Part shown: positions 1 through 64,000 of the stretch, piece after piece
Layout: the number at the start of each line of letters is the position of its first letter
How positions within the stretch are numbered: the first letter of the stretch is position 1
NCBI GenBank assembly: GCA_021613535.1
Contig: CP075493.1
Span: forward strand, 3,472,001-3,536,000
Reading direction: 5' to 3'
From: Adineta vaga
Lineage: Eukaryota; Animalia; Rotifera
DNA: 64,000 nucleotides
Made by a program: the position numbers and the translations under genes
Notes under the pieces: model-generated
The model's input: the letters and a program-made list of their open reading frames with translations, nothing else
The model's database searches: none
Told to the model about the DNA's origin: nothing

Positions 1-15
1 ACTGAACTAACTGGC

Positions 16-3000
16 TCAACGCCACATATGACAAGTAATGAGAAAAAAGATTAAACTTGTGTCAATATCTTCATTACATACATCTGTCTCTTTACAATCT
101 TTTCGTTTGTGTATTTTTAATCCAACATAGAATCTGGGTGGAGTTTCATGAATATTTTCAATATTATTTGTAGTAAAAGAAACCCTTAGTATAACTGATA
201 TCAATTAGAAGATAAAAGAACATTGTCTAGTCAATCTATTGTTTTGATTTAGCTGTCTATTATCTTGAGAGAAAAACTATGTGAAGAACAAAAGCTTGAA
301 TATAATGTTGATGAAAAGAGCAACATATCGAGATAATGTACATATCATCTTTGAAAATATTATCATCATCATCATCAATGATTGTTTATTACTATATTTC
401 TCCTGAGATGTATCTTTAAGTTAATATATATGTATCGAATCCATTTCTTCTCTTCTCTTCTTTCTCTCTGTTTCTTTATGCTTAACTTGACACCAAAGAT
501 AAATCAAGATATACATATGGATTAAATCAAATGATAGGAGAAAGTTCATTTGAACATCTCTCTCTCACTCACTCTCCTTCAATCATCACTGAAAACGTAT
601 GTAAAGAATGAAGGACAACTGTATTGTAGTCTAACCCTATTTGATACAATTTGACCTTCTTTCTGCGCATTTGATCATATATATAAAAGAAAGAAAACTA
701 AATAGTGAGAAAGTAAATGTGCTCGACCTTGTTCGTAGGAAAGAATAAAGTATCTTCTTATCTCATATATATTCTATAATTATTCTTTTTCACACGTATA
801 TGTTGATATTTTCATCAGTATAACGAGAATTCGTTGGAAAAAGAAAATCTTTCATTGTCACTTACCTGTTTTGTTATTCTTCAGAATTTGTTCATCTTCA
901 TCTGATGAAAAAAGTGATTCTAAAGTAATATCATATCTTGAAACGATTGTACTACGATGAAGATGAATTATATTAGATATTGAATCAATCGGAAGATTGA
1001 TTGTCTATAAATAACAATGAAAAAACTTTTCGTCATAAATTAAATCTTTTCACTACTTGTCCAATACTATTGAAATTTTTCATCAATAAATGTGCATATT
1101 CTTCTACTTTCTCAAGCAGATTTGCATAACGTCTTAAAAGAAAAGAGATTATCAGTGAAGTTTTTACTCGTTATATTTATTCTTACTTATCAAATAATTC
1201 TACTTTCTTTAAAACTATGAATGAAGCTCGTTGACCATTCGATGAAATTGGTCGTCGTTTTGATACAATTGGATTTAAATCACATAACGAGAAACGAAAA
1301 TGTTTCAAAATTTTGTCATGCATCTATATGATCATGGTGAAAAAACGAGTTTTTTTTTCATAAAATATTAACACAAAGATTTTTCACATGCAGCAATAAC
1401 ATGCGAACTACAAAGAATGATTTCTTTTTTTGTCTTCAAATAAATCACATGCTTTATAGATAACATTCGTATTACCTTAACTTCTTCGATGAATTTGACA
1501 GCTACATCATTCATATGTTCGACAGATTGAGCTTGAAAAAGAATATCTTTGAATAAATCCTGAAAATAAACTGTAGAAATCAAAGAAAAAGAGACTCGAA
1601 TTAATGGTATTTTACATTAACAGTTAGAACTATTCGATGAAGTCTATGGGGATCATTAGTAATGGGTTCAAGAATTTGTATTCGACTTTGAAGATGATTC
1701 AAAGCATTTTCTTCATTTTGAAATAGATTGTGAAACGATCGATGTGATTCAATAATTTGAAGTATCGATCGTTTTCTAAAACAAAACAAAAAAAGAAGCA
1801 ATTCAAAGGTGAAGAAAGAAACCTTGTAAATGCATAGGAAAACAAAAGACCTTTGATAGATTTCTGAAGTAATTCGTTTCCATCGTGTTGCTGATTGTTC
1901 GCTAATACGAATTAATCTTTCATTACAAAGTTGTTCACTATATCGGAGAAGTTCTTTAATCGACTTCTCCAATGTTTGCAATTGATTATTAAGTTCATTA
2001 AGTTCATTAAATTGATGATGAATTAAATCTTCATCATCGATAAGTGATGATTGAGAAACTAAACGTGTTTCTAATTCAATGATTTGAGATGTTAAATTAT
2101 TTAAAAGATTTAAAGCTGTATCAGCGATATCTAATCTAAATTTCCAAAGAATAAAAATATGACATATATGAGAAACGAAATATTTATAATTTACTTTTCG
2201 GAATAATTTTTCGATGTAGTGAAAAGATTTTGAACATGATCAGATGTTTGATTAACTAAGGAGCGTAATTCTTGATGTGAAGAAGAATTTGATTCTTGTA
2301 GATATTGTTTTCGAATATTTTGAATTTGATTTGCTTGTGAAAGGAGATCATTTTCGAAATTCTAAAGAATCAAAACAAAAAAAAAAGTAAATTAACGAAT
2401 TTCTTTCTCTTTATTTTCGTAATATTATTCCTCTTCTTCTCGAATCACTCGTGTAGACAGGGAATTTGTTTGAAATGGAATATGCTTTATACGAGTATTG
2501 GATATGGATTGATTCTTATTCAATTGATCAGCTGAACAATTTCGTACGATTGATCGTGTTTCGATATAGGTAATATTTGAAGGACCTAGTAAGGTAGAAC
2601 TTGAATTATTTCTGTCTAAGACAGGACAAGAACCGTAATGTTGCTGTTCTTTAGTCATATGTTTATGAGAATGCCTTTCGAATTCTTCGGTTTTATGTCG
2701 ACGATGTCGACGTTTATGACGACGATGTGGACGATTGAAATGTATACGAAGATTAATTCCACGTTCATTCGTTGTTACACTGGGAAGTTTCGGTAGAAGT
2801 TGATCAAGTGATGAATAGTGAATTGGTAGTACACGATAATAACCATTATTTATTGAACTTGGCGAAGATGTACTGCTTGTTGTCGATGAGATATGTTGAA
2901 GATGTGTTTTATATTGAGCATCGGTATCGGAAGAATAGAAATCATTGACGATTATAAACAGGACGAACCGGCAAATGTCGGCATGTTGCTGTTGATGAGC

Positions 3001-6000
3001 GTTTGTTATGTCGATGATCGGCAGATGAGGTAGAAAAAGAGCGGTACATCACTTGTTCACACAACTGATTATCTAATGAACACAAGTTCTCAATCTACGC
3101 AAACGATGATGGCAATTGGATGCATATGCTCTCTACCGCACATACTGCTGCTATTATGATTTGTTGAGTAACCAATCTGACCGTTAATCTCAATGATATC
3201 ACCAGATTCTTTTCGTAGTATTCGATTCGAGAACGTCTATCTTATGTAATTTTCTAGTTTTTTTTGTCCACATTTGTCGAGACATTCATGTACAGAAAGA
3301 GAGAGTATAAAAGAAAAGAAAGAGAAAACTCTTTCATTGCCTTGACAAAAAAAACATAAGGCATATTACTGTTGATGAGCAACTATTATTATTATTATCT
3401 AATCTATATTTTCTTTTTATCTTTCTCTCGTTTTTTTTTCTTCTTTTTCATTAACAAATCCAACTGACTTGCTGTCTTATAATTGACTAAATGATAGACG
3501 GATACATATCGATGTTTAACACTTGATAGCTCAAGTACGTTTTCTAATAAGACGATGTGCATGTATTCGTCGAAAAAGTAAACTTGTCTTCTATACTTTC
3601 GGTTATTTCTTTTCTTTTTTATGCTAATTCCTAGACGAAGTTTTAATGAAATAAATCATGCATTATCTAACCTTATGTTGTTTATAGAGAATCGAAAGAT
3701 CATCAGAAGTTATGGATGAATTTGTTTGAAGTAAGTGATCAATACGTTCTTGAATTAATTGATGATACGTCGTTAGAATTGTATCAATGAAACGAAGTTC
3801 TTTAATCAAATCTTTTGAATGTAATTGACTCGAACCTATACAAACAAAATTTCACATTAATGTTTTGGAAAACGGGAAAACGCCTACCAACGGTGTTTTG
3901 TTGTGGAGAAACAATCGTATCTCGAAAATCACCGGTGACAATTACATTCAACTGTTCAATACTTGGTGATTTTGACGTATAAACCTGTAAATAAAATGTT
4001 TAAATATCATATCTATTGAATACAACGAAATCTTTTACTGTTGATATAATTTGTGATTTCATATTTAGTGATATTAACTGACAATGAGTCATTTAGTCGA
4101 AAGAATGCTTCGAGGAAAAAAAACATTTTCCATTTCCTGTCTCGTATATATGCATGTCATTGAAGAGAAACATCGATTGATTAGACTCTTATATATATAT
4201 ATATATATGAAGTATAGAATTATTGTTAAGAATAGCCTTGGATACAAGAATTCAAAATATTTTCTATCTAATTGGAATCTGAAGATTCCCATTATGAGAC
4301 GAGAAAAAACTTCGATAGTAATATGCATATCCTAGGGTCTGGTTAGATTATAAATAGAATAGAAAGAAAATTTTTACCATAATATTGTCTGTAATTGTTA
4401 TAAACTAATCAGACATTTACCATATGAAAAACTCGTCATCTATTATGATGAACTTGACAGATTTATCCAGTCAGACTAACTTCCTATGGGAAGTACAGAA
4501 TAGTAATATTCGTCTAATGGATATGAAAATCTAATCTTGGCTTTCTCAGCATGAATGATATCATCAATGAACTAGACAACTGTCTTTCTTTAAAAGGTCT
4601 TGTCAAGTGATGTCTGAAGAAAGAGACAGAAAACTCTACCTGCTGTTCTAGTATTGTTTGTTGCATTCCATTCGTAATTGTTGGTGATGAAGTTAAATGT
4701 ATATCAATCCGTAAATTTAATTGATTGATTCTTTCCAAAACCATTCGTGTTTGCTCATTGGGTAATGATAATGTATGACAATGATTGATCATTTGTTCTA
4801 GTTTTATTTGTATTTCATTAATATAATGTTTTCGAGAATGATGATCATATTGTTTTGACTATGTATAAAATCAAAAGTTAAAAAGATTCTTTTTCTTCAA
4901 AAACAAACTTTTATTTCAATGTTAGTTATATCGTGTTCAATTGAATCGAGATCATGTTTTAATTCTTTATATTTCTTTAGATCAATTTCAGTTTGAGTTA
5001 TCGTCACCTCAAGTTTATTCCACGCTAAATTAATTGAATGAATATCTGGTTGTAATGATTCATTAACTTGTAAAATCTAAAAACAAAAAGAGAATAGATT
5101 GAATAAAAGATAAATGGAAACTAGAGATCAATTTTACTTCGAATTCTGCATCGATCGATTTCAATCGATGAAATAATCCAGTATATTTCGATAATTCATC
5201 ATATTTAATCTTGTGAAAACTATCTTCAAATGTTTGAAATTCTTCGAATGTTTGAAATTTAATTTCACGTTTGAGAAAATCCATTTTCATTCGTAACCAT
5301 TGCAAAACATCAGTAGAGAGTGTATTATATTCATACAATAATTCACCTTCACGATGAATCTATCAGAGAATCAAATGATAATTACGCATAAAAATTATTT
5401 GCAAAACAATCCATACTCGATTCTGTTCTTCATGAAATGGATGAATGGGTACAATAGAACAAGCTTTGTAAAGATGAGAAATGTATAGAAGAATACTTTT
5501 TTCATCAGGTTCATCAGAATCAACATCTGATAAAAGAAAGTTAAATGAATGATTGAGTTCATTTGAAAGATATGAATTTACCTTCAGGATCGATTAGTTT
5601 TGTAATTCCATAATGTTTTTCAGCGAAATCAAAGGCATAAGTAAGATTTTCTCGATTGGATGAACGATATACTTGTTTGATATCAATTAATGTCGAACTG
5701 GAACAAAAAAAAAAGAATGATCGAATAGAAAAGAAAAGATGAAACTGTAACGAACTTATGTCGATGAAGTATAATAAGAAAGGCTCGACCATTTCTCCAT
5801 GAATATGTAAAATCATCAATTGAAATTCCTGGATAATCTTGACAATGTTGTCGAGCCCATAATAATAATCTCGTTCGGTAATTCGATGGAATTTGATCAA
5901 GAATTACTTTTTTTGTTGAAGTTTTTAATGTTAATGAATCTGATGACATAGAATGTTGATGATTGATTGGAATACTTTCATCCGATGCAAATAATGTTCC

Positions 6001-6641
6001 ATCAGAAAACTATAGAAAACAGTCATGAGCAATTTTCTTAAATCTCATAATTATTAAATTTACTTGAAAATGAAGAATAATTCTCCAAATCAATCCTAAT
6101 GTTAATTTTGGATTTCCATTAACTAATTCTTCCGGACGAATATTAACCAAACGAATCTAATTAATTACAAAATAAACAAATAAAAAGAATCTTCTTTATT
6201 ATAGTGTTGATTTTGACTTACATTATGATCTAATTCAAGAGATTGAAGACATTGTTGAATATTTCTTAAAGCATGAAATTTCGATGTACCACGTTCTCTT
6301 GGCTAAATTTAAAAGAAGTTCTTCTTCCAAAACTAATCGATTCAACTTACAATCGTTTGATTCGTAAATATTTCTAATAAAGTTAATAGTAAATGTCCAT
6401 CGCGTAGATCAATAAATAAATCATCAACGTATAAACCATTTCGTTTTGAAAGATAAAAATTCATCCATTTTGTAAACGTTTTTTTCTGTACTGCATCACG
6501 TTGATCAGCTACTTGAAGAACTTTTCGATCAGCTAGATCTAAGGATAAGACAGAGATCGGTTTTTCTAATATCCAATCTTGTTCATTTATATCAGGAAAA
6601 TAATGATTATTATTATCATCGACGACCATTTCGATTGGCAT
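16..6641 (-). CDS. Plectin/spectraplakin-like multi-exon gene: tandem CH actin-binding domain and start of plakin region, then divergent; may run off the left edge
   Basis: CH1 '[37 protein letters not shown]' (6342-6641); CH2 '[37 protein letters not shown]', '[19 protein letters not shown]'; plakin-like '[15 protein letters not shown]', 'AWNKLE'; many GT-AG introns. The exon chain at 3200-4500 and an apparent frameshift near 2945 are uncertain. Confidence 0.75.
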
Positions 6642-7976
6642 CTAAAATAGACAATGATATGAAACTAAATGAATCAATATTGAAACATTTGGCATTCATC
6701 AGACAGACATGATTTATAATATCGAATGAGAAAAGAAAAAGTGATGAAAAACAAGATGCGACGTGCTTTAATTTCATAAAATGTGACGACCTTTCGACCG
6801 TTCTATATACAAAAGCTTCCGTTCATTAAATGTTTATTTTGATAAAAGACGAATGTGAGGTGCTAAATCAATTGATTGTTTACCAAAATTTACTTCTCTA
6901 TTTGCTTTCATATATACAATGTTCAAAAGAACAATCACTTGTATTGTACCCTCATTCTCTCTTTTCTAATTTCTATCATTTTCATCTCCAGGATAGACAT
7001 ATGTCTAAGTAACACTTTTGATTCAATTCAATCATTCGTCTAAAGAAAAGATGAATAGTGCCAGTCAAATAAAGAGGTAGTAGTGTACACATATATGCAT
7101 ATATACAAGCTGAAGAAACATATGGTCTGTGAGATGAATAAGAAGAACTTAAGCCAATAAGATCAATCCGATTTTAATAGTGATAACAGATTACTATTAA
7201 AGATCATTTGATTGATGACATGATAAAACAAACAATCTGAACGTGATGTATCCAAACGAAAGTATCGACTTTAATTACAAACAATAAATCTTTGAATGTA
7301 TTTATAATATACAAAGAAATAATGATCAAAAACATATGTGAATACTAACGACATCAGACTATATGAAGCAATGATATGAAATGAAATCTAATACAGACCT
7401 AAATACAATAAGAATCATTAAGAAATGAATCAAATCAACAGAGAAGACATACGTTGATGATCATCATAACCAATGATGTAAATAATTAGATATTGGATGA
7501 AGATAGAGCGAGTCTCTTTTGTTTTTTTTTATTGTTCTTTACAACTAATCTGTAAGCGAAATTTCTATCGTGTTAGAATTTTTACTTGATTAATTTTCTT
7601 TTCATTGCTATTTTCTTTTCCATATCGATCAATCAAGTGATAAGTTATTGTGAAAAGAAAGAAATTAATCTTCCATTTGTTGAAAATATTTTTACGAGGA
7701 GAAAAGAAATGCGATATAAATTATCGGAAGAAATAATTCCATAAAGATTTGTCAAAAATCGTAACTTTATCTTACAGGAAAAACGATCAAAACTCAATTA
7801 TTAGAATAGAAATCTAAGATGTTCCATATTTTTCTGAGAATGTTCTCGATATTTATTTTTTATTCTTTTTTTCATCTCAATGAAATTTTCGTTCTTGTTG
7901 TTCAAGTACAATCACAGATGACAAATCAACGAAAACAACAAAAACAAGAAAATAATCGTTCTTTTTTTCTTCGGTT

Positions 7977-8711
7977 TTATAATTGATAACCATATTTTTG
8001 AAGGACAGCAAGATGTTTTGCAACTTGTGGTTTTGAACTTAATTTTTTTGTTGCATCTGCTTTCAATTTTTTCAATTCACGTTGTCGTAAATAATAATGT
8101 TTGGCCTTAATTTTACGTTTCTTTTCTAATGTTGCAACAACTGTTTGATATTGCCAGCCAACTTCAGTTGATAAACGACCAAGTTCAGTGAAACGACGAC
8201 GTGGTTTAAGTCGTAATGTACGTAAAGCACTTGGAACAATCATACGTTTCTTTTTATCATATGGTGTTGGAATACCTTCGAAAGCACGAAGACGTACTAA
8301 AGCTTGTTTTCCACGTTCAGTTTTATGTGGAACCATGCCTCGGACAATTCGTGTAAAGATCTTTGATGGTGCACGAAAATGAAATGGACCACGTGCTGGA
8401 TTGATGTTACAACGTTTACGAAGAAATTCCAAATATTTAAGTTTATTTCGATAGAATGATCCACTAATATTTAAACCTTCACATCGAACAATGACAACAT
8501 TATGACCTTGGAGGATAGTTTTGGCGACAGTAGCTGCCAAACGACCAATTAAATGACCACGACCATCGATAATGATTGATTGAGCACGGAAGCCAACAGG
8601 TTGTAACTAAAATAGATAGAAAATCAACAAATATATATATATATCTTAAACAATTTATTTTAAGTTCAAAGAACATACAGCTTTCTTGCGGGCAAGGATT
8701 GTTTTTGGCAT
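7977..8711 (-). CDS. RPL13A: 60S ribosomal protein L13a (exons 8711-8679, 8606-7977; 220 aa)
   Basis: [19 protein letters not shown], '[16 protein letters not shown]', '[10 protein letters not shown]'; 72-nt GT-AG intron restores the N-terminus [11 protein letters not shown]. Confidence 0.97.
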
Positions 8712-9313
8712 CCTAATTGATCGAAAACAATATCTGAAAATGAAAAGAAAAGTTCACGATTTAATCTATACAAAGAAAATCAACTAGGTCAAATGAGAAA
8801 TCACTACTCAAACTTTTCTTCTTAGTAACAAAAAAAAAGCGAAGAAGAGATATTGTACTGGTCAGTTGAATTTCTCTAGTTACTGATCTTTCTCATTCGA
8901 AAAGAAATAAATAAATAACTCGCAACACTCTCGTCAGTCTGTTTCTTATTGATTCATGAGCAACCAAACAAAATAATCCTTCGTTTACCAACTGTTCTCT
9001 CATATATCAATTACCGAGAAATTCTATTCGAAAAATTGCATTGAAAAAATTTTTTTCATTAAGAAAAAATCAATATTTTAAAAAAATGAGAAAATTTTCT
9101 TAAAATGAATTTTTTCTTTTCGTTGAAATCGAGCGACCTCTATTTCTACCAATCATACTCGTTTACTCGTTTTGTCTTGTCTGTCTGTCTCTTTTTTTTC
9201 CGTTTGTTTTGTAGACATAAATATATCGATGTAACTATCAAGCTAAATCATATGTGTTTTTTTTTCATTTCAGAAGAAAATCATTAAATTAACCAACTAG
9301 GTTTTCTCTTCCT

Positions 9314-11220
9314 ATGCTAATTCGACTGATATTTTCTCTTCTGATCTTATGTTCATCAATTCAATCATTTATTTCTGCACTTCATTTACATGGTCATTAT
9401 TCCAGTAAAGAATTCTTTCGTCTATTAACTAAATTCGGTATACAAAAAACTGATCAACATCGACCAGATGATACATTCGGATATATCTATGGAAATATAA
9501 CATTAGATTGTTCAAGAAACAATTGTTCATCAACTAAAAATCTCTTATTTCTTATACTTGATTATGATTATTTTCTACCTGTATATAAAAAACAACGAAC
9601 ACAATCATGTTCTGATATGATGAAACAAATTGAAACAATTGCATTTGATCGGCAATGTAATGATCGAGGAACTGAAGATTTTTGGCGACGAATACCCTGT
9701 GAACAGGGACAATTATGTCCCGATGAAGATCAACCAAAGAATGTTATACAAAATCAACAATTTACATTTAAAATACGAGATATCAATCAACCAAGGTTTG
9801 TTTTCATCTCTAATAACTTCATTTTTTTTACTCAGATACAAAATCAATCATCATATCAAAGATATTATTTTAGGATTGATTCTTCAAGGTAGAGAGGATT
9901 TAATAATATTTGAAATTGATACTGATATCATTAGTGAGAAAATGTTGATTTATACGGATGTGATTATGTTAAGTCAACTGATCGTGATGTTTTCCGTTGA
10001 TTATAGAACTTCTCTGAAATGATTTTTTTTCTCTCTCGTTCTTATAGATTCTGGTATTTAAGTTTAATATCATGTTATCGGCATCCAACTACATGTCTAT
10101 GGGAAAAACTCGATGATGATTTAGAAATCATCTATGATATTTGGATTGTTAACGGAAATCCTGAAAGTAAAACACGTGATAATCGTTTTGAATATCATTT
10201 TTCCTATGATATTCATGATCTTGTTGAAGTTTATATCGTTTGTATATTGCTTTATTTATTTATTCCATTACCATTTGTTCTAATTAAAATTCGTTCATTA
10301 ACATATATTAAACATCCAATCTTAATCTCTTATTTCTTATTTCAAATCTTATTCTTTATTGGAAATACTTTTAATTTAATGCATTATTTTATTTTTGCCT
10401 ATAATGGAATTGGAATACATTTATTAGTACATATTGGAAATCTAATTACAATTGTTGGAGAATCTATACTCATTCTTTTATTGTTATTCATTGCGAAAGG
10501 TAATAGTTTTTTGTCTAGTCATTCGTTCGTTTGTAGAAGATCAATTATTTTTTTAGGGTGGCTTGTTAATACATCTGTACTTCGTCAAGGAAAGAAGACA
10601 GTCATTTTATTCCTTCTCTATACAATTGCATGTTGTTCTTGTTATATTTTAAGTATTATAACAATCAATCCTGTGATTGATTCCAATCATTATCAAACAT
10701 TTGCAAATTATTTTTCCTTATTATTTCGTTGTTTCGTCATGTTTCTATTCGTATTCGAATTAAAAGAAACGACACAAGAAGAAAAAAACTTTGAAAAATT
10801 ACAATTTTTTCATCATTTTGGTGCCTGTTGTATGGTAAGCGAATACTGCATTGAAAAGAATAAAGTTTCTTTGAATTACTTTTCTTCAAGGTTTGGTTCA
10901 TTTATCCAACTGCATTAATATTTATAATGTCCTTTGTTACTGAACTTTATCGAGTGAAATTAATTATAAGTGTTGTTACATTGGTGAATTTTCTAAGTAT
11001 ATTAATTATCTCTTATATACTTTTTTCTCCGAAAACATTTTTAAATCTACCAAAAATTTCGTCAATTAAACATAAAGATCGATTCTTACAGCAAACAACT
11101 GACACTAATGGATATCATAAAACTACTATTACCGAACATGACGAAGACGATGAAGAAGATGATATCGAAGTCTACGGTCCATCTCATCTTCTTCTAAATA
11201 ATTCAAATCAACATAGTTGA
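9314..11220 (+). CDS. TMEM145/GPR180-family 7TM protein (exons 9314-9795, 10048-10499, 10557-10834, 10891-11220)
   Basis: Signal peptide, 'LTKFGIQKT..FGYIYGNIT', 'QPRFWYLSLISC', 'NGNP..FEYHFSYD', multiple TM helices; splice phases consistent. Confidence 0.85.
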
Positions 11221-11522
11221 TAATAATTTCATTCTTCTTTTGGATGTAAATATATATATATCCACACACAGTGAACAACAATGAGTTATTCGATTCGAAA
11301 TGTCTTTCAAACAACTGATCAAGAAAGAAAATATTTAGTTCATTGTCCCCGTTTTCTTCTTTATTATTTATTTTCATTTTCTGTTGTTGTTGTTGTTGTT
11401 GTTATTGTTGTATTTACTAAAATTATAAACGGTATATTTGTTTTTCTTTGTTTGTTTGTTCTCTTGTGTTTTTAGATGATTGAAAAGTATCTCGATTGTG
11501 ATGTTTATATCGAACAAAAACG

Positions 11523-14008
11523 ATGAATTCAACTAATGGTTCTCATTCATCATCGATAATGGATCATGAAATCAATGGTTTGTCTTGATATGTTTCGTTT
11601 TTATTCCTAGCCTTATTATTTCAGTGAGTATAAGAATAGAATGAATTAAAATTCGTAAGTATGTAAGTAATTTCTTTGTAGTATTAAATAACCTTGTAAA
11701 TAAAAGAGCGATTTACTTACATTTCATTTCTTGAGAGAAGTCCTTCATTCTTCAGTTGAAATTCTCCTAAGTTTGTATTATCTTATGTATTATAGAAGAA
11801 ACATTGATTTTGATTTTTTCATTTAGATACAACCAAACATGATCCAAACTTGATGATAATAATACCAATACATCGATTAATAAGCGTATAAAATCCAATA
11901 CTATTGTTTTAATTCCTGTCAATGAAACACAATCGATGAAAGGAATAAATCGGAAATCGAAATCAATCGATATGAAGACAAAAAAACTTCTTCATAGCGA
12001 TTCGAATAATAATACAAATTCAATAAAAAAAGTTCAAGAACAAATACATTCTTCTTCTTCCGAACACATTCCGTCAACATCAACAAATGCTTGTCAATCA
12101 TGTAGCGAAGATCGTAATGAACTGATCTTATGTGACAGTTGTCAAGGAACATTTTCTCATCGTTGTACGAAAGATTCATTTCTTTGTGATAATTGTCGAT
12201 CGAAAAGAAAATCAACTGATGAAAAAGAGAAACAACAAAAACTTATTTTACCATTTAATTTTACACCAAAAAAGAATTTACATATGAATGGTTTGAAAAA
12301 AAATCAAAAAGAACAGATCAAATTATCGACAGGTAAACGAATAAATTAAACGATTATTTCATTATCGAACTATTTGTTTAGCATCCAATGTTGAACCTTT
12401 AGTTCAACCATCGGGAGAGATTAAATTTCGTGCAATTAATAAAAGTGAATTTTCATCAAATCTCAAACGAAAACGAAATGATTCATCATCTCCACCACCA
12501 CCATCATCATCATCATCATCATCCACAAGCCTTCCAAATCCAACATCAATTTCTAATACTCAATTAAATATGTTACATCATTTATTTATTTCAAATCAAT
12601 CTGAAGAATTCAAAGCTCCGTCTTCATCATCGAACAATCTAATACTTCAAAAATTTTGTTTTATATGTCGAAAACCATCGATTAAACAAGGTCCATCAAT
12701 ACATTGTGATTATTGTCCATTGATATATCATCTGGACTGTTTAACACCACGATTAATTTCATTACCCAATGAAAAATGGATGTGTCCAAACCATGTCGAA
12801 CCTACTTTAGATCGTTATTTATTCAATAGAATAGATCATTCGATGAATCAACGAGTGAAGATTTGTCAACCATGTTCTTCAATGAAACAGGATATAATTG
12901 CACAAGATTTTAATCAAAGGAAACAAACGAAAAATTATTTTTTACTAAATACAATTCACAATCATCGATTGGAACGTGTAGATATTAGTCACATACCGGA
13001 AACTATCGCAGAATTTTATTCTAAGATCAATTCAGAACAAAGACAAATCCGTGAAATTTCAAAAGATAATCTCAAAAAAGAAATGAATTATCAGGTAAAA
13101 ATCAAATACGAGTACTAAATAGATGAATTGACTTAATTTAAATCTTTCTATTTTGATTTAGACAATTCTTCCTTCCAATGAAATCTCATCGACATATGAT
13201 CCATGCGTTTGGGATACACTACAAGACATTCTTAATGATATTATTAATGAAGATTTTTATAAATTCTCATCTATAGAATCTGTATCTATTGAGAATGATC
13301 ATAGTCTAATAGAATCTAGATCAACAATTGAAAATAATACACTCGATACAATCGATGTATTATTACAAGCTTTAGATGAACCTCATTATACTATCACTGA
13401 ATCTACAGAAAATAAATTAAATAATCTCAATCTTACTCTTACTTCTACAAATTTGTCGAAAGATAAATCAAATCTGTAAGCAAAATTTCATTGTTAATCA
13501 TTCATTTCTATATCTTTATGAATGTATGTTTTTTTCTAGAATATCATTAACAAATTCTTTCTCATTAATAAATGATCTTTCAGAATTTCATTCATCTCAT
13601 GCAGCTTTAATTCATTTATCTACTCAACATGTTATCTATCTACGTAAACATACGATTTGGTTTGGTTCATCGTCTAATAATGATATTTGTTTAACTGAGT
13701 TGAATTCGCTACATTCTTGTCAATATATATCCGAACGACATGCTTGTTTATATTATGATCGAAAACGTAATTTATTTGAATTATTAAATTATAGTGAATA
13801 TGGAACAATTGTCAATGATCTTCGTTATGGTTTAGAATTTGATTTGAATTCAATGAAGAAAATTGAGAATGAAAATCAACATCAATGTTCTTGTTTAACG
13901 AAATCTTTCGATCAACCAGCATGGGATGGACCTGCTTTAATCGAACAAGGAACAGTAATTGACATTGGATGTCATCAATTTCTCTTTTACCGGCATATTG
14001 TCCGATAG
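11523..14008 (+). CDS. PHF12: PHF12-like protein (degenerate PHD1, PHD2, C-terminal FHA domain); 5' end uncertain or disrupted
   Basis: 'CFICRK..IHCDYCPLIYHLDCLTP..WMCPNH' PHD; FHA 'CQYISERHACLYYD..FELLNYSEYGTIVN..WDGPALIEQGTVIDIGCHQFLF'; introns near 12333-12381, 13094-13161 and 13476-13539. Confidence 0.8.
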
Positions 14009-16071
14009 TATCTATATAGCTATATATATTAAATCAATCAGAATTTTTTGTCTTTATTCCCTTGTATATATATACTCTTTTTGTTTTCTATTCAATGTGA
14101 ATGAACGAAACACTATTCTAATAATACTCATGATAGAGAGAGAAAAAAAAGAACTTAAATGACAAGATTCTTTCGTCTTATGTTTTGTCTGTTTTTGCTA
14201 TTGCGGATATTCTATATACATATATATATATATATATATGCATAAATAGTGTAGTATTCGAAAATCAACATGTGTTCTCATCGTTTATTTTTTTGCGTGT
14301 TATACATTTGTTTTCTTTTTCTTTTCTTTTCTTTTTTTTTATGTCACGTGTACTAGTAAAAAATACATGCGTGACTTGTTCTACACAATCAGAGAAAAAG
14401 AAATCATACGATCTATTGTCCATGAATGGACATGGCATTTTTTTCTAGTATGACAATTCTGTCATCTATTAGAATAGAAAGAGAAGATATTTCGAGGGAT
14501 CATAAGAAGGAAACTCTTGACTGATTGATTTGTAGTCCCTGGGAACATAACTTTTGTTAACCTAAATTTTTTTTTACTTCTCGGTTCAAAGTATCATTGA
14601 CATAAGTTATTTTCATTGAATTACTCGATTCAACTAGTCAAGAAACTAGATCAAATATTCATAGAGTATCGTTATGTTTTTCTCCAATTATTATATTCAT
14701 CTTGTTAACAATCACTTATCACATACTCAAGTTGTTTTTGATCTTTCTATTCTTTTCAGTACGATAATCTTTAAAGAAAAGCAACACAATCAAAACATAC
14801 ATATACGGTTGACACCATCATTATGATATGCTCACAACACTTTCATTTTAGCCATCAGGCAACTATTGGGTAAGTTACCTTCTCTAATCGTCTACTCGTG
14901 TATACGGATCAATAGATTATTGAGTAGACTTGTCTGCCGTTCTACTGTTTTGTTATAAAGACTTACTTTCTCTAATCAACGTCATATGGCTTGAGGTCAT
15001 TAGTTGTTTCTGATCTATTCGGCATCGACCAGTCGACATCACTATTTCACATTGTTTCATACAAATAACAAAAGAAAATTTCGACGGACAAATGTTTATT
15101 AGAATCGATCTGTGTCACTGACAAAAATACAATTAGATAGATTTGACATTTCCATGTTCAACACTGTTCTTCGTTCTGATCTGTTAGAACGAAAGTGACT
15201 ACTGCTTGATTATTAATAAGCATGAAATGTAGACACAATGATTCCGACGCTGAGCCAAATCAAATAAGTTGTCTACCTATTTTCAATAGGAGAAGTTAAT
15301 AGAGTTTTGTTTTCGTCAAATTCACGAGCAGAAGGTGTGGCACCGGATGAATATTTGATTGACTGCAGGTGTAAAGAAAAATCTTTTTGCGTGCTGTGTG
15401 ACTACAATTCAATATTGTGCTTCCTGTACAATGGTTCATTCATTGTATATGAAGATGATAAGTAGGTGGTACAAGGCATCGCGTGTCTATAGACTGAGAA
15501 AATCGACTAGACATACTACTCAAAATGTGCGAACAATAGTATTCGATAGAGATTTTAATCTTTTCCATTATATGCACGTGTACTGCTAGACAAAGAAACA
15601 ATAAGAATCTACATTTCTAGATTGTCCAATAACCTGATAAAACTATCTTAAAGGTCACTTTTGTTTTTTTTTAAATTTATACGGTTAATTGTGTCATAAC
15701 TGATCAGTAAATTAGAAGATTATGATGTCAATCAAACAAAATATTCGACGAGAAGAGATTATTCTCATCGAACATGTCGTGTTTTCTTTGAATGTATAAA
15801 TCGCATGATGTAACCGTTATTCCTAATTGTTTTGAAAACAAGAAAAGAAAGTGTTCCGCTCTCTAATTTTATCGTTCGATGAAAACATAAGAGAACGGAC
15901 AGAAAAAGAAATCTAGCGAATAGAAATGTCTTGTTCCTCCAATCAATTAACGTTCCATTTTCGACATTTCTTTTTCTTTTCTTCTCCTTTCCTCTTCTTT
16001 CTCAATCATCTCTCATTTTCCATTTCAATCAACACAACAATATAACATAGTCATATTTGAATAGAAAATCA

Positions 16072-16441
16072 ATGATGACAACAATCACCTTATCGCCCGG
16101 AAAACATTGTTTTACATCATCACCATCTCATTTAAAGAAACGTCATACGTTACCAATGTTAACAAATGGAAATCTACCTGATCTGTTAAATGATATCTTC
16201 ATTGAACAACAACAACGTCAGAAAACTATTGTAAATATTGCAACACTCTTAAGAAAAGTTGGCGATCAAATGGATGAACAATTACAGGTAATTTTTGTTA
16301 ACTTAGAGACTAATTCCTATCATTGAATCTTCTAATTTTTAGATTAACAATAATGTCATATCATTAGATGATTGTATATTTGGTCAAGGAACGCTTATAT
16401 TTATCACATGTGTATCTCATGTACTACGTTTTTTCTTGTAA
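16072..16441 (+). CDS. Candidate BH3-only (pro-apoptotic BCL-2 family) tail-anchored protein, 104 aa (exons 16072-16287, 16343-16441)
   Basis: 'IATLLRKVGDQMD' fits the BH3 consensus; 55-nt phase-0 GT-AG intron; hydrophobic C-terminus 'TLIFITCVSHVLRFFL*'; AATAAA at 16559. Confidence 0.7.
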
Positions 16442-16464
16442 TCTTTTAATTTTAATTCTTGTTC

Positions 16465-16564
16465 TTTGACCCGGTTGTTGAATGAATGGTGCTAGGTAGC
16501 ACTTGACTTGTACATAATTATGTGTTTTGTTTTCTAATATTTATTTTTCAATATATAAAATAAA
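16465..16564 (+). promoter_or_regulatory. 3'UTR motifs: CCCGGT (16470-16475), miR-29-family 8mer TGGTGCTA (16487-16494), Pumilio element TGTACATA (16509-16516), polyA signal (16559-16564)
   Basis: Exact motif matches clustered within about 75 nt after the stop codon; function not shown. Confidence 0.4.
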
Positions 16565-19500
16565 ACATTGCATTCCTAAAGAACATTTGACTTGATCTTA
16601 TCATAAATTTAATCTCATAAACAAACTATCGAATAAAACTCATTTGTCACCTTGTTTTTAATTCGATCAGCAAGTGTCATTGACTTATCACTCTTTTCCT
16701 AGGTGACACGTGTCTTGTCATTGACATGAACATATTTTTGTCTTCAAATGTGTGAAAACGGATGGTTATCATCCATATTTGATTAGGTCATTGAAACAGA
16801 AATGGTCAAGTAGTGATCATCATCATCTTAACATTTGCCTGCGAGATAATCAAGCAGAAAACAAAATGTCATCTATACCGATAGTCATTTTCATTCTTTG
16901 TCTTTGAAAAATGAGATGCTTGATTTTTGACGAAACCGTCACCGCCTTCTCCTTTTTGTCTTTGATCATCAATCGATAAGTGTCTTATATTCGTTGTCAT
17001 ATCAATTTCATTGCAGACCGCATTATTTTCTCTGATAGTGCGGCTATGGGTGGTTTCTTTTTCGTTTACAATTTGATGTTCTTGTTCTATTAACTAAAGC
17101 CGAATACTACAAACTTTGATGTATCACTATTGAAGAATATTAAAAATGGCACGTGCGTTTCAAATTTCATTCGATTTTCAAAATTGAAAAAAATAATATG
17201 ATAAGTCTATCGTAGTTTTTTGTCAGCATGATATATATCTAATTAAAAAAGTGTGTACTCGATACCTTACGGTATATTGATCGATTCAACTGATATGTTT
17301 ATGGATCGATTAAATCATTCGATAAACAAGTTTATTTTGTCGTCAATTGATTTCGATCTTATCACATATCATAAGACTATTACCTAGTATCAAGTTAATC
17401 ATCCGATTACCTCATACAGTATATCTTGTTAGTGGGTGTTCTATTGAAAAAAATTGGCTTGCATTCAATATTCAGGTGTTAAATATCATACTGAAATATC
17501 AAAAAAGAAAAAAAAATGACAGAATCGGTAGCATCAGATTGCGAAAATGAATATTTGCGCAAGAATGATTCAATTTATTCATGCTTTATTTCCCGACGAA
17601 ACCACTCATAAATCAATTAGCATTTATGTTTGTAGAGGAAAACATCACTATGAGAAAATATCCAGGATAATTAGTCAAATCTAATCGGATAGAACGATTA
17701 AGACGAAGCTAGTGAAAGAAGTGTTTTCATGATGATCGAAGAGTTCATTCGTTGTTCTCTTTTTCAAAAGAAGAAGGAAAAAAAAACATGACCTTTTAGA
17801 TTTGCCTTTTTTGTTGTTTCGTTTATCATAGCAATCTTTTTTTGATTTTATGATTTAGAAAGAAAAGGAGAAGAAAAAAGGAGTTCTTAATGAATGTTAT
17901 TCTTCTTTATTTGCACGATTTCTTCTATTTTGTTCCTCTATACTATAGATAGTTAATTATGTTATTATTTCTGTTTTATTAGCTTTTATTATTATATGCA
18001 TCGGATACTAAAGATCTAGGTAACAAAAAATATTATAGTCTATTATAGGAGATTGTCAGAAATTTGATTAGATGATACATTTGAACGGTCATGTACGAAG
18101 ATAAGAATTACAAATGATCAATGGAAAAAGCATAATTTAAATGTTATTTGTGATATTCTCAAGGGAAGAAAAGTACTATTCAAAAATAGGAACAAAGGTC
18201 TTGATAAAAACAAATTATTCTCGAGTCTATGACACACTTCACATCTGTGTCGTTGAAATTTGTATCGTACACGATATTTTGATATAAGATACTACTAAGC
18301 ACTGCAAGTAAAAGAGTTGTAATAGTAACTATAAGATAAACTTTCGTGGCACATCACAAAGTTATATTGATAGAATAAGAAGAATTACATGAAATTTATG
18401 CGAAAGGTCAACTGGAGGATTGTTCGAGTGAAGATTGATATTCAAAAAGAAGAAGAGAATGCGAATTACTCGTCATAATCATTATTGTGAATATTAGTCA
18501 TCGAGTTTTTTTTTTCCATTATCTTCAATTCCATTGGGAGATTATTGTCGTAAAAGAATCTTCTTCTATAGAGCTGAGACAACCTTCAATATCAATGACT
18601 TGATGATGTCTTCAATGCGTTGTTTTCGAACAAAGAAAAATGGTATGCATTAGGATTTATTTATCTCATAGAATAATTTTTGACGAATTAGATGATTTTT
18701 ATCAATCAATGACTAGTCTTATTATATCATATTCGATGGATTATTCTCAAAAAATGCCTTTTCATTCGTTTTCTTTTTCAATTTCGAAAGTATACATTCT
18801 TTTCTTCGGATGAAAAAGAAAAAAACTTCTACATTTTTTTCTCATTGATTTATACATAGTTTATTGTATTACTTTTTCTTCTTATTTCTTTTTTCTAATA
18901 GTGTTTTTCAACATCAATATTATTATTTAAGTTGATTCATATTCATTGTATCGTTCCCATGTACTCAATGAGAATATTTGTTACTATTACCATCAATAGA
19001 CGTAGATTGCTTCATTCGTTCGTCTTTGTGTATATGAAGAATATGGTATATAAAAAGCAATCACCAAGTCAAACGACATTTTTCACGAGAAGAAAAGAAA
19101 AAAAAACATGCGTTACAGAATGGAATATGGAAGTACAGTTTAGTTATCGTCTTTCTGTATCCTGTCACATAGGCTTAGAAACCGATAAATACATATATAT
19201 TCATTAGTCGATCTTATTGTCGTCATTGTAGGAAAGTGGGTAGAAAATGCTGAGTTATGCGTTTGTTTTTTTTCATACGCACTTCTCTGTCTCTTTCTTC
19301 TTCTTCTTCTTTTCTATCTGCATCTCTCAGGAGAAAAAAACGAAGCAGCAGAAGTAGTAGTAGACGAAGAAGAAAAAAGGAACAGATATGATAGATAGAA
19401 GCACAGCAAGCCAAAATAAACTTTGCTCTTCTTTTCCTTTTATTCTTCTTTTATTGATGATACGCCATACAATTGAGACATGGTGTCCATCTTTCGTGAA

Positions 19501-20105
19501 ATGTTAAGGTCAATTGATCATTCTCATGTATATATTTAGTTTTCAAAAAAAAAGTCTTCATCTTTTCATAGATCATTTTTCTAATTTTTCATCACAACAT
19601 ACAGTTTGCCGGTCAATGAAATAGTGATGTATTCCTTGTTCTTTCTTCTTTTCTTTTTTCTATTATAAATATATATATATAGATATATACGTATATATAT
19701 ATGTATACGCAGTACCGAAAGAAAAAAGGAAAGAAGGTCACTGGCGGCGGGCGATTACTTGTTGTTGTTTTTGTAGTTAGTCGTAGATAACAAGCTGCCA
19801 AAATTCTCGATCATACAATTACTCATTCTATCTCATCTCATTTTTTTCCTTCTTGCTTCAAACTCGTTCATCTTCCATTTCAGATATTCGGTGTATATAA
19901 GGATGCTATGCGCACATCTCGACTCTCCTTTAGGCTACCGCAAATCGACACAGACCGTTAGACAAAATGAAAAGTGTGCACAGCTGTGTCAGTGCCAGCC
20001 TAGAGGATAGACAAGAAGAAAATCAGAAATTGTTGTTAAATACAGCTGTGGCTAAAACGTTCCTTTTTTTGTGTGGTTTTATAGATTTATTTTTAACGAA
20101 TAATA

Positions 20106-22783
20106 ATGGCTGAAAACGATTCAACACCAGCAGAAATTCATATCTACAAACCCGATGAACACGGTAAGAAAATTACATCTAATTAATTGATTCATCGTAT
20201 TCTTTCGAATGTTTTAGGTAATACATTAGTAATTGAAGGAGAAAAACATTCGACAAATAGTGGAGATCCAAATTCTTCGACTGTATCGGAAAGTCATCAT
20301 CAAAAAGAACAAATTATTATTGAAAATCCCAATGATCCTTTGTCAACTGTTACACATCGCGTCGAAGATATTCATGTAAAAGTAGAAAATGAAACTACAA
20401 CAGAAGTCGCATCAGTTGAAGATAAAGCTCAAGAAGTTAAAGGTAAGAATTTCTTTTTGAATTATCACAAACTAGATTAGATAGTTTTTATCCTTTATCG
20501 TTTTAGACAAGACTAATGATGTAATTGATACAACAAAAGATAAAGTACAGGAAGCAGTTGATGTAACCAATGAAAAAGTCAATGAATTACAACATGATGC
20601 TGCAGTCACGTCTCACGATGTTCAAGGTTAATATTGATTTTTAGAGAAGTATTAAAATGAAAAGTTGTTTGTTTTCTATTTGTCTAGAAAAAGCAACGAA
20701 ATTAAAAGAAGACACAATTGCTGTTGCTCATGCAGTCGAAGATAAAGCTGCAGAAGTAACACATAATGTTGAAGGTAGCAGTTTTATTTCTTGATTATTG
20801 TGTTTATATAAATGTCTAACAGATAAAGCGGCTGTTATCGCTCATGACACACAAGAAAAAGCTAAAGAAGTAGCACATGATGTTCAAGGTAAAATTTCTT
20901 AGTCATAGCAAATCTCTTCTCCATCCTAATGTTTCGTAGACAAAGCAGTTGAATTGAAAGAAGATGCCGTTGCTGTTGCTCATGCAGCTGGAGATAAAGC
21001 TGCTGAAGTAGCACATGATGCTCAAGGTACTATCATTTATTGTATATACTTCTTTTTTCTTTACTAAATTTTTATAGATAAAGCAGTTGAATTGAAAGAA
21101 GAAGCCGTTGCCGCTGCACATGCAGTTGAGGATAAAGCTGCTGACGTCGTACATAATGTTCAAGGTATGAGGAAAATTCTGGAGATCAGTTCTTATAAAG
21201 ATGCGAATTCTTTTATAGATAAGGCTACTGAATTGAAAGAAGACACAGTTGCTGCTGCTCACGTTGCGGAAGACAAAGCTACAGACGCTGCTCATACAGT
21301 ACAAGGTAAAAGTTCAATTATATGTTTTTTTTCTTTACGTGAATATATTTTAGACAAAGCTGTGGAATTTAAGGATAACGCAATTGCTTCTGCTCATGTA
21401 GTACAAGAGAAAGCTGCAGAAGTAGCACATAATGCTCAAGGTAAGTTTATATAAAAGTGAACTTCATCATCGTTTAGAAAAAAAGAACATATTTATCATA
21501 GAAAAAGCAATCGAAATCGCTACAAGTACATAATGCTCAAGGTAAGTTTATATAAAAGTGAACTTCATCATCGTTTAGAAAAAAAGAACATATTTATCAT
21601 AGAAAAAGCAATCGAAATCGCTACAAGTACAAAGGATGCACTCATCGCTGGTGAAAAAGTTGTTGAAGAGAAATTAGTTGCTGCTAAAGATACAGTTATA
21701 GGTAGGTTTATGAGAAATAATTCAATATATCTCACATTGATAGAATATATGTATAGAAAAGTCAAGTGGACTAGTCGAAAGTGTTAAACATACTGCTCAT
21801 GATGTAAGTGTTAAAGCACAAGAATTAGAAAAATCAGCTGAAGAAAAATTACATGCAGCTGGACAAATTGGTAAAAAAAACATTTGCATCATTTTGTTTG
21901 TCTTCATATTCTTTCAAATGAATTTTAGGTGGACAAAAATTAGAAGAAACGAAACAATGGTTAAGTGAAAAAGGTTCAGAAGCAAAGACGAAAGGTGCTG
22001 AAATTCTTGATGCGACACAACATGCATTAGCAACAGGTGCTGCTATTGTCACGGAAAAAGCTAAACAAGGCGTTGAATTAGCATCTGGAGCTGCTTCAAG
22101 TGTCAAAACAACGACTGGACAACTCGCTTCTGATGCTTCTGTTAAAGTTGCTGAAACTGCTCACAATGCCCAAGGTATAGATCTTTACCATTCACTGTCA
22201 CCATCACAGTTTTCTTTTGTATTTAGTCAAAACCAGCGAATTAATCTCAAGTGCTGGTACGAAAGCAGCTGTTGCTGCCGATGTTATTGCAACAAAAACT
22301 GTTGAAGCAAAAGATAGTACTGTTTCAGCTGCGCAAACTGTTGCAGCAACAGTTCAAGGTAAAACTTTCGATTAAAATGAAAATGAAATCTTTTATCAAT
22401 TCTATCTTATAGAAAAAACAAGTAATCTATTGGATTCTACAAAACATGTTTTAACATCATCTTCAACTCCTTCTACGACACTACCTGTTGTACCTGGTAG
22501 TACAAATTATGTTTCACAAGAAGCATACGTTACGGAAACAGCTCGTGAAACAGCTCATGGATCAGAACCAGTTCTTGCTGCATCAAACACAACTAAAACC
22601 AGTAAAGGTGGTCCAATCAATGCAATTCGTAACTTCTTTAGTCGGATATTTAGTTCAGCATCTCGGCAAGAACAACGTCGAAAAGTAAATACCAGCTCTG
22701 CTGTTCCCGTAGCAGAAGTAACAACAACTAGCGTATCAACAACAACAACGGTTGCAACAAGCAATCCTCAAGTACCATCTTAA
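20106..22783 (+). CDS. LEA (group 3-like) repeat protein, about 621 aa, 14 exons: 20106-20163, 20218-20442, 20507-20626, 20688-20774, 20823-20888, 20940-21026, 21078-21164, 21219-21305, 21354-21440, 21603-21701, 21757-21870, 21929-22174, 22227-22358, 22413-22783
   Basis: Ala/Lys/Glu/Asp/Thr/His-rich repeats 'DKAVELKEDAVAVAHAAGDKAAEVAHDAQ'; all 13 introns are GT-AG and phase 1; exon lengths sum to an intact 1866-nt ORF. Confidence 0.8.
21427..21631 (+). repeat. Perfect 101-bp tandem duplication (21427-21527, 21528-21628) with ACA junction microhomology
   Basis: Identical copies of ACATAATGCTCAAGgtaagttt...catagAAAAAGCAATCGAAATCGCTACAAGT. Confidence 0.95.
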
Positions 22784-22967
22784 AGCATTTATTCTCTATT
22801 CTAATCCTTCTAGCTTATTCGCCTGGTAAATAAACAGTACTCAATTACAACAAAAAAAAAGAAACATTTATTTCTCTTGCTCTATCCGTGTATACTTATA
22901 TACTTTATCATTTATCTGTATGCTATTGTTTCGTTATTCTTATTCACCTTTCTTTTCTCTCTTTTTC

Positions 22968-22988
22968 GCTCTCTCTCTCTCTCTCTCT
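22968..22988. repeat. (CT)n microsatellite in the LEA-like gene 3' region
   Basis: ctctctctct run. Confidence 0.8.
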
Positions 22989-25223
22989 TCATGTTGTTAC
23001 ACAACAGCAAACGATCGTACAAAAGATAAATAATGTTTAGTTGAATGAATTAAAAAAACAAAGCACAAATATTATTTCTCGATTTGAATTTTTTACGAAA
23101 AAAAACCATTAAGAATTTGTTAATAATGATGTGTATAGATGTAGTCATTTTGCTTCAAAGATTCGTTCGCTAATTTGTATTTTAAATATTCTCTTTTGTT
23201 TGTTTCATTTTCTTAAATGTTATTTTTAATGAACCATGAGTACCTTTTCATATAATATATTTACAATTAGGATAAACTAGAAATTGAAATCATTAGTTAA
23301 AATGATCATTCTCATAATAATACAACATTGTTTCGTTTGAGAAGCTGAATGAATAATCAAAATAAAATCATAGAGTAAAGATGTGGATTCTGATATCAAT
23401 ACAAACCAAAACGTCTGAAGTAATGGAGACGGAAAACTAATTTTCTAAGGCTATGATTAATAGATTAGGATAGTATTGATATATACATAGATGAAAAATG
23501 ACAAAAACAGCAGTCTACTGTTTGTTTTTTGAAAGATGATTAAACGATGATTACTGAAAATAATAATTTTTCATGGATTTGTACTTTAAAAAAAAAAGAT
23601 AATGTTTTCATTTTATTTGATACATTATTCCATCAACTGAAAAATAAAATACAGTCATTTATTTAGAGATGGAAACTATGAAACCTTAATAGAACAATTT
23701 TCTTACGAACATTTCTAAACAAGTCATCGAATTGATATTAAAAAACGTTCGTCATGTTCTTTCTTCTTTGATAATCATTTAGTCTAACAGATAATTTGTG
23801 TTTGTTGATCAGGTGTCACATATTTTCTCATCATCAACACTTTCTCATTAGTTTCACATCATCGTTATCATTTAATGCTCATCAAAAGATTAGTTCGAAT
23901 GTCGTCTCTTAGTCTTATTTTCTTTTCCATCGAAAGAAAATGATAAGAGTGTTAAGTTAATAGTAGTTAGTCTTAAGGGCACATATTATCATTGATGCGC
24001 GAGTGCGAATGCATTATGACTATGTGAGAGAAGAACTCCCTATATGTTGATTATTGGAAGATCGATGTTCATTTTAATCATCGATTGTGTCTAACATTAG
24101 ATGATTTCTTTTCTTTTAAATAAATAATTTGATTATTAATATTCAAGATCGATAGGGTAATAATTCTCAATTGATCGAAGAAATTCAAATCTCCAATGTA
24201 TTTTTGTTCCGTCTTCCTTCATTCAATCTTGTGCGTGTTCGAAGTATATCAAAAACAAATTAAATCAACGTTTTTTTTTAATTCTTCGATCATTTTATCA
24301 ATAAGGATATACACATATCGATCATACTACACAATCACTAATTACTCAAAACATTCCGAACAATGATATATATATATAGATATGAGAAAGAAAAGAAACG
24401 AAGAAATCACGTACGAACAATGATGAGTGATTGAAATAAATACACATATATAGATTTCAATCAAGTTATTCGATGATCGATTACTTTTTGTTAGTTGATC
24501 AGCTACGAAATAGAAAAGATGAAATGTACATGAAGACAAGATCTTTCTCTTTCTAATCAATGAAATATTCAAGAATTGAATCGAATGTTCAGATATCTTT
24601 CACTTTTTTCCTCTAGCAATGCATATTTCTCTTGATACCGATAACGATCATATGCGTTTGATTCTGTCTCTCTTCTTTTTTGTATTGATTGATGAGCAAA
24701 CTATCGTCATCATGTTTACACGACGAATAGATATTATTTTAATCGAGTTAGTCGCTTATCATATACTCTTTAGATGTGCGTGTTCATGAAGGCGTAGTTT
24801 TACTTGTCATCAATAGTATATGTAGATATATATATGCGCGCATATGTACACGAATGAATGGTATACCCTGTCATTTTCGTCGGCACGAGAGCTCAAAAGA
24901 AAAGATCTCGAAAATGATCCTTCGTGATAAATAATAAAATCGATCAAATATCAAATTAGTTTCAATGATTCTCTCAATCATAACATTTTCTTGTCTTTTC
25001 TCATCTAGACAGTCTTTTTCACATCTGTGCAAACCAATAGCTAACCTTTTCATTATTGACTTGCTTAATTTCCAGATGATTATTTTGTTCCTAATCGGTT
25101 TTCCAGAATAAGAACTTTCTATCTTTGTCTTTCTTCATTTCTTTGATGTACTAGTCTATTCATCTAACTACTCTTGTTCGTCATCAGTTATACTTTACTA
25201 CAGCATAAGTATCTTTTTACATG

Positions 25224-25360
25224 ATTGGTTCGACAAAACGATCGATGCATCTTATATTACATGAAAAGAAAGACGAACGAGGGGAGAGAAAAATATGTGA
25301 TTACAATTGACCAATCATATATCGAAAAAAAAAATTTGCAAGGCAAGTAGGAAAGAGAAA

Positions 25361-25397
<37 letters not shown>
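25224..25397 (+). promoter_or_regulatory. Putative engrailed promoter region: inverted CCAAT (25224), CCAAT (25311) and (AG)17 tract (25364-25397)
   Basis: Motifs lie 100-275 nt upstream of the ATG. Confidence 0.4.
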
Positions 25398-25401
<4 letters not shown>

Positions 25402-25497
25402 GAAAACGAAAGAAAGTAATTTGCCTACATAGTCACTTAGTTATTTGATTCTAACTAGTAGAACTCGATACTTGTCAAAACAATTTTTTATTCTATT

Positions 25498-26148
25498 ATG
25501 GGTGCCGATGATCATCAATTATATCTTTCTTCACCTGATTCAACTTATTCTCGATCTTCATCATCATCATCATCAGCAGTTGTATTGAATAAAAAACAAT
25601 CAACAACAGTCAAATCTTTTCTTATATCGGATATATTAAAACCAACTTTCGGTCATCAAAATGATAAATGTAACATTCCGCTTTCGCCAACAACAACAAA
25701 TGATTCAACATCATCATCTTCAAATATAACTACACAACCAGAATTATTACCTGCATGGGTATTTTGTACTCGTTATTCAGATCGACCATCAGCAGGTATA
25801 TATGAAAAGAATTATTCAAATCAAACCCAATACATATTGATTTTAGGTCCACGTGCAAGAAAATCAAAAGCTAATGATTTAATTGATTCAAAACGACCAC
25901 GAACAGCATTTACAAACAATCAATTGATACGTTTAAAAGATGAATTTGAACGTAGTAAATATTTAACTGGTGAACGTCGACAGATTCTTGCTAATGAATT
26001 AGGTTTAAATGAAGCTCAAATCAAGATTTGGTATCAAAATAAACGTGCAAAAATAAAGAAAACATCGGGTATACGAAATACTTTAGCTATGCAATTGATG
26101 GCACAAGGACTATATAATCATACTTCATCGAATAATAAAAACATTTAA
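25498..26148 (+). CDS. en: Engrailed homeobox protein (intron 25796-25846; 199 aa spliced)
   Basis: EH1 'SFLISDIL', EH2 '[19 protein letters not shown]', homeodomain '[23 protein letters not shown]', EH5 '[13 protein letters not shown]'. Confidence 0.97.
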
Positions 26149-27142
26149 ATCCAAAGACTTCGAGGCAAGCAAAGATCATTTTTCGTCTTCGTCTGTTTCA
26201 TTTTCTTTTATGTAAACTTCTAGTCAAACAGTTTTTTTCTCTTCTTCTTCTTCTTTATTGTACAGCGAACAAAATATAACAAAAGTGATTTTCTTTGTAG
26301 CAACTGTTGATTATAATCGATCATTGGAATTCATCTGTACAGGTATCTATGATTGTTAGTCGGAACGATTGATTGAAAATGAGATTGTTTTTATGACTTG
26401 AACAGATCTTTTTCACTTCTGTTAATTCGATAAATATAGCGTATAGACAAAGAGAGAGAGAATGTTGATTATACAGTGGCTCAAGGGAAATTTTAAATTG
26501 TAGCTTTCTTCTTGGTCGTCGTCGTCATCATCATTTTTTTCACTTTAATTCTAATCGATCTATGGCGGCAATGAATGACTCGGCATATGAATGTTTAATG
26601 AGTATGAACAATCTAGTTGAACTATGCACGAACATATTATGTCGTGCAAAAGTTTAAGACAAACATCAAGTAGATTATTGCTTTTAGGATTTATTGTCAC
26701 TTAATATCTTACCTTGAATACAATTTTATTACGTTTCTCATGATTGATTAGAAAATATTAAATAAAATATCTAATATCGCTGATGATTATCTCTAGGTAG
26801 TTCGAATAGAAACAAATGAAAGGACAAGAAGAGTATACATATGCGTTTGTGTTGAGAAAAGGAAGAAAAAATAGTAATATTGAATCAGTATATTCATCCA
26901 AAAAAACAAACAAAATGAGAAGAAAAAATTATTTACATGATTTATATAAACTACGCATAAAGTTTCGTTCATTCGGTTATTTTTGCCTCATATGAAGTCT
27001 TTAATTTAAAAAAAAAATAAAGAAAACAATATTTCATTTCAATCACTGAGAAAATGCAAAAGAAAGGAGAAAGAAATAATAAATAACGAGATAATACTAT
27101 TGTGTACATGGCGAGATTTCGCTATTTTCTGTCATTGTTTTT

Positions 27143-29214
27143 TTACCAAATATGTGGCGCAGATAATTTAAGAATACTTGGCGATGGTGGAGGACGAGTT
27201 TTCGTTGTTAATAAAGGTCTTTTTTGATGTTGTTGTTGTGTACGAGATATAACTGTAGTTCGAAGTGAAGTCGATGGAGCAGGTGTAGTTGTTATCGAAC
27301 GTGTAGGACTTGTTGAAGAGAGATTATTGAAATCTTTATGATTATTAATGGATGAGATTGATAATGGACGAGATATTCGTTGAAGTTTATTGATATTCAC
27401 TGGAATGCGTAATTTAACCGCAGACGAAGGATTTGATCCAACACTTGTGCCACTGACAGCTCGTGTTGCTGATGGAATTGATTCGATCATACCTGAATTT
27501 GCTGTTGTTGAACGATTGATTGTTGCTTGATCAGTATTAATCAAACGTTCGATATTTATGGGTGGTAAACGAGTATTTGGTGCTTCAGTATGAGATGTTG
27601 TTGTTGCTGAACGATATCGATAATTCGATGAACTTTGTCGTAAAGGATTTTGAGATGTTGTATGGATTGTTAATTGATTTGCTGATGAATTCGTTACAGC
27701 TGTACCAATTAAAGATATTTGTTGTTGATTTCGTTTATCAATAGCTAAAGAAGTTGGTATTCGTTCTGTTGCAAGTAATGTCGATGATGTTTTTGGTTTT
27801 CTTGGTGATGCAGGTGGATTTAGATTTGAATTTGTCGTATGTAAACGTGTAACAAGTAATAAACCTTTCATATCAGGATCAGGCGTAGAACGATAGGGTG
27901 TTGATGATATTTGTAATTGAGTATTCGTAACGGAAGGATAAGAAAAACGATTTTGTGACAAAGAATGTGGTGGTAAAGAATTCGGTCGTAGTTTTCGACG
28001 AAGTTTAATAGAACTTCTTTCATAGAATAATTTTCCATATCGTTCTAAAAGTGGTTGTTGATCGGAGAGAAATTTTTGAAGTAATTTAGTAGCAAGAGAA
28101 TTTACAATACTATCTTTCATACATTTAACTAATGATTGTGGATTACGAGAATGTCTATGCCGTTGTTTCATAGGATTATGTATGGAGAAATCAGATGAAT
28201 GATCATCATCATCTTCATCATCATCATCGTCATCATCAGTATCGAATGTATTAGCACCAGTTCCACCATTCTGATCATCTAACATTGTATTAGTTGAATC
28301 ACTATCATCTAAATCAGAATTGTTAGATAATTCAGATCCTTCAATTGAATTTATGGAAGAACGACCAGACGTTTTATCATTTACAAGTACCTAAAATTCA
28401 TATAAGACTATTCGATTTCACATAAATTCTATAGCTTTAAGAGATTATCGCAAATTAGAAGTACGAATCAATAAACTAATGAATAGAACAATCGTTCTCG
28501 ATATCATTTTATGACGTCATATAAGACTTATCCAAGTAAATAATTCAATCTGTTACTATAACATAATGATTTAATACCAAATAAAAACTCCTATTATCTC
28601 AAGGTAAAACTCTACCTAATATTTACATGTTAAATGTTGACATTTTATTCAACGTGATGTCTATCGAGACAATGAAATACCATAATCGGAAGAAATATTT
28701 TATTAATTTAATAACGTAAATATATTCTGTAAATATCTCTTATACATCAATCAATTTCTATGACTGAACGATATTCATTCAAATGAATAAAATGATCTAA
28801 AGTGTCTAAAGATTTTGTGTTCTCGAATAAGACTTTCATCCTATAAGTATGAAATCTACGTACATTCAATTCATTGGAATTTGATGTGGAAATTTTCGAA
28901 TTACTAATGAATAGATCAAATGTAGATGATGATGTTGTCGTTGTATCAAGATTAGTTTCATCTTTATATACTGATGTTAAATGCATTGTTGATTGCTTTT
29001 CAATTTGTTGTACTCGACCACGAATTCGAAAATGTGGTCTACTTGACCATTCTTCACAAATTTTTTTAATCGATGAACGTTTTGCTTTTTCTTCATTGTA
29101 TAAAACAGCATCGATTTCTTCGAATTCTCTCCTTGAGCGTCCATTTGTTTCACGAGCATCATCTTCATTATAACCTGATAAAAGACTTGAGCCACTCACC
29201 GAACGAGAACACAT
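27143..29214 (-). CDS. FAM149: FAM149-like (DUF3719) protein (exons 29214-28864, 28390-27143; about 532 aa)
   Basis: 'FEEIDAVLYNE..KICEEWSSRPHFRIRG' resembles DUF3719; a phase-0 intron joins it to an acidic, S/T-rich exon. Confidence 0.65.
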
Positions 29215-29841
29215 ATTAATGAATGGTTGCTATTATTCTTTTCTTTTTTTTCTCTCTCTCTTGTAAAAAAAATTTTCAACAGAACAAATGACGAAACTAA
29301 GAAACGAAAAAAAAAGCCTGTATGGTAAAAATCGAACGAAGAAAAGAAAGAAAATGATCATACGTAAAACCAGGAAGATTAGTTCACATTGTTTGTTAAA
29401 TGAACAAATGTACGAAGAAACTCTTCTTTCTTTGTCTTTCTATTATTTGTCTAAATAACAAATACATCACAAAGTGAATAAGAGGTTTTAAAAATAACAA
29501 AAACAAATAACTACTTTACATAGAAAGAAAAGTAATCTCTGCTGTCTATATTTATAAATTTGGACACTCAAAATGATTGTTAGAAAGAAGAAAAATGCGT
29601 TTGGTTTTCTTTCTTGATTGGCATATTATACTACGTGACAAATGTTATTTATTCATTTTAAATCAGCCATTACTACAGATCATTCAAGAGAGATTGCTAG
29701 GAATTCAATAAATATAATGCAAAAGAAAAGATTCTAAATAAAATATAGAAGTTTTGAAATAAATCTTTATTAAATTTTGATAATATATATTTCAATTCAA
29801 AAGTTTTTATACGATAGATGTCGCATCCTTCAAATTGATTA

Positions 29842-31119
29842 TTATAAAACAAGTTGCATATGTTGATCAAGTAATGAATTTTCTCGAAAACGAAATAATA
29901 TTTGTCCATGATCAAGACATGATTCAATATAAATAATCGATGGTAAAAGAGCGAGAAAATCTAGACGATTAATTTTAAGAATCTTAATATTTGGTATCAC
30001 ATATTGTAATTCAGTTGCAATACGTTCAATTTTTTCATTGTTTCTTCGTTTCAAAATTATCTCAAGAAGATTTTCATATATTATATATTCTCTCTTTGAT
30101 AAACATTGATTATTAAATTCTTCCAATAATTCAAGTACATCATCATGATAATAATTAAAATCAACATCATCAAGATATGTTTTCCATAACATTGGACTGG
30201 ACGCAAGGTATAGAAATAAAAGTTTATCAGTTGAACACTGTAGATGACGAATTTACTTACTCTTGTTTACCGATGATTTCAACAATAATAGCTATAGCAT
30301 AGAATTCTTGTAAACCGAAATAAGTTGTACCACTGATCACATCATATAACTCGAAATAAGGAATATGATAAAATGCTTGTTTTGATTTCGAAAGATTGAC
30401 TTACTACACGAAAAAATGTCATTTGAGCATGAGGAAAATTAGCTGGTAAACATTTTTGTACTTGTGGATAAAATAAATGTCTGAATAGATTGAACTAGAA
30501 TGAAGGAAAAGTTAACTTTTCAATCGTTTTACCCATCTCGATCAGTATCAAGTGTATTGAATAAATGATTCAGTCGAGTTCGTGCTATTTCACTAAGTAA
30601 AGATCCAACATCCATACCCTAATTAAAAGTTAAATGAATATGAATTCTCCTCTTTAATGAAAATAGAAAACCTGAAGTGGTCGAGAAGATCTTGTTGGTT
30701 CATATTCTTCATTACCATTATAGATTGTCGATCGGCTAAAAGCACTTCCAATTCTTGGTGATTTACATTTTAATGTTGTTTTTTGTGAAAGATTCTCTTT
30801 CATAATATGATCTTTGATGACTGCTAAATGTGCTGTTGATGCAACAGGTTGAAAATGATCACGAGGTGAATATTGTTTGATAATCAACGCTGTTGTTATT
30901 TTCGAATGTCTTGAAAATCGAAAAAAGAAAAGAAATGAAAACCATAGAATTGGAAATAACAAAATCGTACGATAGATCATTTGGTTTTGTCTTTGATAAT
31001 TTTCTATTGATAACATTGGGTAATTTGATGGGAAGAGTATTTTGTTGTTTTGATCTTCTAAATGAAAGATTTCTTTGAGTTTGCCGAGCGATGATATCTC
31101 GTTTTGACAAGTGTAGCAT
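29842..31119 (-). CDS. Uncharacterised multi-exon protein with an EF-hand-like loop
   Basis: About 6 exons with GT-AG borders; 'LNHLFNTLDTDRDG' + 'HLFYPQV' forms an EF-hand-like motif. Confidence 0.6.
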
Positions 31120-31546
31120 TTCAATTTATAAATGGTTGATTTTCTTGACTGAATAAACGAAACGCAAACAAAATCAATAAGAGAGAGAGAGAGCACGAGA
31201 GAACGAGAGAAAAGAAAACGGTTGAGACATTTCATTTTCAAACAAAAATAAATAAATCAATTTACTGTATGATCAATGAAAGATTTTTTTGCTAAAATCA
31301 GGTAACATGGTGAAAAAGAAAAGTAAACTTGTGTTAGTAACATTTATTTTTTCAGCTGAAAAAGTTTTCGATTGATATAACATAGCAAACAGCTGATGAT
31401 TACAAGATACCTTATAAGTAATCAAACATACATACAATTCTGTATAAACAGTTGAATATATTTCAATTGTCTGCTTTTATTTCTTAATTGATCATTTTCA
31501 CAAAAACAACAACAATAATAACAACAACAAAAGCATATTCGTTCTA

Positions 31547-32194
31547 CAGTAGAACTTCCACATATATGGGCACTCTTCGGACTTTTTCAAATCGCCCATT
31601 TAATGGAGGTGCCCTTGTTATAGAGGTTTTTGTAAAAGGCATGCATAAATCTTCTCTCCAGTTTGCGAGACAGGAACTAGTCGTACATATTTATAATTAA
31701 TGTTATTTCTCCTTCAGCTTATCAGTATTTTATTCTAGTCATCAGAGATGTTGTGCCTAACTAAGTTTCTTTTTTATTTTGATCTTATCAAGCGTAAGAA
31801 AGTTATGTGTGGTCATTGGTAGTTGATTTCATGTCATAATGTGCATTCACCTACCTATTTATATACTCTTATTATGGAGTACATAATAAGAGATGTATAG
31901 ATGTGTACTAATTTTTCTCTCACGTCAGACGAGTTATTCGTTTATTTTATTGACGGAACAAAAGAAAGCGATAGAATAAGGAACAAAAACATGATTCATA
32001 TATTAAGGGTGTGCCCATGTAAGAGAGGTTCAACTAGACAAAATGGACTAAAACTAGTGCCCACTGCTCAGAAGTGGGAGGTGCCCTTGTTATAGAGGTT
32101 CATTTCCAGCAAAAACGTGTCGGTCGTTCTGCTAAGTGACCACATAGGCGAGGTGCCCTTGTTACAGAGGTGCCCACATAGAGAAGTTCTACTG
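31547..32194. mobile_element. Non-autonomous Tc1/mariner/pogo-type DNA transposon (MITE), 648 bp, TA target-site duplication
   Basis: TA-CAGTAGAACTTC...GAAGTTCTACTG-TA inverted termini, imperfectly extending to TGGGCAC; subterminal repeat GAGGTGCCCTTGTTAYAGAGGT at about 31605, 32077 and 32150; no transposase. Confidence 0.9.
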
Positions 32195-32205
32195 TATTCT
32201 TCTTT

Positions 32206-34026
32206 CTATAATTTCTGCATATCTTCTGCAATACTGTCATTTTTCACTTGTTCATCATTACTAATTATTAATTTTCCAGTTGTATTCAATGATTTTTCTA
32301 TTTCTTTACGTTTCTGATATTTACGTATTTGATTTCGTATAATTAAAACAATCCAAAATGGTTTCGTTGATAAAAGTGCTACAATCATGGGCACAATCAT
32401 TGCTTGTGTTGCATATGGTTCAGGAAATGAATACATCATAATCAGAAATGCAATACTTGTACTTTGTATTCCAGCTTCAATTCCAATTGTTTTTATATGT
32501 GTCCAACTTAACTGACTCATCCATGCTATGATTCCACCAAAGATAAAACCTAAAAATGGTAATAATGGTGCTGTTAATATTGTATGTAAATCAATCATGC
32601 GAAATAAATGCCAATAGGTAATAGCACTAAATGTAAGAAAAAATATCAAAACACATATCATTAATGGTTTGACATGTTTTTGAGCAAATGGACGAGTTTT
32701 AGGAAAGAAATGACTGATACCTATACCAATACTATAGGGAACAACAACCATTGCTAATGTCCGTAGTAGTACAAGAAACGGAACAGTGATAGAAAGTTCA
32801 TTTGTATATAATCGACCCAAAGTATAAAAATAAAGTGGCATCATAATAAACGATGTTGCAATTGAAACAAATGACATAACAGCAGATAAATTTACATCAC
32901 CATCGAATATAACCGTCCATTGATTAGATGCACCACTACCTAGAATGAATGTTTGTCGTTCTCTATTTGTCTAGGATATGAATAAAAAAAGAATTTACCT
33001 GGACAACATCCGATAACAAATAGAGCCAAACTATTTAATGGTGTATAATGAAAAAGTTTGGCAATAGCCATAGCAAGAAATGGCATTAAACCATATTGTG
33101 CAACAAAACCAACAATAACAGGTGTTGGCTTTTTCAAAATATTGATAATAACATTTGTATCAAGTAGAATTCCCATGATTATAGATATTCCTGTAACTAT
33201 GAATGGAATAAGAATAGGAAAGATTTTATCAATATGACGTTGAGGTTTTGAAACAAGCAGATTTAATATTCGAGTTTGTGAAATCGTTCGATCATCATTA
33301 TAGAATATATCTATATGAAATGTTAAATTTGTCACACCAATTTTATCACCTTTCATTAACCATCGAGAAATAATTGGTGAATTTTTTGTTGCATTTTGTT
33401 TCACATTAATTAATGTGGGTGAAGGATATGCATTGAATACGTGACTAAGACCATATTTATGAGGCACTAAAGAAAAACAAATACTCAAATTAAATTTTAA
33501 AAACATCTATTTAGAAGAAAGTATATTTTATCATTGTTCTTATCATAGTAACGTCATCGTAAAACAAGATTCTATTTCTGTGTTAATATTGTCCTTTAAA
33601 GCACGTACCTATTGTGCCTTTCAAACATTTCTTTTTAATTACTCGTTTAACTAGAAAAACGTTTTCTAATTGATAACAATACTTACAAATATATAAATCT
33701 TCAATTAAGACATTATTTCCAGATCTTGTCGATGTTACAACATCTTTTTCTATTGTCGCAATATCTGGATTAGTTGATGTTACTTGTAATTTAAAACCAA
33801 TTACATCACTTTTACTACGATTTGAAAGGCGAAGATCATTGGAATTTACTTGTATTGTTATATAACTTTGTTGAAATAATGGTACTTCGTAAGATTTCTT
33901 ATGAACAGGTAAAAGTTCACTAATATTTTCATTTTTACTCTTCTCAATGAATAATTCTAAATTGTGAACACATTTAATAACTGCTAGAAAGAATAGCACA
34001 CCTTTTAGCACTTGTTGTGACAACAT
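32206..34026 (-). CDS. SLC10 sodium/bile-acid symporter family (exons 34026-33687, 33466-32999, 32939-32206; 513 aa)
   Basis: 'GFVAQYGLMP', 'GCCPGSGASNQWTVIFDGDVNLSAVMSF', 'KTIGIEAGIQS'; signal peptide plus extended ectodomain. Confidence 0.92.
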
Positions 34027-34222
34027 TCTAACGACTGAATCGTATATATTCTCCTTTCTATCATTTTTATTTGTTCTGTTTTTTTTCCCGTGGGACTATT
34101 TTTCTTACAGAACGGGAAAAAAAAGAGCTAGAGACGAGATGAAGACAGTCCAAGGAAAGAGAATAGATGACGGTTCAAGATTATAATTATGCTCCGATGA
34201 ATTGAAATCAAGCAGTGATGTT

Positions 34223-35949
34223 TTATTCTTGATGCTTCCAAATAAATATTTGCCCATTCTCATTGCATGCAACCAATGTTTGACCATTATGAGTAAAGGC
34301 AATATTACGAATCAAAAGTTTCGATTCACGATGAGTTAAAATCGTTGGTCTAAGGATAAAATTTGTTCATTTCAGAGAGAGAATATTGAAATTTGGATTC
34401 TACGTACTGAACAGGAAGCGTTGTCATATTCCAAATAAAAATCGAACCATCGAGTCGACCAATTGCCATTAACTTTATATAATCAAGAATTCAATTGATT
34501 AATTTCGATCTTAGGATGTATATATAATAATCATACCTTTCGTGTAATGGATAAACCAAGTCGAACATCAAAAATAATATCACCACTTTCTGATCGTTTC
34601 CATCGAAATAAAATATTCGGTTCTTTTTTGTTTTCATGAAATTTCCAAATACAATAAATATGATCAGCAGACTGAATATAAACAAATCAACCAATTACAT
34701 TTTCTACAAAAACAAGGAATACAAACCTTGCTAACGATAATATCCTCACTAAGCCATTTAACTGAATCAACATAATGCTCATGTAATGTATCGGATTGAA
34801 AAGCTGGAAAATGAACACGATGTGGTTTTGACAATCTAAATTACCACAGAGCAACTCATTTATTTTAGATGATACTGAAATGTCTAGAGATCTGATCAAG
34901 AGAAATTCTTGATATGTTTTTCGTATTAACTCAACGAACACATATTTGTGCAACTCGAACTTTCATCATACCTGAATTCTCTAAACAAAGGTCCTCTTCT
35001 AGCAATAGCCCGATTTTCAAGTATTTCTGCATCCTGTGTTGACCATACACATATCGCATTATCTAAACCACCAGATACAATCAATGTACCTTCATAATTA
35101 AAATCCTACATGAGAAGCAGTAGATTATAACAGATATACAGTTAACATCACTTCCATACCACTGCAAGAACATTTTGTTTATGTTGATCAGGTCCAACAT
35201 AATTAGCCAAACAAAGTGCTGCTTCTGCATCCCATAACAACACCGTATAATCTATAATAGAACAATTTATTTCAACGTTTTATAAACTAACCACAACGAA
35301 CTAGAACATGCCGAAGCCATCAATGTTGGTTGTCCACTTGCAAATGTTATTTGATTTACACTACCCAAATGTCGAAGCTAAAGAAGAAATTTTCAACTAA
35401 TTTTCTTCTTCTTTCAAATAACAAACCGGTTTTAGATAAGATTGATGAGCAACATCAATAATTCTCACCACACCTCGTAAACCTCCTGTGGCTAATATTG
35501 GTCGATTTCCAAATATTGTCCATTTACAATCATAAAAATATTCTTTCTCCTATATAAAACAATTTCAATCTTTATACAAACTTCTTTGATTAATCTTACA
35601 TCCGAATCAACATAACTTTGGATTAATTCAACTGTAGATTTCTTACCTACAGTTTTGTGTTTATAAATACAAACCTATTGGAATGTATATATACATATAC
35701 AATCAATATCTCGAAAACAAAACTTACTTGATTTATCGCACATGTAGCAAATAGAAATGTATCATTACTTTCATCCGGTAACGAATGTTGACATATACTA
35801 ATACCATAGATTGCTTGCCTATGATTCTCCTTTGATAAAAAATAAAATTACCTATTACAAATCATTCTTCTCTCTTCTAAAGGTATTACCGTAATTATAC
35901 GAGTACAACGGAAATTGTCTAATTCATATTCAACTTCATCACTGCTCAT
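34223..35949 (-). CDS. EED: Divergent Polycomb EED/ESC-like WD40 protein (about 11 exons)
   Basis: 'ENHRQAIYG', 'LIQSYVDSD|EKEYFYDCKW', 'ILATGGLRGVVRIID', 'DFNYEGTLIVSGGLDNAICVW', 'HYVDSVKWLSEDIIVSKS', 'LTHRESKLLIRNIAFTHNGQTLVAC' are collinear with EED. Confidence 0.8.
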
Positions 35950-36536
35950 TGTTCTAATATTGAATATTATGTGATTCATCGATCAATCATTTATACCTGT
36001 CCGACGACCATTGTATATATCTATTCATTGAAGAAAAAACAGACAATGATTGTCCGTCGACACGTTCGAAACAGACGGATAATTGAAAAAGAAAAGACAG
36101 AAAAAAAGCAATATTTTGATATTCATCCAATTAAATGAGGAAATACTACTAAAATTTTTGTCAATTTCAATTAGCACATTATTCAAAAATTCAACTGTCA
36201 TGTTCAATTCGCTAAAAATATATCTTATGAATTATATGTTTGTTCATTGTCTTTCAATGAAGAGTCTCTTTTTCAGAGTATTAAAAATATCTTTTGAATT
36301 TGATACTCGAATAAATTTCCTATGAGAAAATATGAATTTTAATCAACAAAATGAGATTTTTTATTGATACTAATGGATGAACATCATGTCTTCAAGATTT
36401 GATATCTTAATCCATCTTTACAGACTAAAATAAGAAAAAGGTAATCAGATTTAAAGATTTGATATCTTTAACATAAGTAATACCTGTTACTTTATTTTTA
36501 AAATATTTGAAAAAAAAAAACTTTTTTTTCTTCTCT

Positions 36537-37016
36537 CTAATGAATTTCAGGTAAAGGAATATGAATGTTATGGTCAGCAGCAGTGAATATATAATCGGTA
36601 ATTTTGTTTAACATTAAGTCTTCCATTTGTTGATTCATTTCGATATTGAAAGCAAGCGTCTTCTTTCCCAATGTACTTGAATAAAATTCAATTAATTGAA
36701 GAATTTCTTCCGATGTATAATATTTTTCATATATATGACCCATATCGGAAACATAGGCATTAAAAGAGAATAAACCATCATATAATTGCCGAAGATGTGT
36801 ACCATGATTCGGTGGGAAAACTCTCAAATAAGTTAAAAATCTCGTGTATTCATTTTCGATACCAATGGTTTGTAAAAGATATTTGATATAATCATGCTTA
36901 TTCTGTGATGATACTGATGATGATGATGAGGAGGAGGAACGTAAAACTTTTGCTTGTATGAGTGTTAGAGTAAATAATACAGCAAGAATGAGTATGACAA
37001 AACGAATGAAATTCAT
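36537..37016 (-). CDS. Secreted DUF2059-domain protein (bacterial-type), intronless CDS
   Basis: Signal peptide; 'IYEKYYTSEEILQLIEFYSSTLGKK' matches the DUF2059 core. Confidence 0.8.
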   Translation of the reverse strand: MNFIRFVILILAVLFTLTLIQAKVLRSSSSSSSSVSSQNKHDYIKYLLQTIGIENEYTRFLTYLRVFPPNHGTHLRQLYDGLFSFNAYVSDMGHIYEKYYTSEEILQLIEFYSSTLGKKTLAFNIEMNQQMEDLMLNKITDYIFTAADHNIHIPLPEIH

Positions 37017-38159
37017 GATGATACGAAAATCTAAATAATAAAAAACAAAATCTTATATTAGTAAAGACGAGAAAAAACAAGTACGCTCTCTTTTAATCCT
37101 TAAGACATGTCGACACTAAATAACAACTATTGTGAATGACATGTATGAACTAAAAGAAGTGCTAGATAGAAAAAAAAGAAATCTTTTTCTCTATATGTCT
37201 TTCTTTCTTGTTTTAATAAAAGATAAACTAGAATAGTTTAGTTCATATTATATATTTCTATTCTATGTAAGTTTCTTTTAACAAGATAATACGTTTGAAA
37301 AAATTGTTGTAAATTTAGAGCTTGTAATAATACACTCAATTTTATGAATAAAACATCTTTCGAGAAGAGATCTTCTATTTCTTTGTTTCTAATATAGATT
37401 TCTTTAATGATATTCTATTGAAAGAAGATTGACAGACTAATTCTTGATTAATTTGTAGAAGAAAAAGAATCTTTTTTTTTCATCTACGTAAATGAATATC
37501 TGTTTGAGTAATTGAAACTTGTCTTGAAAATGATATATGTATCCAACAAAGATAAGTATCACAATGTTCTTATTTTGTTTCTATTTGAACAAAAATAATA
37601 GAATTGCGAATATAATCAGTCAAATCTTATCTTCTCTAGATTTTTGTTTATAGTAAAGATATTTTTGTCATCAAGCGTCTATTACCCTGGAAATATTTCT
37701 CTAAGAACCATGATATCAAAGGTGTCGATGATAATTATCATTTTGAATAGAAGTATTTCGATCGTAATAAGGTTTTATAATGCTATTGGAAGATGAATAA
37801 ATTCTATTGAGAGGTCATATAGTTTCATTTATTAAATATCATTGCTATATATATATCTAAGTATATAAATAAATTGATGAGATGTAGACTTTGCGTTTTT
37901 CGATTCAGTAATTCTTTTATTTGATTATATTAATCTGAAAATTTTAGTGGATTCTAAATGTGTAATAACTATCTTTAGAATGATGGATGAAATCAAGAAT
38001 GAGTGAAGTATTTCAACAATTACATAATGATTGAATCATTTGTTTTATCTATCTTTAGTTCTCTTTTTATCGTATTGCTGGTTTATTTAAAAAAAAAGAA
38101 TTCAATTATAAAATATAAAGTTCAATACTATCATATTCCTCATCAAAATCAAAGCTTTC

Positions 38160-40435
38160 TTATTCACAAAAGGGAATATCTTTCAGAGACGTCAGTAATT
38201 TGAGTACAACACTTTCATTCGATTGTAATATCAATTGATTTATATTCACTTGATTTCCTTCTTTTCCAATGGGAGAATCGTCCGATACATTGATTGATCT
38301 TGCAATAACTTCTCCAAATAAATTTTTATCTTTATATTTAAGTAATGGAATAAAATCCGTAGTGATTGAATCACATCCCTTCTTGTTTTGATTAATAACA
38401 ATTAAATATATATCTGAATTTAACCATCGTATAAACGCATATAATTCTTTGGTGGCTATGACTTTCTTTTGATAACCACCATAGAATGGTGGCTGTTGAC
38501 GAAGTTTAACTAATTGTTGAAATAATTTGAGATGAGATCGTTCTGCTCTTTGTTGTTCTTCAACATTCAACTCTGACCATGTATCAGATAAAGGAAGATA
38601 TGGTTTCACTGTGCCGGAAGTGAAACCACCATGAGACGATTGACTTGTCCATTGCATCGGTGTTCGTTGACAATCACGTGTTCTCTGTTCCATAAGTTTA
38701 TCACCAAAATTAAATGCTGTAATATCAAGAACTTCTTCAGGATGTGCAAGTGTAAATGAACGATCAAACATACCTAAAATTGAAAGTTAATCTCAATTGA
38801 ATTTATATGTTTCCTTCTGTGACATACCAATTTCATCTCCATAATATATTAATGCTGTACCTGATTGTAATAGAAGTAACATATAGAATCCATCGATTAG
38901 TTCTTGCGATGATAATCGTGAAGTAATTCTTCGACTATCATGACTACCTAAACACCAATTGGACCAAGCATGTTCAGGTAAATGTGACTGCCAATTTGTC
39001 AATTGTTTATCTAATTCTAATCCATGTTTTTCTTCATCATTTTTATCAAGATAATATGTAATTAAGAAATTAATTGAGACATCGGAACCACGTTCTTCAC
39101 GGTTAGCAGCGTAATAATTCATTACTTTCTTCACATCAGGATGATAAGCCTATATAATCAAAGAAATGAAGTTTCGTTTTTCATTCATTGAATCAATTCA
39201 TCTCTTCTACCTCAGTAATAAAAAGAAGGTAATCACGATTATTTTCATATGCATAATTATCAAGAAATTTTCTCCATTGTCGTACAAGTTCATAACTTCC
39301 TGGTTGATCACTTGATTCTATATGATCATAAGCATCATACATAACATTTGAATCCATATCTTTTGCATTTTTTGACAAAGGTTCATCACGATAATCATCA
39401 TTTTCAATCAGATGTCGAACAGCATCGGCACGAAATCCATCGACACCAAGATCTAACCAAAAACGCAGAATTTTCTTCATTTCTTCTTTTACTTTTTCAT
39501 TTTGAAAATTTAAATCAGGTTGACAATCAAGAAACTGATGTAAATAATACATATTTCTTTCCGAAGAATATGTCCACATGCGTTGACCAGATGCACCAAG
39601 CCAATTTGTTGGTAAATCTTGTCCATTATTTCTACCTTTATGCCATATATAATAATCAATATAATTTGGATCATTACGAAGAGCAGCTTGAAACCAAGGA
39701 TGTTCTTTGGAAGTATGATTAGGAACGAAATCAAGAATCAAACGCATTTGTCGAGAATGAATATCTTGCATTAATTCACGAAAATCATTCAATGTACCAA
39801 AACGAGGATCGATATCACAAAAATTTGAAATATCATATCCATAATCTTTCCATGGTGAAGGATAAATTGGTGTTAACCAAATTGTTCGAACGCCTAATGA
39901 TTGAATATAATCTAAACGTTGACGTAATCCTTGAATATCACCAACACCATCTTTATTCGAATCTTGATAAGAAGCAAGAAGAATTTCATAGATGACATTA
40001 CGCATCCACCAATCTTGACAATCATCATAATCTTGATAGAATTCACATAATTCAAGTACAAATGCTTGTCCATGAGTGGATAATACATTCGTTAAATTTA
40101 CACTTTTCTTCGATTGTTCTGAAGATGCAACAATTTTACCTTTACCATATGTATTTAATAATCCATAGAAATTATATCGTCGTAATTCATGATCAGATTC
40201 AGATCGTTTATCAATAAAGATAAGATATGCTTTAGTAGAATTGAAACGAAAGAAACTAAATAAATGATTTGTAATAATGGCTGGTTTGTATTCACCAATT
40301 GAATATTGAGCAAGAGAGTCATCGAGTCCGATTCTTAAGTTCATCGAGTGAAATAATACCTTTGACATGATCCGAATGAAGATGTGTCGATGGAGCAAGT
40401 AGAAAAAATGATTCTCGACGAAATGAATATGACAT
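38160..40435 (-). CDS. GH13 alpha-glucosidase/maltase-like enzyme (exons ~40435-39211, 39149-38828, 38773-38160); frameshift near 40320 or a downstream start
   Basis: 'WWMRNVIYEI..SYQDSNKDGVGD', 'GYDISNF', 'DFVPNH', catalytic 'DGFRADAV', 'ITE|AY', 'GSHD', 'RTPMQW'. Confidence 0.88.
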
Positions 40436-41164
40436 TATTTCTATTGAGAATGAGAAATTGTTTGTAAATGAATATTCTGATATAATTCCTAGCTGAATAA
40501 ATAACAGTTGTTGATCAAGACATGCAATCGTTGCTCTCATAAGAGACTAAAATCTAGGGGTCGCTGAAGAACAGACTTGTTTTTCATAAAGAACGTTATG
40601 TCTTCATCAAAATGATGACGAGTATTGTATAGATCATTGTACAATAATATGAATAATTCTGACCTGGAAAAAATTCATTCTATTCATTTAATGTAAAACT
40701 TTCATGGGGAATAGTTTGAAATGACATTCAAGTTCATTTCAACGAAATTCGTAAGAAAAAGAAACATAACTTCCAAATATTACCTTTCGATTTACATACA
40801 ATTCTTTCCTATAATTTATTTCAAGGTAACACATGCGTGTCGTATAATAATGTGCAATCGATCAATGATTTTTACCTCATACCATAGGAATGAGCGACTC
40901 TCGCACTTCAATGATTGTATTACAAGGAACAACGAATTTTCTTCAGTATTCAATTGATATTATTGAACAAATATGTCTATTTCATAGCAGTAGTTTTGAT
41001 TATGATACATGAAAACGATTTTTGTGAGTAAATCTTCAAAAATCTGCTGTTGAATGAACTCTAGCGACCTCTTTTTTATTACGAGTTTATTCGCACTTCT
41101 CTCCTACTATATATATAATATTTACTCAAACACTCGAAAATTTTTTTCGTTCGGTCTATAAAAA

Positions 41165-41772
41165 ATGCGTGTGTCATCAATCGGTAAAGGCCTTCGACAA
41201 ATTCCAACAGCAAGATCTCGTCTATGTGAACATCTATCCGTTGATGATAACGATATATTAACTTCATGTCGTCAACGAATGTATGTTACTTGTCCACATT
41301 GTCAACGTTCATTATGTTTACATCATATCAATGAACATCAATTAATGATTCGAAATAGTTTTGATTCATTAGTCGATCGATTAAATGAATATCAATATGA
41401 TTTAACGATAAAACTTTCAATTCCAGCAACGAGTCGTGCAATGGTTGATGATTGTCTCAATGAATATAAGAATATTATCGTTCCATATGTACAACGAACA
41501 TGCTGTCAAAATGATGTCAAACAAGATGATGTTGATCGAATTCAAATTTTTATTAATAGAATGTCATCCGTCATAAGACTTATTGAATCTTATTGGGATA
41601 ATGTTAACAACAATAGTAAACGTTTGAAAACATCTGATGTAAGTTTATAATGTCTTATTTTGAAGAGAAGTTTTCAGTTATTAAAATCAATAATCTTTTT
41701 TTGTTATTTTAGGATCCGGAGAATCCAGATAATTCCTTATCATCTTCAAAGCGTACTCGAATAGATAGATAG
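41165..41772 (+). CDS. B-box-like zinc finger plus coiled-coil protein (exons 41165-41638, 41713-41772)
   Basis: 'CPHCQRSLCLHHINEH' followed by a helical segment; phase-0 intron. Confidence 0.7.
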
Positions 41773-41875
41773 GATTATGTTTTTTTTGTTTCTAGTCTGG
41801 AAAACTAATTGTTCTTTTTTATAATACGAAAAATCTGCATATGTTTTGTATTTGATATTTTCTAGATCGAAGAAA

Positions 41876-42713
41876 ATGCAACGAGGATTTATAGTTTGTA
41901 TCATATGGGAAGTTTTATCATTTACCGCTTTTGTATTGAATTTAACAGCAAACAGTAGTGATCGATGGTGGGTTCATGCAAAAGATGGTGGTGAAAAAAC
42001 ATTCGTTCGTGCTGGTCTTTGGCAAGTTTGTTTTAATATGTATCGACATCGATTTGATTATTATGGAAAGATTTACCATGGTTGTTGGTGGTAATGATTA
42101 TCTTTTTTAAAAAGGAAAACAAAAAGAAACAATGAAATTTTTCTCTGTAGGTTATTTTCTCCCGAAATTCGTTTGTTACGTTCATGGATTTCGAATAACT
42201 GGTTACGTTGGGTTCAAACATTGTCGACCTTATCATTAATAACAGCATTCTTTGCTGTTATTGCAGCTCTTCTTATTTTACGTGATCGAAATAATTTCAA
42301 ATCAACAAAGCAAGTTTTAACAGTAGCAGTTTTACATGGTGTTGCTGGACTACTAATGTTTGCAACAGTTATTCTTTTTGGAATCAAAGGTAAACGACGT
42401 GATTGGATGATGAATTGGCAATTTAATTGGTTTGGATGGAGTTATCATCTTGCTGTTATTGCTTGTATCATTCATCTATTAACAGCTTTGGTAGCTGGTT
42501 ATCAAGGAATGAATAAGTATGAAAGATTTATTTGATATTTTTTCTTTGATTGTCTTCGATATCGATTACTTTAGATATTTGCATGATACATATGATTATG
42601 AAAAAGTTCAACAAGAAATTGAAGAACGTTCAAAATTAACACGTTCACATTTACGTAATCGTGCATCACCAACGGAACGTATCAGTGAAGCTGAACGACA
42701 TCAATTTCTCTAA
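41876..42713 (+). CDS. Claudin/PMP22-family tetraspan protein (exons 41876-42090, 42151-42516, 42575-42713)
   Basis: W..GLWQVC..C signature, four TM segments, 'FGWSYHLA'. Confidence 0.85.
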
Positions 42714-42888
42714 TACATATACATTTCTCTCTTTTTTTTCTCTTCCTATATTTGTATAGATCTGTTATTTACGCTTCTTTTGATTTTTATACACATTTAT
42801 ATATATATATATTTCAATTTTTTTTACAAATATTTTTCGTTTTTGATAAATAATTTAGTTTTACTCACATGTGATTCTCTTTTTAGAT

Positions 42889-43922
42889 ATGTGGTTCTAT
42901 ATTAGTATTCTTGTTCTGATTTTAATTCTATTTATCTTAGCTTATGTTCTTCGTCCAGTCTATCGACCTAATTGTTTGCTCAATCTTCGTGATGTTCATG
43001 TAACCGGTGGTTCAAGTGGAATTGGAAAAGAATTAGCTAAACAACTATTAAATGAACATCATGCACGTGTAACAATTTTAGCACGAAATCAAAAACGTTT
43101 GGATGAATGTCAACAAGATTTAGCTCCAGATAATAATAATGGACGATTATTATGTCTTTCAGTTGATATTAGTGGAAAATATTCAGATGTACAAAAAGCA
43201 ATTGAACAAGCTTGTCAACATCATGGAAATCGACCTGTTAGCATTCTAATTAATAATGCAGGTGTTTTCTTTGCAAGATCGTTTGATGAAACAAAACCGG
43301 ATGAATTTGAACAAATGAGTAAGAATGAAATTATTCTGAAAAAAAAACAAAACAAATGGATTTCATTTTTCTAGTTCGTATCAATTATTTGGGAGCCGTT
43401 TATTGTACAAAAGCATGTATTCCATCAATGCGTCAACATGGTTCTGGTCGTATTGTTCTTGTTTCTTCACAAGCTGGTCAACTTGGTATATATGGTTATA
43501 CATCGTATTGTGCAACAAAATTTGCTTTAAAAGGTTTTGCTGAATCTTTACAAATGGAATTAGCACGTGATAATATTTATGTGACTATTGCTTATCCACC
43601 AGACACAGATACACCGGGCTTAGCTGAAGAAAACAAATCAAAACCAATTGAAACACAATTAATTAATGAAACATCAGGAATGCTTTCAGCAGAAGATGTA
43701 GCACGAAAAATTATTATATCAACTCAAAAAGGTTCATTTTCTTGTTGGTTTGGTATCAATGGATTTTTATTAGAAAGTTTAACAAGTGGTGCACAACCAA
43801 TAACAAGTACATTGGAACTCATCGCTCAATGTTTTACTCTTGGTTTAGCACGAATGATTATTGTCGGATTATTGAATACATTTTATGGAATTTGTAAAAG
43901 CAAAAAATTGAAAATGAACTAA
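42889..43922 (+). CDS. KDSR: 3-ketodihydrosphingosine reductase (intron 43319-43374)
   Basis: N-terminal TM, 'VTGGSSGIG', 'NNAG', 'VSSQAGQLGIYGYTSYCATKFALKG', 'PPDTDTPGLAEENKSKP'. Confidence 0.93.
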
Positions 43923-44675
43923 ATAGATCTATGAACTTTTATTGTTTTCAATGCATTTGAAGATCAAATTACAAACTAATCAGTGATATCATATACGTTC
44001 TACAAAAAGATATGTATTGGATTGCTTTAAGTTCTTTTTTCGTTTAGTTATGAATGTCATTTTCGGTGAATTTGTTCTACACTTGATTTAATCGCAAGAG
44101 ATAAATAAATGATGACAAATCGTTGAAAATTTTTATCCTTGAATTGATATGAAATCACGATTGACTTTCGAAAGAAATTCAGTGTTATTTGAAATGACAT
44201 TTCAAGCAATGAAACACTAAAGAAATGCATTATAGCACCCTCTGTCGAAGTTTACACCAATTCGTCTTTCGATTCTGTAAGAAGTTAGTTTTTTGTAATA
44301 ACGTTAACAAAACAACGTACGACATCATTCAAATTAGATGAGATGAGAACACTATTTACATGATGAAAAAATTGTTCTAGTATAATCTTATATTTCTCCT
44401 TGCATCGATGTGACTTAATTCAGTTATTTCGTTTCAATGTGATTGTAACATAGATATAAGTTCAGATTTTTATTGCAAGCCATTTTTTCAAATAGTTTAT
44501 AACCCATGACGTAATAATCATTTTTAAACTTTTCATTATTCACTGATATAAAGGAAAATTGAAAGGTAAATATAAGATAAATTCTTGATCAATTAAACGG
44601 CATCATATTTCCTTGCTTTTTTTTAAAGATTATTATATTAAAACGATTCTATCTATTTCTTTAAGATTATCGATA

Positions 44676-46215
44676 ATGTCATCTACTGATATTGAAATTC
44701 AACGTGATGAACTCGATGCTCTTGCAAGTATTCTTGATGAAACTGCCTTAGAAATAGATAAAGACGTAAAAACAACAAGCGGTACTATAGGCGTAGAAGT
44801 AACGTTACCTGATGAATTTTATATTGAATATCATACAAGTAAAATACTAATAAATACTTTTCTTTCTTCTTCATTTTGAAAATTATAAACTAGATCAACG
44901 TCGTCGTGTTCAATATTTACCACCCATATTTCTTCGATTTACTTTACCAAATGATTATCCTTCAGTATCACCACCTTCCTATCAATTAGAATGCATTTGG
45001 ATGACTGACGAACAGGTAGAAAAGATTGACAATTCTTTTTAGACATGTATGACATTCTTTTGTTGTATTCATTAGTTACAAGTGGTAAAAGAAAATTTAA
45101 ATAATCTGTGGTTAGATAATAGTAATGATCCGATATTGTTTCTTTGGTACACATCATTGAATGCTCAAACACTTGATTGGCTCAATCTCAATACAACACT
45201 TGATTTAACTCAATCATTTTCATCTACAATAAGTACATCTGTGAAACCTCGATTAACATCTACTCAAGTTGCAGCTACAATTAGTAATTATGAACGTGAA
45301 AGAAAATTAATTCTTCTTTCACGTACAATTACTACCTGTCCTGTCTGTATAGATGAAGTTTATGGTACTGATTGTTTTTCATGTTATGCTTGCTCAGGTG
45401 TTGCATGTAAATCATGTATTAAATCTTTTCTGGAAACAATTATCAACGATGGACAAGTTAAATCAATAACATGTCCAATTGATGCATCATGTAAAATTGA
45501 ACTTACACCTGCACAAATAGCATCAGTTGTTGATAAAGAAACGTTTCATCGTTATGATCGTCTTCTTTTTCAATTAACTATTGATTCTATGGATGATATT
45601 ATCTATTGTCCACGTTGTCAAAATCCTGTCATTATTACACAAGGAACGGATGATATTTTGAGAAATACATTAGGTGAATGTGCTACATGTTCATTTGTAT
45701 TTTGTACATTATGTGGAAAAACTTTTCATGGAGTTAATCCATGTCAATATTCAGAGAGTATATATCAATCTTTTTCGAAACATACGAAACAATATGAATT
45801 CTTTTGTTCTCTCTTAGGTAAATTGAAAGATATTTATAAGGAATATTTGAATGGTACTCCACAAGAACGACACTTACTGGAACAACGATATGGTAAAGTT
45901 TTTAATCGTATGATGGATGATATGGCTTCGATGGAAACAATTCAAAGTACTGCGCGGCGTTGTCCACATTGTTCAATTTTTGTTGATGTATGTATCGATA
46001 ATTGAAATTCTTTCTTCATCAATGAAATTTTCGATTCCTTATTTATTTAGAAATTGGAAGGTTGTAATAAAATGACATGCGTTAAATGTCATTCTTATTT
46101 TTGTTGGACATGTTTACAAGTATTATCTAAAACAAATCCATACGGTCATTTTAATGAACCGAGTAGTAAATGTTTTAATAAATTATTCGAAGGTGTCGAT
46201 GGACAGAATTGGTGA
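44676..46215 (+). CDS. RNF14: RNF14-like RWD-RBR E3 ubiquitin ligase (6 exons)
   Basis: RWD 'QRDELDALASI..YLPPIFLRFTLPNDYPSVSPPSYQLECIW', RING1, IBR 'YCPRCQNP..FCTLCGKTFHG', RING2 'KLEGCNKMTC..FCWTC..NPYGHF'. Confidence 0.9.
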
Positions 46216-46562
46216 CGACGAAAAGAAAATTTTTATTATCATTTTCCGAAGAAGTTTATTTTTATGGACATCTCCATTTCGATGGAAGATCAGAAGATAT
46301 CAATTGAAATGAAGATTTATTTTTTGTATTATTTTTTTAATAATATGATAAGAATCCATAACAATAGGGAAATTAAATTTCGAAGAATCGTATTATTGTT
46401 CACTTGTTCGAAACAACGATCGAGAATGTTATGCATTGAATGAATTCAAATCAGATAGATATAAAAGAAATTATTTACACTACGAAAAATTTCAATTTTA
46501 ATATAGATAAAATAGAAATAAGTTTCTTTTCCAGAAAAAGAAAAGAGTTTGAAAGATCGTTT

Positions 46563-48923
46563 TTATTTCTTTCCTTTGGGTTTCTTCATACGTTTGGTTT
46601 TTAATCCAATTAAATCTTCACCAATCATCTTGATACGTTCACGTGATTGACATTCCGGATTATCTTCACCCGCATTGTCATCATCTAAAAGATCGTATAT
46701 ATATATACAAACTTTATTATCATTTAAAAAACAAAAGCATATTCTTACCGCCATAAATATTTCCTTTAACAGTTGATGGTGGATTGATACGCGTGTTATA
46801 GGCAGGTAGTTTACCATCACCCGCATATTGAAGCTGAAGTGAAAGAAAAGATATTTCTAAGATTTTATTCATATTTTGTGAATACTTACATCTAATTGTT
46901 TCATTTCTTTCAATGTTCCTTCCAAATCTTTCGCTTCAAGTTCTTCTAAAAGTTTAACAAGTTTTTCTTCTGTTGTACCAAGTAAATCCAGAACATAATC
47001 ATTTGATTGTGGAGATATGACAGTTGTTGGTACTTGACTCTTTGTCTACATAAAGAAATAAAAAATGTTAAATCAAATGATTCTCTCCTTTATTTTCTTG
47101 TCTGAGAAAACATACGCCTTTCAAATGATGTAATTTATCCGCTAAATGTTCAATGCCAGATTTCACTTCAATCATTTTCTTCATTGTCTTTTCCATTTTA
47201 ATTGAATTATCATCACGTCGTTTTTCACTTTCATCAAGTTTTTCTTGTGCTTGTTCAAGTATACGTTGACCACTAAAATTAAGTTCGTTCAATCAATTAT
47301 TGTTCATCATGTACAAAACAACACTACTAATATCTATTATACTTACGTGGATGTTTTTGCTTCACCACTATATTTCATTTCTTCAAATTCTTTATTTAAA
47401 CGAGCTTTTTCATCCCGTAGTTTAGCGACATTTTGTTCTGCATCTTCTTTCATTTTTTCTAAATGTTCGGTTGTACCATCTTGAGAAGAGAATCGATCGA
47501 CAACTTCCTAGAAAAATTATTTCTCTTTAAATTCGAATTCAAAACTTCATTTTCTTCAAACTAACTTGCATAGAACTGGCACCTGTAGCTTCTTTAATAC
47601 GAATAAAAGCATTTTCATACATATCAACTTTTGATTGATCTTGTTCAGATAATTTATCTTTGCTATCTTCTTGTGGACTTGTTGGACGTTGTAAGGCACG
47701 ACGATCAATACGTTCAGCATGTAATTTCTTTTCTTCTGCTTCAGCTTTCAATTCATTCAAACGAAGTTCACGATCTTTTCGTTCTCGATAGACTTTATCT
47801 TCGCTTTTTTTCAATTCATTTTTCGCATTCTTTTGTGCTAATTCAGCTTCGAGAGAACTTCGTTGTGCATCTTGTAATTCTTGTTGTGTACGACGAATTT
47901 GTAAAGATACAGCATCAAGACGATTAGCATAGGTTAAACTTTCTTGTATTAAATGAGCTTTTATTTGATTGTAGGTTCGTTGAATTGTAACAGCTTCTGT
48001 ACATTTCAATTCAGCTTTATCCAAACGATTTTCCAATTGACGAAGACGCTAAATAGAAACGAACTTATTATCATTGATCGCTTCAATTCGTTCGAAATAT
48101 ACGAAGTCAATAGTAGAAACAATTGATTAGAATTTCACTAAGAATGGAAACAAATTCTCATAAAAATTTACTACCGATCATGTGGCCGAAACGACACATT
48201 CATACATTTTATTGTCGAACAATAGTTCAATCAGTTTCTCGTTCATCGCTCTTCTCACTACACTATCAAGAATACATACAGCTGCTGTTTCTGATTCACC
48301 AGCATCCGTTAATACAGCTTCTTCCGCATCTTTAACCATTGATTCATAACGTGTTTGTAGTTCTTGAAGTTGTTTTCGTTTTGATTCATTGGTATGTCGA
48401 TGAGCATTGTATCGATTCTTTAAATCACCTAGTTGTTGATTTGTTAATTCAATAGCTGCCTAAATAGGTCACAACAATTTTTGCTATCAAATCCAAAATC
48501 TAATCTCAAACTTACTTGTCCTGATTTATTTTTTAGTGCAGCTCGTTCTTCTTTTCGACCACTAAATGCTTCATTCAATACTTTCTCATCACCCTATATC
48601 ATTGGAAGAATCAATTTTTGTCTCATGACAATTCAGTATGAAGAACTTACTTCGAGTAATTCTTTTAGTTTTTGTCGTTTTTCTTTATTATCTTTTTGCA
48701 ATTGAGCGATTTTTCGTTTATTTTTATCGGTTTGTAAATCGACCTGTTCAGTATATGCTTCTTGACTACCAGCTAAATATCCGAAAAACATATGAAACTT
48801 TTAGGATATCACTTGCACAAGAAACATACCTAAGAGTTCACGTTTTTTTCGAACCTCTTCGATCTGCTCAGATGTGGATAATTTATATTGATACTGTTCA
48901 TTAGCTCGAGCACCTGACGGCAT
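46563..48923 (-). CDS. CCDC151: Outer dynein arm docking complex subunit ODAD3/CCDC151-like coiled-coil protein
   Basis: 'LRQLENRLDKAELKCTEAVTIQRTYNQIKAHLIQESLTYANRLD', 'FIRIKEATG', 'VKSGIEHLADKL'; upstream X-box. Confidence 0.8.
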
Positions 48924-49041
48924 GATGAAAATCTAATGTTCAATACTTGGTTCCGACAGAAGATGATGAAGAAGAAGAAAAAACTGTTTCTCTAATGTAT
49001 GTGTATGGTTATTTTTTGTTTTACAACCATGAGAAATTGAA

Positions 49042-49054
49042 GTTACTTAGCAAC
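49042..49054. promoter_or_regulatory. RFX X-box upstream of CCDC151
   Basis: GTTACTTAGCAAC about 120 nt upstream of the ATG of a motile-cilium gene. Confidence 0.65.
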
Positions 49055-49662
49055 GAATTTTTTTTGATCTGCCTAGAAATCATAATGAAATGAAATCAAT
49101 TCGATCATGTTCTTTTTCCGTAAGATTATATCATCTATAAGATGGTAATTATAATGAATTCATCTTTGCAAAAATGAAAGCGACCTCTTGCGATCGGACG
49201 CAATTGTCATAGATGAATCATGCATGTAGGAGTGATCTATTTTTACGCAATACTAGTGTGATTGTGAAATAACAGCACATGATTGAGTAAATATAAGTCA
49301 TCAAGCTTATATGAAGAATAAAAACTCGTTGTACATTCGGTATTTGTAGACGTTCAATAGTTAACGGGGTTGACCTGTCTTTCAGCAAGTTGTGATCATA
49401 TGTGCAATGCATCAATTTAGTTTTATTGATGAAATTTATACAGATAGTAAGAATATTCGTTCTAGTAGCACAAGTAAACAGTTCAGACGCTTAACTGGAT
49501 TGGAAAGTGTATATTACAAAAAGACATATGAAGTAACGAAAACGTAGGTTACCTAGAAATAATCTTGTTTTAATTCATATGAATAATACGCTTCTACCTT
49601 TTTTCAGCGGCCATCAAATACAAAATATCCATCAATTAAATGATGGTGGTTTACATCACATA

Positions 49663-52281
49663 ATGCCAAATTTAAAATATTCATTGAATAAGAGAAAACG
49701 TTGGCTATTACCAGACATTATCGAGCAACGTATTCTTGAAACTAATCCACTTAATAAAACTGCGACATCGATTATTGATGAACGTTTAAAAATCGTTATG
49801 TACGAAAATGAAAACATTCGCCATACTTCAAATTGTATACGATATGCAAATAGTCAAGCTGTACCACAAATTATATATAAAAATGGTCGAAGATTCAATT
49901 CAAATACATTAAGTAGTTGGATTGATTTTAATACACGTGAACGATGGGGTCGACGTCGACGCCATCGTCGATCTGATCGTACTGATCGAGTAAATCAACC
50001 TAATTTTGGTATTACTCAACGACCAGGCTTTTTCCCTAGTGAAGTTACATATAAGTTTTCATATCCAAAACGTCTTCCAGAATCAGCTAAATGTAAAACA
50101 GGAAAATCAACATTATTTTATAAAGATACTGAACATCTTCATCAAGAACTTCGTAGAGGATATGGATCAGATATAACTAAACATCGACGAAGAATGCAAA
50201 AACAAGATTGTAAGAATTACGATCCTTATAAATATACTTATAGTTTTGATGAAGAAGATTTTGATGATAATGAAATGATAATGTTAGCATCGAATCAATT
50301 AGATGAAAATGAAAAATGGTCAATTGTATTTGAAGATTCAGGTAAATTGAAACGATTGATTATTTATGAAGAAACTTATAAGAAATCCATTCTAGATGAG
50401 CAATATACAGGTTCAATCGATTTTCCAATAGATTATTTCATTCCAATTCCTTGTAAATCTCCTCGTCGTTCAAATGATACTTTCATTGATGAAATCAATG
50501 ATTCTAAAGCACACAAATATTTCGAACCTCCCCCAACTCCTCCTTCTCCTTCTCCTTCAAAAGAGAAATCATCTATTGCTAATGAAACCTTATTGTGTTC
50601 AATGTCATGTCTAAATGAATCTGATTTTCTTACTCAAATGCAACAATCAACTAAAAATATTTCTCAAGCAAATCTTTCACCAGCAATATTTCTTCAACGA
50701 ACATCTTCGTCATCTTTTTCTGTCATTTATACTTATGATCGAACATCATCTACAATCAATGTCACAGTGAAATATACTGATGTTTGTCCAAAAATTTTAT
50801 TCGATCAAAAGACAATAACTTTGGCAGAATTAACTGAGCTTGTATCACGAAAATTAGATGAATATTCAATCGAAATAGACAAGAAATCAATATCCAATAA
50901 TTCTCAAATTCATGTTGATGATCTTCGTGGTTCATTACCATTACCAATGCATATTCTACGACGAATGCTTTTAGTTCAACCTCATTCCACAGATAAACAA
51001 AAAGCATTACAAAATGAACATATAAATACTAATCAAAAACAGACAACTATACAATGGTTTGATACATTACATAATGAATACGACATGTTAGAATGTTCGA
51101 TCTGTTGTGATGTATTAACAGCTAACGATGCTTGTCAACTTCTTCCTTGTATGTATTCTTTGTTCATGAAAATGAAACAAACGAATTATTTCTATTTTGT
51201 TTTTATTTGATGAACATAGGTAATCATATACTTTGTCAAACATGTTTAGCAACATATGTTCGAACAAGTATCGCTTCAGCAACATACTCATCATCGAGCA
51301 CATCTCCACTAACTTGTTTTCAACCAAATTGTACAACTCAATTGAATTCATGTCTTCTTCAAGCGTTTCTTTCTTTTGAAATCTATCATTTATATATTGA
51401 TGCTTTGATTGATCGTCAATTGTTTTCTTCGGGAAAATATCGTAAATGTCCATCACGTGCATGTTCAAATTTACTCATTGTTGACGAAATTAACAATCAA
51501 ACATCGATGTGTTCATGTGGACAACGTGTTTGTTTGAAATGTTTCGACGAATATCATTTTCCAGCTACTTGTCGACAATATAAAACATACGTTGAAACTT
51601 TACGTAAAAGTGGAGATGATATTTTAAGTTCATCAAAAACTGGAGATAATTCTGATTGTTATATTGCTGAAGGAAAAAATTGTCCGAATTGTGGAGAATT
51701 CGTAGAAAAGAATGGAGGTATGTTTTGAATTTTAATCTCTAAAACATTCTGAAGATGAAATATTTTCTCTTCATTTATTAGGTTGTCCTCATATGACATG
51801 TAAATGTGGTAATGAATATTGTTGGATGTGTTTAAAACCATGGATATCACATAATTCTGCAATTTGTAATAATGTTACTGAAACAACTCATGAACTTCGT
51901 TCATCAACACGTAATCGTTTACATAATAAGGCAGTCAATCATCGTCGTCAACGTAATCAATATGCATTTGATCAACTATCAACATTAATTCAACGATCAA
52001 CATTGTGTTCACCATATTATGACATTCTTATTTCAACTTATATTGATTTGAATACATTAGCTGAATATATATATGTTTTACTTCAACGACGACGTATCGA
52101 TGTTTATATTCGTGCAGTTTTAGGTCAAACAGCGAAGCGTTTAGCATTAGATGCATCTCAAATAAAATTACAAGTCGAAAATCGAAACATAAGAATTGAT
52201 CTTATTGAAAAAATACGATGTCGACTTGAACGAACAAATATTAATCTATTACACATGAAAAATACCAAAGTGTTAATATAA
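49663..52281 (+). CDS. RBR (Ariadne-like) E3 ubiquitin ligase with a long novel N-terminus (exons ~49663-51148, 51221-51717, 51783-52281)
   Basis: RING1 'CSICC..LPC|NHILCQTC..CFQPNC', IBR 'CPSRAC..CSCG..CLKC..HFPATC', RING2 'CPNCGEFVEKNG|GCPHMTCKCGNEYCWMC'; start is 49663 (after an acceptor at 49607) or 49579. Confidence 0.85.
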
Positions 52282-53020
52282 TATGAGATTTTATATTGAA
52301 TATATATATTTTTTTAGTTTATCTATTTTATTGTAACTATTTTTTTTTCTGTGAAATATTCCAGTCTGTACGGTGAATAGATATCCAATGAAAACTTGTG
52401 TAATAGTTTTATTTTTCTATTTGAGCCGATCAAGGTTGTCTGAAATAGAAGAAAAGCGTTGGTATTGGTTATATACGATGTTACCAATGGACAAAACGTG
52501 ACAGATTGTAATCGCAACTTCGATTTCACACCTGTAGAGCATAAATAATATTCTTTGATGGTATAACATGTCATTAAAATATATTTATTCATGAAAAATA
52601 TTTTGCAAGATTCTATGATTTGAAGTAATTACATGAATGACACATTCAATAATCAGTCGAGAAAGTAAATTTTTCTTTTCCTTAAAATATTTTGAGTAGG
52701 AGTGATTTCAGTTTTTGTCAACTATTTATTTTTCTATTATGATTGCACTCGCCATGGATATCTTCGGAAACGCCCTGATTGAAAAACGTAACAGATATGA
52801 ACCATTTAATCAAATTATACACGAGGACTGTAACAGTTGTTTAATGTTTCCGTGATATTTAATTGAAGATATTCTAAAATCGACGAGATTGAACAGACTA
52901 ATTTATTTTCTTAAAAAACGAAATATTTTTTTTTATTCATTCGTGTTTTGCAAATATTCTTTAGTAGAAACAATTTTCCATAAAAGAAACGAATTGTTCT
53001 TGTTAAATGAAAAGTTTTTC

Positions 53021-53692
53021 TTAAGATGCAAGAGGTACGTGTGCTTGATTAATGTATGCAACAGGTACCGAATGTAATTGCAATGCGTACGGTGATTGAG
53101 GTTGACATTCTCTAGCAACTACAATTAAATTTTCCCAAACTAAGAGAAAAGCAAACAAAGCACAGATTAAAGATGTAATGACTAATGCTTTTATCGTGGT
53201 AGTTGTGCAACTGGATAATGGACTTTCGTTACATGCTTCGATTATAAGAGCAACTTGTATAGAGTAGAGAACTATTGTTCGTATAAGACTTATCATTTGA
53301 TAAAATCCCAAAATAAAGACACTGGTTAGAACATCTTCCTGATGACACAGAAGTACTACAAAAACACCAAAGGCAAATAGATGAATTCCATATATATCAG
53401 AATAAACCTGTGACAGACTATTAAAGATAAAAAGATAGTATAAATAAATATGATTAATGAAAATGAAAAATCTTCTTCATTGATTCTGTTACTTTTTGAA
53501 AGATGATTTGATTAGATAGGCTTCACATCCGATAGCAACCAATGCCGTAAACATGTAGGCAAGTCCAATATAATTTAATCTTGCCGATGCTTTTACAGAA
53601 ATTTTATTGAAGAGAAATGCCCATCGTGGTTGATTTGCATTTTCAGGCGGCATGGGCGTTAGAATAGCAGCAGATTGAATACCTTGAATCAT
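53021..53692 (-). CDS. Uncharacterised four-TM membrane protein (exons 53692-53493, 53417-53021)
   Basis: Phase-compatible intron; four hydrophobic segments; Cys pair in the second loop (MS4A-like topology). Confidence 0.65.
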
Positions 53693-54626
53693 ATTATACT
53701 TGCTTACTTGTAGTGATAAAATGAAAACAAACTCACTTTCTTTTGTTCTTATTTATAGATAACTATAAAAACAATGTTTTGAAGATAACAAAAAGAAAAT
53801 CTACTTTTATTTACTATAGACATGATAAGGTCTATGTTTATTTTAACTACTAACAAATAATCTTGAATAACAATGAGTTTCTACGAATAAAACTTGATCT
53901 TGAAGATTCACTGTATGGCATCGAAGAGATTGTGTTGACGACAAATAAAAAATATAGAGCATTTTTAAGTTGAATCGATTAGAAAGTAATCATAAGTGAT
54001 TTCAATGTATTTCTAATAGAACATATTAAAGATGCGTATAATGTTCTCTCCAATAAAAAAATTTCTAACTTGATTAAAAGTCAGTTTCTTCGAAAAAACT
54101 CGCCTTCTAAAATAGTTCTGTTCATGAAATTGTTTTGCGTCATAATATATACTGTTATTTGAAAATAACTAAGAAACTGTTTATCAAGGTGAAAAGTTTC
54201 CATGCATTTTAAACGTAACTGATATTATTTCGTAACCATTATATGAATTACATCTCCTTGAGACATATGTTTCGATAACAATAAAATTGATCTCTGTTTT
54301 GTATATGTCTATAGTATGTGTCTAACAATAGTAATAAATAGTTTGATCTGATATGATCTACATTCATTAAAGGTACACCAACACCCATTATTACGAAAAA
54401 AGCTGTCAACCTCGTCAGAGAAGGTTTACTCATTTCCTTCTTGAAACAACAAGCGAACGAACAGAGTTACCTGACTAATATCAAATGACATTTATCTATT
54501 TTTCGTTTGCTGTTCTGTCTCGTTTGTCACGAATGACTTCTCTTGCAGTATATGTATATAACTACGTACCATGAAAAAAAAACCAATCACGCATCTATTT
54601 TAGACAACTAATAGAAGTCACAAACG

Positions 54627-56105
54627 ATGCTTGCATCACAATATGCACCACGAAGGAATCTTCCGCCTACAACAAATCAATTCCATCATAGAGAATCTAT
54701 ATGGAGAGTCATCGCTGACATTATAAGTCTACTCATATGTAAATCGATCGGTTTTCTTCTCTAATTTAATTCAAATGTTTCATTTTATGTATAGTAATTG
54801 CTGTGACAGTCGTTGCGCATTATATTGCAACACCATTTACACGTGGATTCCATTGTTCCGATAAATCTATTCGACATCCAAAAAGAGACAATACAATACC
54901 GACATATGCAGCTGTTATTTTATCAATTGGTTTGCCTCTTTTAGTAGTAAGATAATTCTACTTTGAGAATATTTGTCTATATATGAATTTAGATGTGGTT
55001 TACAGAAATTTTTAAACGATTCTATTTTTCCTGGTATCCCAAACAACCGTTTCTAACTCGTTTTGAATTATGTGGTACACTTTTTACATATATTTCACCA
55101 TTTATTCGTAATCTTTATGTTCTAACTAGTAAACACACTTTTATTCATCGGTAGATTTTCAGAAATATAACTATATACTTTTTCTGGTAGTTGTTTTTGC
55201 ATATGGTTACATAGCAACATGGGCTATAACGGAAGTAACAAAAAATTTTGTTGGAGAATTAAGACCTCATTTTTTGGCTGTATGTCAACCATCATATAAT
55301 TGCTCTGCAGTTACAAACTTGTATCAATATGATGCTTATTTACAAGAAGGAATTGATTATACATGTCAAAATACAAATGTTTCTGACGTACGCGAAGCAC
55401 GGTAAGAATATAAATATTCGATTGATTTATTTCTCTGACCAACAGGATTAACAATCCGAAATGTTTGTTCAGTATATGTCTGTCTATATTGATTGAAAGA
55501 AGAGAAGAGAGATCAATGAGTCTCGAAAACGATTGTTATTCATATGTGAAATTTAACAAACGTATCTTTTATTTTCGTTATTTAGTCGCTCATTTTTCAG
55601 TGGACATGCATCATCAATATTTTGTAAGTCAATATTTGAATATTTCAAAGCAAATTTGAACTTCCTCTTTTTGTAAATTAGATGGATTTGCTTGGTTGAT
55701 TATGTATATTCATGTCGCATGGTCATGGCGTCATCTTGGTATAATTGGTAATTTATTACAAGTTGGTATTGCAATACTTGCATTGTATATAGGTAATTAG
55801 AACGAAAAGATTTTCCTTTTGTTTTGAAATATATATTTCATCAATTTATATTTCTTCTAGCCTATACTCGTATTAGTGACTTCCAACATCATTGGCATGA
55901 TGTTTTAGTTGGTGCTATTGTTGGCTCATTGATTGCTTTTGTTACCTTTAAATTTATTCTTAATTGGCATAATTATACCACCAAGTTTTTACCATATACA
56001 GCTACAGCACAACAAGCAACACCACCACCAGTCTTTCCTGCAAGATATGGTAGCTTTCGTCCTTCACCTATGATAACTCCGGGACGTATACGAAACTATC
56101 GTTAA
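54627..56105 (+). CDS. Phospholipid phosphatase (PLPP/PAP2/wunen family), copy 1
   Basis: 'RGFHCSDKSIRHP', C1 'KNFVGELRPHF', C2 'SFFSGHAS', C3 'TRISDFQHHWHDVLVG'. Confidence 0.88.
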
Positions 56106-56221
56106 CAATAAACAAATAAACATGTTTTTATATGACTTTATAATTCAGTTTTTAAAATAAACAACACCACGATATATTTTTGATGAGTTTTTCAGATCAT
56201 TTTGTAGAATTTTTTTTCCGA

Positions 56222-57955
56222 ATGAGTGATACCCGTGCACGATATTATCCTTCATCACGTCATCATCATCAACATGATGACTCAGCTATAGCAACCAGAT
56301 GGATACCAACGCCTTCAAGAATATTACAAAGGTATTTTGTCTTCCTCTTCTTTTTCTCATCTCACATTAGAGAATATGTCGTCATCAGATAGAAAATGGT
56401 AGTTTATTTACTCACTTCTTCGCATATAAAAAGAAAAGATGAGTAGGCTCGCTGGTAGAAATCAAGTTTTGTCTGTTCCATACGAAACGATGAATGTGGC
56501 AGGAGCAAGTATTCCTAGGTATTATGATCGAAAAATATATTAGAACGATCATTAAAAAACATCTGTGACCATATTCATGTGATTTTTCTTTGTTATTTTA
56601 GTCATCAAACAATAGCGCGACCTGTTTCGTTAATAAAAATTATTTTCGATGGATTATCGTTTCTTCTTAGTACATTAAATTTTCATTTCATTAGTTTTCA
56701 TGAATTGTTTTTATTGTTTTATTTGAATAGTATTGTCAACATGGTTGATATTTAAATATATTGTACGACCTGTTCGACGACCATTTTTATGTTCGGATTT
56801 GAATTTATATCATCCAAAACCACCAAAAAATGTTTTTCCAACTTGGCTTCTTTTTGTTTGTGCAGTTGTTGTTCCAATTATTATTGTATGTGAACTTAAT
56901 TATTTTGCATTGGATAGTTGGATTTATTCTTATTTAGATACTTCTATCGGAAAGTGCACGATGGTTTTATTTTTTTCGTCAAAAAGCTGCACGTTTTGTT
57001 TATCGACTACAAATTCGTTCGAGTATTTATAATATTCCACAATGGCTCGGAAATCTTTATATTGCAATTGGTATGTTGAAAAACAAATCGATTTGAATTG
57101 AAATGTGTTTTGTTTATTACTTTTTTAGGAATCTTTGCTTTCGCAAGTGGAGTTAATTCATTTTTAACTAATGTTGGCAAAGTTTCATTTGGACGCCATC
57201 GACCTCATTTTATTCCATCATGTTTCAATAAAACAACGTATAAAGATTTTTGCGTAGATCCAACACTATGGATTGTCAATTATACATGTATTGGTGAAGC
57301 AAGTGCAACTGTTGTTGAAAAAGATGGAGCATTTGATATCCGGTAAAGATTTTTATTTTCTTTCAATATAAATCGTTGAAATAATCTTAACTTTTTCAAT
57401 TCCAAATGCATAATCGATTAGCTATTGAATAATATTTCTTTATTTTAGTCAATCATTTCCATCGGGTCATTCATCAACAGCTTTTTGTGGTTTAATCTTT
57501 TTAGCTGTAAGTTTTTTACAATTTTATATCAAACTGAATTCGTTTGCATTTTTTCTTTCCTTTAGTTATATATTCATAAAGTTTGGAGATATCGTCATCT
57601 TGGTCTTATTACCTATTTGATGGAAACAGGTTGTTTTGCTCTAGCGGCATATATTGGTAAGTTCATTTGAAATGACTATCGAAGAAATTCAACATTGATT
57701 TTGAATATTTAAGGTATTACACGCGTCACAGATAATCGTCATCATCCAACTGATGTTCTTGGTGGAGCTATTCTTGGCACTGGTATTGCCATAATTGCTG
57801 TAAGATTGATGGAGTTTTTTTTTGTCGAAAATTTATTTATTTTTCGATGTATCTTTTAGTTTCGTTACATGACTCAATGCATGAAACGATCAGTCCCATT
57901 GGATTCAGAAAATGAAGCCATGAAAGAACAAGTTGATCTTGAAGCTCAATATTAA
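56222..57955 (+). CDS. Phospholipid phosphatase (PLPP/PAP2/wunen family), copy 2
   Basis: 'RRPFLCSDLNLYHP', C1 'KVSFGRHRPHF', C2 'SFPSGHSS', C3 'TRVTDNRHHPTDVLGG'. Confidence 0.88.
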
Positions 57956-60900
57956 TCTATGGTTAATGTGTTTTCTCATATCAAATATATTTAATCTGGC
58001 ATTTTGTAGTGAAATTGTTTTGAATTATTTATTCGATTTTTTAAAAATGTTTTTATGGTCAAATGTAAATGGTGATTGTAATTATGAACAAAGGTTATTT
58101 GCATAATATATATATATAGATATACGATTAAAAAATAGATAGATATTCTCACGTTGAATTTGAAAGAATTGTTTATTTCATCATCTATTCAATGTGAATA
58201 CATTGTGAGTTATCGACTTAATAATCTCATTTTCTATATCACACTTCGATGATTCTAACATTAACATTAGTTGGGAATAGAAATGGAACTCGTATGTTTA
58301 TTAATATTTATTACCTACGAAATATTCAATAAGGTGTCAAAAGATGAAGGTTGATAATTCTCATCCGACATGAAGTTTTCTTTTCTGTTGTACATATGTG
58401 TTTTATCAATCTGAAAACAAGCATGGCAAGAAATGTTTGATAAAACACATGCCGACAGGCTTGTTTCTTTGAATCGTTTGCCACTTTTTTTTCTCATTTT
58501 GAAAACGATTTCTATGTATGTTTCTATTCAAGCATTAAATGATGTTGAATGAATGTCTGCGAGTATCATTAGATTACAGTCAATCTCGAAACGAAACAGC
58601 TGAACGAGTCTCATCAATCAATTATTATCTAAACATTATTTAGCATCCGTTATATATCTCAGACATTGATCAATAGAAAGACTAATAACTAAGAAATAGA
58701 ATTGATAATTAAAACAGAATGAATATTTAACTAATCGATGCAAAAAATTGTCTTGAATAGCAGACTTGTAATAACTGTTTCTTTCTCTCTTATATGCGAC
58801 AATCATGACAATTTGGTTATTGCATGTTCGTGCATACAGAACAATTCGATTGTACGATATATAGTTTACTTCATAGAAGAGCAATAGAAAATAAATAGAC
58901 GATTCGAACTATTATATTAACTCATGTCGCGATCAAGAACTAGTATTACGTACACAATCATAATGATGATGATTTAAATACATATTGAAATATCTAATTA
59001 ACTTTTTTCTTTTCAACGAATGTATTCGTGAAGTAGAATGAATTTGTCTGATCTAAAGCATAAAATCAGTTGAATTAATCTTTTTTCAAGTTCTCCTTTT
59101 TTTCTTCTTCTTCTTCTTCTCTTCAGTCTTTCAACAAAGAAAACAAACACATTCATTGATTTGAATTGTATATGTAAGTGATAGTTTACCAGATGAAAGA
59201 AAAGCTTTTCAACGAGTCAAAGAAAAAACTCTTCCAATTTGAATAGACTTGATCGTATCTTTTGAATATAATTGAATTAGTAAGTAGAACGAAGAAATAT
59301 CTTCTCCTATCTGATCAACTTTCTCGATAATTATCGTCGGTCAACTTTTATTTCTTCTTGTTCGATTGTCATTATGTCTTATGTAAGATGCTGTTTTTCT
59401 TCAACGCACATATACAAAAGAAATATAATAGAAAAGCAGACCAACTTTTGGATCCTTTCACAATGACCTTCATGATCATTGGATAATACGGAGTACGTGT
59501 TCTAGAAATTCTGTCATAGTCTGTTACGTTTTTTTCTCTCTTTTGCTTTGTCTTTGTTTCATAATGGTTTAACAAACACGACAGGAGTTTCCCCTTTTTC
59601 TTCTATTTTTTTTCCTCTTTTTAGTTCTGTCTTTGGCATGATCAACAGAAGTATACATCCACTCCTTCTTCATACTCTTTCTTTTTAGCATTGTAAGTGT
59701 CAGCCAAGTGGCTCAGTTTTTTTCTTCTTCGTCTTCTTTTTTTGCTCAGAATCATTCTTTTCGGCTTTTTTTTCTTCGTCTTCTTCTCTTCTTTTCAAAT
59801 AAACCACAAAATTTGTAGTCTCTAAGAAGAAAAAACCGCATTCTTCACGTTCTTTCCGCTCTACGCACGTCTACGCATTGTCGTTCTCTTCTATTTTTTT
59901 TCCTCCTCTCTCTCTCTCTCTTCTTTTACTACTACGCTTGCTCTTCTTCTTATCATCATCCATAAATGATGATGACTATTGCACACATTTTCGTGCGTGC
60001 TTGGTGTACGCATGCATGTGTCTGTTCTTTTATTGGCATCTTCAATATTCACCCGAGCACATCTAGACAAGGCAAATTATACCTATCAGGTACGAATTAC
60101 ACCTGCTCGTAAATGATTTTATTTGAGAAACCATATTTTTTCAAGTATAAGAATCCTATTCTTATTTACTTTTCTCGTAAAAATGAGTTCAAAAATCAAA
60201 CATTTTAAAAGTATCTAATAAACAGTTAACACATTCAGTCACCAGTCACTGTCATCTATCACCTATCATTTTGAAAGAATGATTACGCGAGCGATTTTGA
60301 ATTTTTTTCTTCTTCTTCTCAGTCGTGGGTGATGACCGTGACATGTGATGACATGCATATAGAGATACCTCTGTATACAGAGTGCATCTGTTCTAAAGTA
60401 AGATTATGTTAATGGGTGTGTACGTGCGCAAGAGGCGAGGATAAACACACTTGTGATTGTAAGAAGGACGTGTATCTTATTGTGATACGATCGTTCTTTA
60501 GTTTAAATGTTTGATTATAATGTTTTTTTTTCCCTTGCATATAAAGATAAGAAACAAATCAGTTCATATGAAACATTAGCAAGGACTAAGAGAAGAAGAA
60601 CAAAATTCAGATTGAGAAGTTAAGATATAGTATGATCAAAGACAAAACTGTTTCAAAGAAAAGACAAATGACGATTGATCGATTCAGTTAGTCAGTATTT
60701 CTTTTTTTTTTTGAAGTATTGATTCAACTAGTTCTCAAGGACGAATAATAGCAATTATATTCGAATACATATGGTTTCTATTGTCATACATATTTTATAC
60801 GTGCAGATATCATCGTGTTTTATTCTCACTAGAGTCATATACAGAAGTCAATATGATTGACTCACTTTCCCACCATATGAATATATGAAGATCAAATATC

Positions 60901-61694
60901 GACAATAGGTGTTTGTGTCTATTTAGAGACAAAGATATGCATACATAGATTCATATGAAATAATGAATAACATTTTTTTTCTTCTCTTTTAATGAACTCC
61001 ACCTTGAAGTAAACTTGATAGATTTTATACACAAATCGTAGACATATATGATGAATAGATTGAAATATATCACGCACTGCCTTCAATTTTATCTACCTAA
61101 CATAAATATATTATATCAAAGTTTATCTTCGTGTTTTTTTTTCTCACTCGTTTTATGAAGCAAGAAAACTTCTCAATATAAAAGTTCATCTTTCGAATAA
61201 CAATAACAAAGACATGAAGATATATACAAACTGTGATTGATTCCATTACTTCTTTTCGAAGATGATAGTCACGATGATGTGAAGCAATATGTATATGCGT
61301 ACACACCTAAAGGATTCCCGATGGCTAGATAGCAGGGCATTTGGCCTTTCTTTTCTTTTCTTTTTCTTTTTCTTTTTCTTTATGTCGTGCTACCTTTATA
61401 TTTGACACCAATTGAGTTGATTTCTTTTTCAGTAAAAAGACACTATCTGAAAACTAAAAGTTGATTAAGATGAAATCGAATCATATTTACTTTTTCTCAA
61501 TAATCAAGGACTAAATTTTCTTTTTTGTATGTTGATATGTTGTCTTTACTCTAAGGCTATTACATGTCATACTTGCATAATAATATGTATCCGATGAGAA
61601 AATTTCCATACTTCCACAGGTCAAATAGAGTATGACATGAATTTCTTTGTTCAAATGTTTATTATTTTAATTTCTTTATATTTCAGTTAAATGA

Positions 61695-63954
61695 ATGGAA
61701 GAAATCTCATCAATGAGTTCTGTTAATTCTCTTTATTATCCATCTGATTCTAATGATAATAGTTTTGATAATAATTCCTTATCAATTCCTTTTCTTGCTT
61801 TAAATGATACATGGATATTACCAATATTTATACTTTGTTTATTTGGCATTCTATGTACTTTAATTATCTCTTTGATATTCATTTATTTATCATATCGTCG
61901 TTTGAATGGTCATTTTTTATTAACAAATTTATTTATATGTTTCAGTGTCACTTTTATTTATATTGTTCTGATTATATTTCTTTTTCGTGCTAATGAATTA
62001 TTTTGTGGTTTAAGAGAATTTCTATCTCAATTAGCTTATGCTCTACTCTATTCAGCTCTATTATGTCGATATATCATGCAATGGTTAGGTTCAAGAATAT
62101 TATCTAGACGAACAAAACAATTAACATCATTATTAATCTATTTATTACTAATTTTTATTCAAATACCAATTGGTATACTTTGGTGGTATTTTACAATTCC
62201 ACGTCTATGTCAACAACGAAGAATGAATATCTTATTATCATCATCGAATATTCCAAAATTAGATTTTTATTTTCGACATCCACTTACATCATCATCATTA
62301 TTAAAACCATGTTCTAATCGTTGTATTGTTGATTATCGTTTTTATGCTACATTTACTTATACAATTATTCAATTATTTCTTTGTACAATGATTTCTACAT
62401 GTTTATTTTTCTGTCGACATTGCCATCGAGATCGACCACGAAATGATACACCGTCGATCAATGGAAATAATCCTATTTTAACATTTTTAAATATGTTAGC
62501 ATTTATTCTAATCGATCTGATTTGGTTAACATGGACATTAATCTATTATTTTACACATCCGTTTTTCGTATTTCCATCCATTATTATCGGAATGTTTTTA
62601 ATTGCATCCATTTGTTTATTATTTATTCTTCTTCCACAAATGTATTATTATTCGAAATTGAAATTTAATGATGTTAATACATATAAAACAAAAGCAATTA
62701 TACCATCAACTACATTATATAGTAATAAATTAGCATCAACGGATGATATGAATGATCAAGAAGGTTTATTGAATGGAAAAACAAATCAATCGAAGAAGAA
62801 ACAACATAAACTATCGAATGCAAGTGAAGGTTCAGATGAATTAGGAGCGAGTGGAACATTTTTACCAATAACACGAACGCCTAAAGGACAATTTAAAGTA
62901 AAAACAACAACAGCAACTGATACGAGTACGCCAGTTGAAAAACTAGATAAATTAATTTATGGTGAACATCATCATACATCCATTACATCGAACAATGTAA
63001 ATGAATCAGGTCTTAATGATAGAAAAGTAAATGCATCAGTTACAAATATAACAGAACAACGATTAGAACCACCTGTTACTGCTCCATTACAACGTCAAGT
63101 ATGTGCAATAATTTGTTCCTTTTGTAAAAGTTATATTCATAGATAATTCTTCTTTTTTCTTCCTCTTTAAGTTAACATCAAGTAGTATTGCGTCAGATTT
63201 TGTCACACCTGTGTTAATGACTAAACATCATCATCCTCATCCTCATCCTCATGGATCTGATTCTTATCGAACAATTAATCCAAATATTCAAACATCATCA
63301 TCTATGTATTATTCAGCATATCCTCCACCACGTCGTGATGAAACAATTATACCAATTCTATGTACTTCTGATCGTCCAAGAACATCTACACCTGTTCAAA
63401 TGCGTTTTGGAGTCAATTCAACACCATCATCCGTTCCAACAACACGACGAATACATTCCGGTACTGATCTTCGATATATTCGTCATCCCTATCATCATAT
63501 CTATCCACCTCCACCACCACAAACTACTCCACCATATTATTCTCCTCAACCACAACAATATCTTTTTGTTGATCCATATCGAACAATGCCGTCACGAATC
63601 GGTGGTAATACATGGCATTCAGTTTTATTACAACCGCGAAGTGCATCACATCGTCAAACACCATCAACACCTTCATCATCTTATCGACGATTTCATATGG
63701 ATAATCGTTCATTATCACAACGTCTCTGGGATATTGATAGTGGCGATGATGACGATGAAGTCGAAGAAGATATTATTAAAGTTGTTGGCCGAGAAACTCC
63801 AACAAAAGAACAAATTACTGATTTACATAGTGATCATTTTGAAAATGAAGGTAAAATCTTACTTCATATTGATGATGATGATGATGATGGTGATGGCGAT
63901 GATGAACATGATCAAGAAGATAATTCTTATAGAAAACAATATGCGCACGTTTAG
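61695..63954 (+). CDS. Class C-like 7TM GPCR without a Venus flytrap domain, with a long disordered tail (exons 61695-63098, 63172-63954)
   Basis: Seven hydrophobic segments; 'FCGLREFLSQLAYALLYSALL' resembles class C TM3, 'LLFILLPQMY' resembles TM7; C-terminal YAHV. Confidence 0.72.
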
Positions 63955-64000
63955 CTAATGCTTTTTTTGTGATATATTTTTTTGTATTTCAAGCATGAGT

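Follow-up and report, generated by a model that had tools for sequence, protein, structure and literature searches.

BH3-only proteins are the sensors that set when the BCL-2 machinery kills a cell, and they are largely unidentified outside vertebrates, nematodes, Hydra and schistosomes. None has been reported in the whole of the Mollusca (Li et al. 2017, PMC5550854). Lineage-restricted BH3-only proteins, of the kind found in Caenorhabditis elegans (EGL-1) and in schistosomes, escape cross-phylum sequence searches, and the encoding of the BH3 within a single exon is used as a criterion for recognizing them (PMC8998228). For the bdelloid rotifer Adineta vaga, three BCL-2 proteins have been counted and no BH3-only protein listed (Banjara et al. 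2022, PMC8998228). The species is reported to lack p53, and is judged unlikely to resort to apoptosis once irradiated or desiccated (Moris et al. 2024, PMC10809525).

We analysed a gene lying in a 64,000-nt stretch of A. vaga DNA (the window, G000 C1:3472001-3536000, in the 100.8-Mb, six-contig reference genome G000), for which an initial annotation had proposed a BH3-only apoptosis trigger. It is a real, expressed and spliced gene whose small protein is under purifying selection. The protein is probably a bdelloid member of the BH3-only type, that is, a ligand of the BCL-2-fold groove with a pro-death role, and rotifers thereby gain a first credible candidate for a trigger of cell death under BCL-2 control.

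A trans-spliced gene of three exons

The two-exon open reading frame of 104 amino acids proposed from the sequence is as claimed in sequence and translation, and the spliced model is identical to the NCBI hypothetical protein I4U23_001036 [Adineta vaga] (P0001). This database record was used for whole-protein analyses, and all other analyses were performed exon by exon. The mRNA has three exons, however, the 5' exon having been missed. RNA contigs from four runs (X1-X4) of 2 studies were compared with positions 13800-18800 of the window. The predicted 16287/16343 junction is spliced in contigs of X1, X2 and X4, that is, in three runs covering the 2 studies. A further joint, 14869|16065, which skips 1195 nt, is found in RNA contigs of all four runs, and the gene therefore possesses an additional 5' exon (14760-14869). 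A single X1 contig of 520 nt extends from the end of a spliced leader through both joints and beyond the stop codon to 16518; it opens with nine letters foreign to the locus, CTTACCAAG, directly before 14758. The presence of the spliced-leader end before 14760 means that the mature mRNA, trans-spliced with the spliced leader, starts at 14760. Only two copies of exon 1 exist in the reference genome, both with the intron, so the joined form represents RNA rather than a retrocopy. Single contigs depart from the reference at two positions (16227 T>G, 16423 A>G), in both cases with a change that reads as synonymous. The features of the locus are as follows.

14758-14759, plus strand: AG acceptor for spliced-leader trans-splicing, placed by the loose letters CTTACCAAG in the X1 contig
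14760-14869, plus strand: 5' exon (leader), with an ATG at 14823; RNA joint in four runs
14870-16064, plus strand: intron 1, 1195 nt, GT..AG, absent from RNA contigs
15330-15570, no strand assigned: conserved non-coding element in intron 1 (alignment A3, 7 loci including the C4 ohnologue)
16065-16287, plus strand: exon 1, with annotated CDS from 16072 (72 aa); RNA contigs and NCBI record
16135-16155, plus strand: basic cluster KKRHTLP, residues 22-28 (alignments A2 and A7)
16174-16218, plus strand: second conserved block, LPDLLNDIFIEQQ.., in the N-terminal part of the long helix (alignments A1 and A2)
16237-16275, plus strand: BH3 motif I56-D68, with h1 I56, h2 L60, h3 V63, G64, D65 and h4 M67
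16288-16342, plus strand: intron 2, 55 nt, GT..AG, phase 0, spliced out in X1, X2 and X4 contigs
16343-16441, plus strand: coding part of exon 2, 32 aa and stop; RNA contigs, conserved in relatives
16391-16438, plus strand: C-terminal hydrophobic segment T89-L104 (Kyte-Doolittle; AlphaFold2 helix 82-103)
16442-16564, plus strand: 3' UTR, covered by the X1 contig to at least 16518, with AATAAA at 16559-16564
16642-17177, no strand assigned: downstream conserved non-coding blocks, aligned with ohnologue L015; no RNA contig in 4 runs

The AATAAA at 16559-16564 is a putative poly(A) signal, and parts of the 3' UTR are conserved in relatives. The sequence CTTACCAAG followed by AG and a GT donor has 54 genomic occurrences, as against 2 for the reversed control, and the leader end sits in paired genes that read ..cttattacaacttaccaagag|gtaaat. 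We take the leader ending in CTTACCAAG to be the one that Pouchkina-Stantcheva and Tunnacliffe (2005) reported from bdelloids. The bdelloid spliced leader is given as 23 nt long and present on more than half of bdelloid mRNAs in a passage of PMC1925144 that cites earlier work. The head-to-head arrangement of spliced-leader RNA genes, with the leader exons 168 nt apart, is found in the pair L016/L017 (G000 C1:1639465-1639645) and in about 26 further pairs, many of them clustered at C5:9.88-9.93 Mb.

Reading from the trans-splice site, the first AUG falls at 14823, within the 5' exon. It shares the frame of the main open reading frame with no intervening stop, and a start there would add 18 aa to give a protein of 122 aa. 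All relatives start at the annotated Met. The ATG at 14823 is missing from L012 and L010, the nearest relatives with DNA available, so the 18-aa extension is not a family feature and was ruled out as a conserved one; the 14823 start may be used in A. vaga itself. In both of these relatives the 5' exon ends in ATG-TA (L012, ~1295-1308; L010, ~1010-1022), which creates a two-codon uORF (ATG TAA) across the exon-1 junction.

The gene had been placed in a gene-free region of 6 kb. This description holds for the ~3.5 kb downstream, where there is neither an open reading frame nor an RNA contig in the four runs, but not for the upstream side, where the transcript of a PHD-finger and FHA-domain gene on the same strand (12570-14392) reaches 14392, 370 nt short of the trans-splice site. 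The width of this gap raises the question of co-transcription. A PHD+FHA gene also precedes the family gene in other bdelloid contigs, and one adjoins the ohnologue.

A candidate BH3 helix under constraint

The CDS of exon 1 (16072-16287) encodes 72 aa and ends in a 13-residue motif, I56-D68, followed by EQLQ. The motif reads I56-A57-x-x-L60-x-x-V63-G64-D65-x-M67-D68 and has the four spaced hydrophobic residues, the small residue, the h2 Leu, and the small residue plus Asp after h3 expected of a BH3 helix. It lies wholly within exon 1 (16237-16275) with junctions supported by RNA, and is thus a single-exon BH3.

The motif is present as the initial annotation described it, and it is conserved across 17 bdelloid sequences spanning the family (alignment A7), in all of which its Leu and Asp are invariant. 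Six columns of this alignment are invariant, of which five fall in the BH3 helix (I53, A57, L60, R61 and D65), and conservation is 90% or more at I56 and D68. Most members have G at the small position 64, whereas three Rotaria paralogues have S there and a single divergent member has A, so the G-D pair, whose loss in relatives would have spoken against a BH3, retains its Asp throughout and varies at Gly only to S or A. In alignments A2 and A7, only V and I occupy h3, and only M, I, L and V occupy h4. As read from these alignments, the pattern of substitution at the motif is what a BH3 needs.

Codon analysis of the 21 BH3 codons in eight loci gave a pS of 0.48, a pN of 0.09 and a pN/pS of 0.20; the corresponding pN/pS values are 0.15 for the LPDL block described below and 0.59 for the tail. 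Synonymous change is near saturation in the segments with pN/pS of 0.15-0.20, and the invariant L, R, K, V and G residues are each encoded by two or three synonymous codons. The window contains a single match to a strict BH3 pattern, against rough chance expectations, for a pattern written after the sequence was seen, of 0.0009 per window and ~1.4 per genome in six frames. With ~1.4 chance matches per genome, the motif alone is therefore not significant genome-wide, and the case rests on expression, conservation and architecture.

Distribution of the family

An ohnologue on C4, I4U23_020601 (138 aa), retains the BH3, the tail, the exon 1 end and the position and phase of the intron. Next to it lies a duplicate of the PHD+FHA gene that precedes I4U23_001036, and this C1/C4 synteny agrees with the known ohnologous chromosome pairs of A. 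vaga. A GT donor directly follows the last exon-1 codon in 8 of the 8 loci with DNA (counted by script), and a phase-0 intron of 48-64 nt followed by a conserved exon 2 is found in the 7 loci with enough downstream sequence (the ohnologue and 6 others). The exon 2 consensus in relatives is ..FGQRTITFxxCLSHVLRFFL. P0001 carries one extra Gln relative to the aligned relatives.

A word search with the exon-1 profile returned 83 proteins, and all those with a species name are bdelloid: A. vaga, A. ricciae, A. steineri, Rotaria socialis, R. sordida, R. magnacalcarata and two Rotaria sp. The 83 matches extend to an E value of 2e-11, and no further match turned up below E 10. Where relatives lie in metagenome contigs, many of the gene calls are prokaryote-style and run into the intron. 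One metagenome source names a family member, P0006, as a 'late competence protein required for DNA uptake (superfamily II DNA/RNA helicase)', a name that has no support in its sequence. An exhaustive HMM search of 1.84 billion representative proteins gave 21 matches at E <= 0.001, including Didymodactylos carnosus, and no credible relatives outside the bdelloid family. The sole match from outside the family in this search, P0090 (1010 aa), was rejected as low-complexity noise because only its poly-Ser linker matches, in five stretches. The family thus appears, as far as HMMER can see, to be restricted to bdelloids. We found no description of this gene family in the literature searchable here.

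Resemblance to known BH3 sequences

No Pfam family scored above its cut-off for the family members tested. The only recurrent match to an apoptosis-related family was to BID (PF06393), for which several members scored 12.9-16.4 bits, short of the cut-off of 25; it covers model positions 58-104 of 191, the BH3 part only, and membership of the BID family was accordingly rejected. When the narrow profile A1 was compared with the PDB, 12 of 13 matches at E <= 10 were BID or designed BH3 peptides, the best at E 0.06. With the wide profile A7, BH3 peptides or BH3-bearing proteins accounted, by manual count, for 21 of 25 matches, led by a BID BH3 peptide (E 8e-4), two PXT1 BH3 peptides (2e-3 to 3e-3) and mouse BID (3e-3), and including BAX, BIM, BNIP5 and designed BH3 binders. 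Sharpening of the matches as the profile broadens from A1 to A7 would be expected of a shared functional core.

The ESM Atlas neighbours of P0001 belong to the PXT1, BIM, BMF, BIK and NOXA clusters (0.89-0.78), and the same set of neighbours was obtained with the Rotaria protein P0039, which is 64% identical to P0001. Since all scores lie below the tool's 0.9 line, each Atlas match alone is a lead only.

Protein regions outside the helix

AlphaFold2, run on P0001 with the family alignment, predicts a helix at residues 35-75 (pLDDT ~80) and another at 82-103, with a mean pLDDT of 62.7; the Atlas model has a pLDDT of 0.51. Residues 1-34 are predicted as disordered with no secondary structure, and pLDDT is below 50 for residues 1-24. 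The middle region of relatives is rich in indels and of low complexity. The protein is thus largely disordered outside the BH3, as BH3-only proteins are expected to be. The claimed lack of BH1 and BH2 also stands: the BCL-2 family model PF00452, sought for the fold and for BH1, BH2 and BH4, has no match at E <= 10, and the AlphaFold2 model consists of the disordered N-terminus and two helices.

A second block, LPDLLNDIFIEQQ.. (LPDL..EQQRR), is as conserved as the BH3 in most members, with LPDL, D41 and other residues invariant in alignments A1 and A2. It is absent from P0086 and P0089, the most divergent members, both of which retain the BH3. A resemblance of the block to the GIT Spa2-homology domain (GIT_SHD, PF08518) is best in the ohnologue, at 21.0 bits versus a cut-off of 21.1, and does not extend to P0001, which has no match to PF08518. 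Membership of this domain family was rejected, the score being below the cut-off and the matching block being lost in divergent members.

The initial annotation had expected conservation to peak at LRxxGD and at RHTLP, and had read the latter as a 14-3-3-type RxxS/TxP phosphorylation site. The peak at LRxxGD is present. In the basic cluster KKRHTLP, a site of [KR][KR]x[ST] type is largely kept in the family together with nearby Ser/Thr, and K23 is nearly invariant; the Pro, on the other hand, occurs only in two Adineta short forms, P0001 and P0079 (alignment A2), so that this part of the proposed site is not a property of the family.

The C-terminal exon is hydrophobic, as had been noted, but the tail anchor that was read into it is uncertain. 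The tail-anchored subgroup of BH3-only proteins (BIK/HRK type) is defined by a membrane span of about 18-22 hydrophobic residues. The hydrophobic end of P0001 runs for 15-16 residues. Its Kyte-Doolittle mean is 2.03 when taken over 15 aa but drops to 1.42 over 19 aa, a length over which most relatives reach 0.45-0.97. A conserved His and a conserved Arg lie within the segment, the Arg four residues from the end. Because the segment is short and moderately hydrophobic and contains these residues, the term 'tail-anchored' is not established, and a putative membrane-associating C-terminal helix is the safer wording.

Conserved non-coding DNA around the gene

Most of the length of intron 1 can be aligned with relatives at 67-88% identity. 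The element at 15330-15570 is 83% identical over ~235 nt to L012 and L013, from two other species, and 75% identical over 111 nt to the C4 ohnologue. Its invariant blocks include TGATTGAATGCAGGTGTA and GGCTAGACA..ACTCAAGTGTGAGAACAAT, the former containing CAGGTG, which is E-box-like, or CAG|GTGTA, which is splice-donor-like. Downstream of the gene, comparison with ohnologue L015 showed 91% identity at 16961-17016, 90% at 17139-17177 and 67% at 16642-16840. The blocks in intron 1 and downstream are putative cis-regulatory elements, although they may instead represent an unseen exon or RNA. An Rfam scan of 13500-20000 returned only far sub-threshold microRNA look-alikes in low-complexity DNA. 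A scan of the 3' region for bacterial promoters and terminators, which is irrelevant for a eukaryote, found nothing.

Potential partners and death machinery

Five loci with the BCL-2 fold (PF00452) were found in the genome, on C2 (9734219 and 11896114) and C5 (7733551, 8869405 and 12435443). L003 and L004 carry NWGR and GGW, and L007 carries a TWGK variant and GGW. In L004 (G000 C2:9732719-9736012) a BH3 of its own (IAYRLRLIGDQLD), NWGR and GGW are located on separate open stretches at ~1249-1790. L004, which has an ohnologue at C5:8869405, is a natural first candidate partner. Caspase domains (PF00656) occur at more than 40 loci, several in tandem clusters. No NB-ARC domain of Apaf-1 type (PF00931) was detected at E <= 1e-3 in a six-frame search of the whole genome, a search that an intron-rich Apaf-1 could escape.

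Discussion

The reading of the protein as having a lone single-exon BH3, no BH1 or BH2, a disordered N-terminus and a hydrophobic C-terminal exon withstood every computational test capable of refuting it, and we therefore favor a BH3-only type protein that binds the groove of BCL-2-fold proteins and promotes death as the probable identity of this family. Several observations weigh against this identity. BH3-like motifs are short, are known to converge and occur in non-apoptotic proteins, and the LPDL block, which is as conserved as the BH3 in most members, is without a BH3-related explanation. The non-classical tail, the sub-threshold Pfam scores, the Atlas scores below 0.9, the lack of an NB-ARC match and the conclusions of Moris et al. 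2024 also count against it.

A chance open reading frame in transcribed DNA, or an exon of a larger BCL-2 family gene, would be compatible with the shortness of the frame, the AT-rich DNA and the low contig depth. The notion that there is no functional coding gene here is nonetheless close to refuted by the one X1 contig that spans the spliced-leader end, both junctions and the stop and continues into the 3' UTR, by a pN/pS of 0.15-0.20 at near-saturated synonymous change, and by the conservation of start, stop, intron phase and both exons in many species. A more serious proposal accepts the small protein as real and confined to bdelloids but gives its conserved helix a different binding partner, with the BH3 likeness being that of an amphipathic helix with a G-D turn. 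The database matches are all weak in absolute terms, the strict pattern is expected ~1.4 times per genome by chance, the family is seen only in bdelloids, and the LPDL..EQQRR block is equally conserved in most members and weakly GIT Spa2-like (21.0 versus 21.1 bits, in the ohnologue). We nevertheless consider a look-alike helix rather unlikely, given that the residues that never vary are those that define a BH3 and that the small position admits G, S or A only. Moreover, P0086 and P0089 drop the LPDL block yet keep the BH3, the wider profile strengthened the BH3 matches rather than diluting them, and two divergent members (P0001 and P0039) share BH3-only neighbours in the Atlas.

Alternatively, the protein could engage BCL-2-fold partners through a genuine BH3 yet serve a non-lethal purpose, such as the control of mitochondrial dynamics, autophagy or stress recovery, in an animal that avoids apoptosis when damaged. 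The lack of p53 and the view that apoptosis after irradiation is unlikely (Moris et al. 2024, PMC10809525) would fit such a role, as would the unmatched NB-ARC domain and the retention of two ohnologous copies across bdelloids. Against it stand the large caspase family, the existence of canonical BCL-2-fold genes with BH3, BH1 and BH2 motifs, and the fact that the closest look-alikes are all killers; we regard a non-lethal role as unlikely.

If the protein is a pro-death BH3-only ligand, as we favor, the helix would insert I56, L60, V63 and M67 into the hydrophobic groove of an A. vaga BCL-2 homologue, and D65 would pair with the Arg of the partner's NWGR. Through its C-terminal segment the protein would be retained on a membrane, probably the outer membrane of mitochondria, in a manner that may be nearer to the basic hydrophobic C-terminus of BIM than to a classical span. 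Conserved N-terminal Ser/Thr-Pro sites and the basic-cluster sites could control activity, and the conserved blocks in intron 1 and downstream could control transcription.

More tentatively, we propose that a BH3-only family peculiar to bdelloids may be the switch at the head of a death pathway that is regulated by BCL-2 and independent of p53. The helix has the BID residues at all five groove-contact positions (I, I, L, V and M), and the surrounding non-coding blocks would be where the death decision is made. If this proposal were true, such a switch would exist in animals that are believed to forgo apoptosis when their DNA is massively damaged. The rotifer candidate would be a further spiralian example after the schistosomes. 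Its 13-residue helix and two gene copies offer a handle on whether BCL-2-regulated death works in bdelloids, and bear on how animals that survive desiccation and kilogray radiation hold such a switch off. The family also shows that motif, architecture and conservation together can find such genes where BLAST fails.

Comparison with known BH3-only proteins

The best sequence match is the BH3 of BID, which aligns in register with residues ~50-72 and is identical at I53, N55-I56-A57, L60, V63-G64-D65 and M67-D68. The similarity is confined to the BH3: BID, unlike the rotifer protein, folds into a globular bundle of helices (~195 aa), is switched on by cleavage and lacks a C-terminal tail. BID appears only from cartilaginous fish onward (Banjara et al. 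2022, PMC8998228), and common descent is therefore unlikely.

In architecture the gene is closer to BIM, BMF, BIK and HRK, with a disordered N-terminus, a single-exon BH3 and a separate last exon for a hydrophobic C-terminal helix, and its intron positions may resemble theirs in this respect. BIM, BMF and BIK are among the closest language-model neighbours, and a BIM peptide is among the PDB matches. The Pfam families Bclx_interact, BMF, bcl-2I13 and Harakiri gave no match at E <= 10. The rotifer protein differs from these proteins in being without a dynein light-chain motif and in having a tail that is shorter and less hydrophobic than a classical anchor. PXT1 is the top Atlas neighbour of both queries (0.89 for P0001 and 0.87 for P0039) and provides PDB matches 2 and 3, but it is a chordate protein with a peroxisomal targeting signal and has no detectable homology outside the helix.

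The BH3-only proteins described so far in protostomes, namely EGL-1 of C. elegans and those of schistosomes, are likewise small and lineage-restricted, with a lone BH3. No sequence similarity to them was found, and EGL-1, unlike the rotifer protein, has no hydrophobic tail. The egl-1 gene lies amid conserved non-coding blocks. The rotifer gene is similarly placed, and this parallel, including the invariant CAGGTG, provides a lead as to how expression of the candidate trigger might be controlled.
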